Assembly: GCF_002854065.1 (NCBI RefSeq)
Contig: NZ_CP024147.1
Strand: one strand, 5' to 3'
Origin: Escherichia coli
GTDB lineage: Bacteria; Pseudomonadota; Gammaproteobacteria; Enterobacterales; Enterobacteriaceae
Length of the DNA stretch: 64,000 bases
In this document: piece after piece, positions 1 to 64,000 of the stretch
Numbering within the stretch: position 1 is the first letter of the stretch
Layout: every line of letters begins with the position of its first letter
Program-made: the position numbers and the translations under genes
The notes under the pieces: generated by a model
What the model saw: the letters and a program-made list of their open reading frames with translations, nothing else
Databases searched by the model: none
What the model was told of the DNA's origin: nothing

Positions 1-83
1 CAGTGCCACTTTTACACAACGTGTGACAAGGAGATGAGCAACAGACTCATTACACGATGTGCGTGGACTCCAGGAGACCTGCA

Positions 84-1739
84 ATGAATCTCTGGCAACA
101 AAACTACGATCCCGCCGGGAATATCTGGCTTTCCAGCCTGATAGCATCGCTTCCCATCCTGTTTTTCTTCTTTGCGCTGATTAAGCTCAAACTGAAAGGA
201 TACATCGCCGCCTCATGGACAGTGGCAATCGCCCTTGCCGTGGCTTTGCTGTTCTATAAAATGCCGGTCGCTAACGCGCTGGCCTCGGTGATTTATGGCT
301 TCTTCTACGGGTTGTGGCCCATCGCGTGGATCATTATTGCAGCGGTGTTCGTCTATAAGATCTCGGTGAAAACCGGGCAGTTTGACATCATTCGCTCGTC
401 TATTCTTTCGATAACCCCTGACCAGCGTCTGCAAATGCTGATCGTCGGTTTCTGTTTCGGCGCGTTCCTCGAAGGAGCTGCAGGCTTTGGCGCACCGGTA
501 GCAATTACCGCCGCATTGCTGGTCGGTCTGGGCTTTAAACCACTGTACGCCGCCGGGCTGTGCCTGATTGTTAACACCGCGCCAGTGGCATTTGGCGCGA
601 TGGGCATTCCAATCCTGGTTGCCGGACAGGTAACAGGTATCGACAGCTTTGAGATTGGCCAGATGGTGGGGCGGCAGCTACCGTTTATGACCATTATCGT
701 GCTGTTCTGGATCATGGCGATTATGGACGGCTGGCGCGGTATCAAAGAGACGTGGCCTGCGGTCGTGGTTGCGGGCGGCTCGTTTGCCATCGCTCAGTAC
801 CTTAGCTCTAACTTCATTGGGCCGGAGCTGCCGGATATTATCTCTTCGCTGGTATCACTGCTCTGCCTGACGCTGTTCCTCAAACGCTGGCAGCCAGTGC
901 GCGTATTCCGTTTTGGTGATTTGGGGGCGTCACAGGTTGATATGACGCTGGCCCACACCGGTTACACTGCGGGTCAGGTGTTACGTGCCTGGACACCGTT
1001 CCTGTTCCTGACCGCTACCGTAACACTGTGGAGTATCCCGCCGTTTAAAGCCCTGTTCGCATCGGGTGGCGCGCTGTATGAGTGGGTGATCAATATTCCG
1101 GTGCCGTACCTCGATAAACTGGTTGCCCGTATGCCGCCAGTAGTCAGCGAGGCTACAGCCTATGCCGCCGTGTTTAAGTTCGACTGGTTCTCTGCCACCG
1201 GTACCGCCATTCTGTTTGCTGCGTTGCTCTCGGTTGTCTGGCTGAAGATGAAACCGTCTGACGCTATCAGCACCTTCGGCAGCACGCTGAAAGAACTGGC
1301 TCTGCCCATCTACTCCATCGGTATGGTGCTGGCATTCGCCTTTATTTCGAACTATTCCGGACTGTCATCAACACTGGCGCTGGCACTGGCGCACACCGGT
1401 CATGCATTCACCTTCTTCTCGCCGTTCCTCGGCTGGCTGGGGGTATTCCTGACCGGGTCGGATACCTCATCTAACGCCCTGTTCGCCGCGCTGCAAGCCA
1501 CCGCAGCACAACAAATTGGCGTCTCTGATCTGTTGCTGGTTGCCGCCAATACCACCGGTGGCGTCACCGGTAAGATGATCTCCCCGCAATCTATCGCTAT
1601 CGCCTGTGCGGCGGTAGGCCTGGTGGGCAAAGAGTCTGATTTGTTCCGCTTTACTGTCAAACACAGCCTGATCTTCACCTGTATGGTGGGCGTGATCACC
1701 ACGCTTCAGGCCTATGTCTTAACGTGGATGATTCCTTAA
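84..1739 (+). CDS. lldP: L-lactate permease (LctP family)
   Basis: ORF track 57..1739; multi-TM transporter translation; start trimmed to Met at 84 ([13 protein letters not shown]) from recall of E. coli LldP; followed by lldR-lldD. Confidence 0.95.
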
Positions 1740-2515
1740 TGATTGTTTTACCCAGACGCCTGTCAGACGAGGTTGCCGATCGTGTGCGGGCGCTGATTGA
1801 TGAAAAAAACCTGGAAGCGGGCATGAAGTTGCCCGCTGAGCGCCAACTGGCGATGCAACTCGGCGTATCACGTAATTCACTGCGCGAGGCACTGGCAAAA
1901 CTGGTGAGCGAAGGCGTGCTGCTCAGTCGACGCGGCGGCGGGACGTTTATTCGCTGGCGTCATGACACATGGTCGGAGCAAAACATCGTCCAGCCGCTAA
2001 AAACGCTGATGGCCGATGATCCGGATTACAGTTTCGATATTCTGGAAGCCCGCTACGCCATTGAAGCCAGCACCGCATGGCATGCGGCAATGCGCGCCAC
2101 ACCTGGCGACAAAGAAAAGATTCAGCTTTGCTTTGAAGCAACGCTCAGCGAAGACCCGGATATCGCCTCACAAGCGGACGTTCGTTTTCATCTGGCGATT
2201 GCCGAAGCCTCACATAACATCGTGCTGCTGCAAACCATGCGCGGTTTCTTCGATGTCCTGCAATCCTCAGTGAAGCATAGCCGTCAGCGGATGTATCTGG
2301 TGCCACCGGTTTTTTCACAACTGACCGAACAACATCAGGCTGTCATTGACGCCATTTTTGCTGGTGATGCCGACGGGGCGCGTAAAGCAATGATGGCGCA
2401 CCTTAGTTTTGTTCACACCACCATGAAACGATTCGATGAAGATCAGGCTCGCCACGCACGGATTACCCGCCTGCCCGGTGAGCATAATGAGCATTCGAGG
2501 GAGAAAAACGCATGA
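1739..2515 (+). CDS. lldR: GntR/FadR-family transcriptional regulator of the L-lactate operon
   Basis: ORF track 1724..2515; N-terminal HTH ([22 protein letters not shown]); start placed at Met 1739 overlapping the lldP stop (TAATG). Confidence 0.93.
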
Positions 2516-3702
2516 TTATTTCCGCAGCCAGCGATTATCGCGCCGCAGCGCAACGCATTCTGCCGCCGTTCCTGTTCCACTATATGGATGGGGGTGCATA
2601 TTCTGAATACACGCTGCGCCGCAACGTGGAAGATTTGTCAGAAGTGGCGCTGCGCCAGCGTATTCTGAAAAACATGTCCGACTTAAGCCTGGAAACGACG
2701 CTGTTTAATGAGAAATTGTCGATGCCGGTGGCGCTAGGTCCGGTAGGTTTGTGTGGCATGTATGCGCGACGCGGCGAAGTTCAGGCAGCCAAAGCGGCGG
2801 ATGCGCATGGCATTCCGTTTACTCTCTCGACGGTTTCCGTTTGCCCGATTGAAGAAGTCGCGCCAGCCATCAAGCGCCCAATGTGGTTCCAGCTTTATGT
2901 ACTGCGCGATCGCGGCTTTATGCGTAACGCGCTGGAGCGAGCAAAAGCAGCGGGTTGTTCGACGCTGGTTTTCACCGTGGATATGCCGACACCGGGAGCG
3001 CGTTATCGTGATGCGCATTCTGGAATGAGCGGCCCGAACGCGGCAATGCGCCGCTATTTGCAGGCGGTGACGCATCCGCAATGGGCGTGGGATGTGGGCC
3101 TGAACGGTCGTCCGCATGATTTAGGAAATATTTCGGCTTACCTCGGCAAACCGACCGGACTGGAAGATTACATCGGCTGGCTGGGGAATAACTTCGATCC
3201 GTCCATCTCATGGAAAGACCTTGAGTGGATCCGCGATTTCTGGGATGGCCCGATGGTGATCAAAGGGATCCTCGATCCGGAAGATGCGCGCGATGCAGTA
3301 CGTTTTGGTGCTGATGGGATTGTAGTTTCTAACCACGGTGGCCGCCAGTTGGACGGTGTACTCTCTTCCGCTCGTGCGTTGCCCGCTATTGCAGATGCGG
3401 TGAAAGGTGATATAGCCATTCTGGCGGATAGCGGAATTCGTAACGGGCTTGATGTCGTGCGTATGATTGCGCTCGGTGCCGACACCGTACTGCTGGGTCG
3501 TGCTTTCTTGTATGCGCTGGCAACAGCTGGCCAGGCGGGTGTAGCTAACCTGCTAAATCTGATCGAAAAAGAGATGAAAGTGGCGATGACGCTGACTGGC
3601 GCGAAATCGATCAGCGAAATTACGCAAGATTCGCTGGTGCAGGGGCTGGGTAAAGAGTTGCCTGCGGCACTGGCTCCCATGGCGAAAGGGAATGCGGCAT
3701 AG
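2512..3702 (+). CDS. lldD: FMN-dependent L-lactate dehydrogenase
   Basis: ORF track 2512..3702 (396 aa); alpha-hydroxy-acid dehydrogenase family translation; ATGA overlap with lldR; operon context. Confidence 0.96.
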
Positions 3703-3705
3703 TCG

Positions 3706-3860
3706 TTTGCGCCCCCTCACCCTAACCCTCTCCCTCAGGGAGAGGGGAACGTTCGGCGCTGTATGTACTCCCTCACTCTGAAACGACACCGCACTCTTTT
3801 TTTCTCCCTCGCCCCTCTGGGGAGAGGCCGGGGTGAGGGGAAAAGGCCGCACGGCTCACC
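3706..3860. repeat. Cluster of GC-rich imperfect palindromic repeat units (boxC-like; family name from memory, uncertain)
   Basis: Units gccccctcaccctaaccctctccctcagggagagggg (3710..3746) and ctccctcgcccctctggggagaggccggggtgagggg (about 3806..3842); internal hairpin ccctctccc-tca-gggagaggg; ccctcaccc in unit 1 is the reverse complement of gggtgaggg in unit 2. Confidence 0.5.
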
Positions 3861-3898
3861 AATTTTCTGCTATCCTGCCCCCGCACTAAGGGGGCAGT

Positions 3899-4372
3899 AT
3901 GCTAAACATCGTACTTTACGAACCAGAAATTCCGCCAAATACTGGCAACATCATCCGTCTTTGCGCTAATACCGGCTTTCGTCTGCATATCATCGAACCG
4001 ATGGGATTTGCCTGGGACGATAAGCGCCTGCGCCGCGCAGGGCTGGACTATCACGAATTTACCGCCGTTACGCGTCATCATGACTATCGCGCGTTCCTCG
4101 AAGCAGAAAATCCCCAACGGCTGTTTGCCCTTACGACCAAAGGTACGCCCGCACATAGCGCCGTAAGCTATCAGGATGGCGACTATCTGATGTTTGGCCC
4201 GGAAACGCGCGGCCTGCCAGCGAGCATTCTTGATGCCCTGCCCGCTGAACAAAAAATTCGTATTCCAATGGTGCCGGACAGCCGCAGCATGAACCTGTCC
4301 AATGCGGTGTCGGTGGTGGTGTATGAAGCCTGGCGCCAGCTGGGGTATCCGGGAGCGGTGTTGAGAGATTAG
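3899..4372 (+). CDS. trmL: tRNA (cytidine/uridine-2'-O)-methyltransferase, SpoU/TrmH family
   Basis: ORF track 3899..4372 (157 aa); [27 protein letters not shown] matches recalled TrmL (YibK). Confidence 0.95.
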
Positions 4373-4378
4373 TTACGC

Positions 4379-4428
4379 CAGGCCGGATAAGATGCGTTAT
4401 GAACTGCATCGCATCCGGCACGATCACA
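4379..4428. repeat. REP-like palindromic element between convergent trmL and cysE
   Basis: gccaggccggataagatgcg...cgcatccggcac resembles the REP consensus (GCCGGATG..CTTATCCGGC) and forms a hairpin. Confidence 0.45.
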
Positions 4429-4433
4429 AGGCG

Positions 4434-5255
4434 TCAGATCCCATCCCCATACTCAAATGTATGGTTAATACCGTTGAAATGCTGGTCCATATCCATTGAT
4501 GGCTTATCGCTGTCTGGTTTACCGACAATGCGTGCCGGAACGCCAGCGGCGGTGGTATGCGGCGGCACCGGTTGCAGCACTACAGAACCTGCACCAATCT
4601 TCGCGCCGCGCCCAACTTCAATATTGCCGAGAATTTTCGCGCCCGCGCCAATCATCACACCTTCACGAATTTTCGGGTGACGGTCACCACCAGATTTACC
4701 CGTACCGCCAAGCGTCACAGATTGCAGAATCGATACGTCGTTTTCAATCACCGCCGTTTCACCAACGACGATGCCTGTCGCGTGGTCAAGCATGATACCG
4801 CGACCAATTTTTGCTGCCGGGTGAATATCAACCTGGAACATCACAGAAACCTGGTTTTGCAGAAAGATTGCCAGTGCGCGACGCCCCTGATTCCACAACC
4901 AGTGACCGATGCGATAGGCCTGCAAGGCATGAAAACCCTTCAGGTATAACAACGGGGTTGAGTATTTATCGACTGCCGGGTCGCGGGTACGCACCGCCTG
5001 AATATCACAGGCCGCAGAGGCGATCATTTCCGGGTCAGCGGCGTAGGCTTCTTCCACCACTTCACGGATAGCAATAGCAGGCATAATTGGCGATGACAGC
5101 TTGTTCGCCAGCATGTAGCTCAGTGCACTGCCAAGGTTTTCGTGCTTGAGTAGCGTCGCGTGGTAAAAACTGGCCAGCATTGGCTCACAGTCCGCCAGCG
5201 TTCTGGCTTCGGCTTTAATATTGTTCCAGACAATTTCCAGTTCTTCACACGACAT
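4434..5255 (-). CDS. cysE: Serine O-acetyltransferase
   Basis: ORF track 4434..5255 (273 aa); hexapeptide-repeat C-terminus; MSCEELEIVWNNIKAEAR N-terminus as recalled for CysE. Confidence 0.96.
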   Translation of the reverse strand: MSCEELEIVWNNIKAEARTLADCEPMLASFYHATLLKHENLGSALSYMLANKLSSPIMPAIAIREVVEEAYAADPEMIASAACDIQAVRTRDPAVDKYSTPLLYLKGFHALQAYRIGHWLWNQGRRALAIFLQNQVSVMFQVDIHPAAKIGRGIMLDHATGIVVGETAVIENDVSILQSVTLGGTGKSGGDRHPKIREGVMIGAGAKILGNIEVGRGAKIGAGSVVLQPVPPHTTAAGVPARIVGKPDSDKPSMDMDQHFNGINHTFEYGDGI

Positions 5256-5334
5256 TGCTTACTCCACACGATGAGATAATGACCGGCCCGTTCTGCGCGG
5301 GCCGGGTCATAGCGGTAACAAAGGTTCCCTGGGG

Positions 5335-6354
5335 TTAGTGGCTGCTGCGCTCGTCCTTGCGTGCACGACCTAATAACGTCAATGCTGCCTCGCGCGCGTT
5401 TTTTCCGCAATATAATACTTGATAAATTTCCTCGGTTATTGGCATTTCAACGCCGAAGCGATGCGCCAGTTCGCGGACTTCTTTCGTATTGCGGTAGCCT
5501 TCCACCACCTGACCAATCTTCTCCTGCGCGCTTTGTACATCCATGCCCTGACCGAGCATCATGCCAAAACGGCGGTTACGCGACTGGTTGTCGGTACAGG
5601 TAAGCACCAGATCCCCCAGCCCCGCCATGCCCATAAAGGTGGCAGGATCGGCACCCAGCGCCGCGCCAAGACGCGACATTTCAGCCAGCCCACGGGTGAT
5701 CAGCGCCGTACGCGCATTCGCACCAAAACCGATACCGTCGGACATCCCCGCACCAATGGCAATGACGTTTTTCACCGCGCCGCCAAGCTGCACGCCAATG
5801 AAATCCGGGTTACTGTAAACGCGGAAACTTTTGCCGCAGTGCAGCAGCTGCTGAAGATCATCAGCAAAGGTCTGATCGGTCGAGGCCAGCGAAATAGCTG
5901 TCGGTAAACCTGCCGCCAGTTCTTTCGCAAACGTTGGGCCAGAGATAACCGCCAGCGGAATTTGATCGCCTAACGCCTCGCGGGCCACGTCCTGTAACAG
6001 ACGCCCGGTTTCCGCTTCCAGCCCTTTGGTCGCCCACACCAGACGCGCATCAGGACGCATCAGCGGTTTAATCTGGCGCAGCACTTCACCAAAGACATGG
6101 CTGGGTACGACGACGAGAATATTACGGCTGGCTGCCAGCGCAGTGGCGAGATCGCTTTCAAGATGGAGCGTATCGGGAAAAGGCACATCGGGGAGAAACG
6201 CGGCGTTACAGCGGTCGCGTTCAAGCGTTGCGATATGTTCAGGGTCATGGCCCCAGAGGACAACCTCGTGGCCATTTCTTGCCAGGGTGATGGCAAGAGC
6301 GGTGCCGTACGAGCCGGCACCGATCACAGTCATTGAAGCATTACGTTGGTTCAT
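5335..6354 (-). CDS. gpsA: NAD(P)H-dependent glycerol-3-phosphate dehydrogenase
   Basis: ORF track 5335..6354 (339 aa); Rossmann motif [10 protein letters not shown]; synteny secB-gpsA-cysE. Confidence 0.96.
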
Positions 6355-6821
6355 CAGGCATCCTGATGTTCTTCAGTACCTTCGCCAGCCTGCTGCTGCA
6401 AATAGTTCATGAACAGCGCATCGAAGTTAACCGGCGCAAGGTTCAGTTGCGGGAATGTACCGCGGGATACCATGCTGGTGATGCACTCACGAGCATACGG
6501 GAACAGAATGTTCGGGCAGTATGCGCCCAGGCAATGTGCCATCTGGGTGCCTTCGATACCCGCGATGGAGAAAATACCGCCCTGCTGAACTTCACACAGG
6601 AACGCGGTTTCTTCGCCCAGGGAGGCCGTTACGGTAACACGCAGTACCACTTCGTAAACGTCATCTGCCAGTTGAGTAGATGCCGTATCCAGATCAAGTT
6701 TAACTTCTGGCTGCCAATCTTTCTGGAAAACGTGCGGCGCGTTCGGCGCTTCGAAAGAAATATCCTTGGTATAAATACGTTGGATCTGGAAAGTCATTTC
6801 GGTGTTGTTTTGTTCTGACAT
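6354..6821 (-). CDS. secB: Protein-export chaperone SecB
   Basis: ORF track 6354..6821 (155 aa); [29 protein letters not shown] matches recalled SecB. Confidence 0.96.
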
Positions 6822-6883
6822 GTGTAGAAAACCCTTAAGTGTTGTCCTTAAATACTGCGCAATGTAATGCCAACGTTCACACG

Positions 6884-7135
6884 TTATTTCAGCAGGGGAT
6901 CCAGTCCACCACGTGCATCCAATGCATACAAGTCATCACAGCCGCCAATGTGCTGTGCGTCAATAAAAATCTGGGGAACCGTGGTGCGACCGCTGCGTTT
7001 GATCATCTCTTCACGCTTGGCGGCGTTGCCATCGATCGGCAGCTCCTGGAAACTCACGCCTTTGCTGCTCAGCAGTGCTTTTGCACGATGGCAATACGGG
7101 CAGGTTTCTTTGGTATAGATTTCAACATTGGCCAT
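6884..7135 (-). CDS. grxC: Glutaredoxin 3
   Basis: ORF track 6884..7135 (83 aa); CPYC active-site motif. Confidence 0.95.
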
Positions 7136-7276
7136 AAATTAGCTCCTGTTTTTTTACCCTGAAATTTCATGTTGCAGGGCGGCAGCAAAATGGAGTGTCC
7201 CCAGAAGCTTATAACAATAAGTCGCTGGGGGCCTAATTGCAGCTAACGGCCTGCATCATGAAAGACGACAGGTAAA

Positions 7277-7708
7277 TTATTTGCCGCGCACCAAAGGCAA
7301 GTTTTCGCCAGCCCAGCCAGCGACGCCTTCTTTCAGCACGAATACTTGCGCAAAACCAGCTTTCGTCAGTGCGTTTGCAGGCTCCTGGCACTGCATGCCA
7401 GAACCGTCTACCACGATAACCGGTTTGTCTTTGTGCTTCTCAAGCTCACCAACATTGTTGGCTTTGATTTCGCTCGGCAACAGATTAATAGAACCTGCGA
7501 TATGGCCTTTACGGAAGTCATCACGCTGACGTAAATCCACAACCACAGCGTCTTCTTTGTTGATCAGACGCGTAGCTTCACCACGACTAATCACCTTCAC
7601 TTTCGAGGTCAGGCTCTTAAACGTAGTCACAAGAACCGCCACCAGTAACGCGATCCAGGCGATACTCAGTATGGGATGACGGCCAACAAATTGCATAATT
7701 TCTTGCAT
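7277..7708 (-). CDS. yibN: Rhodanese-domain inner-membrane protein
   Basis: ORF track 7277..7720; start trimmed to [12 protein letters not shown] (recall); single TM plus rhodanese domain. Confidence 0.88.
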
Positions 7709-7952
7709 GGGGGGTAACAACTCCCGACGTAGTGATTAAAAAAACCAGGAAAGGAGTATACCTGCGCGGTGCGGCAAATACAGCCAGCGCGTTAACTGGA
7801 ATGCAATTTTGCGGGGCGCGACGAAAAAAAAGCGTAAATCTGGCATCGGCTTGCCGCGAGCGGTCGTATATTTTGATCTTCAGAGGCTATTTTATCGATT
7901 CAGCTGTAGTAAAATTACGCAAATTTTGACTCTTGAGTATGAGGTTGTCGCA

Positions 7953-9497
7953 ATGTCGGTTTCTAAAAAACCTATGGTACTGGTGATTCTGGATGGCTAT
8001 GGCTATCGCGAAGAACAGCAGGATAACGCCATTTTTAGTGCTAAAACCCCGGTAATGGATGCACTGTGGGCCAATCGTCCGCATACCCTGATCGACGCTT
8101 CCGGTCTGGAAGTCGGTCTGCCTGACCGTCAGATGGGTAACTCCGAAGTAGGCCACGTTAACCTGGGTGCCGGCCGCATCGTGTATCAGGACCTGACTCG
8201 TCTGGACGTTGAAATCAAAAATCGCGCTTTCTTTGCTAATCCAGTGCTGACTGGCGCGGTAGATAAAGCGAAAAACGCAGGCAAAGCGGTACACATTATG
8301 GGTCTGCTCTCCGCAGGCGGCGTACACAGCCACGAAGATCACATCATGGCGATGGTAGAACTGGCAGCTGAACGCGGCGCAGAAAAAATCTACCTGCACG
8401 CATTCCTTGACGGTCGCGACACTCCGCCGCGCAGTGCTGAATCCTCGCTGAAAAAATTCGAAGAGAAATTTGCCGCGCTGGGTAAAGGCCGCGTAGCGTC
8501 CATCATTGGTCGTTACTACGCGATGGACCGCGATAACCGTTGGGATCGCGTTGAAAAAGCTTATGACCTGCTGACTCTGGCGCAGGGTGAGTTCCAGGCC
8601 GATACCGCCGTTGCTGGTTTGCAGGCTGCTTATGCTCGCGACGAAAACGACGAGTTCGTGAAAGCGACCGTTATTCGTGCAGAAGGTCAGCCAGATGCGG
8701 CAATGGAAGACGGCGATGCGCTGATTTTCATGAACTTCCGTGCTGACCGTGCGCGTGAAATCACTCGTGCTTTCGTGAACGCTGATTTCGATGGCTTCGC
8801 GCGTAAGAAAGTGGTTAACGTCGATTTCGTGATGCTGACCGAATACGCCGCTGACATCAAAACTGCGGTTGCTTACCCACCCGCTTCCCTGGTTAACACC
8901 TTCGGCGAGTGGATGGCGAAAAACGACAAAACTCAGTTGCGTATTTCCGAAACCGAAAAATATGCCCACGTTACTTTCTTCTTCAACGGTGGCGTAGAAG
9001 AGTCGTTCAAAGGCGAAGATCGCATTCTGATCAACTCACCGAAAGTGGCTACCTACGATCTGCAACCGGAAATGAGCTCCGCAGAGCTGACCGAAAAACT
9101 GGTTGCGGCCATCAAGAGCGGCAAATACGACACCATCATCTGTAACTATCCGAACGGCGACATGGTAGGTCACACCGGGGTGATGGAAGCGGCGGTTAAA
9201 GCGGTTGAAGCACTGGATCACTGCGTGGAAGAAGTCGCGAAAGCGGTTGAGTCCGTGGGTGGACAACTGCTGATCACCGCTGACCACGGTAACGCTGAGC
9301 AGATGCGCGATCCGGCAACGGGTCAGGCACATACGGCACACACCAACCTGCCAGTTCCGCTGATTTACGTTGGCGATAAGAACGTGAAAGCGGTTGAAGG
9401 CGGCAAACTTTCTGACATCGCGCCGACCATGTTGTCGCTGATGGGTATGGAAATCCCGCAAGAGATGACTGGTAAGCCGCTGTTCATCGTGGAATAA
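7953..9497 (+). CDS. gpmM: 2,3-bisphosphoglycerate-independent phosphoglycerate mutase
   Basis: ORF track 7809..9497 with upstream extension; start placed at in-frame ATG 7953 ([19 protein letters not shown]); iPGM family. Confidence 0.95.
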
Positions 9498-9530
9498 TCC
9501 CTCCCCATGAGGGGAAAGGCGATTAATACC

Positions 9531-10790
9531 ATGACACGGGCCGTGAAACCGCGCAGGTTTGCAATCAGGCCCATCATCTACGCCAGCGTTCTTAGCGCTG
9601 GCGTATTGTTGTGCGCCTTTTCCGCCCACGCGGATGAGCGTGACCAACTCAAATCTATTCAGGCCGATATCGCCGCGAAAGAGCGCGCGGTACGCCAAAA
9701 GCAACAACAACGCGCAAGCCTGCTCGCACAATTGAAAAAGCAGGAAGAAGCGATCTCTGAATCCACCCGTAAGCTGCGCGAAACGCAAAACACGCTCAAT
9801 CAACTCAATAAACAGATTGATGAGATGAACGCGTCGATTGCCAAACTGGAGCAGCAAAAAGCCGCCCAGGAGCGCAGCCTCGCCGCACAACTGGATGCCG
9901 CATTCCGTCAGGGCGAGCATACCGGTATTCAGCTGATTCTCAGCGGTGAAGAAAGCCAGCGTGGACAGCGTTTACAGGCTTATTTCGGCTATCTCAACCA
10001 GGCGCGACAAGAAACCATTGCCCAGTTGAAGCAAACGCGTGAAGAAGTCGCCATGCAGCGTGCTGAACTGGAAGAGAAACAGAGCGAGCAACAAACGCTG
10101 TTATATGAGCAGCGCGCCCAACAGGCGAAACTGACTCAGGCGCTGAACGAGCGTAAAAAGACGCTGGCAGGGCTGGAGTCTTCCATCCAGCAAGGTCAGC
10201 AACAGTTGAGCGAGCTGCGCGCCAACGAATCCCGTCTGCGTAACAGCATTGCCCGTGCGGAAGCCGCGGCGAAAGCGCGTGCAGAACGAGAAGCACGTGA
10301 GGCCCAGGCGGTTCGCGACCGCCAGAAAGAAGCGACGCGTAAAGGCACCACCTACAAACCGACTGAAAGCGAAAAATCGCTGATGTCCCGTACCGGTGGT
10401 CTGGGCGCGCCGCGTGGTCAGGCATTCTGGCCGGTTCGCGGGCCGACGCTGCATCGCTATGGCGAACAGCTACAGGGTGAATTACGCTGGAAAGGGATGG
10501 TGATTGGTGCCTCTGAAGGTACTGAAGTTAAAGCGATTGCCGACGGTCGGGTGATTCTGGCTGACTGGCTGCAAGGCTACGGTCTGGTGGTGGTGGTTGA
10601 GCATGGTAAAGGCGACATGAGTCTTTACGGCTATAATCAGAGCGCACTGGTGAGCGTTGGTTCGCAGGTTCGCGCGGGCCAGCCAATTGCACTGGTGGGC
10701 AGCAGTGGCGGTCAGGGTCGGCCTTCACTCTATTTCGAAATTCGCCGCCAGGGTCAGGCGGTCAATCCACAGCCGTGGTTGGGAAGATAA
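9531..10790 (+). CDS. envC: Septal murein hydrolase activator EnvC (coiled-coil plus LytM/M23 domain)
   Basis: ORF track 9507..10790; start trimmed to MTRAVKPRRFAIRP; Q/E/A-rich coiled coil followed by M23-like C-terminus. Confidence 0.93.
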   Translation: MTRAVKPRRFAIRPIIYASVLSAGVLLCAFSAHADERDQLKSIQADIAAKERAVRQKQQQRASLLAQLKKQEEAISESTRKLRETQNTLNQLNKQIDEMNASIAKLEQQKAAQERSLAAQLDAAFRQGEHTGIQLILSGEESQRGQRLQAYFGYLNQARQETIAQLKQTREEVAMQRAELEEKQSEQQTLLYEQRAQQAKLTQALNERKKTLAGLESSIQQGQQQLSELRANESRLRNSIARAEAAAKARAEREAREAQAVRDRQKEATRKGTTYKPTESEKSLMSRTGGLGAPRGQAFWPVRGPTLHRYGEQLQGELRWKGMVIGASEGTEVKAIADGRVILADWLQGYGLVVVVEHGKGDMSLYGYNQSALVSVGSQVRAGQPIALVGSSGGQGRPSLYFEIRRQGQAVNPQPWLGR

Positions 10791-10793
10791 GTT

Positions 10794-11753
10794 TTGTTTC
10801 CATTTCGTCGTAACGTTCTTGCATTTGCCGCTCTGTTGGCGCTCTCCTCCCCCGTAATTGCTGGCAAACTTGCCATCGTCATTGATGATTTTGGGTATCG
10901 CCCGCACAACGAAAACCAGGTGCTGGCGATGCCTTCCGCTATCTCCGTCGCTGTATTACCCGATTCACCGCACGCCAGAGAGATGGCGACCAAAGCGCAT
11001 AACAGCGGTCACGAAGTGTTGATTCATCTCCCGATGGCACCGTTGAGTAAACAGCCGCTGGAGAAAAATACGCTACGCCCGGAGATGAGCAGCGACGAAA
11101 TTGAGCGCATTATTCGTAGTGCGGTCAATAACGTGCCCTATGCCGTGGGGATCAACAACCACATGGGCAGCAAGATGACCTCTAACCTGTTTGGTATGCA
11201 GAAAGTGATGCAGGCGCTGGAGCGTTACAATCTTTACTTCCTCGACAGCGTAACCATTGGTAATACCCAGGCGATGCGCGCCGCGCAAGGCACTGGCGTG
11301 AAGGTTATTAAACGGAAGGTGTTCCTCGACGATTCACAGAACGAAGCGGACATCCGTGTGCAGTTCAATCGCGCAATTGATCTGGCGCGTCGCAACGGTT
11401 CAACCATTGCCATTGGGCATCCTCACCCTTCAACGGTACGCGTGCTACAACAGATGGTTTATAACCTGCCGCCAGACATTACGCTGGTAAAAGCCAGCAG
11501 CTTGCTGAATGAACCGCAGGTTGATACGTCTACACCGCCGAAAAACACTGTGCCCGACACACCGCGTAATCCGTTCCGTGGCGTGAAGCTGTGCAAACCG
11601 AAGAAACCGATAGAACCTGTTTATGCTAATCGCTTCTTTGAAGTATTAAGCGAAAGCATCAGCCAGAGCACGCTGATCGTTTACTTCCAGCATCAGTGGC
11701 AAGGCTGGGGCAAACAGCCCGAAGCGGCGAAACTTAACGCTAGCGCAAATTAA
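10794..11753 (+). CDS. yibQ: Divergent polysaccharide deacetylase family protein
   Basis: ORF track 10794..11753 (319 aa); synteny gpmM-envC-yibQ. Confidence 0.9.
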   Translation: MFPFRRNVLAFAALLALSSPVIAGKLAIVIDDFGYRPHNENQVLAMPSAISVAVLPDSPHAREMATKAHNSGHEVLIHLPMAPLSKQPLEKNTLRPEMSSDEIERIIRSAVNNVPYAVGINNHMGSKMTSNLFGMQKVMQALERYNLYFLDSVTIGNTQAMRAAQGTGVKVIKRKVFLDDSQNEADIRVQFNRAIDLARRNGSTIAIGHPHPSTVRVLQQMVYNLPPDITLVKASSLLNEPQVDTSTPPKNTVPDTPRNPFRGVKLCKPKKPIEPVYANRFFEVLSESISQSTLIVYFQHQWQGWGKQPEAAKLNASAN

Positions 11754-22054: not shown

Positions 22055-23068
22055 TTAACCTTTCATAAAATTATATTTAATTGCTGTAAAAAAACCATCG
22101 AGAAATTTTTTCTGGTAAAGCAAGTGTTTATATTCTTCTTTGTACTCATGTTTTTTAACAGCTTTTTTATAAGGTATATTTCTCCATGGTGATATATTAT
22201 AAATATTACGAAAATAATCTGCAGATGCGTAGTTCGCCCAATCATGCCATGGCTTTGTTACACCAGTATAATGTATGAAGACAGTTTCATCATTAATAAA
22301 CCGGGTGTAATATTCACTATTTTTTTCTTCAAATTCTGACTTTATAGTATAAATACAGTTATATTTTCTCGGTAATATTTTAGCATGATGTAGAAACATT
22401 AAGTTTAAAATATCTTGATCCGGATATTTTAATTTTTTGATAATTGACTCATCTGATAATAGTTCAAAGAATTTCTCCGTTAGTCTTTGTTTTAACCATT
22501 CCCGTAAATTAATATACATTACACCAGAGTTAAAATAGCTACCGTTAAAATCCTCATTACCTAAACGCTCAGCGCTTTTACTTTGCATAGCATCTACATC
22601 AATTACCACAGCCCCATATTCATCTTTAAACTCTAATGCTATTAACTCGTTCAATGAACCCTTACAGACGATATCAGCATCAAGATATAATAATGAATCC
22701 AATCGCGCAGAAAAATAGTCAAATGAAAGCAAACGATAATAAATAGATACTGGCCAGATATTTGATTGAGGTAGCGTCTTCAATGGCTCAGAATCAATAT
22801 GATATAATTTAATTACTGTTTGATACTTCGTTGCTAATTGTGATAATAATTCAATATAATCTTTGTCTAAGTAATCAGCGATTATGTGAAAGGTAAATTT
22901 GTTTTGTTTATTATTTTCAAGAATTGAAGCAATTGAAATCGCAGCCCCAACCTGGTAGTTCTCATCAATACCCCATGAGACATTAAACGTTTCCCGTTCA
23001 TCAAGTTTAACGGGGCGCTTGTCCAGTTCAATTATATCTTTAAATTGAGTAAGATGTTTAAAATCCAA
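22055..23068 (-). CDS. GT8 LPS alpha-1,2/1,3-hexosyltransferase; position corresponds to waaJ of R3
   Basis: ORF track 22055..23068 (337 aa); GT8 motifs (YLDADI DxD, HYTGVTKPW). Confidence 0.8.
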   Translation of the reverse strand: MDFKHLTQFKDIIELDKRPVKLDERETFNVSWGIDENYQVGAAISIASILENNKQNKFTFHIIADYLDKDYIELLSQLATKYQTVIKLYHIDSEPLKTLPQSNIWPVSIYYRLLSFDYFSARLDSLLYLDADIVCKGSLNELIALEFKDEYGAVVIDVDAMQSKSAERLGNEDFNGSYFNSGVMYINLREWLKQRLTEKFFELLSDESIIKKLKYPDQDILNLMFLHHAKILPRKYNCIYTIKSEFEEKNSEYYTRFINDETVFIHYTGVTKPWHDWANYASADYFRNIYNISPWRNIPYKKAVKKHEYKEEYKHLLYQKKFLDGFFTAIKYNFMKG

Positions 23069-23092
23069 TTTAATTACCCTTCATCATAATCA

Positions 23093-23800
23093 TTATTTGC
23101 TCTTCAAACCTAGTTTGACTTTTACATCCCTGATTGCTTTTTTAATTTTCTTTTTGAATATAAGATATGTATAGCCAAAGTCTTTCAATTCATTTTTTAT
23201 ATTATAGTGCCGTTCAAGATCAATGCGATCTTTTGCTTTTAAAACTGCGGTTGTTTTTTTACCTGAAAGGTCAATTAGTCTTAAACCTTTTTCGGATACT
23301 ATAAAATTTCCTTTATGAGGATCGCCAGACACCATTCCATGCTGATGCAACTCTTTTATCGATTCTGATAATTGATCCTTCAGTTCTTCAGAAATTTCCA
23401 AATACTCATTTAACCCGATACCTTCAATATACTCAATGAGCATAATATAATAATGCGCGAAATTTAATGTTTTACGTTCAGCAAGCAAAAAATAGTCATT
23501 AATTGATTGAATGCCTTCACCACGTACCCGATCGGTTTGATAAATTAAATTTTCATAATAATCTTTTTTTATGCAAGATTTTAAGAAACGTTCGATCATT
23601 TTATGCTTTGGCGCATAAACTTTAAGTACAAGAGGTCCACGAGCAGTGTCAATAAGAATAACTTTAGTATCATCAATAGAACGAAAAACTTTTAATGTTT
23701 TAACCCTGCAAGTTAAAAAATCATTCAGAACTTGCTCATAAAAGGGATCATTATCTTTTATGAAAACTTTCAACCCATTTATCGTTTTATTATATATCAT
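23093..23800 (-). CDS. waaY: LPS core heptose II kinase
   Basis: ORF track 23093..23800 (235 aa); small kinase-like protein between two GT8 genes, as for WaaY. Confidence 0.85.
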   Translation of the reverse strand: MIYNKTINGLKVFIKDNDPFYEQVLNDFLTCRVKTLKVFRSIDDTKVILIDTARGPLVLKVYAPKHKMIERFLKSCIKKDYYENLIYQTDRVRGEGIQSINDYFLLAERKTLNFAHYYIMLIEYIEGIGLNEYLEISEELKDQLSESIKELHQHGMVSGDPHKGNFIVSEKGLRLIDLSGKKTTAVLKAKDRIDLERHYNIKNELKDFGYTYLIFKKKIKKAIRDVKVKLGLKSK

Positions 23801-23825
23801 ATTGAATTATTTTAACCTTAAATCT

Positions 23826-24833
23826 TTAAAAGCATTTTTCTTTATAATACTTTAAATAATTAAAAATGCCCGCCATATAATGCTTTTGTTTAAATTTATG
23901 TTTTGCACAATACCGATACTGATTGCTATTTACAGGTTTAAGTAAATCTTCTTTACACCACGGAGAAGATGCTTTGGCGATCAAAAAACTACGTGACACC
24001 GGATAGTCAGCCCATTCATGCCAGGGTTTTGTAGGTCCCACATAGTGTATAAACACAGTGTCATCATTGACTGGATTATCAACTTTGTCTTTTAATTCAT
24101 AGTTAATACTATATCGGGTATTATATTTCCCAGAAATAAACTTCACTTTACCATTCAATAATACATTCAGTACATCTTGATCAAGGTGGGTGATTTTACT
24201 TACCCAATCTGGATCACGCAACATTTCAATAGCTTTTGACGAAATGTTATTAAGATTCCACTCATCAATATTTATCAGTAAAAAACCAGCATTGAAATAT
24301 CCAGAAGCTAATTGTGGTGTAGTTAATACCGAGGCTCGATTCTGCCACCATTCAACATCTCTTTCAGCTACAACTGCGGCAATTTCATTAGTAGAGAATT
24401 GATAATCTAAGAGTTCTTTAATACTACCCTTGCAAGCAATATCTGCATCAAGATATAGTATTTTTTCATGTTTATTATAGAAATAGTCTGCAATTATAAA
24501 TCGAAAATATGTAGCGTAAGTCCAGTTTTTCGTGCTTGGTAATGACTTCAGCTTATCACAATTGATAACATAAATATTAATTCTTGAATTATATTGTTTT
24601 GCTAAATCGGAAAAATATAACTTGTCTTTATCACTGATATAATCTGTGAAAACATGAAATTCACAAGAGATTTCTCTATTGTTTAATAGAATAGATGCGA
24701 TGGCTACACCACATCCAAAAAGAAAATTTCTGTCAATACCAAATGCTATATCAAGAGTATTTTTAGATCTTATATTTTGATAATGAAAATTATACTCAAA
24801 AAGGATGATGTCACTATCATTGAGTTGAGACAT
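23826..24833 (-). CDS. GT8 LPS alpha-1,3-hexosyltransferase; position corresponds to waaI of R3
   Basis: ORF track 23826..24833 (335 aa); GT8 motifs (YLDADI, HYVGPTKPW). Confidence 0.8.
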   Translation of the reverse strand: MSQLNDSDIILFEYNFHYQNIRSKNTLDIAFGIDRNFLFGCGVAIASILLNNREISCEFHVFTDYISDKDKLYFSDLAKQYNSRINIYVINCDKLKSLPSTKNWTYATYFRFIIADYFYNKHEKILYLDADIACKGSIKELLDYQFSTNEIAAVVAERDVEWWQNRASVLTTPQLASGYFNAGFLLINIDEWNLNNISSKAIEMLRDPDWVSKITHLDQDVLNVLLNGKVKFISGKYNTRYSINYELKDKVDNPVNDDTVFIHYVGPTKPWHEWADYPVSRSFLIAKASSPWCKEDLLKPVNSNQYRYCAKHKFKQKHYMAGIFNYLKYYKEKCF

Positions 24834-24875
24834 ATTTATTCTGTATCCAAAATTTTGGCAAAAATAAGTTACGGG

Positions 24876-25673
24876 TTACAACGATTTTCGAATCGTTCTT
24901 TCCCTGATTTTTGTGGCTTTTGCTTCTGCTTGCGACAGCAGTCCTTGTTCCTGCTTGAGAATGTCTTTAAGCGGGGCGGCAAAATACACTTTCATAAACC
25001 GCCAGATATCCCGCTGAGTCAGGCCGATATTCATCGAAGAAAAATAAAGCCCTATAAGATCTTTATCGCGCCAACGACGTGGAACGCGCGTGCGAAGCTG
25101 CGCCCGGTGCAGGTCAATTACCGAAATTTTTAACTCCTCTTCCTTACCGGAAAAAGGCAAGTGCAACAGGAAATGACAGATATAACAGTCACGGTGGTTA
25201 ATGCCCGCAGCATGCATATCGCGCACCATCGTCGCGACACGCTTAATAAGCATACGCTTTACGCGAACATCTGGAGGGTTAGTCGCCCAGTCAGCACAGT
25301 AATCTTCCAGACTTATGGTTGGTGTCAGATCTTCGGTAATAATAAATGAAGTTCTGGTCAGCGGATTCATGCCTTTTTCGCCAAATGCCACCCCATACAT
25401 AGTATCAACGCCGACATCCCGCAGTCGATGAATCGCATTCCATTCGCGGTCTGCGCCTAATACTGGCATCCGCAATGAGAGTAAATTTTTGATTATCTCT
25501 TTCAGGGTCGTGCCGCGATGCCATTTGAGAAAATAGCTTTTGCCCGCCATTTCAAAGCGCAGAGTACGGCGAGTTTCCAGTTCACGAAATACCTCACCCT
25601 GCAAGGTTTTAACTTCCTCAAAAGGATCTTTACCGCGCCATAACGTGGCAAACGGCTCTTTAAGTTCAACCAT
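24876..25673 (-). CDS. waaP: LPS core heptose I kinase
   Basis: ORF track 24876..25682; start trimmed to [21 protein letters not shown] (recall of WaaP); overlaps waaG by 8 nt. Confidence 0.93.
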
Positions 25674-26790
25674 CCAGACCACCCGTTATGATATCCGCCG
25701 CTTTCTCTGGCAGACTGTATAAATCTTGTGTATCAGCATAATGTCGCGCATTTTCCGCCCAGGCCTGGCGCAATGAAGATTGCGTTAACGCTTTGCGTAA
25801 AATCTCATTCAATGTTTCCTGGCGGAATGGCTCAACAATAGCCTCGCCGCAATTGGCCTCGACAATATAATGCGCATAGCCACAAACGGCTGTTGTTAGT
25901 ACCGGTAATCCTGCAGTAATCGCTTCCAGCAGCACAATTCCCGCCGCTTCCTGGTAGGCAGGATGCAGTAATAAATCCGCCGCCGCCATTAATTCCGAGA
26001 CATCGTTGCGCCCCGAGAAGAAGTGAACATTACTGCGCACGCCGCGTTTTTCTGCCAGCGCCTCAAATTTTCGCGGTTTATCCTGCCCAACAACATATAG
26101 CAATGTGTTGTGGCGCAGCGAATCCGGTAACGAAGCAAGTGCTTCAATGGAACGATCGACACCTTTACGCGTGAAGTCTGAACCGACCTGCAACAATAAA
26201 TATTGTTGTTCGGTTATTCCATTCTTCTTACGGAAGATTTCACGGCTATTAGCTGGCTGCTGGCTATATTTACGATCAGGATAAATCCCCGGTGGCAGAA
26301 TATGAAAACGCTCCGCTTCAGTCTGATAATGTTTCTGGAAATCGGCGATTTGCTTATCTGTCAGCATCAGCAGCTGTGTCGGCTTGCCCTGTTCGAAGGT
26401 TGCCCGCTCAAAGGCGGCATAATGGCGATAACGTGACGTCAGGCGATAGAAAAAGCCTTTTTCCTGCGCTACTTTCTCGGCATAACAAACATCAGCGGCA
26501 TAATAAACGTCCAGCCCCGGCATTTTATTGAATCCAACGACTTTATCGACGGGATGTTCGCGTAAATGTTTTTGCACCCAGGCAAAATACTCCGCATTGC
26601 GCCCGTGATTGGTATGCGATTTAACCGGCACTTTGATCAGTTCAAATACATCAGGGCATTCGCCTTCCCACGACTGGGTATAAACCCGAACATGATGACC
26701 TCGGGCGGCGACTGTCTGAGCAATACGCATAAAATCGCGCTGCAAACCGCCAAAGGGAAAATATTTATATAAACAAAAAGCAACGATCAT
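25666..26790 (-). CDS. waaG: LPS glucosyltransferase I (GT4)
   Basis: ORF track 25666..26790 (374 aa); [25 protein letters not shown]-terminus as recalled. Confidence 0.93.
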
Positions 26791-27845
26791 AACGACGTAC
26801 CTGTCGTGGAGGAGGGCAGTAATTTATCGACAGCAGCAATGATATCTGCCGCCGGAATAACCGAAAGATACATCTCATTTCGGTCACGCTGATCGCGCGT
26901 TGGCATTTCCCGGTAATCTCCCGCCCAGAATTGAATCATGTTATTTGACCAGGGACGCCAGAAAATATGGTCTGTCGCACCAAACAGCGATATCAGCGGC
27001 GTATTAACTGCAGCGGCAATATGCGCCGGTGCGGAATCAACGCCAATAAACAGCTGCGCATGATCGATTAACGCACCAAGTTCCGGGAAGGTCACCTTTC
27101 CAGCCAGCGCCGTTACTGGTGGCGTCTGGCATCCCTGCGCAATTTCATTGACGCAGGCCAGATCGTCTTTATCTGGGCCGGACGTCAGAACGACTTCATA
27201 ACCACGAGCATGTAAGGCATCAATCACAGCGGAAAACTTGGCGTTGTCCCAGCATTTGAAGATTTGCCGCGCCGTAGGTTGGATAACCACATAATTTTGT
27301 CCAACACCAGCGTGATCAAGTTCGCGACGCATACGTTTCCAGCTTGCAGGCGGGTAACTCATGGTTGTCTGCTTCACCAACGAATCAAGTCCCAATGGTG
27401 TCAGCACGGATAAGTTACTTTCCACCACATTTCCACCCTGCAACGGCACCAAATGGGTGAAACTTTTACGCCAAAAAGCAGACTGCCGATGATGATAATC
27501 CTGGGAAATTTTCACACGGGCATTTAATAAGCGAACCAGTATAGCAACCATCCATTGATCGGTAAGATTGACGATAAGGTCATACTTATTGGCACGTAAT
27601 ACCTTGATGAGATGAAAAAAGTTGGCAATTTTTTCTGAGGCTTTTGCTTTTTTATTTTTTATGCCGTAGAGCGCGTTAATCTCTGGATTTTCAGACAGGA
27701 TCGGGATGGTGTCCTGATAAAGCAGCACATCGATTTTTGCGTCAGGGTAATTTTTTTTCAGCGAACTAATGACGGGAGTAGTTAATAACATATCCCCATG
27801 AAAACGCATCTTAATGAGCAAAATTCTTCGAAATGGCTTATCCAC
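26787..27845 (-). CDS. waaQ: LPS heptosyltransferase III
   Basis: ORF track 26787..27845 (352 aa); GT9 N-terminal motif RILLIKMRFHGDMLLTTP; first gene of the waaQ operon. Confidence 0.92.
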   Translation of the reverse strand: MDKPFRRILLIKMRFHGDMLLTTPVISSLKKNYPDAKIDVLLYQDTIPILSENPEINALYGIKNKKAKASEKIANFFHLIKVLRANKYDLIVNLTDQWMVAILVRLLNARVKISQDYHHRQSAFWRKSFTHLVPLQGGNVVESNLSVLTPLGLDSLVKQTTMSYPPASWKRMRRELDHAGVGQNYVVIQPTARQIFKCWDNAKFSAVIDALHARGYEVVLTSGPDKDDLACVNEIAQGCQTPPVTALAGKVTFPELGALIDHAQLFIGVDSAPAHIAAAVNTPLISLFGATDHIFWRPWSNNMIQFWAGDYREMPTRDQRDRNEMYLSVIPAADIIAAVDKLLPSSTTGTSL

Positions 27846-27894
27846 AAGTAACTCTTTTTGTTGAGATTATCCGATTAAGGTGAAGCAGAAAAAG

Positions 27895-27906
27895 CACGCT
27901 ACCGCC
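27895..27906 (-). promoter_or_regulatory. ops element (RfaH recruitment site) within the JUMPstart sequence of the waaQ leader
   Basis: Reverse complement of 27894..27906 is GGCGGTAGCGTGC, matching the ops consensus GGCGGTAGCGTG; about 50 bp upstream of the waaQ start. Confidence 0.75.
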
Positions 27907-28257
27907 CCAGGCTCAACAGCTACCTGAATACTGATACCGCACTGATATTGACGCGCTAGTGTATCACTTCTTTCGCGGCAATCCGACCCGAATGATTTTT
28001 AAGCACACTGTTGATTTTCAATAAAGAAATCAATCAAATATAATCATTAGCAACCATATTCTTTCACTGTTGCTCTGCGATTTCTTCCTGCACGTACAGC
28101 AGAAATCAATGAATCGCATAAAAATACAAAAAAAGTATAGATGTTCAGCAAGAATTGGCGGGTAAATTGCTATTTAAGTCAAAAACGGGAAAAGTAATGG
28201 TAAAGCCACAGCTAAATACATAGAATCCCCAGCACATCCATAAGTCAGCTATTTACT

Positions 28258-30022
<1,765 letters not shown>

Positions 30023-30060
30023 CGTTTATGCCGGATGGTATGCCATCCGGCGCGCATGAA

Positions 30061-30870
30061 TTACTTCTGGCACTGCCGACAATAAAACGTTGCCCGCTGC
30101 GCATGTTTAGTCGCCACAATCGGCGTACCGCACACCCGACAGGGCTCGCCTTTTCGCCCGTAAACCTGCAATTCCTGCGCGAAATAGCCCGGTTTACCAT
30201 CACTTTGCAGAAAATCTTTCAGCGTTGTACCGCCCTGCTCAATCGAACGCAGCAACACCGCTTTAATCACCCGAGCCAGCAATTCGCACTCCGCCAGCGA
30301 CAGTGATGACGCCAGCCGATTCGGATGGATCCCCGCCGCAAACAGAGATTCGCTGGCATAGATATTCCCTACGCCTACCACCAGCTTGTTATCCATCAGC
30401 CACGGTTTAATCGCCGTTTTTTTCTTCGCGCACTTCTGATGCAGATACTCACCATTGAAATCGACGCTAAGCGGCTCCGGCCCAAGATGAGCCAGCACGT
30501 TGTGCCCTTCCAGCTCTTTGGTCCACAGCCAGGCACCAAAGCGGCGCGGATCGGTGTAGCGCAGCACTTTACCGTTGCTCATCACCAAATCCACATGGTC
30601 ATGCTTTTCAGGGGGAAGTTCTTCTGGAAGGATACGCAGGCTGCCAGACATCCCCAAATGAATGATAATCCAGCCCTCAGGCAGCTCCAGCAGCAGATAT
30701 TTAGCCCGCCGCTGCACGCTAAGCACTGGTTGATCGCTTAATCGGTAGATCTCTTCTGAAACCGGCCAGCGCAAGCGTCCGTTGCGCACCACCGCATGAA
30801 GAATGGTTGCACCAACGAGATGCGGTTCTATGCCGCGGCGGCTGGTTTCAACTTCGGGTAATTCAGGCAT
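30061..30870 (-). CDS. mutM: Formamidopyrimidine-DNA glycosylase
   Basis: ORF track 30061..30897; start trimmed to [19 protein letters not shown]-terminal zinc finger [25 protein letters not shown]. Confidence 0.95.
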
Positions 30871-30922
30871 AGCATCTCCAGGAATGAACAGATGCAATCA
30901 ATATGGGGGCAAGCAGATAACA

Positions 30923-30950
30923 AAAAACCCCGCCGGAGCGAGGTTTTTCG
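30923..30950 (-). terminator. Putative intrinsic terminator after rpmG
   Basis: On the minus strand aaccucgc-uccg-gcgggguuuuuug (one G-U wobble) followed by a U-run. Confidence 0.45.
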
Positions 30951-30967
30951 TTACATCAAAGCGAGAA

Positions 30968-31138
<171 letters not shown>

Positions 31139-31155
31139 TTATTTCCTCTAAGTAC

Positions 31156-31413
<258 letters not shown>

Positions 31414-31608
31414 TTAGCTCGAGCTTCGTATGGGGTATTGGCGCCTCGTCAGGCTTTACAGCCCGGTCATCGCAGTTCTATGTGAACTCTCGATTGCCAG
31501 GCCCAAATGCCAAACCCGAGATTCTCAAAGGTGGCGTAGTATACGCTGACTCAGCGATGTGCTCAAGTCCCGAACAGACAAAGATCCCGAAGGATCGCGC
31601 ATAGCGGG

Positions 31609-32283
31609 TTAAATCCAGCCGCGTTCGGCAAAAGAAACATACTCTCCACGCCCAATCACGATATGGTCGAGCACGCGTAAATCCATGAACTGACAACTCT
31701 TTATTATCCGTTCAGTAATGAGTTTATCCGCTTTACTGGGTTCAGCACAACCCGAAGGGTGATTATGTGCAAGGATCAGCGCCGAGGCGTTTATTTTTAT
31801 CGCTTCGCGGATAATTTCCCGAGGATGGACTTCAACATGGTTTAGCGTGCCGGAAAAAAGACGGCTATGCGTTATAACCCGGTGTTGTGAGTCGAGAAAG
31901 ATCACCATAAAGATCTCCCGCTCCTCACCCGTGAGCTGGCTTTGTAAAAATTCCCGCGTCATCTCCGGGCTGAGTAAAGGGCTTTCTTCACGCATCCGCA
32001 CGTTGTAGTAACGCCGCGCCAGTTCAGCAATCCCCTTTAACTGGGCAAATTTCGCCACGCCAATTCCATGAACACCACTAAATTGTTCATATTCAGAGGT
32101 TAACAAGCCATAAAGAGAGCCGAAATTCTCCAGCATCTCTTTTGCCAGGGTTAATACATCTTTACCGCGCGTTCCGGTACGCAGAAATAGCGCCAGCAGC
32201 TCGACATCCGTTAAGGCGCTAATACCAAACTTCAGCATTTTTTCGCGCGGCATCAACAGCTGTGCATTGTTTTTCACCTTCAC
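31609..32283 (-). CDS. yicR: UPF0758/RadC-like JAB-domain protein
   Basis: ORF track 31609..32283 (224 aa); JAMM-like motif HNHPSG; exact start uncertain by a few codons. Confidence 0.9.
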
Positions 32284-32448
32284 CTCCTTTGTGGTGCTCG
32301 CATCCTGTCATAGCCGTTCCGTTAAATCGACGGCCAGTTTTCAATCCTGGAAAGCGCCTCGCAAAGTGATTCTCAGGTGAAGGCACGACAACAAAAGTAT
32401 TGTGATAAAATCGCCAACTTCTGGTGTCACCCAACAGGAAAAATCATC

Positions 32449-33669
32449 ATGAGCCTGGCCGGTAAAAAAATCGTTCTCGGCGTTAGCGGCGGTATTGCTG
32501 CCTATAAAACCCCTGAACTGGTGCGTCGTTTGCGCGATCGCGGGGCCGACGTCCGCGTAGCCATGACCGAAGCGGCAAAAGCCTTTATCACCCCACTTAG
32601 CTTGCAGGCGGTTTCTGGTTATCCCGTTTCCGACAGTCTGCTGGACCCGGCAGCCGAAGCCGCTATGGGCCATATTGAGCTGGGTAAATGGGCTGATTTA
32701 GTGATTCTCGCCCCTGCCACGGCAGATTTGATTGCCCGTGTTGCTGCCGGAATGGCGAATGATCTGGTATCGACGATTTGTCTGGCTACACCTGCGCCTG
32801 TAGCCGTGATCCCCGCCATGAACCAGCAGATGTACCGTGCCGCTGCCACGCAGCATAATTTAGAGGTGCTTGCTTCCCGTGGTTTGCTCATCTGGGGGCC
32901 AGACAGTGGCAGTCAGGCTTGTGGTGATATCGGTCCTGGGCGAATGCTCGATCCGTTAACCATTGTGGATATGGCGGTGGCGCATTTTTCGCCCGTCAAC
33001 GACCTGAAACATCTGAACATTATGATTACCGCCGGCCCGACGCGTGAACCGCTCGATCCGGTGCGTTATATCTCTAATCACAGCTCCGGCAAGATGGGTT
33101 TTGCTATCGCCGCCGCCGCTGCCCGTCGTGGCGCGAACGTCACGCTGGTATCAGGTCCGGTTTCACTACCGACGCCACCGTTTGTTAAACGTGTTGATGT
33201 GATGACTGCGCTGGAAATGGAAGCCGCCGTGAATGCTTCTGTACAGCAGCAAAATATTTTTATCGGCTGCGCCGCCGTGGCGGATTATCGCGCAGCTACC
33301 GTGGCCCCAGAAAAAATCAAAAAGCAGGCCACGCAGGGTGATGAATTAACAATAAAAATGGTTAAAAACCCCGATATCGTCGCAGGCGTTGCCGCACTAA
33401 AAGACCATAGACCCTACGTCGTTGGATTTGCCGCCGAAACAAATAATGTGGAAGAATACGCCCGGCAAAAACGTATCCGTAAAAACCTTGATCTGATCTG
33501 CGCGAACGATGTTTCCCAGCCAACTCAAGGATTTAACAGCGACAACAACGCATTACACCTTTTCTGGCAGGACGGAGATAAAGTCTTACCGCTTGAGCGC
33601 AAAGAGCTCCTTGGCCAATTATTACTCGACGAGATCGTGACCCGTTATGATGAAAAAAATCGACGTTAA
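32449..33669 (+). CDS. coaBC: Bifunctional phosphopantothenoylcysteine decarboxylase/synthetase
   Basis: ORF track 32377..33669; start trimmed to [20 protein letters not shown] (flavoprotein N-domain). Confidence 0.95.
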
Positions 33670-34105
33670 GATTCTGGACCCGCGCGTTGGGAAGGAATTT
33701 CCGCTCCCGACTTATGCCACCTCTGGCTCTGCCGGACTTGACCTGCGTGCCTGTCTCGACGACGCCGTAGAACTGGCTCCGGGTGACACTACGCTGGTTC
33801 CGACCGGGCTGGCGATTCATATTGCCGATCCTTCACTGGCGGCAATGATGCTGCCGCGCTCCGGATTGGGACATAAGCACGGTATCGTGCTTGGTAACCT
33901 GGTAGGATTGATCGATTCCGACTATCAGGGCCAGTTGATGATTTCCGTGTGGAACCGTGGTCAGGACAGCTTCACCATTCAACCTGGCGAACGCATCGCC
34001 CAGATGATTTTTGTTCCGGTAGTACAGGCTGAATTTAATCTGGTGGAAGATTTCGACGCCACCGACCGCGGTGAAGGCGGCTTTGGTCACTCTGGTCGTC
34101 AGTAA
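33650..34105 (+). CDS. dut: dUTP diphosphatase
   Basis: ORF track 33647..34105; [34 protein letters not shown]. Confidence 0.95.
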
Positions 34106-34211
34106 CACATACGCATCCGAATAACGTCATAACATAGCCGCAAACATTTCGTTTGCGGTCATAGCGTGGGTGCCGCCTGGCAAGTGCTTATTTTCAGGGG
34201 TATTTTGTAAC

Positions 34212-34808
34212 ATGGCAGAAAAACAAACTGCGAAAAGGAACCGTCGCGAGGAAATACTTCAGTCTCTGGCGCTGATGCTGGAATCCAGCGATGGAAGCCA
34301 ACGTATCACGACGGCAAAACTGGCCGCCTCTGTCGGCGTTTCCGAAGCGGCACTGTATCGCCACTTCCCCAGTAAGACCCGCATGTTCGATAGCCTGATT
34401 GAGTTTATCGAAGATAGCCTGATTACTCGCATCAACCTGATTCTGAAAGATGAGAAAGACACCACAGCGCGCCTGCGTCTGATTGTGTTGCTGCTTCTCG
34501 GTTTTGGTGAGCGTAATCCTGGCCTGACCCGCATCCTCACTGGTCATGCACTGATGTTTGAACAGGATCGCCTGCAAGGGCGCATCAACCAACTTTTCGA
34601 GCGTATTGAAGCGCAGCTGCGTCAGGTATTGCGTGAAAAGAGAATGCGTGAGGGTGAAGGTTACACCACCGATGAAACCCTGCTGGCAAGCCAGATCCTG
34701 GCCTTCTGTGAAGGTATGCTGTCACGTTTTGTCCGCAGCGAATTTAAATACCGCCCGACGGATGATTTTGACGCCCGCTGGCCGCTAATTGCCGCGCAGT
34801 TGCAGTAA
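34212..34808 (+). CDS. slmA: Nucleoid occlusion factor SlmA (TetR family)
   Basis: ORF track 34170..34808; start trimmed to [20 protein letters not shown]. Confidence 0.93.
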
Positions 34809-34810
34809 TA

Positions 34811-34840
34811 TGACGCCGGATGACTTTTCATCCGGCGAGT
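34811..34840. terminator. Hairpin between convergent slmA and pyrE (putative bidirectional terminator)
   Basis: cgccggatga-cttt-tcatccggcg perfect inverted repeat at 34814..34837. Confidence 0.45.
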
Positions 34841-34844
34841 TTCT

Positions 34845-35486
34845 TTAAACGCCGAACTCTTCGCGATAGGCCTTAACCGCCGCCAGATGTTCCGCCATTT
34901 CTGGCTTCTCTTCCAGGTAAGCAATCAAGTCTTTCAGGGTAATGATAGAGATCACCTTGCAGTTGTAATCACGCTCAACTTCCTGAATCGCCGAAATCTC
35001 GCCGCGCCCCCGTTCCTGACGATCAAGCGAAATCAATACGCCAGCAAGCGTCGCGCCATTAGCCTGAATAATCTCCATCGACTCGCGAATCGCCGTTCCG
35101 GCGGTGATCACATCATCTACCAGCATTACGCGTCCTTGTAACGCGCTACCAACCAGATTGCCGCCTTCACCGTGGTCTTTTGCCTCTTTGCGGTTAAAGC
35201 AGTACGGCAGGTCAAGGTCATGATGCTCCGCCAGCGCCACGGCGGTAGTGGTGGCAATCGGGATCCCTTTGTAAGCAGGGCCAAACAGCAGATCGAACTC
35301 AATGCCGGAATCCACCAACGCTTCAGCGTAAAAACGGCCTAACAGTGCCAGATCGCGCCCGGTATTAAACAGCCCGGCGTTGAAGAAATAGGGGCTTTTG
35401 CGCCCGGACTTCAGCGTAAACTCGCCAAACTTTAACACCTGCTTGCTAAGCGCAAATTCAATAAACTGGCGCTGATATGGTTTCAT
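34845..35486 (-). CDS. pyrE: Orotate phosphoribosyltransferase
   Basis: ORF track 34845..35501; start trimmed to [23 protein letters not shown]. Confidence 0.95.
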
Positions 35487-35516
35487 GCCTTCGCTCCTCA
35501 TCTTACTTTTCTACAG

Positions 35517-35546
35517 ACAAAAAAAAGGCGACTCATCAGTCGCCTT
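35517..35546 (-). terminator. pyrE attenuator (intrinsic terminator between rph and pyrE)
   Basis: On the minus strand ggcgacugaugagucgcc hairpin followed by U8; lies between the rph stop (35552) and pyrE start (35486), the classic rph-pyrE attenuation arrangement. Confidence 0.75.
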
Positions 35547-35551
35547 AAAAA

Positions 35552-36268
35552 TCAGTTTGCCAGCGCCGCCTTCTGCGTCGCTACAATGGATTCGATTCCC
35601 CCTCGGGCCAGCGCCAACAAGGTGAGTAACTCTTCATGGGTGAACGGCTCGCCTTCTGCCGTCCCCTGCACTTCAATGATGCGCCCGTCTTCGGTCATCA
35701 CTACGTTCATGTCGGTCTCTGCGGCTGAGTCTTCAACGTATTCCAGATCGCAAATTGCTTCGCCGTTAACAATACCGACAGAAACCGCGGCTACCATCCC
35801 TTTCATTGGATTGGTTTTCAGCTTGCCGTTTTCCACCAGCTTCTGTAACGCATCTGCCAGCGCCACGCAGGCACCCGTAATCGAAGCGGTACGCGTGCCA
35901 CCATCCGCCTGAAGCACGTCGCAGTCCAGCGTAATGGTGAACTCACCCAGCGCTTTCAAATCTACTGCCGCACGAAGAGCACGGGCGATCAGACGCTGGA
36001 TTTCCATTGTGCGTCCACCCTGCTTACCTTTCGCCGCTTCACGAGCGTTACGGGTGTGGGTAGAACGCGGCAGCATACCGTACTCTGCGGTGATCCAGCC
36101 CTGGCCCTGACCTTTCAGGAAGCGCGGCACGCCTTCTTCAATAGAGGCGGTACACAACACTTTGGTATCGCCAAATTCGACCAGCACCGAGCCTTCTGCA
36201 TGTTTTGTATAGTTACGAGTCAGGGTAACGGGACGCACCTGATTATTGCTACGGCCTGCTGGACGCAT
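35552..36268 (-). CDS. rph: Ribonuclease PH, full length
   Basis: ORF track 35552..36292; start trimmed to [26 protein letters not shown]; 238 codons ending ...ATQKAALAN. Confidence 0.95.
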
Positions 36269-36394
36269 ATTGAAATCTCCGGCTTGAAACAAATGTGGCT
36301 GCGCATTATACGGACTTCCGGCGGTTATTCCTATCCTGAGAAGGCATCGATGGCTATAATCCTTCCACCTCTCCTTTTATAAACAGGAACGTCT

Positions 36395-37258
36395 ATGATC
36401 CGCAGTATGACCGCCTACGCCCGGCGTGAAATCAAGGGTGAATGGGGGAGCGCAACCTGGGAAATGCGCTCGGTAAACCAGCGTTATCTGGAAACTTACT
36501 TTCGTCTGCCGGAGCAGTTCCGTAGCCTTGAACCTGTCGTTCGCGAGCGTATTCGTTCTCGCCTGACACGCGGTAAAGTGGAATGTACCCTGCGCTATGA
36601 GCCAGATGTTAGCGCGCAAGGTGAGCTGATCCTCAACGAAAAACTGGCTAAACAGCTGGTAACTGCCGCGAACTGGGTAAAAATGCAGAGTGACGAAGGG
36701 GAAATCAACCCGGTTGATATTCTACGCTGGCCGGGCGTGATGGCAGCCCAGGAGCAGGATCTCGACGCGATTGCCGCTGAAATTCTCGCGGCGTTGGATG
36801 GTACGCTGGACGACTTTATCGTCGCGCGCGAAACCGAAGGTCAGGCACTGAAAGCATTGATCGAGCAGCGTCTGGAAGGCGTCACCGCCGAAGTGGTCAA
36901 AGTCCGCGCCCATATGCCGGAAATCCTGCAATGGCAGCGTGAGCGTCTGGTCGCGAAGCTGGAAGATGCTCAGGTGCAGTTGGAAAACAACCGTCTGGAG
37001 CAGGAGTTGGTTCTGCTGGCACAACGAATTGACGTTGCCGAAGAACTGGACCGCCTCGAAGCGCATGTTAAAGAGACGTACAACATTCTGAAGAAAAAAG
37101 AAGCGGTTGGCCGTCGTCTGGACTTTATGATGCAGGAGTTCAACCGCGAGTCGAACACTCTTGCGTCGAAATCTATCAATGCCGAAGTGACAAACTCTGC
37201 CATCGAGCTGAAAGTGTTGATTGAGCAAATGCGTGAGCAGATTCAGAACATTGAATAA
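36395..37258 (+). CDS. yicC: YicC-family stress-induced protein
   Basis: ORF track 36395..37258 (287 aa); MIRSMTAYARREIKGEWGSATWE. Confidence 0.93.
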   Translation: MIRSMTAYARREIKGEWGSATWEMRSVNQRYLETYFRLPEQFRSLEPVVRERIRSRLTRGKVECTLRYEPDVSAQGELILNEKLAKQLVTAANWVKMQSDEGEINPVDILRWPGVMAAQEQDLDAIAAEILAALDGTLDDFIVARETEGQALKALIEQRLEGVTAEVVKVRAHMPEILQWQRERLVAKLEDAQVQLENNRLEQELVLLAQRIDVAEELDRLEAHVKETYNILKKKEAVGRRLDFMMQEFNRESNTLASKSINAEVTNSAIELKVLIEQMREQIQNIE

Positions 37259-37293
37259 CTCGTAACGCCAATTCTTACTTTTCAGCCTTCACA

Positions 37294-37326
37294 AATGCCG
37301 CCCACTCAAACAGAGCGGCATTTTTC
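37294..37326 (+). terminator. Intrinsic terminator after yicC
   Basis: tgccgc-ccactcaaacaga-gcggca hairpin followed by ttttt. Confidence 0.6.
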
Positions 37327-37418
37327 TTCCCCGCAACTTTCAATTCTGTTTTGCGTGCCTGCTCCAGATTTTGCGATGTCTTTTTGCCCAGCACAGTGAG
37401 AACGTGAGATACTCACAA

Positions 37419-37434
37419 CTGTATATAAATACAG
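37419..37434. promoter_or_regulatory. LexA (SOS) box upstream of dinD
   Basis: ctgtatataaatacag = CTGT-N8-ACAG with AT-rich core, about 45 bp upstream of the dinD start. Confidence 0.8.
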
Positions 37435-37479
37435 CTACAGATTTACTTTCTTTGCAATCGATATCACATGGAGTGGGCA

Positions 37480-38304
37480 ATGAACGAACATCATCAACCT
37501 TTTGAAGAAATACGGCATTATGGCACTGAAGGGCAAGAATTTTGGTCAGCGAGAGAATTGGCACCGTTACTGGATTATCGGGACTGGCGCAATTTTCAAA
37601 AGGTACTGGCCCGCGCGACTCAAGCGTGCGAAGCCAGCAATCAAGCTGCATCTGACCATTTCGTTGAAACCACCAAAATGGTTGTATTAGGTTCAGGGGC
37701 TCAACGAGAACTTGAAGATGTTCATCTCTCCCGCTATGCCTGTTACCTGGTAGTACAAAACGGCGACCCTGCGAAACCGGTTATTGCGGCAGGGCAAACT
37801 TATTTTGCTATCCAGACCCGACGGCAGGAGCTGGCTGACGATGAAGCTTTCAGGCAACTTCGTGAAGACGAAAAGCGTCTTTTTCTGAGAAATGAATTGA
37901 AAGAACATAACAAACAATTAGTTGAGGCAGCGCAGCAAGCTGGGGTAGCGACAGCTATCGATTTCGCCATATTTCAGAATCATGGTTACCGGGGGCTGTA
38001 TGGTGGATTAGATCAGAAAGCTATTCATCAGCGGAAGGGGCTGAAAAAGAGTCAGAAGATCCTGGATCATATGGGTTCAACAGAACTGGCGGCTAATCTC
38101 TTTCGAGCTACCCAAACAGAAGAAAAACTTAAGCGGGATGGCGTGAATTCAAAACAGCAAGCTAACACCACACACTTTGACGTAGGTCGCAAGGTGAGGC
38201 AAACCATTCAGGAACTTGGCGGAACCATGCCTGAGGAGTTGCCGACCCCGCAGGTCAGCATTAAGCAGTTGGAAAACAGTGTAAAAATTACAGAGAAAAA
38301 ATAG
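37480..38304 (+). CDS. dinD: DNA damage-inducible protein D
   Basis: ORF track 37468..38304; start trimmed to MNEHHQPFEEIRHYG; LexA box upstream. Confidence 0.9.
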   Translation: MNEHHQPFEEIRHYGTEGQEFWSARELAPLLDYRDWRNFQKVLARATQACEASNQAASDHFVETTKMVVLGSGAQRELEDVHLSRYACYLVVQNGDPAKPVIAAGQTYFAIQTRRQELADDEAFRQLREDEKRLFLRNELKEHNKQLVEAAQQAGVATAIDFAIFQNHGYRGLYGGLDQKAIHQRKGLKKSQKILDHMGSTELAANLFRATQTEEKLKRDGVNSKQQANTTHFDVGRKVRQTIQELGGTMPEELPTPQVSIKQLENSVKITEKK

Positions 38305-38595
38305 CAGAAACTAAAAACTCTTTTTGTTGATTGAGACACCCGATGCGTAAGCCAAAGTCCAGGTGCGGTGAATACAATAGCTAAACATTGCACCTTTCTT
38401 TTCCACCCCTCAGTTTTAACCTATTTTTTCTTATGCATTTTCTCAGACAAGAAGTCAGAAGAATGCATCTCCGCTACAGAAAATAGCGATTTCACATAAC
38501 TACAAGTTATCAATTCCCCCTCACCTTAAAAAATCTCAATCGTGACAATACGCACAAATCGCTACCCTGCCAGACAGATTTTTAGGGAGAGAACC

Positions 38596-41773
<3,178 letters not shown>

Positions 41774-41827
41774 ACCTGATTTCAGTATCATGCCCAGTCA
41801 TTTCTTCACCTGTGGAGCTTTTTAAGT

Positions 41828-42103
41828 ATGGCACGCGTAACTGTTCAGGACGCTGTAGAGAAAATTGGTAACCGTTTTGACCTGGTACTGGTCGCCGCGC
41901 GTCGCGCTCGTCAGATGCAGGTAGGCGGAAAGGATCCGCTGGTACCGGAAGAAAACGATAAAACCACTGTAATCGCGCTGCGCGAAATCGAAGAAGGTCT
42001 GATCAACAACCAGATCCTCGACGTTCGCGAACGCCAGGAACAGCAAGAGCAGGAAGCCGCTGAATTACAAGCCGTTACCGCTATTGCTGAAGGTCGTCGT
42101 TAA
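41828..42103 (+). CDS. rpoZ: RNA polymerase omega subunit
   Basis: ORF track 41828..42103 (91 aa); [31 protein letters not shown]. Confidence 0.96.
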
Positions 42104-42121
42104 TCACAAAGCGGGTCGCCC

Positions 42122-44230
42122 TTGTATCTGTTTGAAAGCCTGAATCAGCTGATTCAAAACTACCTGCCGGAAGACCAAATCAAGCGTCTGCGGCAGGCGT
42201 ATCTCGTTGCACGTGATGCTCACGAGGGGCAAACACGTTCAAGCGGTGAACCCTATATCACGCACCCGGTAGCTGTTGCCTGCATTCTGGCCGAGATGAA
42301 ACTCGACTATGAAACGCTTATGGCAGCGCTGCTGCATGACGTGATTGAAGATACTCCCGCCACCTACCAGGACATGGAACAGCTTTTTGGTAAAAGCGTC
42401 GCCGAGCTGGTAGAGGGGGTGTCGAAACTTGATAAACTCAAGTTCCGCGATAAGAAAGAGGCGCAGGCCGAAAACTTTCGCAAGATGATTATGGCGATGG
42501 TGCAGGATATCCGCGTCATCCTCATCAAACTTGCCGACCGTACCCACAACATGCGCACGCTGGGCTCACTTCGCCCGGACAAACGTCGCCGCATCGCCCG
42601 TGAAACTCTCGAAATTTATAGCCCGCTGGCGCACCGTTTAGGTATCCACCACATTAAAACCGAACTCGAAGAGCTGGGTTTTGAGGCGCTGTATCCCAAC
42701 CGTTATCGCGTAATCAAAGAAGTGGTGAAAGCCGCGCGCGGCAACCGTAAAGAGATGATCCAAAAAATCCTCTCTGAAATCGAAGGGCGTTTGCAGGAAG
42801 CGGGAATACCGTGCCGCGTCAGTGGTCGCGAGAAGCATCTTTATTCGATTTACTGCAAAATGGTGCTCAAAGAGCAGCGTTTTCACTCGATCATGGACAT
42901 CTACGCTTTCCGCGTGATCGTCAATGATTCCGACACCTGTTATCGCGTGCTCGGCCAGATGCATAGCCTGTATAAGCCGCGTCCGGGTCGCGTGAAAGAC
43001 TACATCGCCATTCCAAAAGCGAACGGCTATCAGTCGTTGCACACCTCGATGATTGGCCCGCACGGCGTGCCGGTTGAGGTCCAAATCCGTACCGAAGATA
43101 TGGATCAGATGGCGGAGATGGGTGTTGCCGCGCACTGGGCTTATAAAGAGCACGGCGAAACCAGCACGACTGCTCAAATCCGCGCCCAGCGCTGGATGCA
43201 AAGCCTGCTGGAGCTGCAACAAAGCGCCGGTAGCTCGTTTGAATTTATCGAGAGCGTTAAATCCGATCTCTTCCCGGATGAGATTTACGTTTTCACACCG
43301 GAAGGGCGCATTGTCGAACTGCCTGCCGGTGCAACGCCCGTCGACTTCGCTTATGCAGTGCATACCGATATCGGTCATGCCTGCGTGGGCGCACGCGTCG
43401 ACCGCCAGCCTTACCCGCTGTCGCAGCCGCTTACTAGCGGTCAAACCGTTGAAATCATTACCGCACCGGGCGCTCGCCCGAATGCCGCGTGGCTGAACTT
43501 TGTCGTTAGCTCGAAAGCGCGCGCCAAAATTCGTCAGTTGCTGAAAAACCTCAAGCGTGATGATTCTGTAAGCCTGGGCCGTCGTCTGCTCAACCATGCT
43601 TTGGGTGGTAGCCGTAAGCTGAATGAAATCCCGCAGGAAAATATTCAGCGCGAGCTGGATCGTATGAAGCTGGCAACGCTTGACGATCTGCTGGCAGAAA
43701 TCGGACTTGGTAACGCAATGAGCGTGGTGGTCGCGAAAAATCTGCAACATGGGGACGCCTCCATTCCACCGGCAACCCAAAGTCACGGACATCTGCCCAT
43801 TAAAGGTGCCGATGGCGTGCTGATCACCTTTGCGAAATGCTGCCGCCCTATTCCTGGCGACCCGATTATCGCCCACGTCAGCCCCGGTAAAGGTCTGGTG
43901 ATCCACCATGAATCCTGCCGTAACATCCGTGGCTACCAGAAAGAGCCAGAGAAGTTTATGGCTGTGGAATGGGATAAAGAGACGGCGCAGGAGTTCATCA
44001 CCGAAATCAAGGTGGAGATGTTCAATCATCAGGGCGCGCTGGCAAACCTGACGGCGGCAATTAACACCACGACTTCGAATATTCAAAGTTTGAATACGGA
44101 AGAGAAAGATGGTCGCGTCTACAGCGCCTTTATTCGTCTGACCGCTCGTGACCGTGTGCATCTGGCGAATATCATGCGCAAAATCCGCGTGATGCCAGAC
44201 GTGATTAAAGTCACCCGAAACCGAAATTAA
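42122..44230 (+). CDS. spoT: Bifunctional (p)ppGpp synthetase/hydrolase
   Basis: ORF track 42122..44230 (702 aa); HD, synthetase, TGS and ACT domains; rpoZ-spoT-trmH-recG operon context. Confidence 0.96.
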   Translation: MYLFESLNQLIQNYLPEDQIKRLRQAYLVARDAHEGQTRSSGEPYITHPVAVACILAEMKLDYETLMAALLHDVIEDTPATYQDMEQLFGKSVAELVEGVSKLDKLKFRDKKEAQAENFRKMIMAMVQDIRVILIKLADRTHNMRTLGSLRPDKRRRIARETLEIYSPLAHRLGIHHIKTELEELGFEALYPNRYRVIKEVVKAARGNRKEMIQKILSEIEGRLQEAGIPCRVSGREKHLYSIYCKMVLKEQRFHSIMDIYAFRVIVNDSDTCYRVLGQMHSLYKPRPGRVKDYIAIPKANGYQSLHTSMIGPHGVPVEVQIRTEDMDQMAEMGVAAHWAYKEHGETSTTAQIRAQRWMQSLLELQQSAGSSFEFIESVKSDLFPDEIYVFTPEGRIVELPAGATPVDFAYAVHTDIGHACVGARVDRQPYPLSQPLTSGQTVEIITAPGARPNAAWLNFVVSSKARAKIRQLLKNLKRDDSVSLGRRLLNHALGGSRKLNEIPQENIQRELDRMKLATLDDLLAEIGLGNAMSVVVAKNLQHGDASIPPATQSHGHLPIKGADGVLITFAKCCRPIPGDPIIAHVSPGKGLVIHHESCRNIRGYQKEPEKFMAVEWDKETAQEFITEIKVEMFNHQGALANLTAAINTTTSNIQSLNTEEKDGRVYSAFIRLTARDRVHLANIMRKIRVMPDVIKVTRNRN

Positions 44231-44236
44231 TGTTTT

Positions 44237-44926
44237 ATGAACCCAACACGTTATGCACGCATCTGCGAAATGCTCGCCAGGCGGCAGCCTGATCTGACCG
44301 TCTGCATGGAGCAGGTCCACAAACCTCATAACGTTTCTGCGATTATTCGTACCGCAGATGCCGTTGGCGTACATGAAGTTCACGCCGTCTGGCCTGGTAG
44401 CCGCATGCGTACCATGGCCTCTGCGGCGGCGGGTAGCAACAGTTGGGTGCAGGTGAAAACGCACCGCACCATTGGCGATGCCGTCGCTCATCTCAAAGGC
44501 CAGGGCATGCAAATTCTGGCAACCCATCTTTCTGATAACGCTGTCGATTTTCGCGAAATTGATTACACTCGCCCGACCTGCATTTTGATGGGTCAGGAGA
44601 AAACGGGCATCACTGAGGAAGCGTTGGCCCTGGCGGATCGGGACATCATCATTCCGATGATTGGCATGGTGCAATCGCTGAATGTTTCCGTTGCCTCAGC
44701 CCTCATTCTTTACGAAGCCCAGCGCCAGCGGCAAAATGCGGGCATGTACCTGCGTGAAAACAGCATGTTGCCGGAAGCAGAGCAACAACGCCTGTTGTTT
44801 GAAGGCGGCTATCCGGTGCTGGCGAAAGTCGCAAAACGCAAAGGCCTGCCTTACCCCCACGTCAATCAGCAAGGCGAGATCGAAGCTGATGCCGACTGGT
44901 GGGCTACTATGCAGGCTGCAGGGTAA
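44237..44926 (+). CDS. trmH: tRNA (guanosine18-2'-O)-methyltransferase
   Basis: ORF track 44237..44926 (229 aa); SpoU family. Confidence 0.95.
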   Translation: MNPTRYARICEMLARRQPDLTVCMEQVHKPHNVSAIIRTADAVGVHEVHAVWPGSRMRTMASAAAGSNSWVQVKTHRTIGDAVAHLKGQGMQILATHLSDNAVDFREIDYTRPTCILMGQEKTGITEEALALADRDIIIPMIGMVQSLNVSVASALILYEAQRQRQNAGMYLRENSMLPEAEQQRLLFEGGYPVLAKVAKRKGLPYPHVNQQGEIEADADWWATMQAAG

Positions 44927-44931
44927 GTGCC

Positions 44932-47013
44932 ATGAAAGGTCGCCTGTTAGATGCTGTCCCGCTCAGTTCCCTAACGGGCGTTGGCGCAGCGCTTAGTAAC
45001 AAGCTGGCGAAAATCAACCTGCAGACTGTGCAGGATCTACTCTTACACCTTCCCCTGCGCTACGAAGATCGCACCCATCTCTACCCCATCGGAGAACTAC
45101 TGCCGGGCTTTTATGCCACGGTGGAAGGCGAAGTGCTGAACTGCAATATCACCTTCGGCGGCCGCCGGATGATGACCTGCCAGATCAGCGACGGTTCCGG
45201 CATTCTCACCATGCGCTTTTTCAACTTCAACGCGGCAATGAAAAATAGCCTGGCGACGGGCCGCCGCGTGCTGGCCTATGGAGAAGCAAAGCGCGGTAAA
45301 TATGGTGCGGAGATGATCCACCCGGAATACCGCGTGCAGGGCGATCTCAGTACGCCAGAGTTGCAGGAAACGCTCACGCCGGTTTATCCAACAACCGAAG
45401 GCGTAAAGCAGGCCACGCTGCGTAAATTAACCAACCAGGCGCTGGATCTGCTCGACACCTGCGCCATTGAAGAACTCCTGCCGCCGGAACTGTCACAAGG
45501 AATGATGACGCTACCGGAAGCGTTGCGCACTTTGCACCGCCCGCCGCCGACGCTGCAACTTAGCGATCTGGAAACCGGGCAGCATCCGGCGCAACGTCGT
45601 CTGATTCTGGAAGAACTGCTGGCGCATAACCTCAGCATGTTAGCCTTACGCGCCGGAGCGCAACGTTTCCATGCCCAGCCGCTGAGCGCCAATGACACGC
45701 TGAAAAATAAACTTCTTGCCGCCTTACCGTTCAAGCCAACGGGCGCTCAGGCTCGCGTGGTGGCGGAGATCGAGCGCGATATGGCGCTGAATGTGCCGAT
45801 GATGCGCCTGGTACAGGGCGATGTAGGTTCCGGTAAAACGCTGGTCGCTGCCCTCGCCGCGCTGCGTGCGATTGCCCACGGCAAACAGGTGGCATTGATG
45901 GCACCAACCGAATTACTCGCCGAACAGCACGCCAATAACTTCCGTAACTGGTTTGCACCGCTCGGTATCGAAGTGGGCTGGCTCGCCGGTAAGCAGAAAG
46001 GCAAAGCGCGACTGGCACAGCAGGAAGCCATCGCCAGCGGTCAGGTGCAGATGATTGTCGGCACCCACGCCATTTTCCAGGAACAGGTGCAGTTTAACGG
46101 CCTGGCGCTGGTGATTATCGACGAACAGCATCGCTTTGGCGTGCATCAGCGTCTGGCATTGTGGGAGAAAGGCCAGCAACAGGGCTTCCATCCGCATCAG
46201 TTGATCATGACCGCCACGCCGATCCCCCGCACGCTGGCGATGACTGCGTATGCTGATCTCGATACATCAGTCATTGATGAACTGCCGCCTGGCCGTACTC
46301 CAGTGACTACCGTTGCTATCCCGGATACACGCCGCAACGACATTATCGACCGCGTGCGCCACGCCTGCATGACTGAAGGGCGTCAGGCGTACTGGGTTTG
46401 TACGTTGATTGAAGAGTCAGAGTTACTGGAAGCGCAGGCGGCGGAAGCCACCTGGGAAGAGTTGAAACTGGCCTTACCGGAACTGAACGTTGGTCTGGTA
46501 CACGGGCGGATGAAACCTGCCGAGAAACAGGCGGTGATGGCGTCGTTTAAACAAGGTGAGCTACACCTGCTGGTTGCCACTACCGTTATTGAAGTCGGTG
46601 TTGATGTGCCTAACGCCAGTCTGATGATTATCGAAAACCCGGAGCGTCTGGGTCTGGCGCAGTTGCACCAGCTACGTGGGCGTGTAGGTCGTGGCGCGGT
46701 GGCTTCTCACTGCGTGCTGCTCTACAAAACGCCGCTTTCTAAAACGGCGCAAATTCGCCTGCAAGTGCTGCGCGACAGCAACGACGGTTTTGTGATTGCG
46801 CAAAAAGATCTGGAGATTCGCGGCCCTGGCGAATTGTTAGGTACACGTCAGACGGGTAATGCTGAATTTAAAGTGGCGGATTTACTGCGCGATCAGGCGA
46901 TGATCCCGGAAGTTCAGCGCTTGGCACGCCATATTCACGAACGTTACCCACAACAGGCAAAAGCCCTGATAGAACGCTGGATGCCGGAGACGGAACGTTA
47001 CTCGAATGCGTAA
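44932..47013 (+). CDS. recG: ATP-dependent DNA helicase RecG
   Basis: ORF track 44899..47013; start trimmed to MKGRLLDAVPLSSLTGVGA; helicase motifs GDVGSGKT and DEQHRFG. Confidence 0.95.
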   Translation: MKGRLLDAVPLSSLTGVGAALSNKLAKINLQTVQDLLLHLPLRYEDRTHLYPIGELLPGFYATVEGEVLNCNITFGGRRMMTCQISDGSGILTMRFFNFNAAMKNSLATGRRVLAYGEAKRGKYGAEMIHPEYRVQGDLSTPELQETLTPVYPTTEGVKQATLRKLTNQALDLLDTCAIEELLPPELSQGMMTLPEALRTLHRPPPTLQLSDLETGQHPAQRRLILEELLAHNLSMLALRAGAQRFHAQPLSANDTLKNKLLAALPFKPTGAQARVVAEIERDMALNVPMMRLVQGDVGSGKTLVAALAALRAIAHGKQVALMAPTELLAEQHANNFRNWFAPLGIEVGWLAGKQKGKARLAQQEAIASGQVQMIVGTHAIFQEQVQFNGLALVIIDEQHRFGVHQRLALWEKGQQQGFHPHQLIMTATPIPRTLAMTAYADLDTSVIDELPPGRTPVTTVAIPDTRRNDIIDRVRHACMTEGRQAYWVCTLIEESELLEAQAAEATWEELKLALPELNVGLVHGRMKPAEKQAVMASFKQGELHLLVATTVIEVGVDVPNASLMIIENPERLGLAQLHQLRGRVGRGAVASHCVLLYKTPLSKTAQIRLQVLRDSNDGFVIAQKDLEIRGPGELLGTRQTGNAEFKVADLLRDQAMIPEVQRLARHIHERYPQQAKALIERWMPETERYSNA

Positions 47014-47112
47014 AAGGCGGCAGTGAGAAGACCGCCATTTCAGGTTACCCTACCTTCCTGCCGGATGCGATTCATCACCCTACAAATTCAATAAATTGTG
47101 AATCAATGCGCA

Positions 47113-47174
47113 GCCTTGATAAGCGAAGCGTATCAGGCATTTGTCTTTGTTGCGGCGGCACTTCTACCGCCGCT
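47113..47174. repeat. REP-like palindrome plus GC hairpin between convergent recG and gltS
   Basis: gccttgataagcgaagcgtatcaggc (REP-like) and gcggcggcacttctaccgccgc hairpin. Confidence 0.4.
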
Positions 47175-47181
47175 TCATCGG

Positions 47182-48387
47182 TTAACCCGCAAAAATCGGC
47201 AACATCAAATACAGCTTAATTACCAGCGCGTTAACGATATCGATAAAGAACGCACCGACCATCGGCACCACCAAAAACGCCATGTGCGACGGGCCAAAGC
47301 GTTCAGTGATCGCCTGCATGTTGGCGATTGCTGTTGGCGTTGCACCGAGGCCAAAACCGCAGTGACCCGCAGCCAGCACTGCCGCATCGTAGTTTTTGCC
47401 CATCATGCGCCAGGTAACAAAGATGGCATACAACGCCATGAAGATGGTCTGTACCACCAGAATCGCCAACATCGGCAGCGCCAGCGAAGCCAGTTCCCAC
47501 AGTTTCAGCCCCATCAGCGCCATCGCCAGGAACAACGACAGGCTTACGTTACCCAGCACGGATACCGCACGCTCAAAGACGCGGTAAAAGCCCATTATTG
47601 ACAGACCGTTGCTCAGAATCACGCCAACAAACAGTACACAGACGAAGGTCGGCAGTTCAAAAGCTGTGCCAGCCAAAAGTTGCGCAACAATTTTCCCCAC
47701 CGTCAGGCAGATAGCAATCAGCGCGATAGTTTCAATCAGCACCAGCGAGGTGATCATGCGGCCCACATCCGGCTTTTCGAACGCCGTCGGGACTTCCTGG
47801 TCATCCGGAATACCGTTCGGCGTGGTGGAGTGTTTCACCAGATAGCGCGCTACCGGACCGCCAATCAAGCCGCCCAGCACCAAACCGAACGTTGCACAGG
47901 CCATCGCCACTTCCGTCGCATTGGTGAAGCCATAACGTTCAATGAACAATTTACTCCATGCAGCTCCCGTACCGTGACCGCCGGAAAGCGTAATAGAACC
48001 GGCCAACAGCCCCATCAGCGGATCAAGCCCTAACAGGCTAGCCATACCAATGCCAATGGCATTTTGCATCACCAACAGACCAACAACCACAATCAAGAAG
48101 ATGCCAACCACACGCCCACCGGCACGCAAACTGGCAATGTTGGCGTTCAGGCCAATGGTGGCGAAGAATGCCAGCATTAACGGATCGCGCAGGGACATAT
48201 CAAAGTTGACTTCCCAGCCCATGCTTTTTTTCAGTACCAGTAGCGCCAGCGCCACCAACAAACCGCCCGCAACAGGTTCCGGTATGGTGTATTTCTTCAA
48301 AAAGGAGACGGAATGGACCAACTTACGCCCGAGCAGCAACGTCAGCGTTGCGGCAACAAGCGTTGCTAAAGTATCGAGATGAAACAT
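47182..48387 (-). CDS. gltS: Sodium/glutamate symporter
   Basis: ORF track 47182..48387 (401 aa); MFHLDTLATLVAATLTLLLGRKLV. Confidence 0.95.
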   Translation of the reverse strand: MFHLDTLATLVAATLTLLLGRKLVHSVSFLKKYTIPEPVAGGLLVALALLVLKKSMGWEVNFDMSLRDPLMLAFFATIGLNANIASLRAGGRVVGIFLIVVVGLLVMQNAIGIGMASLLGLDPLMGLLAGSITLSGGHGTGAAWSKLFIERYGFTNATEVAMACATFGLVLGGLIGGPVARYLVKHSTTPNGIPDDQEVPTAFEKPDVGRMITSLVLIETIALIAICLTVGKIVAQLLAGTAFELPTFVCVLFVGVILSNGLSIMGFYRVFERAVSVLGNVSLSLFLAMALMGLKLWELASLALPMLAILVVQTIFMALYAIFVTWRMMGKNYDAAVLAAGHCGFGLGATPTAIANMQAITERFGPSHMAFLVVPMVGAFFIDIVNALVIKLYLMLPIFAG

Positions 48388-48598
48388 AGTTACTCCTTTG
48401 TGTCCGCATCACTCTTTCATACTCGTCATACTTCATCGCGCAGTGGCAACTTCATGAACTATGACGGGTATCGAGTTATGCTTTCCTGGGTCAAATTCTC
48501 AGCTGTTAATGAACAAATGGCATGGATTTTAAGCAGAAAAATACCAAAAGTTATATAAAAAAGTTCATTTATCTCATTTAAATATTTAGAAGAGGACG

Positions 48599-48614
48599 TA
48601 GCAAACGTTTGCTT
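48599..48614. promoter_or_regulatory. PurR-box-like palindrome upstream of xanP
   Basis: tAGCAAACGTTTGCtt at 48599..48614 matches the PurR operator core GCAAACGTTTGC; about 55 bp upstream of the xanP start. Confidence 0.5.
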
Positions 48615-48666
48615 TTCTCTTTCGGTCAGCTAAAATGCCCGCTTTGCTACCACGGGATTGTTTTCG

Positions 48667-50058
48667 ATGTCTGTTTCCACCCTCGAGTCAGAAAATGCGC
48701 AACCGGTTGCGCAGACTCAAAACAGCGAACTGATTTACCGTCTTGAAGATCGTCCGCCGCTTCCTCAAACCCTGTTTGCCGCCTGTCAGCATTTGCTGGC
48801 AATGTTCGTTGCGGTGATCACGCCAGCGCTATTAATCTGCCAGGCGCTGGGTTTACCGGCACAAGACACGCAACACATTATTAGTATGTCGCTGTTTGCC
48901 TCCGGTGTGGCATCGATTATTCAAATTAAGGCCTGGGGTCCGGTTGGCTCCGGGCTGTTGTCTATTCAGGGCACCAGCTTCAACTTTGTTGCCCCGCTGA
49001 TTATGGGCGGTACCGCGCTGAAAACCGGTGGTGCTGATGTTCCTACCATGATGGCGGCTTTGTTCGGCACGTTGATGCTGGCAAGTTGCACCGAGATGGT
49101 GATCTCCCGTGTTCTGCATCTGGCGCGCCGCATTATTACGCCGCTGGTTTCTGGCGTTGTGGTGATGATTATCGGCCTGTCGCTAATTCAGGTGGGGCTG
49201 ACCTCAATTGGCGGCGGTTACGCAGCCATGAGCGATAACACCTTCGGCGCACCGAAAAATCTGCTGCTGGCAGGCGTGGTCTTAGCCTTAATTATCCTGC
49301 TTAACCGTCAACGTAACCCTTACTTACGCGTGGCCTCACTGGTGATTGCGATGGCGGCCGGATATGCGCTGGCGTGGTTTATGGGCATGTTGCCAGAAAG
49401 CAACGAACCGATGACGCAAGAACTGATTATGGTGCCAACGCCGCTCTATTACGGTCTTGGCATTGAATGGAGTCTGCTGCTGCCGCTGATGCTAGTCTTT
49501 ATGATCACTTCGCTGGAAACCATTGGCGATATCACGGCGACCTCTGACGTTTCCGAACAGCCAGTGTCCGGTCCGCTGTACATGAAACGCCTGAAAGGCG
49601 GCGTGCTGGCAAACGGCCTGAACTCGTTTGTTTCAGCGGTGTTTAACACCTTCCCGAACTCCTGCTTCGGGCAGAACAACGGAGTGATCCAGTTGACCGG
49701 TGTTGCCAGCCGCTATGTCGGTTTTGTCGTCGCGCTGATGTTGATCGTGCTGGGTCTGTTCCCGGCAGTGAGCGGTTTTGTACAACACATTCCAGAACCG
49801 GTTCTGGGCGGCGCAACGCTTGTAATGTTTGGCACCATCGCCGCCTCCGGTGTGCGTATCGTTTCTCGTGAGCCGCTGAACCGTCGGGCGATTCTGATTA
49901 TCGCCCTGTCGCTGGCGGTTGGTCTGGGCGTGTCTCAGCAGCCGCTGATTTTGCAGTTTGCCCCTGAATGGCTGAAAAACCTGCTCTCCTCCGGGATCGC
50001 CGCGGGCGGTATTACTGCCATCGTGCTGAATCTGATTTTCCCACCAGAAAAACAGTAA
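48667..50058 (+). CDS. xanP: Xanthine permease (NCS2 family)
   Basis: ORF track 48658..50058; start trimmed to [18 protein letters not shown]. Confidence 0.95.
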
Positions 50059-50064
50059 TTCACT

Positions 50065-50090
50065 GGCGGCGGTAAGATAATTACCGCCGC
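50065..50090 (+). terminator. Hairpin downstream of xanP (possible terminator, no U-tract)
   Basis: ggcggcggtaa-gataa-ttaccgccgc inverted repeat. Confidence 0.3.
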
Positions 50091-50178
50091 AGTCTCACCT
50101 CTTTCACCATTCCCGCCTTGAGGATTGCGCGTAAATCGTGCATAACTCCCTTATGTGCATTTCACGGGATGGAAGACC

Positions 50179-51888
50179 ATGAAATTTATTGGGAAGCTGC
50201 TTCTCTACATTCTCATCGCTCTGTTAGTGGTGATCGCTGGCCTCTATTTTCTTCTGCAAACCCGCTGGGGAGCAGAACATATCAGCGCATGGGTTTCCGA
50301 GAATAGCGACTATCATCTGGCCTTCGGGGCGATGGATCACCGTTTTTCCGCGCCATCTCATATCGTGCTGGAGAACGTCACGTTTGGTCGTGATGGTCAG
50401 CCCGTGACCCTGGTGGCAAAAAGTGTCGACATTGCGCTAAGCAGTCGGCAACTGACCGAACCACGCCATGTCGATACCATCCTGCTGGAAAACGGGACGC
50501 TGAATCTCACCGGCCAGACCGCGCCGCTACCGTTCAAAGCCGATCGTCTGCAACTGCGTGATATGGCGTTTAATAGCCCGAATAGCGAATGGAAACTGAG
50601 CGCGCAGCGGGTAAATGGCGGCGTGGTTCCGTGGTCACCAGAAGCCGGTAAAGTGCTGGGTATGAAAGCGCAGATTCAGTTTAGTGCCGGATCGCTTTCG
50701 CTCAATGATGTTCCTGCCACCAATGTACTGATTGAAGGCAGTATTGATAACGATCGCGTTACGCTGACTAACCTGGGTGCCGACATCGCGCGCGGGACAT
50801 TAACCGGAAACGCGCAGCGTAACGCCGACGGCAGCTGGCAAGTGGAAAATCTGCGCATGGCGGATATCCGTCTACAAAGCGAAAAATCGCTAACCGACTT
50901 CTTTGCGCCATTACGCTCTGTCCCGTCGTTGCAGATTGGTCGCCTGGAAGTGATCGATGCTCGTCTGCAAGGTCCGGACTGGGCGGTGACCGACCTCGAT
51001 CTCAGCTTGCGCAACATGACCTTCAGTAAAGATGACTGGCAGACACAGGAAGGCAAACTGTCGATGAACGCTAGCGAGTTCATTTATGGTTCGCTGCATT
51101 TATTTGACCCGATTATAAACGCGGAATTTTCCCCGCAGGGCGTAGCGCTGCGCCAGTTCACCAGCCGCTGGGAAGGGGGTATGGTCAGAACGTCAGGGAA
51201 CTGGCTGCGTGACGGGAAAACGTTGATCCTTGATGATGCGGCAATTGCCGGGCTGGAATATACCTTGCCGAAAAACTGGCAACAGTTGTGGATGGAAACG
51301 ACACCCGGCTGGTTAAACAGCCTGCAACTGAGGAGATTTAGCGCCAGCCGCAATCTGATCATTGATATCGACCCTGACTTCCCGTGGCAGCTCACCGCGC
51401 TCGATGGTTACGGTGCCAACCTGACGCTGGTTACCGATCATAAATGGGGCGTCTGGAGTGGTTCGGCGAATCTGAATGCCGCCGCCGCGACGTTTAATCG
51501 TGTTGATGTCCGTCGTCCGTCTCTGGCGCTAACCGCCAACAGCAGCACGGTGAATATCAGCGAACTGAGTGCATTTACTGAAAAAGGCATTCTGGAAGCC
51601 ACTGCCAGTGTTTCACAAACGCCACAACGTCAGACCCATATCAGCCTGAATGGACGCGGTGTGCCGGTGAATATTTTGCAACAGTGGGGATGGCCTGAAT
51701 TACCGTTGACTGGCGACGGCAATATTCAGCTTACCGCCAGTGGCGATATTCAGGCCAATGTCCCGTTGAAACCTACGGTTAGCGGGCAATTGCATGCCAT
51801 GAACGCCGCAAAGCAGCAAGTGACTCAAACCATGAATGCGGGCGTAGTTTCCAGTGGTGAAGTTACGTCGGCAGAGCTGGTGCAGTAA
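50179..51888 (+). CDS. yicH: AsmA-family protein
   Basis: ORF track 50155..51888; start trimmed to MKFIGKLLLYILIALLVVIAGL (N-terminal TM anchor). Confidence 0.92.
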   Translation: MKFIGKLLLYILIALLVVIAGLYFLLQTRWGAEHISAWVSENSDYHLAFGAMDHRFSAPSHIVLENVTFGRDGQPVTLVAKSVDIALSSRQLTEPRHVDTILLENGTLNLTGQTAPLPFKADRLQLRDMAFNSPNSEWKLSAQRVNGGVVPWSPEAGKVLGMKAQIQFSAGSLSLNDVPATNVLIEGSIDNDRVTLTNLGADIARGTLTGNAQRNADGSWQVENLRMADIRLQSEKSLTDFFAPLRSVPSLQIGRLEVIDARLQGPDWAVTDLDLSLRNMTFSKDDWQTQEGKLSMNASEFIYGSLHLFDPIINAEFSPQGVALRQFTSRWEGGMVRTSGNWLRDGKTLILDDAAIAGLEYTLPKNWQQLWMETTPGWLNSLQLRRFSASRNLIIDIDPDFPWQLTALDGYGANLTLVTDHKWGVWSGSANLNAAAATFNRVDVRRPSLALTANSSTVNISELSAFTEKGILEATASVSQTPQRQTHISLNGRGVPVNILQQWGWPELPLTGDGNIQLTASGDIQANVPLKPTVSGQLHAMNAAKQQVTQTMNAGVVSSGEVTSAELVQ

Positions 51889-51899
51889 ACATCAATCTC

Positions 51900-51926
51900 G
51901 CCGGGTACGACTCAGACGTACCCGGC
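51900..51926. terminator. Bidirectional hairpin between convergent yicH and yicI
   Basis: gccgggtacg-actcaga-cgtacccggc perfect inverted repeat. Confidence 0.5.
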
Positions 51927-51940
51927 ATTCCATCAATAGA

Positions 51941-54259
51941 TTACAACGTAATTGTCAGCGCATTCCCTTGAGGCGTCACCACCAGCCCCTGCTCACTTTC
52001 AGCCTGCGAACCGCCTTGCAGACCATTTACTTTCACAATATTGCGCAAGCACAGTGTCCAGTTCCTCGCCTCGCCCGCACCAGTCACAGTAATCGTGTTA
52101 CCAGTACGTGTTGCTTTTAGAGTAAAGATCACCGAACCGTCAGCAGCGGGCACTTCACAGACAGCTTCATGCCCGTCTTGCAGATTAAAGAGCTGGAATG
52201 CCGTGCCTTCGTGCCACGCGTAATCGGGACGTTGATCGTTGTTGCCCAGCGCCAGTAGGGTGTTATCACGCACATAAACGGGCAGACTCAGGAAGCCGTG
52301 CTGCTGTTTATGCCAGCGACTACCGTCGAGCTCATCATTGTGCCACAGGTGTGTCCAGCGACCTTCCGGCAAGTAGAACTGCACCTCGCCCGCCTCAGTG
52401 AACACCGGAGCAACCATCACGTTGTCGCCTAGCATGTATTGACGGTCAAGGTAATCACAAGCCGGATCGTCCGGGAACTCCATCATCATGGCCCGCATCA
52501 TCGGCGTACCCCGCGCGTTCGCACGCGCAGCTTCACGATACAGATACGGCATCATGCGGCATTTCAGTTGCGTGAAGAAGCGCACCACATCACAGGACTC
52601 ATCATCGTAGGCCCACGGCACACGATAAGATTTGCTGCCATGTAAACGACTATGGCTGGAGAGCAAACCAAACGCGCACCAGCGTTTGTAAACGTGCGCC
52701 GGCGCGGTATTCTCAAAGCCGCCGATATCGTGGCTCCAGAAGCCAAAACCTGAAAGGCCAATAGACAAACCACCGCGCAGGCTTTCCGCCATTGATTCGT
52801 AGTTAGCGTAACAGTCGCCACCCCAGTGTACCGGGAATTTCTGCGCACCGACGGAGGCCGAGCGGGCAAACAAGACAGCTTCTTCCTCACCAACGGTGTC
52901 CTTGAGCACGTTCCACACCAGTTCGTTGTAGATGTACGCATAATGGTTATGCATTTTCTGCGGATCGGAACCGTCAAACCACTGAACATCGGTTGGGATA
53001 CGTTCGCCAAAGTCGGTCTTAAAGCAATCAACGCCCATCGCGACCAGACCTTTCAGTTTGTCGGCGTACCATTTGCAGGCATCCGGATTGGTAAAGTCAT
53101 AAATCGCCAGACCTGGCTGCCATTTATCCCACTGCCACAGCGAACCGTCCGGACGTTTGAGTAAATAACCTTTCTCTTGTAACTCTTTAAAGACGGGGGA
53201 TTTTTGCCCGATATAGGGGTTAATCCAGACGCAGATTTTCAGCCCTTTCGCTTTCAGGCGGCGGATCATCCCTTCCGGGTCCGGGAAAGTCAGCGGGTCC
53301 CACTCAAAATCGCACCACTGGAAGGCTTTCATCCAGAAACAGTCAAAGTGGAAAACATGCAGCGGCAGATTGCGTTCAGCCATACCATCGATAAAGCTGT
53401 TTACCGTCGCTTCGTCGTAGTTGGTGGTAAATGATGTGGTTAGCCACAGGCCGAAGGACCATGCGGGCGGCAGCGCCGGACGACCAGTAAAACGGGTATA
53501 ACGATCAAGTACCGCTTTCGGCGTCGGACCGTCGATAACAAAGTATTCGAGATATTCGCTCTCAACGCTGAACTGCACTTTGGAGACTTTCTCCGATCCC
53601 ACTTCAAAAGAGACACACTGGGGGTGATTGACCAGCACCCCATAGCCACGGTTAGTCATATAGAACGGGATATTTTTATACGCCTGTTCAGTACTTGTGC
53701 CGCCGTCCCGGTTCCAGGTTTCTACCGTCTGACCATTGCGCACCAGGGCAGTAAAGCGCTCTCCCAGACCATAAACTGTTTCGCCAACGCCAAGATCAAG
53801 CCGCTCAAACATATAATTTCGTTGATTATTCGTGTCCTGCACGTAGCCATTATTTTTCACCTGACTACCGGTAATACGTTCACCGTTGCGCAGAAAATCG
53901 AGTGACCAGAACTCACCTTTGCTGACACGCGCGCTTAAGTTGCCACTTTTAAACTCAGCATAACGTTCTGTGTTTTCGATTGTGACCTTCACATCCTGCA
54001 AAATATTGAGCGGATAATGAGGACCGTTATTCAGCGCCCCCTGAAAATGCTCAATCCGCACCCCGACAATACCTTCCTGTGGGGAGAAAAAGCGCAGCGT
54101 AAATAAAGGCGTATCAAGCTGCCAGGTACGTTCACGCACATCACGGGGGGCAGCATAGACCACCATTTCATTACCCTGCTGTTCAACCTCGAACACCTGA
54201 AGCGGGTGAATCAAATTGAGGCCAGGTTGAATCAACCAGTTTCCATCGCTAATTTTCAT
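51941..54259 (-). CDS. yicI: Alpha-xylosidase (GH31)
   Basis: ORF track 51941..54259 (772 aa); GH31 family translation; yicJ-yicI operon. Confidence 0.95.
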
Positions 54260-54268
54260 TGCCGTTCC

Positions 54269-55651
54269 TTAGTTCTGCACTTCTTGAGAGGTGAATTGTT
54301 GCTGGCAACGGCGTTTACCCTGAGCCAGCTGTTCCATAACGGTTTTCAGATTGTGCGTCGTGAGTGAGTAGTAGCGTTTAGCGATAATCGCGCTCAGCAA
54401 ATAACAGATCGCCGGAACAATCGTGAATAGCGCGATAATGATGCTAATCGTGGCGCTGTTCTGCGCTTTTTCTGCCGCATCATATCCGCCATAAGCCAGC
54501 ATCCAGCCGATAAGAGCGCCGCCGAAGGCCAACCCCAGTTTGAGCACAAACAGCGTGCCAGCAAAACTGATCCCGGTCAGGCGTTTACCATTGCACCACT
54601 CGCCGTAGTCGACGGTATCGGACATCATTACCCACTGGATAGGTGTCACCAGTTGATGCAACACACCAATCACGAAGATGAAGACAAACATAGTGATGCT
54701 GGCCTGCATGGGAACAAAGAACATCGCGAGGCTAATCACTGCCAGCAGGGCGTTCGTCCACCAGAAAATAGTGACTTTACATTTCCAGTCGGTCAGCGGT
54801 TTTGCCAGTGCGGAACCAATCAGGTTACCCACGCAATAAGTGGTGAGAAAAGCGACAAACACTTCCGGCGTACCCAAAATCCATGTGACGTAATACATCA
54901 TCGCCCCACCGCGTACGCACACCGCCAGGATATTGAAAATGGTTAGTAAACCGACAATCCGCCACTGGTCGTTTTGCCAGATATCACGTAAATCTTCCCG
55001 CATAGACGTCGTTGTAGGTGGTGCTTCAATGCGTTCTTTAGTAGTGAAGAAACAGAATGCCAGCATCATGAATGCCACCACGGAAAGGACCGCGATACCG
55101 CCCTGGAAACCGAGTGGTTTATTATCACCACCAATTAAATTAACCAGTGGCATCATCAGAACAGTAGAGAGCATGCCTCCCGCGGTCGCCAGCACAAAAC
55201 GCCAGGATTGCAGCGAGATACGCTGAGTCGGGTCATTGGTGATTACACCACCCAATGCGCAGTAAGGGATATTGACGACGGTATAAAGTAAGGTAAGTAG
55301 GGTGTAAGTAATTGCTGCATAGATCATTTTACCGTTCATACTGAGATCTGGCGTGCTATAGGCCAGTACACAGACGATCCCGAATGGCAGTGCGCCAAAC
55401 AGTACCCACGGACGAAATTTACCCCAGCGAGAGCGCGTTCGATCGGCCAACAACCCCATGCAAGGATCGGAAATCGCATCCAGTGCACGAGCGACCAAAA
55501 ACATAGTTACGACAAATCCGGCAGGAATGCCAAAAATATCGGTATAAAAGAACATCATATATAACATTACGTTATCGAAAATAATGTGGCTGGCGGCGTC
55601 TCCCATGCCATAACCAATTTTCTCTTTAACGGACAACACTTCACTCTTCAT
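54269..55651 (-). CDS. yicJ: GPH-family sugar:cation symporter
   Basis: ORF track 54269..55708; start trimmed to MKSEVLSVKEKIGYGMGDAASHIIF. Confidence 0.93.
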   Translation of the reverse strand: MKSEVLSVKEKIGYGMGDAASHIIFDNVMLYMMFFYTDIFGIPAGFVVTMFLVARALDAISDPCMGLLADRTRSRWGKFRPWVLFGALPFGIVCVLAYSTPDLSMNGKMIYAAITYTLLTLLYTVVNIPYCALGGVITNDPTQRISLQSWRFVLATAGGMLSTVLMMPLVNLIGGDNKPLGFQGGIAVLSVVAFMMLAFCFFTTKERIEAPPTTTSMREDLRDIWQNDQWRIVGLLTIFNILAVCVRGGAMMYYVTWILGTPEVFVAFLTTYCVGNLIGSALAKPLTDWKCKVTIFWWTNALLAVISLAMFFVPMQASITMFVFIFVIGVLHQLVTPIQWVMMSDTVDYGEWCNGKRLTGISFAGTLFVLKLGLAFGGALIGWMLAYGGYDAAEKAQNSATISIIIALFTIVPAICYLLSAIIAKRYYSLTTHNLKTVMEQLAQGKRRCQQQFTSQEVQN

Positions 55652-55879
55652 CTGCTTTTCCTTGATGCTATAGGGGTGCTGAGACCGATAACGCATTTTG
55701 TAAACCATCCCTGTGAGAGCGAATATTCCGATATCTGGTTATTAATTTATGATTCTTGTTTTATGTGATCGTGGTAGCGTTAATTCCGCTCATATATCAT
55801 TGTAAAATATGGGTTTTATATGAACTATAATGCTTTCGTGATAATACTCTGCGTGTATTAGGCGGAAAAAACTGATCTG

Positions 55880-55915
55880 GGGGATGTAGAAACTCAAGGA
55901 AGTAGCTATAATGCG
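55880..55915 (+). promoter_or_regulatory. Putative selC promoter (-10 TATAAT with GC-rich discriminator)
   Basis: tataat at 55907..55912 followed by gcgccccgcc; about 20 bp upstream of the mature tRNA 5' end. Confidence 0.4.
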
Positions 55916-55933
55916 CCCCGCCTCCATGTAGCA

Positions 55934-56028
55934 ATCGAGGCGCGGAAGATCGTCGTCTCCGGTGAGGCGGCTGGACTTCAAATCCAGTTGGGGCCGCCAG
56001 CGGTCCCGGGCAGGTTCGACTCCTGTGA
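55934..56028 (+). tRNA. selC: tRNA-Sec (selenocysteine, UCA anticodon)
   Basis: 95-nt sequence ggaagatcgtcgtctccggtgaggcggctggacttcaaatccagttggggccgccagcggtcccgggcaggttcgactcctgtgatcttccgcca; long variable arm, anticodon loop cttcaaa. Confidence 0.97.
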
Positions 56029-56674
56029 TCTTCCGCCAAAATGCCTCTTCTGACGTTCTCCAATCCCTTGTAATACTGTCAATCCAGAGATTTTCTACTG
56101 CTCAATATTCAATCGGCTTCAGGAATACCTGATCAAAGGTTTTGTGATGGACGATGAGCGACTGAAGAATCCGCCTGTCGGTTCTTCTGTCCTCGAACGC
56201 ATCCGCGATATTCGCGCCAGCATGCGCCGTGTTTATTTGCAGGTGATTTGCCCCCCTGCTGACTCTCAGCCAACTGTATCGCCATTAAGGTGAAGATGTT
56301 GTTTTACACGCTTCTGCACACCCTTTTTTATACGACTGTTCTATTCCTTTAACAGCTGGCAAAAAAACTGACCTATAAACTTCACCAATAATCAGACTGC
56401 CATTAAGATTAATTTGTTCATTTAATATATCAAATCAACTTGTTTTATTTTTACTATCAAAAATAGCTCATTGCCTTACTATAATTAATATATAAATTCG
56501 GTGATTAATTCTTAACATGCTTTTGCTAATAATCTCAATTGCTGGCCCTATAATATTGCGCTAGCATTGTTTTCTGGTTGTATCAGCGATACTCAAAAAT
56601 TCTTAATACAATACTCATTCGACTGGTACTTATTTGTAACTCAGTTATATTTTGTCGCCCGGTGATTCAGAAGA

Positions 56675-57859
56675 ATGCAAAAAACGGCTACCACTCCATC
56701 AAAAATACTTGATCTCACTGCCGCGGCATTTTTACTTGTCGCCTTTCTGACGGGTATTGCGGGCGCTCTCCAGACTCCCACCCTAAGTATATTCCTCGCA
56801 GATGAACTGAAAGCCCGTCCTATAATGGTAGGTTTTTTCTTCACCGGTAGCGCTATTATGGGAATTCTGGTCAGTCAATTTCTGGCAAGGCACTCCGATA
56901 AACAAGGCGACCGTAAATTACTGATTCTGCTATGTTGCTTATTTGGAGTGCTGGCCTGCACGCTTTTTGCGTGGAATCGCAACTACTTCATTCTCCTCTC
57001 AACGGGCGTACTTCTGAGTAGTTTTGCTTCTACCGCAAACCCGCAAATGTTCGCCCTCGCCCGTGAACACGCCGACAGAACAGGCCGTGAGACGGTCATG
57101 TTCAGTACATTTTTACGTGCTCAGATCTCGCTTGCCTGGGTTATCGGGCCACCGCTCGCTTATGAACTGGCAATGGGATTTAGTTTTAAAGTGATGTATC
57201 TCACCGCTGCCATCGCATTTGTTGTTTGCGGGCTGATAGTCTGGTTGTTTTTGCCATCAATACAAAGACATGTTCCTGTCGTTACCCAACCCGTAGAAAT
57301 TTTACCCTCCACCCATAGGAAGCGGGATACGCGGCTACTTTTTGTGGTCTGTTCAATGATGTGGGCGGCGAATAATCTCTACATGATAAATATGCCGCTA
57401 TTTATTATTGATGAACTGCATCTAACCGATAAACTGGCTGGAGAAATGATTGGTATCGCTGCCGGTCTGGAAATTCCGATGATGTTAATCGCAGGCTATT
57501 ACATGAAACGTATTGGCAAGCGACTATTAATGATCATTGCTATCGTGAGTGGAATGTGTTTTTACGCCAGCGTACTCATGGCGACGACTCCGGCAGTTGA
57601 GCTGGAATTGCAAATTCTTAACGCCATCTTCCTTGGTATTCTCTGTGGTATCGGCATGCTTTATTTTCAGGACCTGATGCCTGAAAAAATAGGCTCTGCG
57701 ACAACGTTATATGCAAATACTTCACGCGTCGGCTGGATTATCGCCGGCTCTGTTGACGGAATTATGGTTGAAATCTGGAGCTACCACGCGTTGTTCTGGC
57801 TGGCGATAGGGATGTTGGGTATTGCGATGATTTGCTTGCTGTTTATTAAAGATATTTAG
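56675..57859 (+). CDS. setC: MFS sugar efflux transporter
   Basis: ORF track 56675..57859 (394 aa); 12-TM MFS translation; located about 650 bp downstream of selC as recalled for setC (yicK). Confidence 0.92.
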   Translation: MQKTATTPSKILDLTAAAFLLVAFLTGIAGALQTPTLSIFLADELKARPIMVGFFFTGSAIMGILVSQFLARHSDKQGDRKLLILLCCLFGVLACTLFAWNRNYFILLSTGVLLSSFASTANPQMFALAREHADRTGRETVMFSTFLRAQISLAWVIGPPLAYELAMGFSFKVMYLTAAIAFVVCGLIVWLFLPSIQRHVPVVTQPVEILPSTHRKRDTRLLFVVCSMMWAANNLYMINMPLFIIDELHLTDKLAGEMIGIAAGLEIPMMLIAGYYMKRIGKRLLMIIAIVSGMCFYASVLMATTPAVELELQILNAIFLGILCGIGMLYFQDLMPEKIGSATTLYANTSRVGWIIAGSVDGIMVEIWSYHALFWLAIGMLGIAMICLLFIKDI

Positions 57860-57969
57860 CTCACCAGTCTGGACTAAGAAAAATCGGCGTGGCGCAAACA
57901 GAGCCATCCTCGCCATTTTTGCTATCATGCCTGCATACATAAACGACAAAACAGTATGCAGAGGGAAAA

Positions 57970-58893
57970 ATGGGTTCCACCAGAAAGGGGATGCTGAACG
58001 TTCTGATTGCCGCCGTGTTGTGGGGAAGTTCAGGGGTCTGCGCGCAATACATCATGGAGCAAAGCCAGATGTCGTCGCAGTTTTTGACTATGACGCGTTT
58101 GATATTCGCCGGTTTGATTCTGCTGACGCTGTCATTTGTTCATGGCGATAAAATTTTTTCTATTATTAACAATCACAAAGATGCCATTAGTCTGCTGATT
58201 TTTTCCGTGGTTGGCGCGCTAACCGTACAGCTCACCTTTTTACTGACCATCGAAAAATCGAATGCTGCCACGGCAACGGTGTTGCAATTCCTCTCACCGA
58301 CGATTATCGTCGCCTGGTTCTCACTGGTACGTAAATCGCGTCCGGGCATTCTGGTTTTTTGCGCTATTTTGACATCGCTGGTCGGGACTTTTTTATTGGT
58401 GACACACGGTAATCCGACGTCATTATCGATCTCTCCTGCCGCGTTATTCTGGGGAATTGCCTCGGCATTTGCTGCGGCATTCTATACCACCTATCCCTCA
58501 ACGCTGATTGCCCGCTATGGCACGTTACCAGTCGTCGGCTGGAGTATGCTGATTGGCGGTCTGATTCTGTTGCCTTTTTATGCCAGACAAGGAACAAACT
58601 TTGTCGTTAACGGCAGTTTGATTCTGGCGTTTTTTTATTTGGTGGTCATTGGTACATCTCTGACATTTAGCCTGTACCTGAAAGGAGCACAATTAATTGG
58701 CGGTCCAAAAGCCAGCATTTTAAGCTGTGCAGAACCATTAAGTAGCGCGCTGCTCTCTTTGCTGTTGCTGGGGATCACGTTCACATTGCCGGACTGGCTG
58801 GGAACGCTGCTGATTCTGTCATCGGTAATTTTGATTTCAATGGATTCCCGTCGCCGCGCCAGAAAAATAAATCGTCCAGCGCGGCATGAGTGA
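57970..58893 (+). CDS. yicL: DMT/EamA-family inner-membrane transporter
   Basis: ORF track 57970..58893 (307 aa). Confidence 0.92.
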
Positions 58894-58896
58894 GAA

Positions 58897-59325
58897 TTAC
58901 CAGCCAGGCACCGCGCCACCGTTAAAGATGGTTTCTGCCGCTTTTGCGACTTCGGGTGATTGATAAGATTGCAGAAATTCCTTCACGTTTTCTGCATTCT
59001 TATTATCTTCCCGTGCCACCAAAATATTCACATACGGCGAATTTTTATCTTCAATAAATACGCTGTCGTGCACCGGAGAAAGCCCGGTCTGCTGAATGTA
59101 AGTGGTGCTGATAATCGCCACATCAACTTTGGGATCATCCAGTACGCGCGGGAGCTGCGCCCCCTCGAGTTCCATAATCTGCAAATGACGAGGATTCTCG
59201 GTTATATCCAGCGCGGTAGGTAGTAACCCTTTTCCCTCTTTCAGAGTAATTAGCTTCTCTTTTTGCAACAGTAAAAGCGCGCGACCAAGGTTGGTCGGAT
59301 CGTTGGGGATCGCCACTGTCGCGCC
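58897..59325 (-). pseudogene. nlpA: Truncated nlpA (lipoprotein-28, methionine-binding family): only the C-terminal half, 5' part replaced by IS1
   Basis: ORF track 58897..59316 (139 aa) matches the recalled NlpA C-terminus (AIPNDPTNLGRALLLLQKEKLITLKEG...GGAVPGW); the frame continues upstream directly into the IS1 terminal repeat; no signal peptide or lipobox present. Confidence 0.85.
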
Positions 59326-59380
59326 GGTGATGCTGCCAACTTACTGATTTAGTGTATGATGGTGTTTTTGAGGTGCTCCA

Positions 59381-59656
59381 GTGGCTTCTGTTTCTATCAG
59401 CTGTCCCTCCTGTTCAGCTACTGACGGGGTGGTGCGTAACGGCAAAAGCACTGCCGGACATCAGCGCTATCTCTGCTCTCACTGCCGTAAAACATGGCAA
59501 CTGCAGTTCACTTACACCGCTTCTCAACCCGGTACGCACCAGAAAATCATTGATATGGCCATGAATGGCGTTGGATGCCGGGCAACCGCCCGCATTATGG
59601 GCGTTGGCCTCAACACGATTTTCCGCCATTTAAAAAACTCAGGCCGCAGTCGGTAA
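59381..59656 (+). CDS. insA: IS1 InsA (DNA-binding inhibitor/transposase N-part)
   Basis: ORF track 59381..59656 (91 aa); [40 protein letters not shown]. Confidence 0.95.
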
Positions 59657-60078
59657 CCTCGCGCATACAGCCGGGCAGTGACGTCATCGTCTGCGCGGAA
59701 ATGGACGAACAGTGGGGATACGTCGGGGCTAAATCGCGCCAGCGCTGGCTGTTTTACGCGTATGACAGGCTCCGGAAGACGGTTGTTGCGCACGTATTCG
59801 GTGAACGCACTATGGCGACGCTGGGGCGTCTTATGAGCCTGCTGTCACCCTTTGACGTGGTGATATGGATGACGGATGGCTGGCCGCTGTATGAATCCCG
59901 CCTGAAGGGAAAGCTGCACGTAATCAGCAAGCGATATACGCAGCGAATTGAGCGGCATAACCTGAATCTGAGGCAGCACCTGGCACGGCTGGGACGGAAG
60001 TCGCTGTCGTTCTCAAAATCGGTGGAGCTGCATGACAAAGTCATCGGGCATTATCTGAACATAAAACACTATCAATAA
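59575..60078 (+). CDS. insB: IS1 InsB frame (expressed as the InsAB' transposase by -1 frameshifting)
   Basis: ORF track 59575..60078 (167 aa) in the -1 frame relative to insA, overlapping its 3' end. Confidence 0.9.
59632..59638 (+). other. IS1 programmed -1 ribosomal frameshift motif (A6C)
   Basis: tttaaaaaac within the insA/insB overlap. Confidence 0.7.
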
Positions 60079-60101
60079 GTTGGAGTCATTACCTAGACGA
60101 C

Positions 60102-61466
60102 TTACTTACCAATACAGAAGCTGGAGAAAATCCGCCCCAGCAGGTCGTCAGAGGTAAATTCCCCGGTGATTTCGCTTAAGTTCTGCTGCGCCAGGCGCAA
60201 CTCTTCCGCCAGTAGTTCGCCTGCCCAGGCACCTAACAGTTGCGCTTTACCTTGCTGCAAATGCTCCGCTGCCTGTTCCAGCGCCTGTAGGTGGCGACGG
60301 CGCGCCAGGAAGCCGCCTTCCATGTTGGTGTCAAAGCCCATGCTCTGTTTGAGATGGTTACGCAGCACGTCCACGCCTTCGCCAGTCCTTGCAGACAGAC
60401 GAATTAACGCGTGACCGTTCACTTCACTTATTCCCAGCGTTTCGCCGGTGATATCGGCTTTATTGCGCACCACGGTGATCGGCAGTTTCGCGGGCAGACG
60501 GGCGATAAATTCCGGCCAGATCTCTGCCGGATCAACGGCGTCTGTCGTGGTGCCATCGACCATAAACAGCACGCGGTCGGCCTGTTCAATTTCCTGCCAC
60601 GCGCGCTCGATCCCAATACGTTCAACTTCGTCACTGGCTTCACGTAGCCCGGCGGTATCGATGATATGCAGCGGCATCCCGTCAATGTGGATATGCTCAC
60701 GCAGCACGTCACGCGTGGTTCCGGCGATATCAGTCACGATTGCTGCTTCACGGCCCGCCAGCGCGTTTAACAGGCTAGATTTACCGGCGTTAGGACGTCC
60801 GGCAATCACCACTTTCATCCCTTCGCGCAACAAACTACCCTGACGTGCTTCGGCACGCACTGCATCAAGATCGGCAATCACGTCATTGAGCTGAGCTTCA
60901 ATTTTGCCGTCGGAGAGGAAATCGATCTCTTCATCAGGGAAATCAATTGCCGCTTCGACGTAAATGCGCAAGTGGGTGAGGGCTTCCACCAGATGGTTGA
61001 CCCGTGCGGAGAATGCGCCTTGCAGCGAGTTAAGTGCCGAACGGGCTGCCTGTTCCGAACTGGCATCGATAAGATCGGCAATCGCCTCGGCCTGGGCTAA
61101 GTCGAGTTTATCGTTAAGAAACGCGCGTTCGGAAAACTCACCCGGGCGAGCAATCCGCAGGCCGGGAATGGTCAGAATGCGTTTTAACAGCAGGTCGAGG
61201 ATCACCGGACCGCCATGACCCTGCAGTTCCAGCACATCTTCGCCGGTGAACGAGTTCGGGCCAGGGAACCATAGCGCAATCCCCTGATCGAGCACGCTGC
61301 CGTCTGCGTCTTTAAATGGCAAATAATCGGCGTAGCGCGGCTTAGGCAGTTTACCCAGCACGGTTTCAGCAACTTCTCGGGCTTTGAGGCCGGAGATGCG
61401 CAGGATGCCCACACCACCGCGTCCCGGTGGGGTTGCCTGGGCGACGATAGTGTCGTTATGGCTCAT
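60102..61466 (-). CDS. mnmE: tRNA modification GTPase MnmE
   Basis: ORF track 60102..61466 (454 aa); G-domain motifs GRPNAGKSS and DTAG; C-terminal ...FCIGK. Confidence 0.96.
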
Positions 61467-61484
61467 GGTTTATCTCATCAATAC

Positions 61485-61514
61485 AAATAAAAAAGGCGGT
61501 CAACTGACCGCCCT
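61485..61514 (-). terminator. Intrinsic terminator downstream of yidC
   Basis: On the minus strand gggcggtcagttgaccgcc hairpin followed by tttttt. Confidence 0.55.
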
Positions 61515-61537
61515 TATTTTAGCGAAAACTCACCGAA

Positions 61538-63184
61538 TCAGGATTTTTTCTTCTCGCGGCTATGCAGGCCACGTTTTTCCAGACCACGGTAAATCAGCTG
61601 CTGCTGGATAATGGTTACCAGGTTGCTGACGATATAGTACAGCACCAGACCTGACGGGAACCACAGGAAGAACACGGTGAAGATGACCGGCATAAAGGTC
61701 ATGATCTTCTGCTGCATCGGGTCGGTCACTGTGGTCGGCGACATCTTCTGAATGAAGAACATCGTTACGCCCATCAGGATCGGCAGGATGTAGTACGGGT
61801 CCTGTGCCGAGAGGTCGTGGATCCACAGTGCAAACGGTGCCTGACGCAGTTCAACGGAACCCATCAGCATGTAGTACAACGCCAGGAAGATTGGCATCTG
61901 GATCAGCAGCGGGAAGCAGCCGCCCAGCGGGTTAACCTTCTCAGCTTTGTACAGCGCCATCATTTCCTGGCTGATACGCTGTTTGTCATCGCCCAGACGC
62001 TCACGCATCGCCTGAATCTTCGGCTGCAGCATACGCATCTTCGCCATGGAGGTGTACTGCGCTTTGGTCAGCGGGTACATGATGCCACGAACGATAAAGG
62101 TGATGATGATAATGGAGAAGCCCCAGTTACCCACAAAGCTATGGATCCATTTCAGCAGTTTGAACAGCGGTTGAGAGATGAACCACAACCAACCGTAATC
62201 AACGGTCAGATCCAGGTGCGGAGCAACAGCTGCCATTTTGTCCTGGATTTCCGGGCCAACCCACAGGGTGCTGTTCATCGCGCCAGTCTGACCAGGCTGA
62301 ACCAGTACCGGCTGAGATTTATAGCCGATAGCGGCGATGCCGTTACCCAGATTAGCGGTATAGAAGTTGTTGGTACCGTCGTTATGCGGGATCCACGCCG
62401 TCGCGAAATACTGTTGCAGCATTGCCACCCAACCACCTTTCGAAGAGATGTTCAGGTTTTCGTTATCGGCAATGGTATCGAACTTGTATTTCTCGTACTT
62501 CTCGTCAGGCGTAGAGTACGCCGCGCCACGGAAGGTGTGCAGTGCGAAGTTGCTGCTTCCGGTATCGAGATGCGGTGGCAGAGTGATGGATTGCTTCAAC
62601 TGACCAAATGAGGAGATTTCCAGCGGTTTCTCGCCAGCATTCTGCACGTTGTAGTTGACGTTGACAGCGTAATCACCACGTTTCAGGACAAACGTTTTGG
62701 TAAACGTGTTGCCTGCCGCGTCGGTATACGTCATCGGCACCTGCAGTTCGTTTTGACCTTCAGCCAGCACATAAGCGTCTTTTTCAACGTTATACAGCGG
62801 ACGCGGGCCGTTAGCCGGGTTATCCGGGCCATCACGACCGGTCAGACCGCTCTGTGCCTGATAAATAAACTGCGGTGAAGTTTCCAGCAGCTGGAACGGC
62901 TGGGTAGAGTTCAGCTCTTTCGGGTAAGCAGGCAGCAGAGCTTGCTCAACATCACCACCACGGGTGTTGATGGTCAGATCAAGCACGTCGGTCTTAACCG
63001 AGATCAGTTTCCCCTGGCCACTGGCCGGTACGCCCTGGTCGGCGGCGCTACCCGCTGCGGTGGTCGTTGTCTGCGTGGTCTGTTGGGCCTGAGGTTGCGG
63101 GTTTTTATCCTGCTCCCAGGCTTGCCAGATCATGAAAGACACGAACAGCAAAGCGATGACTAAAAGATTGCGTTGCGAATCCAT
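61538..63184 (-). CDS. yidC: Membrane protein insertase YidC
   Basis: ORF track 61538..63184 (548 aa); [26 protein letters not shown]. Confidence 0.96.
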
Positions 63185-63186
63185 CG

Positions 63187-63444
63187 TTAGTGTTCTCTGG
63201 TATCAAATGGTCCGGGCGGGACGGGATCGTCACCACCAGGGTGTAAAGGGTGGCATTTTAATACGCGTTTCACCGTCAACCAACTGCCTTTTATCACTCC
63301 AAACCTGCGCAATGCCTCAATTCCGTAGCTTGAACAGGTTGGAGTGAAACGACAATGCGGCCCGAGTAGCGGACTAATCAGGCGTTGATAGACCCGAATG
63401 AGGGCTATCAGGACCCGCGAGCCAGGCGACAGTGGCGGCGCCAT
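63187..63444 (-). CDS. yidD: Membrane protein insertion efficiency factor
   Basis: ORF track 63187..63444 (85 aa); overlaps the rnpA 3' end. Confidence 0.93.
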
Positions 63445-63767
63445 AATTTTTCCAACGCTTCCGAGAGAGCACGGTTATCGAGGTCGGCAACCCCTTTTTT
63501 CGCCACCACCACGAAATCCATAGCCGGGAGTTCATGTTGGCGCAGACGGAAGCTTTCACGCGTCAGACGTTTAATCCGATTGCGTTCATGGGCGCGTCGA
63601 ACGTTTTTCTTGGCGACTGTAAGACCGATACGGGGATGCCCCAGCGAATTCAGGCGGCCGAGAATGGTAATTTGCGGCGTGCCAGCCCGTTGTGGCTGCT
63701 GGAAGACGAATGTGAATTGACTGGGAGTTAACAAGCGTAACTCCCTGGGAAATGCGAGCTTAACCAC
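63408..63767 (-). CDS. rnpA: RNase P protein component
   Basis: ORF track 63408..63767 (119 aa); [26 protein letters not shown]. Confidence 0.95.
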
Positions 63768-63783
63768 TCAGGGGTTAGCTTTA

Positions 63784-63936
<153 letters not shown>

Positions 63937-64000
63937 CTAAACTTGAATAAATTCAATGGCTTTATTGGATATCCGCCGAAAAATGAAACGATGGACACCG

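Follow-up and report, generated by a model that had tools for sequence, protein, structure and literature searches.

A divergent pair of BoxC repeat units between lldD and trmL in Escherichia coli, and the lldD mRNA 3' end beside its left hairpin

In the stretch of Escherichia coli DNA analyzed here (64,000 nucleotides, hereafter the window), the spacer between lldD and trmL almost certainly consists largely of a divergent (head-to-head) pair of BoxC repeat units, with a type A unit on the minus strand followed by a type B unit on the plus strand. The explanation that best accounts for the evidence as a whole, and which we hold with high confidence, is that of a dispensable BoxC pair whose left hairpin is located at the 3' end of the lldD mRNA. 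The BoxC element and its presence at the lldD-trmL locus are already known, having been published under three names, and the one new point relative to published BoxC work is the position of the lldD 3' end next to the left BoxC hairpin. Published 3'-end data thus bear on the role of BoxC in RNA, and the earlier BoxC papers did not use them. The finding is of little weight in other respects, as the element, the family and the locus are in the literature and half of the E. coli strains are without the full pair.

The two BoxC units and their family

The window includes a segment with lldP-lldR-lldD, followed by trmL and then by cysE on the minus strand. According to the open reading frame list and the RefSeq annotation of matching genomes, the lldD coding sequence occupies 2512-3702 on the plus strand, with its TAG stop codon at 3700-3702, and the same two sources place trmL at 3899-4372, also on the plus strand. 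The spacer between the lldD stop (3702) and the trmL start (3899) therefore spans 3703-3898 (196 bp). At its left end it reads TCGTTTGCGCC-CCCTCACCC-TAA-CCCTCTCCC-TCA-GGGAGAGGG-G..., and toward the right it reads ...TTTTTTTCT-CCCTCGCCC-CTCTG-GGGAGAGG-CC-GGGGTGAGGG-GAAAAGGCCGCAC. The GC-rich palindromes in this spacer were found to represent two repeat units in inverted orientation, and all of the motifs that a first-pass annotation of this DNA had named for two such units are present where it had placed them. Specifically, CCCTCACCC is found at 3714-3722 and its complement GGGTGAGGG at 3831-3839, while CCCTCTCCC at 3726-3734 pairs with AGGGAGAGGG at 3737-3746 and GGGAGAGG is found at 3820-3827. 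Counting both strands, CCCTCACCC occurs at 3 sites in the window as compared to 0.31 expected from shuffles. The same annotation had described the repeats as filling almost the whole spacer, which overstated their extent; the two units with their conserved flanks and a unique centre of approximately 23 nt cover roughly 3703-3852 (approximately 150 of the 196 bp), and 3853-3898 represents the putative trmL promoter and leader.

The left unit is of type A, with TTA as its second loop, and is the orthologue of K-12 TMECO 17. Including flanks that are conserved among 11 type-A copies, it spans 3703-3766 on the minus strand, where its 5' flank is ACATACAGCGCCGAACGTTC and its 3' flank is GGCGCAAACGA. 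Its core (3714-3746, minus strand) conforms in full to the TMECO pattern defined by Holder et al. (2015), CCCTCNCCC N3-6 GGGNGAGGG N3 GGGNGAGGG, and reads CCCTCTCCC TGA GGGAGAGGG TTA GGGTGAGGG; this is the one match to the strict pattern in the window, with 0.00 expected. The right unit, the orthologue of K-12 TMECO 18, is of type B, with CCG as its second loop, and spans 3790-3852 on the plus strand as judged from an alignment of 6 type-B copies, with CGCACTCTTTTTTTCT as 5' flank and GAAAAGGCCGCAC as 3' flank. A slightly relaxed pattern was needed to recover its core (3806-3839, plus strand), which reads CCCTCGCCC CTCTG GGGAGAGG CC GGGGTGAGGG. Because of a G deleted at 3825, this core is one G shorter than its K-12 orthologue, which matches the pattern; the right unit of the window falls outside the TMECO pattern in its strict form and is left with only three runs of at least three G, so that the canonical four-tract quadruplex is lost. 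This deletion is one of four differences between the spacer of the window and that of K-12, the others being substitutions at 3749 (A/C), 3818 (T/C) and 3853 (G/T).

The flank alignment leaves a locus-specific centre of approximately 23 nt (3767-3789) between the two units. A longer central stretch of 58 nt (3748-3805) is found only at lldD-trmL, at one place in each of 2714 of 5426 genomes, and the idea that it represents a further repeat (e.g., an RSA-like one) was rejected, as it is single-copy and confined to this locus. Since the 5' flanks of both units are conserved, most of this 58-nt stretch is made up of unit flanks and only the approximately 23 nt are specific to the locus.

The two units had been proposed both to fold singly and to pair with each other as a long-range inverted repeat. 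Pairing between the units is well founded, as the outer arms at 3713-3722 and 3831-3840 are inverted repeats with 10 of 10 positions complementary, those at 3727-3734 and 3820-3827 are complementary at 8 of 8 positions, and long-range pairing is part of the minimum-energy structure of the whole spacer RNA. With folding tools that model Watson-Crick pairs only, this RNA folds at -86.3 kcal/mol (z = -3.71), with 0 of 200 shuffles as good, and the minus strand folds at -91.8 kcal/mol (z = -3.76); the folding energy of the spacer is thus not the unremarkable one that the first-pass annotation had named as a point against its proposal. Folding of single units held for one of the two. The left unit, whose local arms (3726-3735 and 3737-3746) are complementary at 10 of 10 positions, gives a convincing fold on its own (-26.1 kcal/mol, z = -2.9), whereas the fold of the right unit is unremarkable for its composition (-29.1 kcal/mol, z = -1.4).

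BoxC, PIT and TMECO are names for one element, which was named BoxC in the 1990s and was found again as PIT, for potential intrastrand triplex, by Hoyne and Maher, the name TMECO having been given to it by Holder et al. (2015, PMC4666352). BoxC is a GC-rich, non-coding element of approximately 56 bp with approximately 20 copies per E. coli genome, and each copy combines a Watson-Crick hairpin with a third block through which an intrastrand triplex can form in vitro. Table 1 of Holder et al. lists TMECO 17 at K-12 positions 3,781,061-3,781,028 on the minus strand (antisense, type A) and TMECO 18 at 3,781,121-3,781,156 on the plus strand (sense, type B mm). As lldD ends at 3,781,017 and trmL starts at 3,781,215 in NC_000913.3, these two are the orthologues of the units in the window, and the exact pattern match together with the published listing of these orthologues bears out the family name BoxC given at first pass. 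Both K-12 sites between lldD and trmL have also been reported as HPGQ 43 and 44, which are G-quadruplex/hairpin motifs (Kaplan et al. 2016, PMC5100583); the HPG1 and HPG2 motifs of that study represent another structural reading of the same repeat at the same two sites.

Holder et al. (2015, PMC4666352) counted 23 TMECO copies in K-12 and found that every paired K-12 locus combines one type A and one type B unit in inverted orientation. The lldD-trmL pair obeys this rule, with the TTA loop on the minus strand and the CCG loop on the plus strand, and agrees with BoxC/PIT/TMECO in pattern, in A and B loop types, in inverted A and B pairing, in its intergenic site, in copy number and in K-12 coordinates. 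It is, however, the only divergent one of the five K-12 pairs (minus and then plus, 59 nt apart); the other four are convergent, with type B on the plus strand followed by type A on the minus strand, and have linkers of 15-27 nt, three of these four sharing a common conserved linker of 26-27 nt.

A search with a 36-nt consensus of the unit found it in 5413 of 5426 complete E. coli genomes, at a median of 18 places per genome (range 1 to 32). The unit is therefore not unique in the genome, uniqueness having been the other point that the first-pass annotation had named against its proposal. A total of 349 of these places are on plasmids, and all of the matches listed are in unannotated intergenic sequence. 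One K-12 BoxC copy lies within the CP4-6 prophage. The literature on BoxC, PIT and TMECO includes Bergler (1992), Bachellier (1990s), and Hoyne and Maher (2000 and 2002). A mention of "boxC" in the HusR paper proved to be a spurious match.

Alignment of the flanks of 17 copies, consisting of the two window units and fifteen copies from eleven other K-12 loci, showed that type A copies share approximately 20 nt on the side of the C-stem (...GCGCnCnATCGGTC), that type B copies share GCAC..TTTTC(T/C) within a conserved 5' flank of approximately 12-16 nt, and that both types have a short GAAAAGGC-like tail. These conserved flanks lengthen the BoxC unit to approximately 55-60 nt, beyond the published core of 34-37 nt, which agrees with the BoxC of the older literature (56 bp and 32 copies, as quoted by Petrillo et al. 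2008).

Alleles of the spacer and their history

A census of alleles, carried out with allele-specific queries against 5426 complete E. coli genomes, accounted for 5301 of these (97.7%). Two-unit alleles were found in 2714 genomes (50.0%), an empty spacer of 47 bp in 1468 (27.1%), an allele with the centre replaced by a 35-bp IS-end palindrome in 792 (14.6%), and a stump with only the last G-block in 327 (6.0%). The IS-end palindrome is from an IS4-family element, whose end is CTGTCTCTTGATCAGATCT. A deletion of 12 bp between CCGGGG...CCGGGG direct repeats, which makes the right unit a plain hairpin, was found in approximately a quarter of an evenly drawn genome sample of 20 rows, representing roughly half of the two-unit alleles in that sample. 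Counting the empty spacer, no fewer than five alleles of the locus thus exist in E. coli, and the pair behaves as a structurally unstable repeat. The census fits the instability reported by Holder et al. (PMC4666352), who described decay of this kind and local sequence instability at TMECO. The natural series of alleles (two-unit, 12-bp deletion, IS-end palindrome, stump and empty) is convenient for studies of instability and for strain typing, and the lldD-trmL spacer has previously served as a genotyping amplicon.

The existence of empty and partial alleles in E. coli indicates that the BoxC pair is dispensable. As the pair is absent from lldD-trmL in 27% of genomes, it can have no indispensable function there, and since these genomes as well as E. 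albertii are without a unit, lldD mRNA does not need BoxC. An empty spacer was found in E. albertii and in the GTDB representative of E. coli. By comparison, Kluyvera genomosp. 1, Pseudocitrobacter faecalis, Superficieibacter electus and strain RIT691 carry one or more BoxC units in the same orientation, 2-11 nt past the lldD stop codon, and in Kluyvera and Pseudocitrobacter there is also a right-hand unit just upstream of the trmL promoter. Traces of the shared centre sequence are found in the loci of other genera. In Kosakonia, only a CTCTCCCC/GGGGAGAG hairpin is left, and several Enterobacter species have spacers of 36-59 bp without an intact unit.

These distributions bear on whether the pair could be a recent, MITE-like insertion, in which case the 47-bp empty spacer found in B2 strains and in E. 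albertii would be ancestral. Such a history, which we regard as unlikely, would agree with the presence/absence polymorphism and with an empty allele common to E. albertii and 27% of E. coli, and the family is multicopy, with 1 to 32 places per genome, copies on plasmids and the K-12 copy in CP4-6. However, comparison of filled and empty alleles revealed neither a target-site duplication nor a clean junction; instead, approximately 164 bp replace 15 bp, and even the last lldD codons differ, being GCGGCATAG in the filled allele and GCAGCTTAA in the empty allele, with Kluyvera showing the filled-allele form. Moreover, the centre is single-copy, which indicates that the composite is not a mobile unit. 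We know of no transposase that acts on BoxC, which also counts against an insertion of this type. In other genera, units are likewise found right behind the lldD stop codon, at the same position and with the same orientation, which favors an ancient origin or an exchange of alleles, accompanied by repeated decay. The locus may therefore be read, from these sequence comparisons, as an old BoxC site that has probably been decaying or exchanged repeatedly, rather than as a fresh insertion. A GGGTTAG motif in the empty allele was considered as a possible BoxC remnant, but is probably a coincidence because the filled allele has the motif on the other strand.

The trmL side of the spacer

The repeat does not extend into the final 46 bp of the spacer (3853-3898), which are invariant in all alleles, including those that are free of repeats, and are conserved across genera. 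They include TGCTATCCT at 3868-3876 (plus strand), a candidate extended -10 element of a putative trmL promoter that is conserved in all alleles and genera. The primer used by Adams et al. to clone the trmL 5' UTR starts at GCACTAAGGGGGCAG, which suggests a transcription start near 3883. An inverted repeat, CTGCCCCC-GCACTAA-GGGGGCAG, is found at 3875-3897 on the plus strand; it overlaps the Shine-Dalgarno sequence of trmL and folds at -19.9 kcal/mol (z = -3.2). The possibility that this hairpin is a leader structure of trmL's own transcript was largely rejected, both because the 5'-UTR clone starts inside its loop and because variants found across genera break pairs without compensation. A K-12 RNA 3' end at 3,781,218, the second one at this locus in the Term-seq data of Adams et al. 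(2021), corresponds to position 3902 of the window and lies just past the inverted repeat. This end may reflect transcription that continues into trmL or premature termination of trmL's own transcript.

The proximity of the right unit to these elements raises the question of whether the units act as non-B DNA, i.e., as a triplex or a G-quadruplex/hairpin switch that would pause replication or regulate the trmL promoter. Approximately 16 bp separate the end of the right unit (3852) from the candidate extended -10 element downstream of it, and the 3' flank of this unit overlaps the -35 position of the trmL promoter. In addition, TMECO oligonucleotides have been shown to form stable triplexes in vitro and to stall polymerase in primer extension (PMC4666352), and an ion-dependent switch between G-quadruplex and hairpin has been reported for the same motifs (Kaplan et al. 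2016, PMC5100583). These stable triplexes and G-quadruplexes were, however, seen only in single strands in vitro (PMC4666352, PMC5100583), and neither in vivo DMS footprinting nor CD and NMR of double-stranded DNA gave evidence for a triplex in duplex DNA (PMC4666352). According to the account of their work in PMC4666352, Maher's group found no effect on promoters. Furthermore, the loss of a G has taken the right unit of the window out of the triplex pattern and left it with three G-tracts only, and the trmL promoter and leader are identical in alleles without the unit. A role as non-B DNA is therefore quite improbable at this locus.

The lldD mRNA 3' end and the left hairpin

The mapping of the 3' end of the lldD transcript, put forward as a check at first pass, could be taken from published K-12 data. 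Term-seq of MG1655 grown in LB to an OD of 0.4 identified a "primary" lldD 3' end at 3,781,065(+) with a read count of 1018 (Adams et al. 2021, supplementary files 1 and 3). This K-12 end, which was called in only one of three growth conditions and with a modest read count, follows the left hairpin by 4 nt and would correspond to position 3750 (plus strand) in the strain of the window. In the lldD transcript, the left hairpin (3726-3746, plus strand) is a GC-rich stem of 9 bp, CCCUCUCCC UCA GGGAGAGGG, with a folding energy of -18.4 kcal/mol. Adams et al. (2021) reported a significant Rho-termination region for 3,781,065, with a Rho score of 1.49 and an intrinsic score of 1.32, where an intrinsic-terminator score of at least 3 suggests intrinsic termination. 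The Rho score at the lldD end is weak. Downstream of the mapped end, 3760-3815 (plus strand) represents a C-rich, G-poor stretch with 23 C and 6 G, including a run of seven T at 3797-3803, and is a candidate Rho-loading (rut-like) region.

The Term-seq data of Adams et al. (2021) show RNA 3' ends near further BoxC copies. The end at 164,636(+) is 5 nt past the hairpin of TMECO 2, that at 3,959,467(-) is found 6 nt beyond the TMECO 20 hairpin when the coordinates in Table 1 of Holder et al. are used, and that at 624,567(-) is 12 nt past TMECO 7. Three K-12 BoxC copies, with the lldD locus among them, thus have an end within 6 nt, as compared to approximately 0.09 expected under uniform placement (P ~1e-4), a crude null, given that 3' ends accumulate at stable intergenic hairpins in general. 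Searches of the Term-seq data by gene name (hrpB, tauD, zntA, frlR, alx and yjdP) found no primary 3' end at those BoxC loci, and searches by twelve coordinate prefixes, including 35048, 39085, 40704, 43143, 45498 and 4978, found none; several others gave unrelated coordinates only. As most of the BoxC loci queried had no catalogued 3' end, a generalization to the family is thin and rests on three to four sites.

The first-pass annotation had suggested that the repeats act as a terminator or as an mRNA-stability element for lldPRD. The second part of this suggestion is plausible in so far as it places the element at the mRNA 3' end, given the end mapped 4 nt past the hairpin; the terminator part is not supported. 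That the BoxC pair is the Rho-independent (intrinsic) terminator of the lldPRD operon is very improbable, even though it has strong GC hairpins just past the stop codon, as intrinsic terminators do, contains the run of seven T, and adjoins the primary lldD 3' end at its left hairpin. The left hairpin is followed by GAACGUUCGG and not by a U-tract, and the T-run is upstream of the right hairpin rather than after a hairpin. The intrinsic score at the mapped end is below the published threshold, and a scan of 3400-4200 for promoters and terminators found no plus-strand hairpin with a U-tract and nothing else of relevance on that strand. Hoyne and Maher, as cited in PMC4666352, observed neither terminator nor promoter activity for PIT elements in reporter assays, and no effect on RNA polymerase. 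The further end at K-12 3,781,218 is also compatible with read-through past the pair, or could come from trmL's own promoter.

The left hairpin does resemble two other kinds of structure. In REP/BIME elements that stabilize mRNA 3' ends and in the stem-loops found at Rho-dependent ends, as at the left unit, a GC hairpin that is stable but lacks a U-tract is followed within a few nt by the RNA 3' end and then by C-rich sequence. BoxC is, unlike these, a different sequence family from REP/BIME, and its protective role would be extrapolated from three to four Term-seq sites. The palindromes having GC-richness and nothing more in common with chance GC-rich sequence or with another repeat family such as REP/BIME, an origin of that kind is excluded for practical purposes by a pattern that is observed with 0.00 expected in shuffles, by the approximately 18 BoxC copies per genome, and by the absence from 3703-3898 of any site within 2 mismatches of the REP (PU) consensus, approximated as GCCKGATGNCGRCGY. 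When 3400-4200 was compared with Rfam at a permissive E-value, no family reached its threshold, the best match scoring 16.9 bits (E = 0.17) against a gathering threshold of 37.

It has been shown that Rho-dependent transcripts end just past stable stem-loops without a U-tract, with rut sites immediately downstream, and that such stem-loops protect against PNPase and RNase II (Dar and Sorek 2018). By analogy, transcription of lldPRD would run into the spacer, Rho would terminate it in or beyond the C-rich, G-poor region between the units, and 3'-to-5' exonucleases would then trim the transcript back to the 9-bp GC hairpin of the left unit, which as a barrier would fix and protect the lldD mRNA 3' end near 3750. 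The mapped end, the hairpin and the base composition are observations; from these published K-12 data and the sequence we infer the trimming and the protection. We give about even chances to the left hairpin being a structure that defines and protects the 3' end, as opposed to a terminator, and consider it rather doubtful that the hairpin has been selected for 3'-end protection.

For annotators, the lldD-trmL spacer should be taken neither for a terminator nor for a small RNA. If the left hairpin does define and protect the 3' end, the left unit would set the 3' end of the lldPRD mRNA, and strains with two-unit, stump and empty alleles would differ in the stability of lldD mRNA. Such a role would also explain why units have been kept at the same position and in the same orientation after lldD in several genera, and would provide a function for a repeat family that was left without one by three experimental studies. 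It is a tentative possibility that, next to REP, BoxC hairpins represent a second family of enterobacterial repeats to define and protect mRNA 3' ends downstream of Rho-dependent termination; the RNA ends found adjacent to BoxC copies suggest a REP-like protection of mRNA ends that can be tested.

Allelic variation in the lldD-trmL spacer

At window 3694-3702, the final two codons of lldD and its stop codon read GCG GCA TAG in the filled alleles, which carry two BoxC units in the lldD-trmL spacer, and the same nine nucleotides are found in Kluyvera. In the empty alleles, with a 47-bp spacer lacking a unit, the equivalent positions read GCA GCT TAA, as they also do in E. albertii. The two ends are synonymous, and the presence of three changes within 9 nt, directly adjoining the indel, hints at either an old divergence of the alleles or recombination at the lldD 3' end.

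The right unit (core 3806-3839, + strand) is itself variable. Compared with window 3817-3828, the AMA1167 allele (L003) has lost 12 bp (CCGGGGAGAGGG) between direct repeats, CCGGGG...CCGGGG, a deletion that turns the triplex-type right unit into a simple hairpin and that was found in approximately one quarter of genomes in an even sample (20 rows). Another allele, carried by 792 of the 5426 E. coli genomes, has a 35-bp palindrome, CTGTCTCTTGATCAGATCTCCTGATCAAGAGACAG, in place of the equivalent of window 3743-3818. Nucleotides 1-33 of this palindrome are identical to the 33 nt at the terminus of an IS4-family insertion sequence; nucleotides 1-19 match the IS50 inside end (palindrome and IS-end loci, outside the window: spacer of E. 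coli M6, L004 401-553; L100 2516-2548; L101 2518-2550). On plasmid pDETEC32, a second BoxC-like hairpin adjoins the same IS end at a near-identical spot (…CCCTCTCCCTGAGGG followed by CTGTCTC). BIMEs are a target of IS1397; taken together, the pDETEC32 junction and the lldD-trmL palindrome allele suggest that BoxC hairpins are, comparably, a target of this IS4-family element.

The trmL leader and RNA 3' ends at BoxC copies

Two elements between window positions 3868 and 3902 are the same in every E. coli allele and largely kept across genera. One is TGCTATCCT, a putative extended -10 element; the other is an inverted repeat, CTGCCCCC-N7-GGGGGCAG, which spans the trmL Shine-Dalgarno sequence. 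The trmL 5'-UTR clone of Adams 2021 starts at approximately 3883, inside the loop of this inverted repeat. The same study reported a K-12 Term-seq 3' end at 3,781,218 (equivalent to window 3902), 4 nt inside the trmL ORF, and, despite the Rho score of 3.68 at this position, the trmL fusion was unaffected by a rho mutant.

Three further K-12 BoxC hairpins have Term-seq 3' ends (Adams 2021) located 5, 6 and 12 nt downstream, at 164,636(+), 3,959,467(-) and 624,567(-), respectively. In the fepB leader, a very strong 3' end at 624,680(-), with >100,000 reads, is located 4 nt upstream of TMECO 8; the 164-kb and 624-kb sites fall within loci L089 and L090. At ppiC, the U-tract of the gene's own terminator hairpin is the TTTTCT flank of a type-B BoxC unit.

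Distribution of the BoxC family and composite pairs

BoxC units after lldD are also found outside Escherichia, in matching position and orientation. The Pseudocitrobacter faecalis spacer (L026 1266-1500) contains BoxC units and an internal tandem array with a half-unit of approximately 40 nt (…GTCCCCTCTCCCTCAGGGAGAAAACCCTCACCATGCACGACCT…), while the 271-bp spacer of Kluyvera genomosp. 1 (L030 1230-1500) contains both outer units.

In a family-wide search of E. coli genomes, 349 of approximately 87,900 consensus matches were on plasmids, and K-12 TMECO 3 is contained in the cryptic prophage CP4-6 (L093, K-12 281,901-282,336). These observations are at odds with the published claim that the motif has no association with plasmids, phages or transposons (Holder 2015, PMC4666352).

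Three of four convergent K-12 BoxC pairs, those in the fepB-entC (L090), ygfF-gcvP (L091) and alx-sstT (L092) spacers, have in common a linker of 26-27 nt, approximately GAACAGGCCGGCACTGGCGCGAATATTTA; the hrpB-mrcB pair (L089) has another linker, of approximately 16 nt. Judging from this sequence conservation, each of the three linker-sharing pairs may be a copy of the same composite repeat, approximately 130 bp long, and not two independent units.

Follow-up and report, generated by a model that had tools for sequence, protein, structure and literature searches.

The stretch of DNA analysed here (64,000 nucleotides, referred to as the window) carries the Escherichia coli waa locus, in which waaQ and waaA are divergent around a 412-bp gap. 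Seven genes on the minus strand (20904..27845) form the waaQ operon, in the order waaQ, waaG, waaP, a galactosyltransferase gene, waaY and the genes of a second GT8 enzyme and of a GlcNAc transferase; waaL is located on the strand opposite to the operon. Based on gene order and content, we infer that the core type is R3-like. The distal 5 kb of the operon have a G+C content of 27-39%. The same values are found over 19600..24800, a segment that includes the distal part of the operon and waaL, vs about 50% for its neighbours, and such low G+C is typical of horizontally acquired, H-NS-silenced DNA.

The features of the region are listed in Table 1. The identification of waaQ relies on the list of open reading frames, on the PGAP annotation (rfaQ) of strain CUWW06 and on the NCBIfam model NF007742 (RfaQ, 713 bits). 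The whole waaQ-waaA region is 100% identical to that of E. coli CUWW06, where PGAP places rfaQ and waaA at the flanks. The GTG at 27845 is also the start chosen by PGAP, and the RfaQ model was matched at positions 1-351 of 352. In MG1655 the start of waaQ is annotated at an internal ATG, equivalent to 27809, which gives a protein of 344 aa, vs 352 aa from the upstream GTG. Within the 12 extra codons (27809..27845, minus), the alleles differ mostly by synonymous or conservative changes, and this, together with the backing of the GTG by PGAP and NCBIfam, indicates that the K-12 start is probably annotated too short.

Table 1. Features of the waaQ-waaA region, with positions given in the window.
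Feature	Position	Strand	Remarks
waaQ (rfaQ) CDS	26787..27845	minus	heptosyltransferase III, GTG start; first gene of a seven-gene core-oligosaccharide operon
Shine-Dalgarno-like AAGAG, weak	27852..27856	minus	6 nt before the waaQ GTG; sequence reading
RirA equivalent	27880..27951	minus	72 nt here, 73 nt in MG1655; 5' end is the predicted waaQ transcription start
T5 run (GTGC-TTTTT)	27889..27893	minus	directly after ops; characteristic of waaQ-type leaders
ops element GGCGGTAGCGTG	27895..27906	minus	non-template strand of waaQ transcription; RfaH loading and pause site
JUMPstart 39-mer CAGTATTCAGGTAGCTGTTGAGCCTGGGGCGGTAGCGTG	27895..27933	minus	Rfam RF01707, 55.2 bits, full length
JUMPstart stem-loop	27908..27926	minus	5-bp stem CAGGU/GCCUG, 9-nt loop; Rfam structure line
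Extended -10 TGaTACACT	27958..27966	minus	waaQ operon promoter; start is the 7th base after it (27951)
Conserved block TCATTCGGGTCGGATTGC	27978..27995	minus	about -28 to -45 of the waaQ promoter; no sigma-70 -35 consensus
AT-rich variable spacer	27996..28169	none	window and K-12 alleles 57-65% identical
Conserved island TCAATGAATCGCATAAAAATACAAAAAAA	28106..28134		within the variable spacer
waaA activator-like site	28181..28195	plus	overlaps predicted MarA boxes, abuts conserved CAAAAGTAATGG
waaA proximal promoter	28221..28234	plus	-10 TAGAAT at 28221..28226, start 28234, 5' UTR of 24 nt
waaA (kdtA) CDS	28258..29535	plus	Kdo transferase; NCBIfam NF004385, 902 bits; ORF list; PGAP

The ops core lies within a complete JUMPstart element

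Direct reading of the plus strand at 27894..27906 gives gcacgctaccgcc, that is, GGCGGTAGCGTGC on the minus strand, the same letters that had been pointed out as an ops sequence in a preliminary description of this DNA. The 12-nt consensus GGCGGTAGnnTG is exactly matched on the sense (non-template) strand of waaQ, and a search of the 64-kb window with the consensus GGCGGTAGNNTG returned a single match, at 27906..27895 on the minus strand, where a mean of 0.03 matches per window is expected by chance and 3 of 100 dinucleotide shuffles contained any match. The gap between the last ops base (27895) and the waaQ GTG (27845) measures 49 nt, close to the 50 bp initially estimated. All the ops bases for which a requirement has been established experimentally (PMC5995543) are found here: the C3:G8 pair, G4, G5, T6, A7, G8 and T11-G12.

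The similarity had been described only for the 12-bp core, leaving in doubt whether an alignment to JUMPstart would continue beyond it. The Rfam model RF01707 aligned to 27933..27895 of the minus strand over its full length (positions 1-38 of 38), with a score of 55.2 bits, the gathering threshold being 35 bits, and E-values of 8.9e-12 when the region was searched and 6.4e-10 when the search covered the whole window. The ops core is therefore part of a complete 39-nt JUMPstart, and the doubt can be set aside. Among K-12 leaders, the same model gives 60.0 bits for rfbB and 57.3 for wza, both of them classical targets of RfaH, and 55.2 for waaQ. The element is placed in the transcribed leader of an LPS-core operon, downstream of the start site derived from the literature and the K-12 annotation. 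This JUMPstart/ops signal is well known from the leader of E. coli waaQ as the site at which the anti-termination factor RfaH boards RNA polymerase; it has already been described and is not novel.

Other candidates in the region were discarded. Matches to the Rfam families snoR03, UPD-PKc, SNORD11 and CLRN1-AS1 were far under threshold (E > 1) and are attributed to chance. A second, upstream ops-like repeat, GTGCGGTATCAG, with 7/12 matches, has no G8 and is not kept in K-12. Repeats in the waaQ-waaA gap were limited to short two-copy matches, none of them interpretable. Only two Rfam matches reached the gathering threshold in the whole window, JUMPstart and a tRNA-Sec gene (selC, 55944..56034, plus strand, 83.8 bits). 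selC is a classic insertion site of pathogenicity islands. The open reading frames just downstream of it encode 394 and 307 aa, the sizes of the genes found there in K-12, so that no pathogenicity island is apparent at selC.

Transcription start and layout of the waaQ leader

An independent published table of start sites (PMC12052159 Table S2) places the rfaQ start at -16 from the centre of the 15-mer GAAAGAAATGATACA, and this falls on the base that constitutes the 5' end of the small RNA RirA, equivalent to position 27951 of the window. Since the published start and the RirA 5' end coincide in K-12, RirA and the waaQ mRNA would share a primary start here and the leader would have a length of 106 nt, with JUMPstart at +19..+57 and ops at +46..+57. 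The RirA 5' end is preceded, at a distance of 6 nt, by the extended -10 TGaTACACT. Twelve waaQ leaders were aligned, namely those of the window, of K-12 and of ten of the loci found in the cross-species scan described below. Every one of them has the TG of the extended -10, followed in 11 by a TACACT-like hexamer (TACACT, TACAAT or TATAAT), Pectobacterium being the exception, and the spacing between the -10 and JUMPstart is preserved. The sequence AAGAG or GAG followed by GTG is kept in 11 of the 12 species. Further upstream, the block TCATTCGGGTCGGATTGC is shared by both E. coli alleles, and its TCGG core near -35 is kept in most genera. With respect to the T-run, at least 5 T within the 9 nt after ops were present in 10 of 13 distinct waaQ-linked leaders vs 14 of 63 other JUMPstarts.

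A scan for sigma-70 -35/-10 sites gave two consensus-like sites (28015..28044, plus, and 28021..27992, minus; 1.5 expected). Neither is taken as a promoter, given that both fall in the AT-rich spacer that varies between alleles and that the scan missed the real extended -10. An open reading frame of 9 codons that begins with GTG at +10 of the leader was also rejected, since it lacks a Shine-Dalgarno sequence and its frame is shifted in Citrobacter R56.

The preliminary description had also mentioned, as reported knowledge, that the waaQ 5' UTR gives rise to RirA, a small RNA that interacts with RfaH. This agrees with the RefSeq annotation of MG1655, where the ncRNA gene rirA (b4760) is located between waaQ and waaA (3808166..3808238, minus), and with the presence of an equivalent at 27951..27880 of the window, identical in 67 of 73 positions of the alignment (92%); the differences are 5 substitutions and a T-run shorter by one base. 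RirA is absent from Rfam as a family. According to three reviews by the laboratory that discovered it (PMC5736990, PMC6358824, PMC8745692), it is a 73-nt RNA that has its 5' end and start site in common with the messenger of waaQ and includes JUMPstart and ops; it binds RfaH, together with RNA polymerase, in a manner dependent on ops in the RNA, and its over-expression mimics deletion of rfaH. The evidence compiled in these reviews is that of a single group, obtained by over-expressing RirA and by binding assays in vitro. The physiological role of RirA is less secure than that of ops and RfaH.

Conservation of the promoter-leader block in a divergent cassette

A segment of 87 nt, which begins with the extended -10 and runs to the 3' end of RirA, was recovered from 5424 of 5426 complete E. 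coli genomes, always with at least 90% identity. It is devoid of annotation in 10 of the 10 records listed; rirA is annotated in MG1655. The allele of the window is that of the E. coli majority (at least 99% identity, about 4400 genomes) and K-12 has a minority allele (about 950). When the identity between both alleles was measured in 60-nt bins, values of 98-100% were obtained on the waaA side, down to about 28190, followed by 57-65% over 28010..28189, 88-93% over the promoter and JUMPstart (27890..28009), 70% from ops to the waaQ start codon and 50-87% within waaQ. At the protein level, WaaA of the window is 99.7% identical to K-12 WaaA; WaaQ shares 80% identity with that of Citrobacter sp. 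R56 and only 72.8% with that of K-12. Because WaaQ diverges from its K-12 counterpart while WaaA is nearly identical and the promoter-leader retains 88-93% identity, the promoter-JUMPstart-ops block is, as judged by sequence comparison, a conserved island within an exchanged, divergent waa cassette, which argues for strong selection on this block. Since the central spacer differs from that of K-12, any sites of upstream regulation located in K-12 may not hold for this allele.

A separate observation concerns the allelic breakpoint, which lies within 27996..28190, the waaA side being K-12-like and the spacer and waaQ divergent; this looks like an exchange of the waaQ operon cassette with its junction in the intergenic spacer.

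A pattern scan across species, with one genome per species, gave at least 120 loci, about half of them chance matches in unrelated phyla, so that the cross-species sample is small. JUMPstart was found directly upstream of a waaQ homologue in at least 12 loci, and among the matches listed these correspond to Escherichia albertii, another E. coli, three Citrobacter, Kluyvera, Kosakonia, Pluralibacter, Pseudescherichia, Enterobacter, Cedecea and Pectobacterium.

The waaA side of the gap and the variable spacer

The supplement of the Reg-Seq study (PMC7567609) cites a start of waaA-coaD at 3808516 (forward), experimentally validated according to RegulonDB, and reports an activator-like site at -53..-39 of this promoter. 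Through a block that is 100% identical in both genomes, the start maps to 28234, preceded by the -10 TAGAAT, and the activator-like site to 28181..28195. Positions from about -45 to -5 with respect to the waaA start (CAAAAGTAATGG...TAAATACATAGAATCCCCAGCACAT) are conserved in eight genera. Binding of MarA to a kdtA (waaA) regulatory fragment has been reported in vitro, with no measured effect, and that fragment gave about 20-fold more lacZ expression than the empty vector (PMC12052159). The preliminary description had anticipated that the waaA promoter would share the gap with the waaQ leader, as is the case, and had called the region densely regulatory; the waaA promoter, the activator-like site, the binding of MarA and an additional minus-strand start make this a fair account. 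The latter start, at about 28190 in the table of PMC12052159, is 44 bp from the waaA start and directed towards waaQ. It could be a second, distal promoter of waaQ or a divergent or antisense start, and only a weak TACCAT is found as a -10 for it. Readings of the block upstream of waaA as sigma-32 or sigma-E promoters were rejected, the matches to consensus being poor by eye.

The island TCAATGAATCGCATAAAAATACAAAAAAA, embedded in the variable spacer, is common to K-12, E. albertii and Citrobacter R56, partly recognisable in Pseudescherichia and Kosakonia, and loosely resembles a MarA/Rob/SoxS box. In E. coli SW07163 the waaQ-waaA spacer holds an IS1 (locus L004, 2246..2943), which lies upstream of the waaQ start site by more than 120 bp and of the waaA ATG by about 175 bp and apparently leaves both core promoters intact.

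Probable recruitment of RfaH at the waaQ leader

Taken together, it is highly probable that the waaQ and waaA operons are divergently controlled from the 412-bp gap, with RfaH boarding at the ops element of waaQ; nothing in the sequence contradicts this reading. RNA polymerase has been shown to pause on ops at C9 and U11, RfaH reads bases 3-8 of the non-template strand with the C3:G8 pair formed, and the pause is driven by T11-G12 (PMC5995543). According to cryo-EM data, the paused complex is pre-translocated and reinforced by RfaH (bioRxiv 10.1101/2023.06.26.546588). Pausing at U11 and binding of RfaH at that point are documented in the literature both for ops in general and, in other strains, for the rfaQ operon. 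The waaQ operon is bound by H-NS both in CFT073 (PMC9765446) and in K-12 (bioRxiv 10.1101/2024.06.20.599902), and, being long, with an AT-rich distal half and H-NS-bound, it fits the usual profile of an RfaH client. The weak Shine-Dalgarno sequence and the GTG start likewise fit the ribosome recruitment reported for RfaH. Start sites, pausing, RfaH binding and RirA effects described in the literature are assumed to apply unchanged to the strain of the window.

Under this reading, transcription of waaQ would start at 27951 from the extended -10 TGaTACACT and the polymerase would pause on ops at U11 (27896), where the single-stranded non-template DNA would fold into a small hairpin to be recognised by RfaH. 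RfaH would then stay on the polymerase, suppressing pausing and Rho- or H-NS-dependent termination, and would help bring the ribosome to the GTG start of waaQ with its weak Shine-Dalgarno sequence, the expected outcome being full expression of a long operon with a distal half of 27-39% G+C. RirA would correspond to the first ~72 nt of the leader, with the reported capacity to bind RfaH and, when over-produced, to mimic its loss. The last ~80 bp of the gap would be occupied by the waaA promoter (-10 TAGAAT, start 28234) and the activator-like site upstream of it. The element decides whether the LPS core is completed, and RfaH, as a shared factor, ties it to O-antigen, capsule, haemolysin and conjugation genes, so that envelope integrity and virulence are at stake. 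RfaH and ops at waaQ are textbook knowledge for E. coli and finding them here brings no new biology; the value of the analysis resides in the base-level map of the region for this allele and in the conserved island within the divergent waa cassette. The point that it sharpens is the role of the JUMPstart hairpin.

The JUMPstart hairpin and its position relative to the ops pause

The stem-loop in JUMPstart was noted by Weinberg et al. 2010 (PMC2864571) without an assigned function. Zero non-canonical pairs were flagged in its CAGGU/GCCUG stem. Among 64 distinct JUMPstarts, the second pair of the stem is U-A in 44, A-U in 10, G-U in 5 and G-C in 2, and it is formed in 61 of the 64 vs 37.4 expected if both sides were independent; the predicted hairpin is thus supported by covariation. 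The A-U pair is used by JUMPstarts of the waaQ class and the U-A pair by those of rfb and wza. In 61 of 64 elements one base, a G, separates the hairpin from ops, which places the 3' base of the hairpin 12 nt from U11 of ops; in the remaining 3 the distance is 11 nt.

This distance can be compared with that of the his-operon leader, where the distance from the end of the pause hairpin to the pause 3' end is 11 nt (bioRxiv 10.1101/2023.06.26.546588); the spacing of the JUMPstart hairpin is essentially that of the his pause. However, the ops pause has been described as pre-translocated or backtracked and as biochemically distinct from the hairpin-stabilised (class I) pause of his. The structural work on ops was done with scaffolds that did not include the JUMPstart hairpin (bioRxiv 10.1101/2023.06.26.546588), and our search of the literature found no experiment linking this hairpin to pausing. 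From its position, the hairpin may tune the ops pause or limit backtracking. If so, it would sit in the RNA exit channel, or backtracking would be blocked, just when RfaH must load.

In the waaQ leaders a longer stem is also predicted. RNAalifold, run on the twelve aligned leaders, pairs the ops RNA with leader positions at about +9..+24. A further pairing, between the A-rich 5' end of the leader and the U-run after ops, is predicted in most species. In this extended stem 94.1% of cells are paired, vs 31-51% when the partners are slid, three pairs have double changes, and the observed values are equalled or exceeded by 0 to 3 of 500 shuffles, figures obtained with an invariant ops side, a small and phylogenetically related sample, and a structure that had itself been predicted from these sequences. 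For the window allele, the predicted RirA-like fold does not surpass shuffled sequence in stability (z = -0.3 to -0.7). The broader proposal that the upstream half of JUMPstart is a nascent-RNA hairpin placed for the ops pause, and that in waaQ leaders the longer stem defines a compact RirA, is put forward tentatively and seems to us rather unlikely to hold in full.

The waaQ leader can also be set against other known leaders. The locus, gene order, JUMPstart 39-mer, extended -10 and position of the start site are identical in K-12 MG1655, but upstream of the promoter the spacers of K-12 and of the window essentially cannot be aligned. K-12 rfbB (O-antigen) and wza (colanic acid) have in common with the window the GGCGGTAGCGTG ops, the hairpin geometry, the single-G spacer and the Rfam family. 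They differ in the second stem pair, U-A in both and A-U in waaQ of the window, a compensatory change, in having no U-run after ops, and in the distance from ops to the start codon (75 nt in rfbB and 178 nt in wza vs 49 nt here). A more distant parallel is the EAR/epsC element of Bacillales, mentioned beside JUMPstart in PMC2864571, which is likewise structured and conserved, lies in the 5' UTR of operons for polysaccharides and is associated with processive antitermination. Its sequence and structure are, however, unrelated, its hosts are Gram-positive, and its presumed mode of action is as RNA on the elongation complex, in contrast to ops, which RfaH reads as DNA.

Alternative roles of the leader

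The features of the leader RNA raise the question of whether the main product of the element could be RNA, with RirA acting as a decoy that titrates RfaH and caps expression of LPS-core and O-antigen genes, in which case loading on DNA would be half of the story. The annotation of rirA in MG1655, the reported ops-dependent binding of RfaH and rfaH-null-like phenotype upon over-expression, the long stem that in all twelve waaQ leaders pairs the 5' end with the ops RNA (94.1% of cells) and the enrichment of U-runs after ops in these leaders are consistent with such a role. However, the data in the reviews are those of over-expression and in-vitro binding from a single laboratory, and RfaH reads ops as non-template DNA in the paused complex and not as free RNA (PMC5995543). 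In addition, ops is buried in the stem of the shared fold, which is not significantly stable in the window allele, and covariation is mostly one-sided due to the invariant ops side. We consider this role possible, although on balance improbable. The same stem, followed by CUUUUU(U) in most waaQ leaders and shortly afterwards by the 3' end of RirA, might instead be viewed as an attenuator that ends some transcripts just after ops, generating RirA, and is read through by the RfaH-modified polymerase. The scan for terminators in the region gave no matches, the base of the stem is weak (A-U and G-U pairs), and in several species the U-run is itself paired with the A-rich 5' end, unlike a free terminator U-tract. 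Furthermore, the annotated RirA 3' end is 9 nt past the U-run and about 14 nt past the stem, more than would be expected of a canonical intrinsic terminator, and the JUMPstart leaders of rfb and wza have no U-run. With a negative scan and a geometry incompatible with the annotated RirA 3' end, an intrinsic terminator after ops was rejected, and attenuation of this kind appears very unlikely.

That the ops match might have arisen by chance and lack any function would find some basis in the 3 of 100 shuffled windows with one match to the 12-mer. Such an origin is refuted by the conservation data: the element is in a fixed position in 5424 E. coli genomes and kept upstream of waaQ across other enterobacterial genera. 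The full 39-nt JUMPstart match (E = 6e-10), on the correct strand and downstream of a mapped start site, points in the same direction, leaving chance with a practically negligible probability.

As for variation in leader structure among species, the waaQ leader of Pseudescherichia vulneris (locus L047, 3647..3722) is predicted to form a long hairpin that encloses JUMPstart (-33.1 kcal/mol, z = -4.5), a fold much stronger than that of E. coli.

Follow-up and report, generated by a model that had tools for sequence, protein, structure and literature searches.

Full-length rph upstream of the pyrE attenuator in an Escherichia coli sequence without the rph-1 frameshift

The pyrE attenuator of Escherichia coli has been described as sensitive to UTP and as dependent on the coupling of ribosome and RNA polymerase (Bonekamp et al. 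1984 and Jensen 1993, both cited in PMC2784333 and PMC11148124). The two citing papers state both the attenuation mechanism and the defect that the rph-1 allele causes, and the wild-type rph+ RNase PH corresponds to UniProt P0CG18 (PMC11148124). A full-length rph in front of the pyrE attenuator is already known and is textbook material (Jensen 1993; Bonekamp 1984). Here we compare with this system the corresponding locus of the window, by which we mean the whole stretch of 64,000 nucleotides of E. coli contig NZ_CP024147.1 that was analyzed. The locus is almost certainly a bicistronic rph-pyrE operon in its wild-type form, from an E. coli other than K-12, and no feature of the sequence speaks against this reading.

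On the minus strand of the window, rph occupies positions 35552..36268 and encodes a full-length RNase PH of 238 sense codons, followed by a TGA stop codon at 35554..35552. The first-pass annotation had given the gene 238 codons ending in ATQKAALAN, and the open reading frame and its translation (...ATQKAALAN, then TGA) bore this out. The ATG at 36268, with GGAG ahead of it, yields the 238-aa product, while the longest mechanical reading frame reaches an upstream TTG at 36292 and would comprise 246 aa. The RefSeq annotation of the wastewater isolate CUWW06 (NZ_CP182139.1), which on identical DNA shows a 717-bp 'ribonuclease PH' (WP_001247089.1), supports the start at 36268. The product matched the NCBIfam RNase PH equivalog model TIGR01966 over profile positions 1-235 of 236 with 380.4 bits (cutoff 141.5), and given this score and an E-value of 2.5e-114 the match is beyond chance. 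Both RNase PH domains were present in the Pfam comparison (PF01138, 107 bits; PF03725, 58 bits), and the protein is accordingly a member of the RNase PH family.

The window was aligned with positions 3812000-3820000 of MG1655, where rph is annotated as 'truncated RNase PH'. The only indel in rph lies at the site of the 1-bp deletion of rph-1, a run of G on the minus strand (C5 on the plus strand) within the codons for Arg222-Gly223-Gly224 (CGA GGG GGA). The window reads GAGGGGGAATC, with an intact run of five G at 35602..35598, and MG1655 reads GAGGGGAATC, with four. Translation of MG1655 rph gave 228 aa ending in ...ALARGESNPL, and putting one G back into it resulted in 238 aa with the same C-terminus as in the window. 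Because the window has G5 instead of G4 and 238 instead of 228 aa, and because re-insertion of a single G repairs the MG1655 gene, the window does not carry rph-1: the 1-G deletion, the frameshift and the 228-aa product are all absent from it, and it displays the length of 238 aa, the C-terminus of repaired K-12 and the G5 run at codons 222-224 that characterize the rph+ allele. The first-pass annotation had held that K-12 MG1655 has the rph-1 frameshift truncating RNase PH and that an alignment with MG1655 rph would find no such 1-bp deletion in the window; the alignment, once run, agreed with it on both counts.

The premature stop codon of rph-1 strains is present in the window as a TAG on the minus strand at 35581..35583, 29 nt ahead of the TGA and therefore outside the rph frame. 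In MG1655, where the coding sequence ends ...CCA TTG TAG, the deletion shifts the stop to 30 nt upstream of the true stop. The end of the G run is 43 nt away from the rph stop codon, in agreement with the position, 43 nt before the stop, that is reportedly given by Jensen 1993. A repeat search of the same part of the gene revealed two copies of a 10-nt direct repeat, GCAGAAGGCG, on the minus strand at 35567..35576 and 35650..35659, i.e. 83 nt apart. In MG1655, the counterpart of this repeat, 10 bp long and with copies 82 bp apart, borders the delta-82 deletion that arises repeatedly in laboratory evolution (PMC2784333).

The segment between the two genes, likewise read on the minus strand, begins with a 7-nt spacer (UUUUUAA, 35545..35551) that separates the rph stop from the core of the attenuator hairpin at 35527..35544 (GGCGACU, loop GAUG, AGUCGCC). 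The hairpin, which was found by terminator scan and by folding and is the same as in MG1655, is followed by a U8 tract at 35519..35526 as the tail of an intrinsic terminator, seen in the sequence and in the terminator scan, and then by a 32-nt pyrE leader with the Shine-Dalgarno motif GGAG (35487..35518). The G+C-rich hairpin, the U-tract and an rph stop codon immediately upstream, which together make up the pyrE attenuator, are thus all in place. The order that had been read at first sight, with the hairpin followed by U8 and then by pyrE (ATG at 35486), proved correct, and the accompanying distance of 7 bp from stop to hairpin holds for the G+C core stem but not for the minimum-energy structure: the two A at the end of the spacer are able to pair with the two leading U of the tract, and both the minimum-energy fold and the terminator scan added these two A-U pairs, which results in a 9-bp stem at 35546..35525 that lies 5 nt from the rph stop. 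The isolated hairpin folded at -14.7 kcal/mol (z = -5.4), and given that 0 of 200 shuffled sequences were as stable, it is not a product of chance. For the 96-nt context the fold gave a z of -1.44, and only the isolated hairpin is clearly non-random. Over the 65 bases that separate the two genes, the window and K-12 MG1655 show 0 differences. At the gathering threshold, Rfam detected only tRNA-Sec and JUMPstart in the whole window, and no family covering the pyrE attenuator; the JUMPstart element (RF01707, 55 bits) lies at 27895..27933 on the minus strand, upstream of the rfaQ-led LPS core operon.

Downstream of the attenuator, pyrE (34845..35486, minus strand) encodes an orotate phosphoribosyltransferase of 213 aa that belongs to the TIGR00336 family (240.6 bits; cutoff 106.8). 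The operon promoter or promoters are expected upstream of rph, in the divergent rph-yicC intergenic region (36269..36394), a location which rests on the literature. This region differs from MG1655 at one position (36340), and a simple sigma-70 consensus scan detected no promoter-like site in it, an outcome that speaks neither for nor against a promoter there. The convergent genes slmA and pyrE are separated by 36 nt, and this gap holds a G+C-rich hairpin of 10 bp (CGCCGGATGA...TCATCCGGCG; 34814..34837) that is identical to that of MG1655 and is likely a bidirectional terminator closing the rph-pyrE operon.

Although a hairpin with U8 is by itself a generic intrinsic terminator, and the terminator scan returned four such sites in 1.8 kb versus 2.1 expected, we judge it very improbable that these elements merely end a monocistronic rph, with a separate promoter driving pyrE and no regulatory role for the place at which rph stops. 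The 32 nt between the U-tract and the pyrE ATG are too short for a separate promoter and a leader, and the promoter scan of the minus strand found no promoter-like site within rph or in the rph-pyrE spacer. Furthermore, K-12 has exactly this segment, and its control by readthrough has been described there (PMC2784333, PMC11148124); the rph-1 phenotype, low pyrE expression resulting from altered rph translation, is incompatible with independent transcription of pyrE (PMC11148124). The bicistronic reading is retained below.

The first-pass annotation had further concluded that the strain is not of the K-12 MG1655 type at rph, which the intact G5 run, 17 substitutions in rph and 220 mismatches over the surrounding 8 kb (97.1% identity) all uphold. 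Together with the indel, the substitutions amount to a divergence of 2.5% from MG1655, and they change the protein at three positions relative to repaired K-12 (V138A, V172I and I216T). Divergence was similar in the neighboring genes: pyrE displayed 16 substitutions, all of them synonymous and leaving the protein identical to that of K-12, and yicC 20 differences. The window is nearly identical to CUWW06, with 6 mismatches and IS-associated differences across its length and 3 mismatches in its first 37,430 bases. Over the 1-kb rph locus, 29 of 5,424 complete genomes were at least 99% identical, and 8 of these were 100% identical; no K-12 strain was among the 29 rows listed at this identity level. 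The 8 fully identical genomes, which are independent of each other, match over 1,001 bases, and all annotate an intact 'ribonuclease PH'.

The rph allele, with A138, I172 and T216 as compared with K-12, is rare, and it might in principle mark a segment acquired by recombination or an RNase PH that differs in function. We give this little credence; the divergence of rph is on par with that of pyrE and yicC, and no sign of a functional difference was observed. Separately, dinD (37480..38304) showed 114 differences from MG1655 (13.8%), of which 95 fall into one 250-bp bin, especially at 37500..37750, compared with approximately 2.5% in its neighbors; this distribution suggests that the 5' part of dinD has been replaced or is recombinant.

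K-12 lines with an intact rph exist (PMC11148124), and 181 genomes combine a K-12-like flank with an inexact match to a 61-mer spanning the rph-1 deletion; yet we find it scarcely conceivable that the window stems from a K-12 lineage with intact rph, whether one that is rph+ like JM83 or one derived from MG1655 by engineering or reversion, given the 17, 16, 20 and 114 differences from MG1655 in rph, pyrE, yicC and dinD, respectively, the 220 mismatches over 8 kb, the near-identity to a wastewater isolate and the 29 of 5,424 genomes with at least 99% identity over the locus, none of the rows listed being K-12. The 2.5% divergence rules out a K-12 strain whose rph+ is ancestral or has been repaired. 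The non-K-12 origin of the locus is therefore maintained.

The frequency of both sequence types was evaluated among 5,426 complete E. coli genomes. An exact match to the 61-mer of MG1655 that spans the rph-1 deletion was found in 168 of them, and among the matches listed, 40 of 40 were K-12 or K-12-sized laboratory strains, including MG1655 sublines, W3110, BW25113, J53 and HMS174. A 71-mer that runs from the stop codon of rph to the start codon of pyrE was present in the band of at least 99% identity in 4,551 of the 5,426 genomes. Based on these two counts, a full-length rph with the pyrE attenuator is the species norm. While homopolymer runs are the commonest indel error of long-read assemblies, there is next to no chance that the G5 run is a length error in sequencing or assembly and the true allele frameshifted, as the 8 independent complete genomes are identical over 1,001 bases including the G run, all with an intact rph annotated, and as G5 is the usual state in the species, with the rph-1 61-mer confined to K-12-type flanks.

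Natural variants of the attenuator occur in other genomes and are small. The spacer of NT1F10 has U6 in place of U5, and 'strain 10' and PEC399 have one C fewer in the hairpin's 3' arm. In the latter (NZ_CM168011.1; 440..1414 of the segment compared), a copy of ISApl1 directly follows the U-tract and parts the attenuator from pyrE.

In the proposed mechanism, transcripts starting upstream of rph would meet the intrinsic terminator (hairpin 35544..35527 and U8) before they reach pyrE. A ribosome engaged on the final codons of rph, or positioned at the UGA (35554..35552), 5-7 nt from the hairpin, would mask the hairpin's 5' arm. At low UTP, RNA polymerase would lag in the U-rich stretch with the ribosome close behind, the hairpin would not form, and transcription would read through into pyrE; when UTP is plentiful, the polymerase would run ahead, the hairpin would form, and transcription would stop. 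A ribosome shields approximately 12-15 nt of mRNA 3' of the codon in its A site. With the UGA at 35554..35552 in the A site, a ribosome in the window strain would thus be predicted to cover the transcript to about 35541, i.e. the AA and the first bases of the 5' arm, and to block the hairpin. In MG1655 and W3110, rph-1 places the stop 30 nt earlier and 36 nt before the hairpin, too far away for the ribosome to interfere, so that termination is high and pyrE is under-expressed: a ribosome stopping at the equivalent of 35583..35581 would leave 36 nt free before the core stem and the terminator unhindered. With the G5 run intact, the pyrE defect of rph-1 would be expected to be absent from the window strain. 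Because the segment from stop to ATG is identical to that of K-12 and the rph stop is at its wild-type place, we infer from the sequence that this strain has wild-type coupling of transcription and translation.

Several other loci in the window differ from K-12 or from CUWW06. Between yicC and dinD, positions 37423..37430 are the empty target site of an ISKox3 insertion (ISL3 family) that is found in CUWW06; these 8 bases are duplicated at the element there, and the element is absent from the window. A 769-bp IS1 copy at 59325..60093 truncates nlpA, leaving a C-terminal reading frame of 139 aa, and abuts the 3' end of mnmE, the nlpA'-IS1-mnmE region further spanning 58897..59316 and 60102..61466. 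Following mnmE are yidC, yidD, rnpA and rpmH, each of them on the minus strand. This arrangement is reversed with respect to K-12, where the genes after nlpA run yicS...dnaA-rpmH-...-mnmE the other way round. The inversion is shared by CUWW06, in which IS1 and mnmE are separated by toxin-gene fragments and an IS2 that are missing from the window. The whole nlpA'-IS1-mnmE junction was found in no complete E. coli genome of the collection (best coverage 83%).

The tRNA-Sec gene selC (Rfam, 83.8 bits) lies at 55944..56034 and is followed at approximately 56117..56278 by a short internal fragment of a rhuM-family gene, named after the CUWW06 annotation, and directly thereafter by setC and yicL; the fragment is likely a remnant of an island once integrated at selC. 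At 18672..19646, rfaC (waaC) is an uninterrupted reading frame of 324 codons that ends before the start of rfaL, and the matching stretch of CUWW06, which lies within the first 37,430 window bases with their at most 3 mismatches, is flagged 'frameshifted' by PGAP. The last ~30 residues encoded by rfaC in the window are presumably unlike those of K-12 WaaC, and the flag probably points to variation in core type where rfaC meets rfaL, and not to a genuine defect.

The intact rph is a strain marker only: it marks the sequence as not coming from an MG1655/W3110-type laboratory strain. From it one would expect pyrE to be expressed normally, growth in minimal medium to be free of partial pyrimidine starvation, and RNase PH to be active. 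The attenuator itself, characterized since the 1980s-1990s, is understood no better for this finding.

Compared with the wild-type rph-pyrE operon of E. coli, the locus has the same order (slmA / pyrE-rph / yicC), the same 238-aa length of RNase PH and an identical segment from stop to ATG; it is unlike it in allele only, by the V138A, V172I and I216T changes of rph and the 16 synonymous changes of pyrE. With the rph-1 allele, reportedly ascribed to K-12 MG1655/W3110 by Jensen 1993, it shares the genomic location, the attenuator and the flanking genes, whereas the G4 run, the 228-aa product with its GESNPL end and the stop 36 nt before the hairpin are rph-1's own, as opposed to G5 and 7 nt in the window. 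The leader attenuator of E. coli pyrBI follows a shared logic, in which an intrinsic terminator in front of a pyrimidine gene is suppressed by a ribosome trailing a polymerase that is short of UTP. The translated frame of pyrBI is, however, a dedicated short leader peptide, while that of rph-pyrE is the 3' end of a full-size and functionally unrelated gene.

Follow-up and report, generated by a model that had tools for sequence, protein, structure and literature searches.

The region analysed here, referred to as the window, is a 64,000-nucleotide stretch of DNA identified as part of an Escherichia coli chromosome, with gene order taken from its open reading frames and from the RefSeq annotation of near-identical genomes. 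Within it, yicC (36395–37258) is followed by dinD, which ends at 38304, then by yicG on the plus strand (38596–39213), and by ligB (39210–40898), which lies on the other strand relative to yicG. The product of yicG belongs to the Pfam family Gly_transporter (PF03458) and carries the RefSeq name trimeric intracellular cation channel family protein; to our knowledge, yicG is still one of the E. coli genes for which neither a function nor a regulator has been described. yicG and ligB are convergent and their stop codons share 4 bp (39210–39213), and yicG is mentioned in a paper on overlapping transcription (ExcludonFinder). In stationary phase, yicG is among the top NAD-capped RNAs (46.6%; PMC8040648), from which a transcript starting with A would be implied, and in E. 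coli K1 it is upregulated approximately 2.2-fold following deletion of sRNA-17 (PMC7719688).

A likely yicC terminator is visible at 37295–37329, in which ATGCCGC and GCGGCAT are separated by 13 nt and followed by TTTTTCTT; with its long loop, this hairpin escaped the consensus scan. A Bro-N domain (Pfam PF02498) is present in DinD, and a canonical LexA box, CTGTATATAAATACAG (37419–37434), precedes the start of dinD by approximately 45 bp, as fits a damage-inducible gene. Further upstream than the LexA box, a published ChIP-exo table places a strong YdcR site in the yicC–dinD spacer (window ~37364–37383; MG1655 3,817,644–3,817,663), with a signal-to-noise ratio of 12.5, equal to that at ydcR.

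The 291-bp spacer between dinD and yicG is home to an imperfect inverted repeat, and its placement in this spacer by a first-pass annotation of the sequence agrees with the open reading frames and with the RefSeq annotation. Shimada and colleagues (2014) reported a constitutive sigma-70 promoter, TTATCA-16-AAAAAT, from genomic SELEX with RpoD holoenzyme (PMC3946193). Mapped onto the window, this proposed yicG promoter would span 38507–38534 on the plus strand (TTATCA at 38507–38512, 16 bp of spacing, and AAAAAT at 38529–38534), with a predicted start near 38541. The repeat lies upstream of the proposed promoter, inside a region in which conserved and variable blocks alternate, and consensus scans for promoters and terminators flag neither at the repeat.

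The repeat occupies 38433–38468 and comprises a left arm, ATGCATTTTCTCAGAC (38433–38448), a short centre, aagaa (38449–38453), and a right arm, GTCAGAAGAATGCAT (38454–38468). Re-reading the sequence bears out its position, the reported 5-bp separation of the arms, and their distance of about 145 bp from yicG, the centre of the repeat (38450.5) being 145 bp upstream of the ATG at 38596. Because the arms are unequal in length (16 versus 15 nt), their pairing contains a 1-nt bulge, together with one A·A mismatch and one T·G, and it is the bulge that kept the repeat from being reported by a gapless repeat finder. Scored instead by our own gapped inverted-repeat alignment, the window repeat reaches a score of 9; there are 55 distinct inverted repeats in the 64-kb window with a score of at least 9, and when the 291-bp spacer is shuffled, 6 of 150 trials reach this score as well. 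Folded as RNA, the repeat yields −11.6 kcal/mol (z = −2.5), a stability that 6 of 200 shuffles also attain. Taken alone, the window repeat is ordinary and lies only weakly beyond chance. The arm-pair pattern may also be written as ATGCATTTTT-N16-AAAAATGCAT; its exact hexamer form, ATGCAT-N24-ATGCAT, occurs once in the 64-kb window, and relative to the predicted yicG transcription start, the two hexamers fall near −75 and −105. In MG1655 numbering, the repeat corresponds to 3,818,711–3,818,746 and the predicted transcription start to about 3,818,819.

Conservation within the genus was assessed by aligning 17 Escherichia alleles, drawn from several lineages of E. coli, two further Escherichia species, E. 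whittamii, and E. albertii. Of the left arm as first annotated, ATGCATTTTCTCAGAC, the genus-conserved part is only 38433–38441 (ATGCATTTT), where seven of nine columns are invariant and three haplotypes occur (ATGCATTTT, ATGTATTTT, and ATGCGTTTT). The right arm has its conserved core at 38457–38468, which reads AGAAGAATGCAT in the window and AGAAAAATGCAT in dinD-less alleles, with 10 of 12 columns invariant (AGAAxAATGCAT). Between the two, the centre (38442–38456) has 0 of 15 columns invariant and six haplotypes, and it holds the inner stem and loop specific to the window; to the right of the repeat, a hypervariable flank (38469–38473) has 0 of 5 columns invariant and nine haplotypes. Seventeen of 21 arm-core columns are thus invariant, whereas the centre and right flank together have none among their 20 columns (Fisher p = 5e-8), although columns and alleles are not fully independent and the 17 alleles fall into approximately four to five lineages, so that the test contains fewer independent observations than the columns suggest. 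Beyond the flank, a further conserved block, CTACAGAAAA (38474–38483, plus strand; 7 of 10 columns invariant among the Escherichia alleles), forms with the right arm a direct repeat, CAGAA(A/G)AAT, approximately 21 bp apart.

The spacing of the arms is also conserved, with the ATGCAT hexamers starting 30 bp apart in 17/17 alleles, including those of E. albertii, E. whittamii, and the two further Escherichia species. Individual strains carry the hexamer variants ATGTAT, ATGCGT, and ATACAT, and the constraint on the arms is therefore moderate. Strains lacking dinD have a perfect repeat, AATGCATTTTTCT-N12-AGAAAAATGCATT, with perfect arms of 12–16 bp across alleles; those of strain SCPM-O-B-8794 reach 16 bp, and in L004 one G-to-A change lengthens the arms from 13 to 16 bp. 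The dinD-less repeat folds at −17.7 kcal/mol (z = −8.7), with no shuffle as good, values in L004 ranging from −17.7 to −19.7 kcal/mol, and the length of its perfect arms together with this z value indicates that the symmetry of the repeat is not due to chance in the genus. The inner stem, CAGAC/GTCAG, with its 5-nt loop is specific to the dinD-carrying lineage and is already broken in Escherichia sp. MOD1-EC7003; in L005, it is changed to CAGGA. Judged from the aligned alleles, the window (K-12-like) repeat is a weakened form of the perfect repeat in dinD-less strains, and the comparison supports the outer arms as a constrained symmetric DNA element across Escherichia. Of the 5426 complete E. 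coli genomes, 5424 keep the spacer region as a single copy.

The spacer allele is strongly divergent in approximately 13% of complete E. coli genomes. In the four examples fetched (L002, L004, L091, and L092), dinD is missing and yicC is followed directly by yicG; an unrelated spacer of approximately 85 bp, which starts right after the yicC stop codon, stands in place of the ~1.16 kb that includes dinD. On these alleles, dinD is a presence/absence polymorphism. Read from the left, dinD-carrying and dinD-less alleles become homologous at 38418–38422, the right junction of the dinD indel as placed by alignment; in BLAST, matches to dinD-less genomes start at window position 38422, approximately 10 bp to the left of the repeat. 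In E. albertii NBRC 107761 (L008), the gene upstream of yicG is instead that for lysyl-tRNA synthetase (lysU). Three upstream contexts (dinD, none, and lysU in E. albertii) join the yicG region approximately 10–15 bp to the left of the repeat, and a shared junction of this kind would fit either the boundary of a control region or a hot spot; it agrees with the repeat being part of the control unit of yicG.

Conservation across the upstream regions of yicG in Enterobacteriaceae had been proposed as a check on the repeat, and the outcome is divided: the repeat is kept in Escherichia, including E. albertii and E. whittamii, but not in Citrobacter, Salmonella, Enterobacter, Klebsiella, or approximately 20 other genera. 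No such repeat was found in ~67 distinct non-Escherichia yicG upstream regions (Citrobacter, Salmonella, Enterobacter, Klebsiella, Kluyvera, Raoultella, and others), in which the yicG core promoter region is nearly invariant. The absence of the repeat where yicG and its core promoter have been kept suggests that it is dispensable for basic yicG expression.

Ungapped alignment of these regions (loci L009–L083), anchored on the invariant AAATCTCAATCGTGA (window 38531), reveals two boxes of LysR type at offsets −111 and −35. The distal box 1 (38420–38434) reads CCTATTTTTTCTTAT in the window, CATACTTTTTCTAAT in dinD-less Escherichia, and ATTA(G/C)-N5-CTAAT in other genera, and its end overlaps the start of the repeat by two bases. 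The proximal box 2 (38496–38510) overlaps the proposed −35 element and is a perfect repeat, ATAAC-N5-GTTAT, in Escherichia, and CATTAG-N5-CTAAT in other genera. The inter-box DNA is 61 bp long, and the repeat fills the first 36 bp of it. The pattern ATTA-N7-TAAT is matched at seven or more of eight positions by 43 of 67 non-Escherichia sequences at box 1 and by 40 of 67 at box 2, compared with 1 of 67 at control offsets. In Klebsiella and Enterobacter, the boxes are near-perfect. The GcvA consensus is ATTAG-n5-CTAAT, or T-N11-A with CTAAT (PMC5002191, PMC3658693). Kluyvera and Shimwellia have, as their yicG box 1, exactly the box found upstream of gcvT in E. coli, ATTATATTTTCTAAT; several yicG boxes are one base away from ATTAGTTTTTTTAAT, the gcvB site; and the gcvT box is followed by CTAATGCCATTATTTTTT, close to CTAATGCATTTTTCT at yicG. 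Escherichia box 1 agrees with the GcvA consensus at 6–7 of 10 positions, and the window and K-12 boxes each score 6/10, with CTTAT for CTAAT (scored by eye, the scan having picked other 15-mers). In Escherichia box 2, both halves have changed symmetrically, from ATTAG/CTAAT to ATAAC/GTTAT, while still conforming to T-N11-A, and Citrobacter has an intermediate form, ATTAG-N5-GTTAT. The Escherichia form fits ATA-N9-TAT, the Nac consensus, and the change could mean that one LysR-type regulator has been exchanged for another. The yicC terminator hairpin of other genera adjoins box 1, and the box would thereby double as a U-tract. From the boxes, yicG is predicted to be under GcvA-type, glycine-linked control in Enterobacteriaceae, rewired in Escherichia; among papers that mention yicG, none appears, by its title or abstract, to concern GcvA.

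The repeat may be read as a sequence-specific protein operator in the yicG control region, a tentative reading to which we give slightly less than an even chance of being correct. It has the general features of an operator, namely, sequence-conserved symmetric half-sites, a fixed 30-bp spacing, and a location in a gene control region. The same arm sequence recurs in all lineages beside a saturated background, with neither co-drift nor compensation between the arms, which leads us to expect base-specific recognition rather than a constraint on structure only. Weighing against the operator reading are the restriction of the repeat to one genus, the hexamer variants of single strains, the degraded and statistically ordinary copy in the window, and the absence of a peak at the site in the ChIP tables for NsrR and for uncharacterised regulators. 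Such an operator would consist of two inverted copies of ATGCATTTTTCT, each of which includes, in the majority of dinD-less alleles, a short palindrome, AATGCATT; the hexamers of the operator, starting exactly 30 bp apart, would be separated by roughly three helical turns. The likeliest occupant would be a dimer of dimers, or two cooperating dimers, seated on the outer arms only, with the central 12–15 bp left uncontacted. With the putative operator hexamers near −75/−105, between the distal and proximal GcvA-kind LysR-type boxes, a protein bound there would modulate transcription of yicG, acting on it directly or through the shape of the DNA that separates the boxes. A narrower version, in which the operator is that of a DNA-binding protein added by Escherichia to an ancestral glycine-responsive (GcvA-type) yicG control region, is regarded as unlikely.

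Of the two options originally put forward for the repeat, a dimeric transcription factor site or a small structured RNA, the symmetric DNA site is the likely one, although confined to the outer arms (ATGCATTTT and AGAAxAATGCAT), and the RNA option is not supported. The accompanying statement that no regulator could be assigned still holds: no known motif fits, and the nearest, that of NsrR, fails both on spacing and on ChIP-seq. We know of no regulator that binds ATGCAT-N24-ATGCAT, and the consensus sequences of CytR, PutA, BaeR, CusR, Fis, IHF, LexA, sigma-54, RcsB, and MarA/SoxS do not appear to fit the arms. ChIP-exo tables assign none of 40 uncharacterised regulators a site at yicG; YdcR alone has one upstream of dinD. 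A full-text search of 8 million papers for the arm sequences matched unrelated primers only.

Several other explanations compete with the operator reading. The repeat may be a functionless relic, formed in the Escherichia ancestor by local inverted duplication of the T-tract/CTAAT region, with its arms kept matched by template-switch correction and the window copy now decaying. The left arm indeed repeats the core of the preceding box (ACTTTTTCTAAT, then CATTTTTCTTAA), with the right arm as its inverse, and the G-to-A change that lengthens the arms of L004 from 13 to 16 bp is what template switching would give; the degraded window allele, ordinary by chance statistics, the hexamer variants of single strains, and the absence of the repeat from other genera also count towards a relic. 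However, homogenisation allows the arms to drift jointly, and yet the same 9–12 nt have been kept beside saturated positions (0/20 invariant), and the 30-bp spacing is fixed despite full turnover of the centre. A relic of this kind is considered rather unlikely. Somewhat lower still is the probability that the repeat is part of a gcvTHP-like, GcvA-type complex, either offering a LysR-type regulator a secondary contact or seating an architectural protein (e.g., Lrp) that bends the 61-bp inter-box DNA. In most genera, the boxes match ATTA-N7-TAAT at fixed offsets, the gcvT box ATTATATTTTCTAAT and the gcvB site ATTAGTTTTTTTAAT are the same as or near the yicG boxes, with CTAATGCCATTATTTTTT resembling CTAATGCATTTTTCT, and YicG falls within Pfam Gly_transporter; moreover, the left arm begins inside box 1, and the distal-plus-proximal layout of same-type boxes flanking the repeat recalls that of gcvTHP among the known GcvA sites (gcvTHP, gcvA/gcvB). 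Over its first nine positions, the Lrp consensus, YAGHAWATT, appears to accommodate CAGAAAAAT and CAGAAAAT, although this consensus is degenerate. The arms, however, are not of the form ATTA-N7-TAAT and agree with ATTAG-N5-CTAAT at only ~4/10 by our own reading of the alignment; the repeat is restricted to Escherichia, while the boxes occur throughout the family; genera whose boxes match best lack the repeat; and the boxes of the window and K-12 are degraded to 6/10. The repeat itself as a 15-bp GcvA site was rejected, the 15-mers within the arms reaching only ~4/10.

An RNA or single-strand hairpin, serving as a 3′ stabiliser of read-through yicC or dinD transcripts or as part of a long yicG leader, is quite improbable. 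The repeat folds (−11.6 kcal/mol in the window, and −17.7 to −19.7 kcal/mol in L004), and its loop is free to vary, as the loops of hairpins do; against this, it lies upstream of the proposed promoter, it is the primary sequence of the arms that is kept rather than pairing alone, where a structure-only constraint would permit joint drift, and the inner stem of the window is unconserved. Three of four arm substitutions give G·U on the plus strand, but this equals the chance expectation, no pair has changed on both sides, and ATACAT in strain WW2 gives A·C on the plus strand. Read-through is conceivable, in that consensus scans flag no terminator in 37200–37500, 38200–38700, or L004 1650–2000, with the scan limited to loops of 3–8 nt so that the yicC hairpin found by eye (13-nt loop) would escape it; neither strand of the repeat, however, is followed by a U-tract, and Rfam 15 searched at permissive E-values returned at best E = 1.6–5.9, at 10–15 bits versus gathering thresholds of 49–100, in eukaryotic or viral families. 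That the repeat might act instead at the DNA level as a recombination or structural hot spot, an AT-rich palindrome extruding a cruciform or stalling replication and so attracting breakpoints and upstream cargo, is very unlikely. At least three upstream contexts share the junction 10–15 bp to its left, ~13% of complete E. coli genomes belong to the divergent class (dinD-less in the four examples fetched), and yicG is among loci of phylogenetic incongruence (PMC2617782). Yet the junction may equally well be the edge of the conserved yicG control region at box 1, and the repeat is present in one copy per genome, has no adjacent recombinase gene, and shows no phage, plasmid, or att similarity. 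Finally, a pair of NsrR half-sites, conferring nitric-oxide-responsive repression on yicG, is scarcely credible. The NsrR half-site is AAGATGCATTT, and its canonical operator is an 11-1-11 arrangement, AAGATGCATTT-N-AAATGCATCTT, as at ytfE and hmp (PMC5320621). The repeat shares with it a ATGCATTT core, an inward T-run in both arms, AT richness, and symmetry: the left arm, CTTATGCATTT, matches at 8/11 positions and the right arm, whose sequence on the opposite strand is GAGATGCATTC, at 9/11, albeit with the AAG unconserved; the half-site cores are in the same inward orientation; and single 11-bp motifs have been proposed to suffice. Nevertheless, the hexamers are 30 bp apart in 17/17 alleles, versus the canonical 11, the AAG is missing on the left arm, and in the CFT073 ChIP-seq tables for NsrR, none of yicG, dinD, yicC, ligB, and gmk has a peak. 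The peak closest to the locus in CFT073, at c4579/c4580 (4,342,139), has a different motif and is roughly 20 kb off by our own estimate. Taken together, the 30-bp spacing, the unconserved outer AAG, and the absence of a CFT073 peak indicate that the repeat is not a member of the NsrR sites.

Familiar repeated elements were also considered. Like Rho-independent terminators and REP or ERIC sequences, the repeat is intergenic, hairpin-forming, and downstream of dinD or yicC; it differs from these in its AT-rich stem, the absence of a U-tract, its single copy per genome, and its lack of an Rfam family. An intrinsic terminator was rejected, with 5 G-C pairs of ~14 in the stem and a tail of CTCCGCTACAG, and none being found in 38200–38700 on either strand or in the dinD-less allele. 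A REP/BIME, ERIC, or MITE sequence or the end of a mobile element was rejected in turn, with a median of one place per genome and a maximum of two, and collections of phages and plasmids contain no att-like or mobile copy of the repeat, only matches at chance level.

Wide operators with free centres are known elsewhere. MlrA binds at csgD to AAAATTGTACA-N12-TGTACAATTTT, and PaaX to TGATTC-N27-GAATCA; as in the yicG repeat, arms of 11–13 bp enclose an unconstrained gap of ~12 bp upstream of a promoter. Their arm sequences are, however, unrelated to those of the repeat, and neither protein is known to be tied to yicG. On the operator reading, the repeat is a new example of an ordinary kind, operator-like and confined to one genus, and its value is incremental, given that no established knowledge is overturned. 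If it is an operator, the 46-bp sequence (MG1655 3,818,706–3,818,751 in its K-12 form) would be a ready bait for its regulator. Were the operator an addition by Escherichia, yicG, encoding a TRIC-like putative glycine channel, would be doubly regulated, and the site would have a new geometry, with two AATGCATT palindromes three turns apart and a free centre. The GcvA-type control predicted for yicG is a more useful by-product than the repeat itself, and the flanking boxes pose a cheap question: does glycine, via GcvA, control a channel of the Gly_transporter family? The locus would also illustrate rewiring within a single genus, in which Escherichia lost good GcvA boxes, altered both halves of box 2, and gained a palindrome, while the core promoter remained fixed across the family.

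Downstream of box 2, the core shared across Enterobacteriaceae (38520–38568, plus strand) reads CACCTTAGAAAATCTCAATCGTGA-N6-GCACAAATCGCTAACCT and has near-maximal information content; 40 of its 49 columns are invariant among the Escherichia alleles. Pairing of the GcvB sRNA with the conserved CA-rich yicG leader is no better than with shuffled sequences (258/1000). Within the leader (38565–38586), a stretch after the core (CCCT in E. coli, and CCTCC in Enterobacter) is complementary to the ribosome-binding site (AGGG and GGAGG, respectively), which hints at a leader hairpin that sequesters the ribosome-binding site and co-varies between genera, although RNAalifold on a MAFFT alignment of yicG leaders recovered no such hairpin. 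The core itself would span the −10 element and the first ~30 nt of the transcript, and it contains a direct repeat of AATCG and, on the other strand, a CRP-like TGTGC-N6-TCACG.

Follow-up and report, generated by a model that had tools for sequence, protein, structure and literature searches.

PurR and the Escherichia coli xanP gene: a known operator at the promoter and a candidate second operator within the coding sequence

Control of xanP by PurR has been described in Escherichia coli K-12 MG1655, where PurR was mapped by ChIP-chip by Cho et al. (2011; NAR 39:6456; PMC3159470). The log2 enrichment of the PurR peak over xanP was 2.08 when adenine was present and 1.36 when it was not, the motif site given for the peak is TGGCAAACGTTTGCTT (Table 1 of PMC3159470), at a position equivalent to that of the element called O1 here, and the gene is counted among those 'directly repressed by PurR'. 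In the same publication xanP went down 20.1-fold upon addition of adenine, its expression was changed 30.8-fold by deletion of purR, and PurR motifs were stated to coincide with -10 and -35 elements. The PurR site at xanP is rated as having strong evidence in the RegulonDB evidence paper (PMC3548332), a comparative study from 2008 had placed yicE, the old name of xanP, within the predicted PurR regulon (PMC2329645), and the PunR paper assigns xanP to the PurR-1 iModulon (PMC8376909). O1 as the PurR operator of xanP is already known, having been published in 2011 and curated in RegulonDB, and repression of xanP by PurR through this site, published and curated since 2011-2013, is not a discovery. 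All of the experimental data on the xanP operator come from K-12, which carries a G at position 2 of the 16-mer where the DNA analyzed here carries an A.

The purR gene itself is reportedly autoregulated through two operators, a description attributed to Rolfes and Zalkin in 1990, and both operators are said, going by the title of that work, to lie downstream of the promoter. An intragenic roadblock operator was reportedly described in purB by He and Zalkin in 1992. There PurR is cited as an effective roadblock inside a coding region, an accepted mechanism and one that resembles what is proposed here for the second element at xanP (O2). In K-12, purR is also similar to xanP in the layout of its boxes. 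Relative to the ATG its strong box is at -60 and its weaker box, GAGCAAACGTTTCCAC, at +28, 88 bp away, and the boxes of xanP are found at -68 and +30 and are 98 bp apart. The two genes differ in that the purR operators are reportedly both downstream of the promoter, whereas O1 of xanP overlaps the inferred -35. Overlap of both purR boxes with the PurR operators from the 1990 work of Rolfes and Zalkin is given in PMC5110547. The operator of purMN, TCGCAAACGTTTGCTT, is a 16-mer that differs from O1 only at position 2 and is likewise followed by a T-rich flank. However, the operon it controls serves purine biosynthesis and not transport for salvage, and no second box is found within 900 bp of its operator.

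The DNA analyzed here is a stretch of 64,000 nucleotides from an E. coli chromosome (the window), in which a first-pass annotation, made from the letters alone, had pointed out a near-consensus PurR operator upstream of xanP. When the window was re-read the 16 nucleotides of O1 were exactly as annotated. The element had been described as containing a 12-bp perfect palindrome; the palindrome is indeed perfect, but its length is 14 bp. Its placement about 55 bp upstream of xanP was right, as 54 nt separate the end of the core from the RefSeq xanP ATG (48667), or 52 nt when counted from the 16-mer. The divergent arrangement of the two genes, with gltS on the minus strand and xanP on the plus strand, is borne out by the RefSeq annotation of an identical locus. 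The intergenic region shared by gltS and xanP is 279 bp long, and O1 is located 211 bp from the gltS start codon. The features discussed here are collected in Table 1.

Table 1. Coordinates of xanP, its neighbor gltS, and the known, candidate and inferred regulatory elements, in window positions
Feature	Position	Strand	Basis or remark
gltS, divergent neighbor	47182-48387	-	annotation of identical locus and K-12
PurR operator O1, 16-mer TAGCAAACGTTTGCTT	48599-48614	.	sequence, matrix rank, K-12 ChIP-chip equivalent
O1 perfect palindrome, 14 bp, AGCAAACGTTTGCT	48600-48613		
O1 core, 12 bp, GCAAACGTTTGC	48601-48612		
Inferred -35 hexamer of xanP promoter, TTGCTT	48609-48614	+	wholly inside right half of O1; phylogenetic footprint
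Inferred -10 hexamer of xanP promoter, TAAAAT	48631-48636	+	conserved alignment block
xanP (formerly yicE), xanthine/proton symporter, 463 aa	48667-50058	+	RefSeq annotation (identical locus, K-12), ORF list
O2 extended conserved palindrome, 18 bp, TGCGCAACCGGTTGCGCA	48696-48713		xanP codons 10-16
Candidate PurR operator O2, perfect palindrome GCGCAACCGGTTGCGC	48697-48712	.	xanP codons 11-16
GCAACCGGTTGC			sequence within O2

By sequence O1 belongs to the PurR operator class, being a 16-bp pseudo-palindrome with G3, A5, A6 and a central C8-G9. It matches the PurR consensus ACGCAAACGTTTGCGT at 13 of 16 positions, the entire 12-bp core included, and it has the invariant G3 and C8 as well as the near-invariant A5/A6 of 38 known half-sites. 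The placement fits the class as well, in the promoter region of a purine transport gene and over the inferred -35. The exact 12-mer of the core occurs once in the window compared to 0.02 expected occurrences, an expectation that rises to 0.5 when one mismatch is allowed. A PurR weight matrix, the use of which had been suggested in the first-pass annotation, was built from 27 published sites (Cho et al. 2011, Table 1) with xanP excluded, and O1 ranked first in the window with 14.7 bits. Because a random 64-kb sequence would hold about 0.9 matches at this score, O1 is suggestive but not decisive from sequence alone. Position, conservation and the published ChIP and expression data settle its identity. 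PurR ChIP and expression in a purR mutant had also been named as checks, and in K-12 both are positive, the latter with the 30.8-fold change of xanP; together with the effect of adenine these data support the earlier proposal that PurR represses xanP (PMC3159470). Whether the site was already curated had been left uncertain, and the strong rating in the RegulonDB evidence paper answers this (PMC3548332). O1 is useful as a positive control, in that an operator that is real and backed by experiment was picked up by reading nothing but the sequence. An inverted-repeat search missed the perfect palindromes of both O1 and O2 and returned two weak AT-rich repeats instead. The second-best PurR matrix match in the window, ACGAGAACGCTGGCGC (14438-14453, 13.0 bits), is probably a chance match, since about 3 matches of at least 12.5 bits are expected by chance and the TTGC arm is absent.

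The xanP loci of 80 species-level Enterobacteriaceae genomes from about 25 genera were aligned with that of the window, giving 81 sequences. Three conserved blocks are present in the alignment: the operator followed by TTTT, the sequence GGTCAGnTAAAAT, and a GGGA motif resembling a Shine-Dalgarno sequence. TTGCTT is found at the putative -35 in 80/81 sequences, and the putative -10 is TAAAAT in 78/81 and TAGAAT in the other 3. In all 81 the -10 starts exactly 18 nt past the O1 core, while its distance to the ATG is not fixed and ranges from 29 to 42 nt. Because O1 and the -10 are always the same distance apart while the leader differs in length, we infer a xanP promoter composed of the -35 TTGCTT, a 16-bp spacer and the -10 TAAAAT, from which a transcription start is also predicted. 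A sigma-70 consensus scan of 48300-48750 called no promoter, a result explained by the -35, in which just 3 of the 6 positions agree with TTGACA.

With hypoxanthine or guanine in ample supply, a PurR dimer with its corepressor would bind O1 and occlude the putative -35, whereby RNA polymerase would be kept off and synthesis of the xanthine importer shut down. Since O1 contains the inferred -35, bound PurR should exclude polymerase, and exclusion in this manner is most likely the mechanism by which xanP is repressed. Such occlusion agrees with the statement of Cho et al. on PurR motifs at -10 and -35 elements (PMC3159470). O2, located roughly 55-70 nt downstream of the predicted transcription start, would probably act as a secondary operator or roadblock. 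We hold with high confidence the joint reading in which O1 is the primary PurR operator of xanP and O2 probably adds to the repression.

Conservation of O1 extends across the family. A PurR box is found at the same place in 80/80 of the other loci, with the core GCAA[A/T/C]CG[T/A]TTGC, and apart from one change at position 15 the boxes differ only at positions 1-2, 7 and 10. These cross-species changes are limited to positions at which the motif tolerates them: variability in the 38 K-12 half-sites is highest at positions 2, 4 and 7, 31 of them have A at position 1, and G3 and C8 do not vary. Within the species, 5245 of 5247 matched E. coli genomes have an identical 40-mer over the stretch from the O1 core through the -10, and the 301-bp gltS-xanP region is present in 5423 of 5426 complete E. 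coli genomes. The xanP operator of K-12 MG1655 shares with that of the window its locus, its position (the 16-mer starts 68 nt before the ATG), the core and the gltS/xanP gene pair. The alignment of K-12 to the window contains a single difference within the 16-mer, G to A at position 2 (48600), as a result of which the perfect palindrome is 14 bp long here and 12 bp in K-12. The same change drops the matrix score from 17.0 to 14.7 bits and leaves the core as it was. An A at position 2 of the xanP box is also found in several Citrobacter, Trabulsiella and Buttiauxella genomes, and accepted PurR sites such as that of purF carry it too (PMC3159470). Binding of PurR to the A allele of the window is expected to be retained, judging from these sequences. 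The left-flank allele of the window, C48597 with A48600 as opposed to T and G in K-12, is found in at most 15 of the 5247 matched E. coli genomes, and a match of at least 99% to the whole 301-bp intergenic query was obtained with just 2 of 5423 genomes. Because of this rare flank allele and the scarcity of close matches over the 301 bp, the window can be said to come from an uncommon E. coli lineage. The closest genome is that of strain 100416, obtained from human stool in the Gambia.

Could O1 instead be a chance palindrome, or a site for CytR, GalR, RbsR or Cra, with the PurR dependence of xanP being indirect? LacI-family operators do resemble each other, GalR ChIP signal has been found at both PurR operators of the purR gene (PMC5110547), and the matrix score of the allele in the window lies within what chance would give in 64 kb. 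However, the exact consensus core would be expected only 0.02 times per window, and it is kept in 80/80 related species at a fixed distance to the -10. The half-site of O1, GCAAAC, is that of the PurR consensus and differs from those of GalR (GTGNAANC), Cra (TGAAAC) and RbsR (GCGAAAC). With the PurR ChIP-chip peak and the purR-dependent expression change of xanP also standing against it (PMC3159470), we find this reading scarcely credible. A role of O1 in regulating gltS, in addition to xanP or in its place, is very unlikely too. The operator is symmetric and located in the intergenic region shared by both genes, and it was by way of this region that gltS entered the predicted PurR regulon in 2008 (PMC2329645). 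Yet O1 is distant from the gltS start codon (211 bp) and its position is fixed relative to the -10 of xanP, no connection between glutamate uptake and purine control is evident, and Cho et al. assign their peak to xanP only, with no mention of gltS (PMC3159470). Between these two publications, no evidence for regulation of gltS by PurR was found beyond the 2008 prediction. Neither the sequence, its conservation nor the published data yielded substantial evidence against O1 as a PurR operator.

A second PurR-like palindrome, O2, is found inside xanP. The pattern GCAANCGNTTGC has 2 occurrences in the 64-kb window, both at xanP, where 0.19 would be expected. O2 starts 30 nt after the A of the xanP ATG and is 98 bp from O1, centre to centre. 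It contains the central CG and the GCAA/TTGC arms of the motif, and with 12.6 bits it is the third-ranked matrix match in the window. The element is conserved in 80/81 sequences, is located at +30 in 79/80 related loci, and is the best or second-best matrix match in 79/80 of them. Its forms among the related loci are GCGCAACCGGTTGCGC (40 loci), GCGCAACCGATTGCGC (32) and minor variants (7), with one locus from which it is absent. Only one variant is common, an A in place of G at position 10; it substitutes Ile for Val and has a higher PurR score, 15.5 bits compared to 12.6. The distance between O1 and O2 varies from 97 to 110 bp among genera. This speaks against looping that depends on helical phase and is in keeping with PurR dimers that bind the two sites independently. 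CytR, AscG and GntR were considered as readers of O2 and rejected, as the half-site CGCAA is closer to PurR than to the half-sites of these regulators, and the common G to A variant shifts O2 toward the PurR-typical CGATTGC.

The only loss of O2 among the 80 loci is in a Buttiauxella metagenome-assembled genome (L080, 1024-1053), which reads GCACAACCTGCTGCGT at this site. The same locus keeps a strong upstream box, ATGCAAACGTTTGCTT, with 18.6 bits, and a related locus, L082, retains a weakened O2. As such, O2 appears to be dispensable in at least one lineage.

In the codon alignment the third positions of codons 10-15 have an entropy of 0.08-0.09 bit compared to a gene mean of 0.99, and the five-codon windows at O2 occupy ranks 1-2 of 459 for lowest third-position entropy in xanP. 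The residues flanking O2 are poorly conserved. When columns conserved for the same amino acids were drawn from elsewhere in xanP, the entropy of O2 was reached in 0 of 100,000 draws (P<1e-5). The Gln codon of O2 is the minor CAA in 81/81 sequences, while at other conserved Gln positions CAG is used 1013 times and CAA 283 times. Because of this codon constraint, together with a Val to Ile change that raises the PurR score, selection at O2 is best read from the alignment as acting on the nucleotides and not on the protein.

The element in codons 10-16 might alternatively be an mRNA hairpin that acts on translation or mRNA stability, and not a PurR operator. Such a hairpin would have a 7-bp stem (UGCGCAA/UUGCGCA) and a 4-nt loop, with a folding energy of -10.3 kcal/mol (z = -2.2 to -3.6 compared to shuffles), and positions 7 and 10, where all common variants of the element occur, belong to the loop. 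The conserved stretch corresponds to exactly the 18 nt of the hairpin and reaches one base beyond the PurR 16-mer on each side, to T48696 and A48713, neither of which the PurR motif needs. T48696 is a third codon position and is T in 98% of the sequences although the encoded residue can be N, D, S or A, and A48713 is conserved in 91%; in the 38 PurR half-sites there is no preference just outside the 16-mer, with A in 15, T in 11, C in 7 and G in 5 at position 0. Counting against a PurR site, too, are a G at position 1 and a C at position 7 in both halves of O2, as each of these is uncommon and occurs in only 4/38 known half-sites.

The hairpin accounts less well for other features of the element. 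The CG at the center of the loop is almost invariant, a constraint that a loop does not need and PurR does, and the third position of Pro13 is G in 80/81 sequences, above any of 24 other conserved Pro codons. Changes in the stem in three loci (L064, L081 and L082) are uncompensated, and in the first of these the hairpin collapses to -2.3 kcal/mol, yet the 12-bp PurR core is intact. The stem never covaries, so that positive evidence for an RNA structure is missing, the 5' mRNA as a wider region shows no unusual degree of structure (z = 0.08), and there is no Rfam match to the hairpin; a scan of 48380-48900 against Rfam gave only a sub-threshold snoRNA match (E = 0.39), which was dismissed. We consider the hairpin unlikely as the sole explanation. 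That O2 is a PurR operator, as its sequence and conservation suggest, we would put at about an even chance, and the remaining share of probability falls to operator and hairpin together or to something else. The one terminator-like match in 48300-48750, on the minus strand at 48713-48696, coincides with the O2 palindrome; it was rejected as a terminator, since its T-run corresponds to the non-conserved codons 8-10.

The published ChIP-chip data on K-12 do not separate the two elements, as the xanP peak is 1.4 kb wide and O1 and O2 are 98 bp apart (PMC3159470). Nowhere in the main text of the same publication is there wording that refers to a second or intragenic site. In the papers searched or read, a second PurR site at xanP was not found mentioned, and a literature search for PurR ChIP-exo data likewise gave no relevant result. 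O2 is possibly the only new item at xanP. Control of xanP by two PurR operators, O1 over the -35 and O2 written into codons 11-16 as a roadblock or secondary operator, is a proposition for which we judge belief and doubt to be evenly balanced. If it is correct, O2 has kept synonymous positions from changing throughout the Enterobacteriaceae in an N-terminus that is variable elsewhere, and the repression of xanP, one of the strongest in the regulon, would be explained in part by the presence of two operators. Confirmation of O2 would refine, to a modest degree, what is known of a well-studied regulon, and it would give a clean case of a regulatory site constraining codon choice. To a specialist it would be of interest but no surprise, since purR and purB already provide examples of PurR operators within genes.

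O2 of xanP can be compared to second boxes at the other PurR targets of K-12. With a symmetric matrix O2 scores 14.5 and the second operator of purR 11.6. At 15 of 19 other K-12 targets the second-best match within 900 bp reaches 7.6 bits at most, and no extra box above 7.6 bits is found at the biosynthetic pur operons. Of the 19 targets, only purR, ghxP (yjcD; 15.0 bits) and adeP (yieG; 11.7 bits) have a strong second box nearby. Multiple operators would, if the two-operator reading of xanP holds, be a hallmark of purine-base transporter genes, with ghxP and adeP as further examples. The second box of ghxP is at +142 from the first and that of adeP at +32. However, ghxP is different in that its extra boxes are all upstream of the coding region, and only xanP has a box inside codons. 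In the sequence upstream of ghxP the boxes are at locus positions 458, 557 and 600, the extra ones being AGCTAAACGTTTGCTT (15.0 bits) and GGATAATCGTTTGCTT (9.1 bits). At adeP the boxes are at locus positions 460 and 492, with ACGAAAACGTTAAACT (11.7 bits) as the extra one.

Follow-up and report, generated by a model that had tools for sequence, protein, structure and literature searches.

A known rhuM pseudogene fragment between selC and setC of Escherichia coli is left over from past gene turnover at the selC hotspot

The selC-setC interval and its empty attachment site

In the window, which is the whole 64-kb stretch of Escherichia coli DNA analyzed here, the tRNA-Sec gene selC is followed by a spacer and then by the sugar efflux transporter gene setC (Table 1). 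Positions 55900-56700 were 100% identical to E. coli strain 100416, and the RefSeq annotation of the 100% identical genome lists yicJ, tRNA-Sec, a rhuM pseudogene, setC, and yicL only. The end of yicJ lies upstream of selC on the minus strand, and yicL starts at position 57970. The spacer measured 636 bp (56039..56674), which agrees with the roughly 650 bp of non-coding-looking DNA that the original prediction had noted ahead of setC. An Rfam scan of the region returned tRNA-Sec only. The GC content was 27-28% at 56300-56600, and this AT-rich stretch is presumably the control region of setC; the route by which setC is transcribed was not evident from the sequence of positions 56300..56600.

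Table 1. Coordinates of features between selC and the end of setC
Feature	Position	Strand	Evidence or remark
selC, tRNA-Sec (UCA)	55944..56038	+	ARAGORN; Rfam RF01852, 83.8 bits; RefSeq annotation
Attachment-site region of present-day selC islands	56015..56053	.	Single copy in the window; boundaries estimated from BLAST match ends
Non-coding flank, attachment site to gene fragment	56054..56116	.	Without RhuM homology
rhuM pseudogene fragment, 54 codons, corresponding to residues ~121-185 of the 345-aa RhuM	56117..56278	+	PGAP; tblastn; Pfam PF13310
48-codon ORF, from an internal Met of the rhuM fragment to a TGA past the homology	56147..56293	+	
Poly-C tract, C6 in the window and C5 in other strains	56251..56256	+	DNA alignment, 13 sequences
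AT-rich non-coding stretch 5' of setC, presumed setC regulatory region	56294..56674	.	Regulatory role presumed
setC, sugar efflux transporter gene	56675..57859	+	Annotation

No integrase or other island gene was found in the RefSeq annotation of the identical genome, in which setC is the only gene between selC and yicL. When the last 26 nt of selC were searched against the 64-kb window with up to three mismatches allowed, the 26-mer matched itself alone; a blastn-short search of the same window with a 61-nt query across the selC 3' end returned only chance-level matches of 8 to 10 nt, and no degenerate att repeat or attR-like repeat was found in the window. The claims that selC is followed by neither an integrase gene nor a direct repeat of the tRNA 3' end were thus upheld, and the claim that the site is unoccupied also held in the present-day sense, in that the junction between selC and the spacer is contiguous. 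Among the features by which a tRNA-linked island is recognized, an integrase beside the tRNA and a direct repeat at the far boundary were both absent from the window, and a strain-variable segment of atypical composition was present (the block 56054..57940, with its low GC content at 56300-56600). This variable, atypical block points to past turnover and not to a current island. Because the window holds no attR-like repeat, it is the gene fragment, and not a repeat, that testifies to an earlier occupant.

In strains that carry an island at selC, the match to the window at the right junction began at 56015-56018 (TTCGACTCCTGTGATCTTCCGCCA...), and the matches at the left junction ended at 56053 or at about 56040. 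The attachment site of known selC islands, including LEE, PAI-I of strain 536, SHI-2, and the CP4-like and P4-like elements, lies at the selC 3' end and is the same as that of the window; unlike these islands, however, the window lacks an integrase, a direct repeat, and any island genes. Between the attachment site and the rhuM fragment on its right lie 63 nt, and in about 1100 genomes inserted DNA separates the fragment from selC, which places the fragment outside the modern insertions. Examples of such inserted DNA were a CP4-like island ending in DUF4942 (locus L003) and an element with a P4-like primase (locus L013).

The frequency of each state was taken from 5426 complete E. coli genomes. 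A contiguous selC-fragment junction (55950-56120, at least 80% cover) was present in 2492 genomes. An empty selC site is the commonest state in the species. The spacer (56060-56670) was found in 3618 genomes and setC, at a coverage of at least 80%, in 3721; setC and the fragment co-vary as one block in about 3600 to 3700 genomes. An arrangement with an intact rhuM gene was found in a further state, represented by 845 genomes.

Identity and decay of the 48-codon ORF

The ORF within the spacer exists as originally described, with an ATG at 56147, a TGA at 56291-56293, and 48 codons (49 when counted from a GTG at 56144), and its ribosome binding site is indeed weak, consisting of an AAGG Shine-Dalgarno sequence 7 nt 5' of the ATG. 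Its description as an orphan with no homology failed. The ORF peptide matched the Pfam family PF13310 (Virulence_RhuM) with an E value of 3.4e-6 and a score of 27 bits over profile positions 61-98 of 252; the score lies under the 33.7-bit gathering score because just 38 profile positions remain. In a tblastn search of the window with the intact RhuM protein WP_001280585.1, residues 121-185 aligned to 56117..56278 with 68% identity (E value of 3e-20) and in-frame gaps of 8 and 3 codons. At the DNA level, positions 56117-56191 were about 96% identical to intact rhuM over 75 nt; beyond 56191, the alignment contained a 24-nt deletion, a second well-matched block extending to about 56244, and a 9-nt deletion, with the similarity fading by about 56275.

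The same segment is already known as a pseudogene. PGAP annotates 56117..56278 as a pseudogene, 'rhuM', missing the N-terminus and the C-terminus, and the K-12 MG1655 pseudogene yicT (b4653; NC_000913.3 3836425..3836556) corresponds to positions 56147..56278 of the window, with 95.5% identity over 292 nt of the region. Like yicT, the segment in the window lies between selC and setC, has the same sequence, and shares the start ATG of the ORF. Relative to the window, the K-12 allele has a small number of substitutions (R23H in the ORF), together with a TAA stop in the RhuM frame four codons 5' of the ATG, a position at which the window allele is open. A literature search on yicT and b4653 found nothing relevant.

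By similarity, then, the segment belongs to the RhuM family, but the complete domain of about 250 positions, which spans aa 70-323 of the intact protein, is lacking, since both termini are missing. The fragment is homologous to the family but retains only 54 codons, has two internal deletions, and has no accompanying island. Since only 54 of 345 codons are left and the Pfam profile aligns at just 38 of its 252 positions, the fragment cannot act as a RhuM protein, and we infer that it is without function. The ORF is very probably just the open part of an internal fragment of a rhuM gene, that is, of a known, annotated pseudogene, and not a gene. As a feature already catalogued, it matters little in itself.

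The length of the ORF says nothing in either direction. Among 2000 dinucleotide-preserving shuffles of the spacer, 78% held an ORF of 48 codons or more, so length cannot count as evidence. An antisense ATG ORF of 50 codons on the minus strand (56133..56285) was longer than the 48-codon ORF, and it was likewise at chance level by the shuffle test. That ORFs of this length are expected by chance in the spacer would suit a reading in which the spacer is plain non-coding DNA and the ORF a chance open frame without ancestry. The homology to RhuM, however, is significant at both the protein and the DNA levels and is collinear with the intact gene that other strains carry at this locus, and so a frame without ancestry has next to no probability; the Pfam match, the tblastn match, and the DNA alignment refute it.

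Frame conservation was assessed in an alignment of 13 sequences, comprising the window, K-12, ten further genomes picked at regular intervals along the similarity ranking, and a single metagenome contig. In six of the 13, an A-to-T change at 56135 created a TAA stop in the RhuM frame, just 5' of the ORF. The C6 tract at 56251-56256 was C5 in six sequences, a length change that shifts the frame of the last ~12 ORF codons, and five of these six had a 46-aa ORF with an altered tail; in such protein variants the tail reads ...LLTLSQLYRH in place of ...ADSQPTVSPLR. In one sequence, a 1-nt deletion near 56195 left an ORF of 32 aa. In total, stops and frameshifts were present in 7 of the 13 sequences, so that the RhuM frame is not intact across strains, and the ORF measured 48, 46, or 32 aa, with neither frame nor length conserved. 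PGAP flags the fragments of other strains as 'internal stop' or 'frameshifted', public protein calls at the ORF site are 43 to 101 aa long and end in any of three C-terminal tails, and at least 1000 contigs carry the mid-ORF frameshift form. A protein homologue search with the 58-aa fragment matched mainly short E. coli ORF calls, not full-length relatives. The first ~34 ORF codons (MDDERLKNPPVGSSVLERIRDI...) were intact in 12 of the 13 sampled sequences, and the substitutions among the 13 sequences (about 5 synonymous and 4 non-synonymous) were too few to prove neutrality or to measure constraint.

These data bear on whether the ORF could encode a working small protein that was domesticated from a piece of RhuM or arose from it as a new gene. 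The ATG with its weak AAGG sequence, the intact N-terminal ~34 codons in 12 of 13 strains, and the retention of the fragment in about two thirds of E. coli genomes are compatible with a coding role. The C-terminal third, however, changes frame at the poly-C tract in 6 of 13 sequences, and the frameshifted form on at least 1000 contigs breaks the frame in mid-ORF. Furthermore, the ORF does not combine a length above chance with a recognizable promoter and ribosome binding site: a scan of the spacer for sigma-70-like consensus sequences found no promoter-like site on the plus strand, and the length is at chance level. The K-12 curators and PGAP both call the locus a pseudogene, only 38 of 252 domain positions are present, and no yicT or b4653 literature was found. 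A functional small protein is therefore highly improbable. The original prediction had left the choice between a remnant and a small protein and had proposed frame conservation as the test; the remnant is borne out by the rhuM homology and the annotation, and the small protein is not supported, as the frame is not conserved given the poly-C and mid-ORF frameshifts and the upstream TAA (n = 13).

A terminator scan of the spacer returned a single weak hairpin at 56279-56293, no more than shuffles give, and the promoter scan likewise gave nothing beyond the shuffle level. Judged from the sequence, transcription of selC may read through into the ORF, since no terminator-like site separates the two.

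Intact rhuM genes beside selC

An intact rhuM gene occupies the same locus in other E. coli strains. In strain DS566, a gene encoding the 345-aa RhuM protein WP_001280585.1 (Pfam domain at aa 70-323, E value of 4.7e-118) begins 52 nt after selC, and the order in DS566-type genomes is selC, intact rhuM, a degenerate copy of the selC 3' end, a gene for a 165-aa hypothetical protein, and yicL. The degenerate copy (locus L002, ~7341-7370) is accompanied by 13 nt of flank and has a 4-nt deletion. The 165-aa hypothetical protein had no match in Pfam, NCBIfam, or PADLOC. The DS566-type genomes lack both setC and the AT-rich spacer, and their homology to the window resumes only at 57941, which defines 56054..57940 as a replaceable block. 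L002 6140-8433 is the alternative selC-yicL block that takes the place of window positions 56054..57940 in the 845 genomes. The 63-nt flank at 56054-56116 showed marginal similarity to the flank after the selC-3' repeat of DS566, with 2.8% of shuffles scoring as high.

A longer form of the fragment was seen on a metagenome contig (locus L014, 79-384; protein P0004), which carries a 101-aa ORF 5' of setC. In this ORF, the truncated 3' part is the same, but residues ~75-120 of a different, longer rhuM allele precede it as an in-frame fusion. The fusion could have arisen by recombination of an island-borne rhuM with the fragment, or it could be an older, longer form of the fragment.

A scan of one genome per species, with the intact RhuM as the query, yielded 80 loci with 66-98% identity. 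In 26 of the 80, tRNA-Sec lay upstream on the same strand; other tRNAs were found at only two loci, both Leu-CAA. At 16 loci the gap between selC and rhuM was 150-900 nt with no integrase between them, and these loci included Proteus, Morganella, Providencia, Photorhabdus, Hafnia, Pantoea, Raoultella, Enterobacter, Huaxiibacter, Pseudescherichia, and Erwinia. Amino acid identity did not track phylogeny, with values of 87% for E. albertii, 87% for Erwinia, 89% for Citrobacter, and 79% for Zhongshania. In the species scan, a selC-3' repeat directly after rhuM was seen in Pseudescherichia vulneris only. There, a 22-nt copy of the selC 3' end with 2 mismatches (locus L037, 9136-9157) lies ~110 nt after rhuM, so that the repeats bracket a 1.4-kb islet containing rhuM only, like that of E. 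coli DS566.

The arrangement in E. albertii is of the DS566 type, except that the short selC-rhuM spacer has taken up a truncated integrase and a DUF4942 gene. In E. albertii NBRC 107761 (locus L022, 6249-9028), these form a collapsed island, made up of a 266-aa integrase piece and DUF4942, and the rhuM gene downstream of it appears to be full-length. The island showed no att repeat, on a contig that ends within rhuM.

Origin of the parent gene and its meaning for the hotspot

Very probably, a RhuM-family gene once stood directly 3' of selC, where E. albertii and the 845 E. coli genomes still have it intact. In the lineage of the window, rhuM lost both ends, leaving a 162-bp internal piece with two internal deletions. 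The remaining piece, followed by AT-rich DNA and setC, is drifting, with stops and frameshifts that differ among strains. Incoming islands land between selC and the fragment, and the attachment site (56015..56053) is empty in the window.

How the parent gene came to lie beside selC can be read in two ways. We consider it on balance likely that it arrived as cargo of a selC-targeted mobile element and was not an old resident; rhuM would then have been carried repeatedly by elements directed to selC, and the fragment would be the scar that one of them left. The degenerate selC-3' repeats that bracket rhuM in DS566 and P. vulneris suggest such an origin, as do the tRNA-Sec linkage at 26 of 80 loci, the identities that do not track phylogeny, and the presence of rhuM in SPI-3, the island at selC of Salmonella (PMC3680342). 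Against mobile cargo, an attR-like repeat is missing from the window, neither a repeat nor an integrase was seen within 8 kb in most species that have rhuM beside selC, and the 87% nucleotide identity between the E. coli and E. albertii rhuM genes is compatible with vertical descent within Escherichia. In Salmonella, the gene order within SPI-3 described by Blanc-Potard et al. in 1999 reportedly places rhuM next to selC, which is also where the parent gene of the E. coli fragment sits.

The other reading makes the parent gene an old neighbor of selC in Escherichia or the Enterobacterales, destroyed when the setC segment arrived or by local deletions. It would explain why rhuM is the first gene after selC, 150-900 nt away, in the same orientation and with no integrase between, in 16 species from about a dozen genera, why the genes downstream of it in Enterobacter ENT03 are ordinary transport and regulatory genes, and why the selC flank is common to E. 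albertii and E. coli of the DS566 type, with the start region of rhuM matching too. It accounts poorly for the degenerate selC-3' direct repeats around the gene in DS566-type E. coli and P. vulneris and for identities that depart from phylogeny, with close relatives in Zhongshania, Shewanella, and Vibrio located away from selC. In addition, presence and absence vary among E. coli strains, and the family has been described as cargo of islands and defense neighborhoods (PMC3710099). Long residence at selC is the less likely of the two readings but a serious alternative, and arrival with a mobile element remains the preferred account of the parent gene.

What the earlier occupant may have done is suggested by its relatives. 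Anantharaman et al. proposed that RhuM is a toxin domain of restriction-modification/PrrC neighborhoods and that it is often fused to DOC (PMC3710099). In E. coli B, a representative of the PADLOC candidate system PDC-S05 with a Virulence_RhuM domain reduced T7 and T5 plating by about 1000-fold (PMC12881386). The intact selC-adjacent RhuM of E. coli matched PDC-S05 end to end (E value of 3e-173) and is a candidate defense gene, whereas the window has a dead fragment only; with 54 of 345 codons kept, the fragment is not expected to give phage defense. The intact RhuM, the fragment, and the DS566 hypothetical protein had no match among the NCBIfam models, and a sequence search for a solved structure of a RhuM relative found none.

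The fragment is an already known pseudogene that past gene turnover at the selC hotspot left behind, and its interest is that of a history marker: the 'unoccupied' selC of K-12-like strains bears the scar of an earlier occupant from a family listed as a phage-defense candidate, and everything between selC and yicL, with setC, can be replaced as one block. The strong linkage of selC and rhuM across the Enterobacterales might, though with low probability, reflect a functional tie of a candidate defense gene to the selC integration hotspot. It is very unlikely that the fragment, or its first ~34 codons, has been kept for a role of its own, whether as a RhuM-core peptide or as homology for integrase-free recombination of rhuM elements (compare the in-frame fusion at L014).

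Other RhuM loci in the species scan stood out by their assemblies. Serratia sp. DD3 had eight RhuM loci on four contigs of one assembly (L033-L036 and L055-L058), in identity classes of 82% and 78%, which could represent assembly redundancy or real multicopy carriage. Short contigs from metagenome-assembled genomes labeled Sphingobacterium and Bacillota (L044 and L047) carried an enterobacterial-type selC followed by rhuM and are probably mis-binned.

Follow-up and report, generated by a model that had tools for sequence, protein, structure and literature searches.

An IS1 element between an nlpA remnant and mnmE in Escherichia coli as the probable junction of an inversion followed by two adjacent deletions

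The window, by which we mean the whole stretch of 64,000 nucleotides of Escherichia coli DNA analysed here, holds near its right end a complete IS1 element between a truncated nlpA and an intact mnmE. On the left side of the element lie two transporter genes. The sugar efflux transporter gene setC (56675..57859, plus strand) was called from its open reading frame and is annotated in the identical DNA of two related strains, CUWW06 and 100416; it is followed by the intact yicL (57970..58893, plus strand), an EamA-family transporter gene recognised by its reading frame and by annotation, which is convergent with the nlpA remnant. Of nlpA itself only the 3' 429 of 819 nt (codons 131-272 and the stop) are present, on the minus strand at 58897..59325. 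The frame runs from its stop at 58897 up to the left end of IS1 at 59325, and its 142 residues align to positions 131-272 of the 272 in the NlpA profile (NCBIfam NF007364). This bears out an earlier interpretation of the locus made without database searches (hereafter the sequence-only reading), according to which the C-terminal half of the lipoprotein is left and the half with the signal peptide and lipobox is missing. Lacking its promoter, start codon, signal peptide, lipobox and codons 1-130, nlpA is, judging by what is left of its sequence, a dead remnant to be regarded as a pseudogene.

The IS1 element, of the IS1B type, occupies 59326..60093 on the plus strand (768 bp), with a left terminal inverted repeat (IRL) at 59326-59348 and a right one (IRR) at 60071-60093. 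The repeats are imperfect, 18 of their 23 positions being alike, and a single occurrence of the IRL 23-mer was counted in the window, as against 0 expected from 100 shuffles. Its two reading frames are insA (59381..59656, plus strand, 91 aa) and insB' (59575..60078, plus strand), and an A6C site for -1 frameshifting lies within insA at 59632..59638. InsA, which also has the IS1 zinc-binding domain, matches positions 1-81 of the NCBIfam profile for IS1 family transposases, NF033558 (E 1.8e-25), and InsB' matches positions 76-199 of the same profile (E 6.4e-42). The length of ~768 bp, the inverted repeats of ~23 bp, the arrangement of insA, insB' and A6C, and the family profile all place the element in the IS1 family, and the boundaries, reading frames and NF033558 matches agree with the sequence-only reading, which had put a complete 768-bp IS1 with both repeats, insA, insB and the A6C motif at these positions. 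All 768 of its nucleotides are identical to those of three IS1 copies in E. coli CUWW06, annotated there as 'IS1-like element IS1B family transposase'. In an identical copy of CUWW06, the annotation gives a joined CDS of 698 nt with 'programmed frameshift', and the product predicted for 59381..60078 in the window is an InsAB' transposase made via -1 frameshifting.

To the right of IS1, mnmE (60102..61466, minus strand, 454 aa, a full-length match to NF003661) is intact, and its stop codon at 60102..60104 is 8 bp off the right end of the element, a distance on which the sequence-only reading was correct. The 8 bp in between (60094..60101, TAGACGAC) are, by comparison with relatives, the leftover of an ancestral spacer between mnmE and a toxin gene. 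They are followed, beyond mnmE, by yidC, yidD and rnpA (61538..63767, minus strand), reading frames that are annotated in the identical DNA of CUWW06.

In a simple IS1 insertion, a direct target duplication of 8-9 bp is produced. The 9 bp flanking the present element on its two sides, TGTCGCGCC and TAGACGACT, are unrelated to each other, and no match of 8-12 bp, direct or inverted, was found at the refined boundaries. The differing flanks and missing duplication that had been noted earlier thus persist after boundary refinement; the element is still an IS1 by all the marks listed above, with flanks that are not those of a simple insertion. In the history that we favour below, no target-site duplication would be left because neither end of the element now adjoins DNA of the original insertion site. 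Among five IS1 copies examined in the lineage (the one in the window, three in CUWW06 and one in 100416) none has a target-site duplication.

When the two flanks were aligned separately to K-12 MG1655, the left breakpoint fell at 3,839,603, within nlpA (3,839,175-3,839,993, minus strand), and the right one at 3,888,192, on the final base of mnmE (plus strand). The points joined in the window are therefore 48.6 kb apart in K-12, and the loci are, as had been proposed, not neighbours there. The genes setC, yicL and nlpA have their K-12 orientation in the window, whereas mnmE, yidC, yidD and rnpA are reversed. Taken together, the distance between the two points and the opposite orientation of mnmE indicate an inversion junction rather than a simple deletion: nlpA (minus) and mnmE (plus) are in opposite orientation in K-12 and in 100416, and the nlpA remnant and mnmE are both on the minus strand in the window. 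The inverted segment has mnmE as its first gene and is prolonged by yidC-yidD-rnpA towards rpmH and dnaA, past the end of the window. GC skew is -0.028 to the left of IS1 (1-59325) and positive, +0.008, to its right (60094-64000). A plain deletion of 48 kb was also considered as a candidate and was excluded by the orientation of mnmE.

In 5,426 complete E. coli genomes the exact junction of the window did not occur, and both flanks lay on one strand within ~4.8 kb of each other in a single genome, that of CUWW06, where an IS1 lies between them too. An IS-free adjacency of truncated nlpA and mnmE, the arrangement that the sequence-only reading had named as speaking against it, was present in none of the 5,426. 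This bears on the idea that an IS1 simply inserted into a pre-existing nlpA'/mnmE adjacency, its target duplication having later been mutated away. The flanks share no similarity, and the flanking DNA is 100% identical to that of relatives, so that there was no time for mutational decay; with unrelated flanks and no IS-free junction in any genome, this candidate is effectively refuted and was rejected, its chance of being correct being practically negligible.

Over 2 kb on each side, the flanks match two complete E. coli genomes, those of 100416 and CUWW06, with 100% identity. Strain 100416 comes from stool in the Gambia, and CUWW06, whose complete genome has 4.65 Mb, comes from wastewater in Thailand; each is labelled simply E. 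coli. In 100416, mnmE is followed by a convergent gene for a 723-aa protein of the ShET2/EspL2 family (Pfam Toxin_15), and then by tnaC-tnaA-tnaB. The nlpA gene of this strain is intact, ~63 kb away, and an IS1 lies 46 bp upstream of it with its IRL towards nlpA and a truncated iatC on its opposite side. Strain 100416 retains the ancestral arrangement, and the IS1 was probably already at this distance of 46 bp from nlpA when the rearrangement began. The ancestral spacer between mnmE and the toxin gene is 138 bp long and has a bidirectional hairpin with a 16-bp stem, 23-58 bp 3' of the mnmE stop, whose tail on the mnmE strand is T-rich.

CUWW06 is collinear with the window, with 99.99% identity over 4678-59325 and 100% over 60094-64000, and the two differ by ~6 SNPs in 59 kb. 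At its junction, an intact nlpA is followed by 46 bp, an IS1 on the plus strand, the toxin gene from nt 833 onward with an IS2 inside it, and then mnmE on the minus strand. The reciprocal junction of CUWW06 is occupied by a second, inverted IS1 (38593-39360, minus strand), which has a truncated porin gene on one side and the final 80 nt of tnaB on the other; the window stops before the corresponding point is reached. DNA has been deleted on both sides of this second copy, and tnaC, tnaA and the greater part of tnaB have disappeared. GC skew amounts to +0.029 in the segment that the two copies of CUWW06 enclose, as against about -0.03 on either side, a flip that independently confirms the inversion. 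The porin'-IS1 junction of CUWW06 was also found in one Logan assembly and in several gut metagenomes, for none of which a link to the window genome was found.

At the junction, the window and CUWW06 differ only by two losses in the window, both of which start exactly at the termini of IS1. On the left, the nlpA remnant is collinear with nlpA of CUWW06 (CDS 5545..6363) until position 5973 of the CUWW06 locus (L001), and the next 436 bp (L001 5974-6409), which comprise the 46-bp spacer and nlpA codons 1-130, are absent. On the right, the missing stretch of 2,806 bp (L001 7178-9983) contains what CUWW06 retains of the toxin gene, with the IS2 that interrupts it (toxin'::IS2::toxin'), as well as the larger part of the 138 bp between mnmE and the toxin gene. 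The missing DNA thus begins at the IS terminus while IS1 is kept intact and 100% identical, a pattern which, as a sequence feature, is the signature of the 'adjacent deletions' of insertion sequences. The event is accordingly best described as an inversion plus deletion, not as one or the other, and the earlier proposal of an IS1-mediated deletion or inversion, or of recombination between two IS1 copies, is supported and made more specific by the K-12 orientation and by the relatives.

We consider it likely (with a probability of roughly 0.75) that an IS1-mediated inversion shared with CUWW06 was followed, in the window lineage, by two IS1-adjacent deletions. According to this model, the IS1 of the window would be one of two inverted copies bounding an origin-proximal inversion of roughly 45-63 kb that begins around nlpA, ends shortly beyond mnmE and contains dnaA, dnaN, recF and gyrB; the segment measures 48.6 kb in K-12 coordinates, ~63 kb in 100416 and ~43 kb in CUWW06 as now found. 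The starting point would be the state seen in 100416, where IS1 stands 46 bp upstream of an intact nlpA and its IRL faces that gene. In a second step, the nlpA-proximal IS1 would have transposed replicatively in trans into the toxin gene (ShET2/EspL2 family) that follows mnmE or, by another route, would have recombined with an inverted IS1 already in the toxin gene. Either route would invert the segment and leave one IS1 at each end, which is the outcome displayed by CUWW06, the mechanism being our inference.

The third step would have taken place in the window lineage and would consist of two more deletions, starting exactly at both IS1 termini. The left one (436 bp) would have removed the nlpA promoter and codons 1-130, and the right one (2,806 bp) toxin'::IS2::toxin' together with the mnmE-proximal hairpin, leaving 8 bp between IS1 and the mnmE stop. 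Each of the two may have been an IS1 adjacent deletion, that is, intramolecular replicative transposition in cis, or else a recombination with a transient second IS1 in direct orientation. Transposition-driven deletion or inversion and homologous recombination between IS1 copies are expected to leave the same sequence.

The proposal that the inversion is shared draws on one shared derived SNP and on how improbable it is that the same two loci were joined by inversion twice independently. The SNP (51522 T, n=1) is common to the window, CUWW06 and the draft assembly GCA_035821435.1, and is not in 100416 or the outgroups. Alternatively, the window and CUWW06 may have been inverted separately. In such a history, the IS1 upstream of nlpA would first have deleted 436 bp into nlpA, and its IRR would then have attacked in trans 8 bp downstream of mnmE, in an event distinct from the CUWW06 inversion, whose target was inside the toxin gene. 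For the three genomes, this history needs as many events as the shared-inversion model, so that the two are equally parsimonious by event count, and the region can receive IS1, copies of which adjoin mnmE/tnaC in unrelated strains (H32 and H41). However, two inversions would then be needed in a clone so tight that the window and CUWW06 have only those ~6 SNPs between them, both with the same IS1 as donor and with targets beside mnmE that are no more than ~1.5 kb apart. We favour the shared inversion because of this requirement and because of the grouping by 51522 T, and regard separate inversions as very unlikely. Had they occurred, an intact toxin gene, the hairpin and the 9 bp AGTCGTCTA would be expected beside IRL at the reciprocal junction of the window genome.

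An extension of this alternative is that the mnmE-tnaC spacer and toxin region and the IS1 near nlpA act as partners in repeated inversions, the inversion of the window having arisen independently of that of CUWW06. If so, a circulating clone would have a hot spot at which the dnaA-dnaN-recF-gyrB segment beside oriC is flipped again and again, and it would offer a natural experiment on whether cells tolerate the reversal of these essential genes with respect to replication. We find such recurrence no easier to credit than the separate inversions on which it depends.

A further possibility is that the endpoint of the inversion lay inside nlpA itself, a separate IS1 located 8 bp downstream of mnmE having transposed into the middle of nlpA or having recombined with an inverted IS1 there. 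This was the implicit model of the sequence-only reading; it invokes a classic mechanism and explains both flanks in one or two steps. The ancestral IS1, however, was already only 436 bp away and in the same orientation, so that an origin from nearby is simpler, and the model again needs a coincidence with the CUWW06 inversion. It also implies that the 5' half of nlpA is still present at the far junction, some 45-60 kb past the end of the window, where it would be predicted to encode an NlpA(1-133)::IS1 read-through product. No record of such a product was found in an exact-match look-up, which is blind to different gene calls and to uncollected genomes and therefore weighs weakly against the model. 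An endpoint within nlpA is on the whole very unlikely, and the 5' half of nlpA was probably deleted, not relocated.

A draft assembly provides a second view of the left junction. Contig JAPQBK010000008.1 of GCA_035821435.1 has the identical nlpA'-IS1 junction, stops 75 bp inside IS1, and has 1 SNP relative to the window in 10.5 kb, so that the left junction does not belong to the window assembly alone. In a look-up of the 139-aa NlpA remnant, most matches were unrelated lineages in which nlpA is merely split into two ORFs, and GCA_035821435.1 was the only match with the IS1 junction. For the right junction, IS1-mnmE, no independent assembly offered a counterpart. One may thus ask whether the window junction is an assembly artefact, in which two or three IS1 copies were collapsed (skipping, for example, the nlpA 5' part, toxin' and IS2) or unrelated IS1 borders were misjoined. 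The lineage offers ample material for such errors, with at least about 36 IS1 copies, as against a median of about 10 matching places per genome (and with 38-39 matching places each in CUWW06 and 100416, vs a median of 12 over all genomes), and drafts do break at IS1, as this contig does. Yet the complete genome of CUWW06 has the same nlpA-to-mnmE adjacency and orientation, the left junction recurs independently in the draft, GC skew flips at IS1, and the window is contiguous over 64 kb. We therefore hold an artefact to be highly improbable.

The class of mechanism called upon here is long known; as far as the sequence goes, this is a textbook kind of IS-driven rearrangement, with no new mechanism or element. 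Turlan and Chandler are said to have attributed IS1 adjacent deletions to intramolecular replicative transposition in 1995 (ref. 39 of PMC12428005). Adjacent deletions that start precisely at the element terminus, and inversions by intramolecular attack in cis or in trans, are typical of IS1/Tn9 (PMC9330008, section 5.2.1), and replicative transposition of IS1 within the chromosome has been described (PMC12428005). The losses in the present lineage resemble IS1 adjacent deletions (PMC9330008) in starting at the IS1 terminus, in their variable extent, in the retention of IS1, in the lack of a target-site duplication and in affecting both ends of the element. No mechanistic difference is evident, except that here, as comparative genomics suggests, they came on top of a prior inversion. 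The lineage is inclined to events of this sort, given the five IS1 copies that all lack a duplication, the second junction copy of CUWW06 with its losses on two sides, and the abundance of matching places in CUWW06 and 100416. The inversion, in turn, resembles IS-mediated duplicative inversion or recombination between inverted IS copies, as described for a large IS26-driven inversion in Klebsiella pneumoniae (PMC10501869) and for IS1/Tn9 (PMC9330008): the CUWW06 segment is bounded by two inverted IS1 copies, the donor-side flank is kept at IRL, and GC skew is flipped between the copies. It differs in that the flanks in which the diagnostic inverted 9-bp target copies would lie were removed by later deletions in CUWW06.

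The picture that emerges is one of stepwise, IS1-driven erosion in an IS1-rich clone, with an inversion, deletions on two sides, the disappearance of a toxin pseudogene of the ShET2/EspL2 family and, in the sister strain, that of tnaCAB. In Shigella and EIEC-like E. coli lineages, IS expansion accompanies genome decay and rearrangement. The high IS1 copy number, the pseudogenes, the tnaCAB loss and the small 4.65-Mb genome of CUWW06 are reminiscent of this type of decay, the relatives being labelled E. coli only. The toxin pseudogene itself appears to have been removed in the window lineage. For annotation, nlpA is to be recorded as a pseudogene remnant and the IS1 as a rearrangement junction, not as a simple insertion, and the segment downstream of it, from mnmE through dnaA and further, is to be treated as running in reverse to the E. 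coli backbone. With respect to replication forks leaving oriC, the inversion would turn round both dnaA-dnaN-recF-gyrB and rpmH-rnpA-yidDC-mnmE. As an intra-replichore inversion of dnaA-gyrB near oriC, it is mildly interesting for studies of replication-transcription orientation.

The deletion to the right of IS1 may also have consequences for mnmE. The ancestral hairpin is likely to be the mnmE terminator, and it is absent from the window. As a result of its deletion, mnmE transcripts probably run into IS1, antisense to insB. That the deletion ends 8 bp short of the mnmE stop fits selection against deletions entering mnmE. The exact alleles of both MnmE and the toxin are common; every place among the matches listed has the ancestral arrangement or is CUWW06 itself, and for the exact toxin allele the order tnaBA-toxin-mnmE was found at every place among the matches listed (24 contigs read).

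The gene between mnmE and tnaC encodes a 723-aa product resembling type III effectors of the ShET2/EspL2 family (Pfam Toxin_15). It lies at 6699-8870 of L002, a stretch of DNA from strain 100416, the relative that keeps the ancestral gene order, and at 7180-9853 of L001, from the sister strain CUWW06. In CUWW06 it is interrupted twice, by the IS1 inversion and by an IS2, and it is wholly absent from the window. A 723-aa gene of this family is found between mnmE and tnaC, in convergent orientation, in many E. coli; the K-12 interval carries none. At the far end of the CUWW06 inversion, the second, inverted IS1 copy has eliminated tnaC, tnaA and most of tnaB (L006 38593-39572). From this gene content, CUWW06 should be indole-negative.

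A further IS1 of CUWW06 lies between yieH and phoU (L004 2133-2900), where it splits another gene annotated as a 'type III effector' and is not flanked by a target-site duplication. This position in K-12 is presumably occupied by cbrBC, yieKL and the bgl operon. Set against that gene order, the CUWW06 arrangement suggests another IS1-associated replacement or deletion.

Among the E. coli contigs recovered with the 139-aa NlpA remnant, several unrelated ones (L007-L013) have nlpA called as two ORFs, one of 121 or 127 aa and the other the same 139 aa. The gene has therefore been disrupted independently near codons 120-130. In these split-nlpA lineages, a cluster of type III secretion translocator, chaperone and regulator genes adjoins nlpA and yicS, as does iatC, a large gene resembling invasin genes. 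The IS1 that strain 100416 carries upstream of nlpA borders directly on a truncated iatC, and the translocator/chaperone/regulator cluster is therefore missing at this locus.

Across the window, the IS1 junction and one insertion are the only structural differences from CUWW06. The insertion is a 1.3-kb ISL3-like ISKox3 between yicC and dinD in CUWW06 (L005 32754-34069), which alignment of the two showed to be lacking in the window; its target site appears as an 8-bp alignment overlap at window 37423-37430. The window's waaC (rfaC; 18672-19646) is an ORF of 324 aa; waaC in the collinear CUWW06 DNA is annotated as 'frameshifted', and its alignment to the window is free of gaps.

When the CUWW06 annotation is carried across, window 55944-56278 holds the tRNA-Sec gene selC and, after it, a short fragment of a rhuM pseudogene, which looks like an island remnant at the selC integration site. 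The same selC-adjacent place in K-12 holds the yicT pseudogene.
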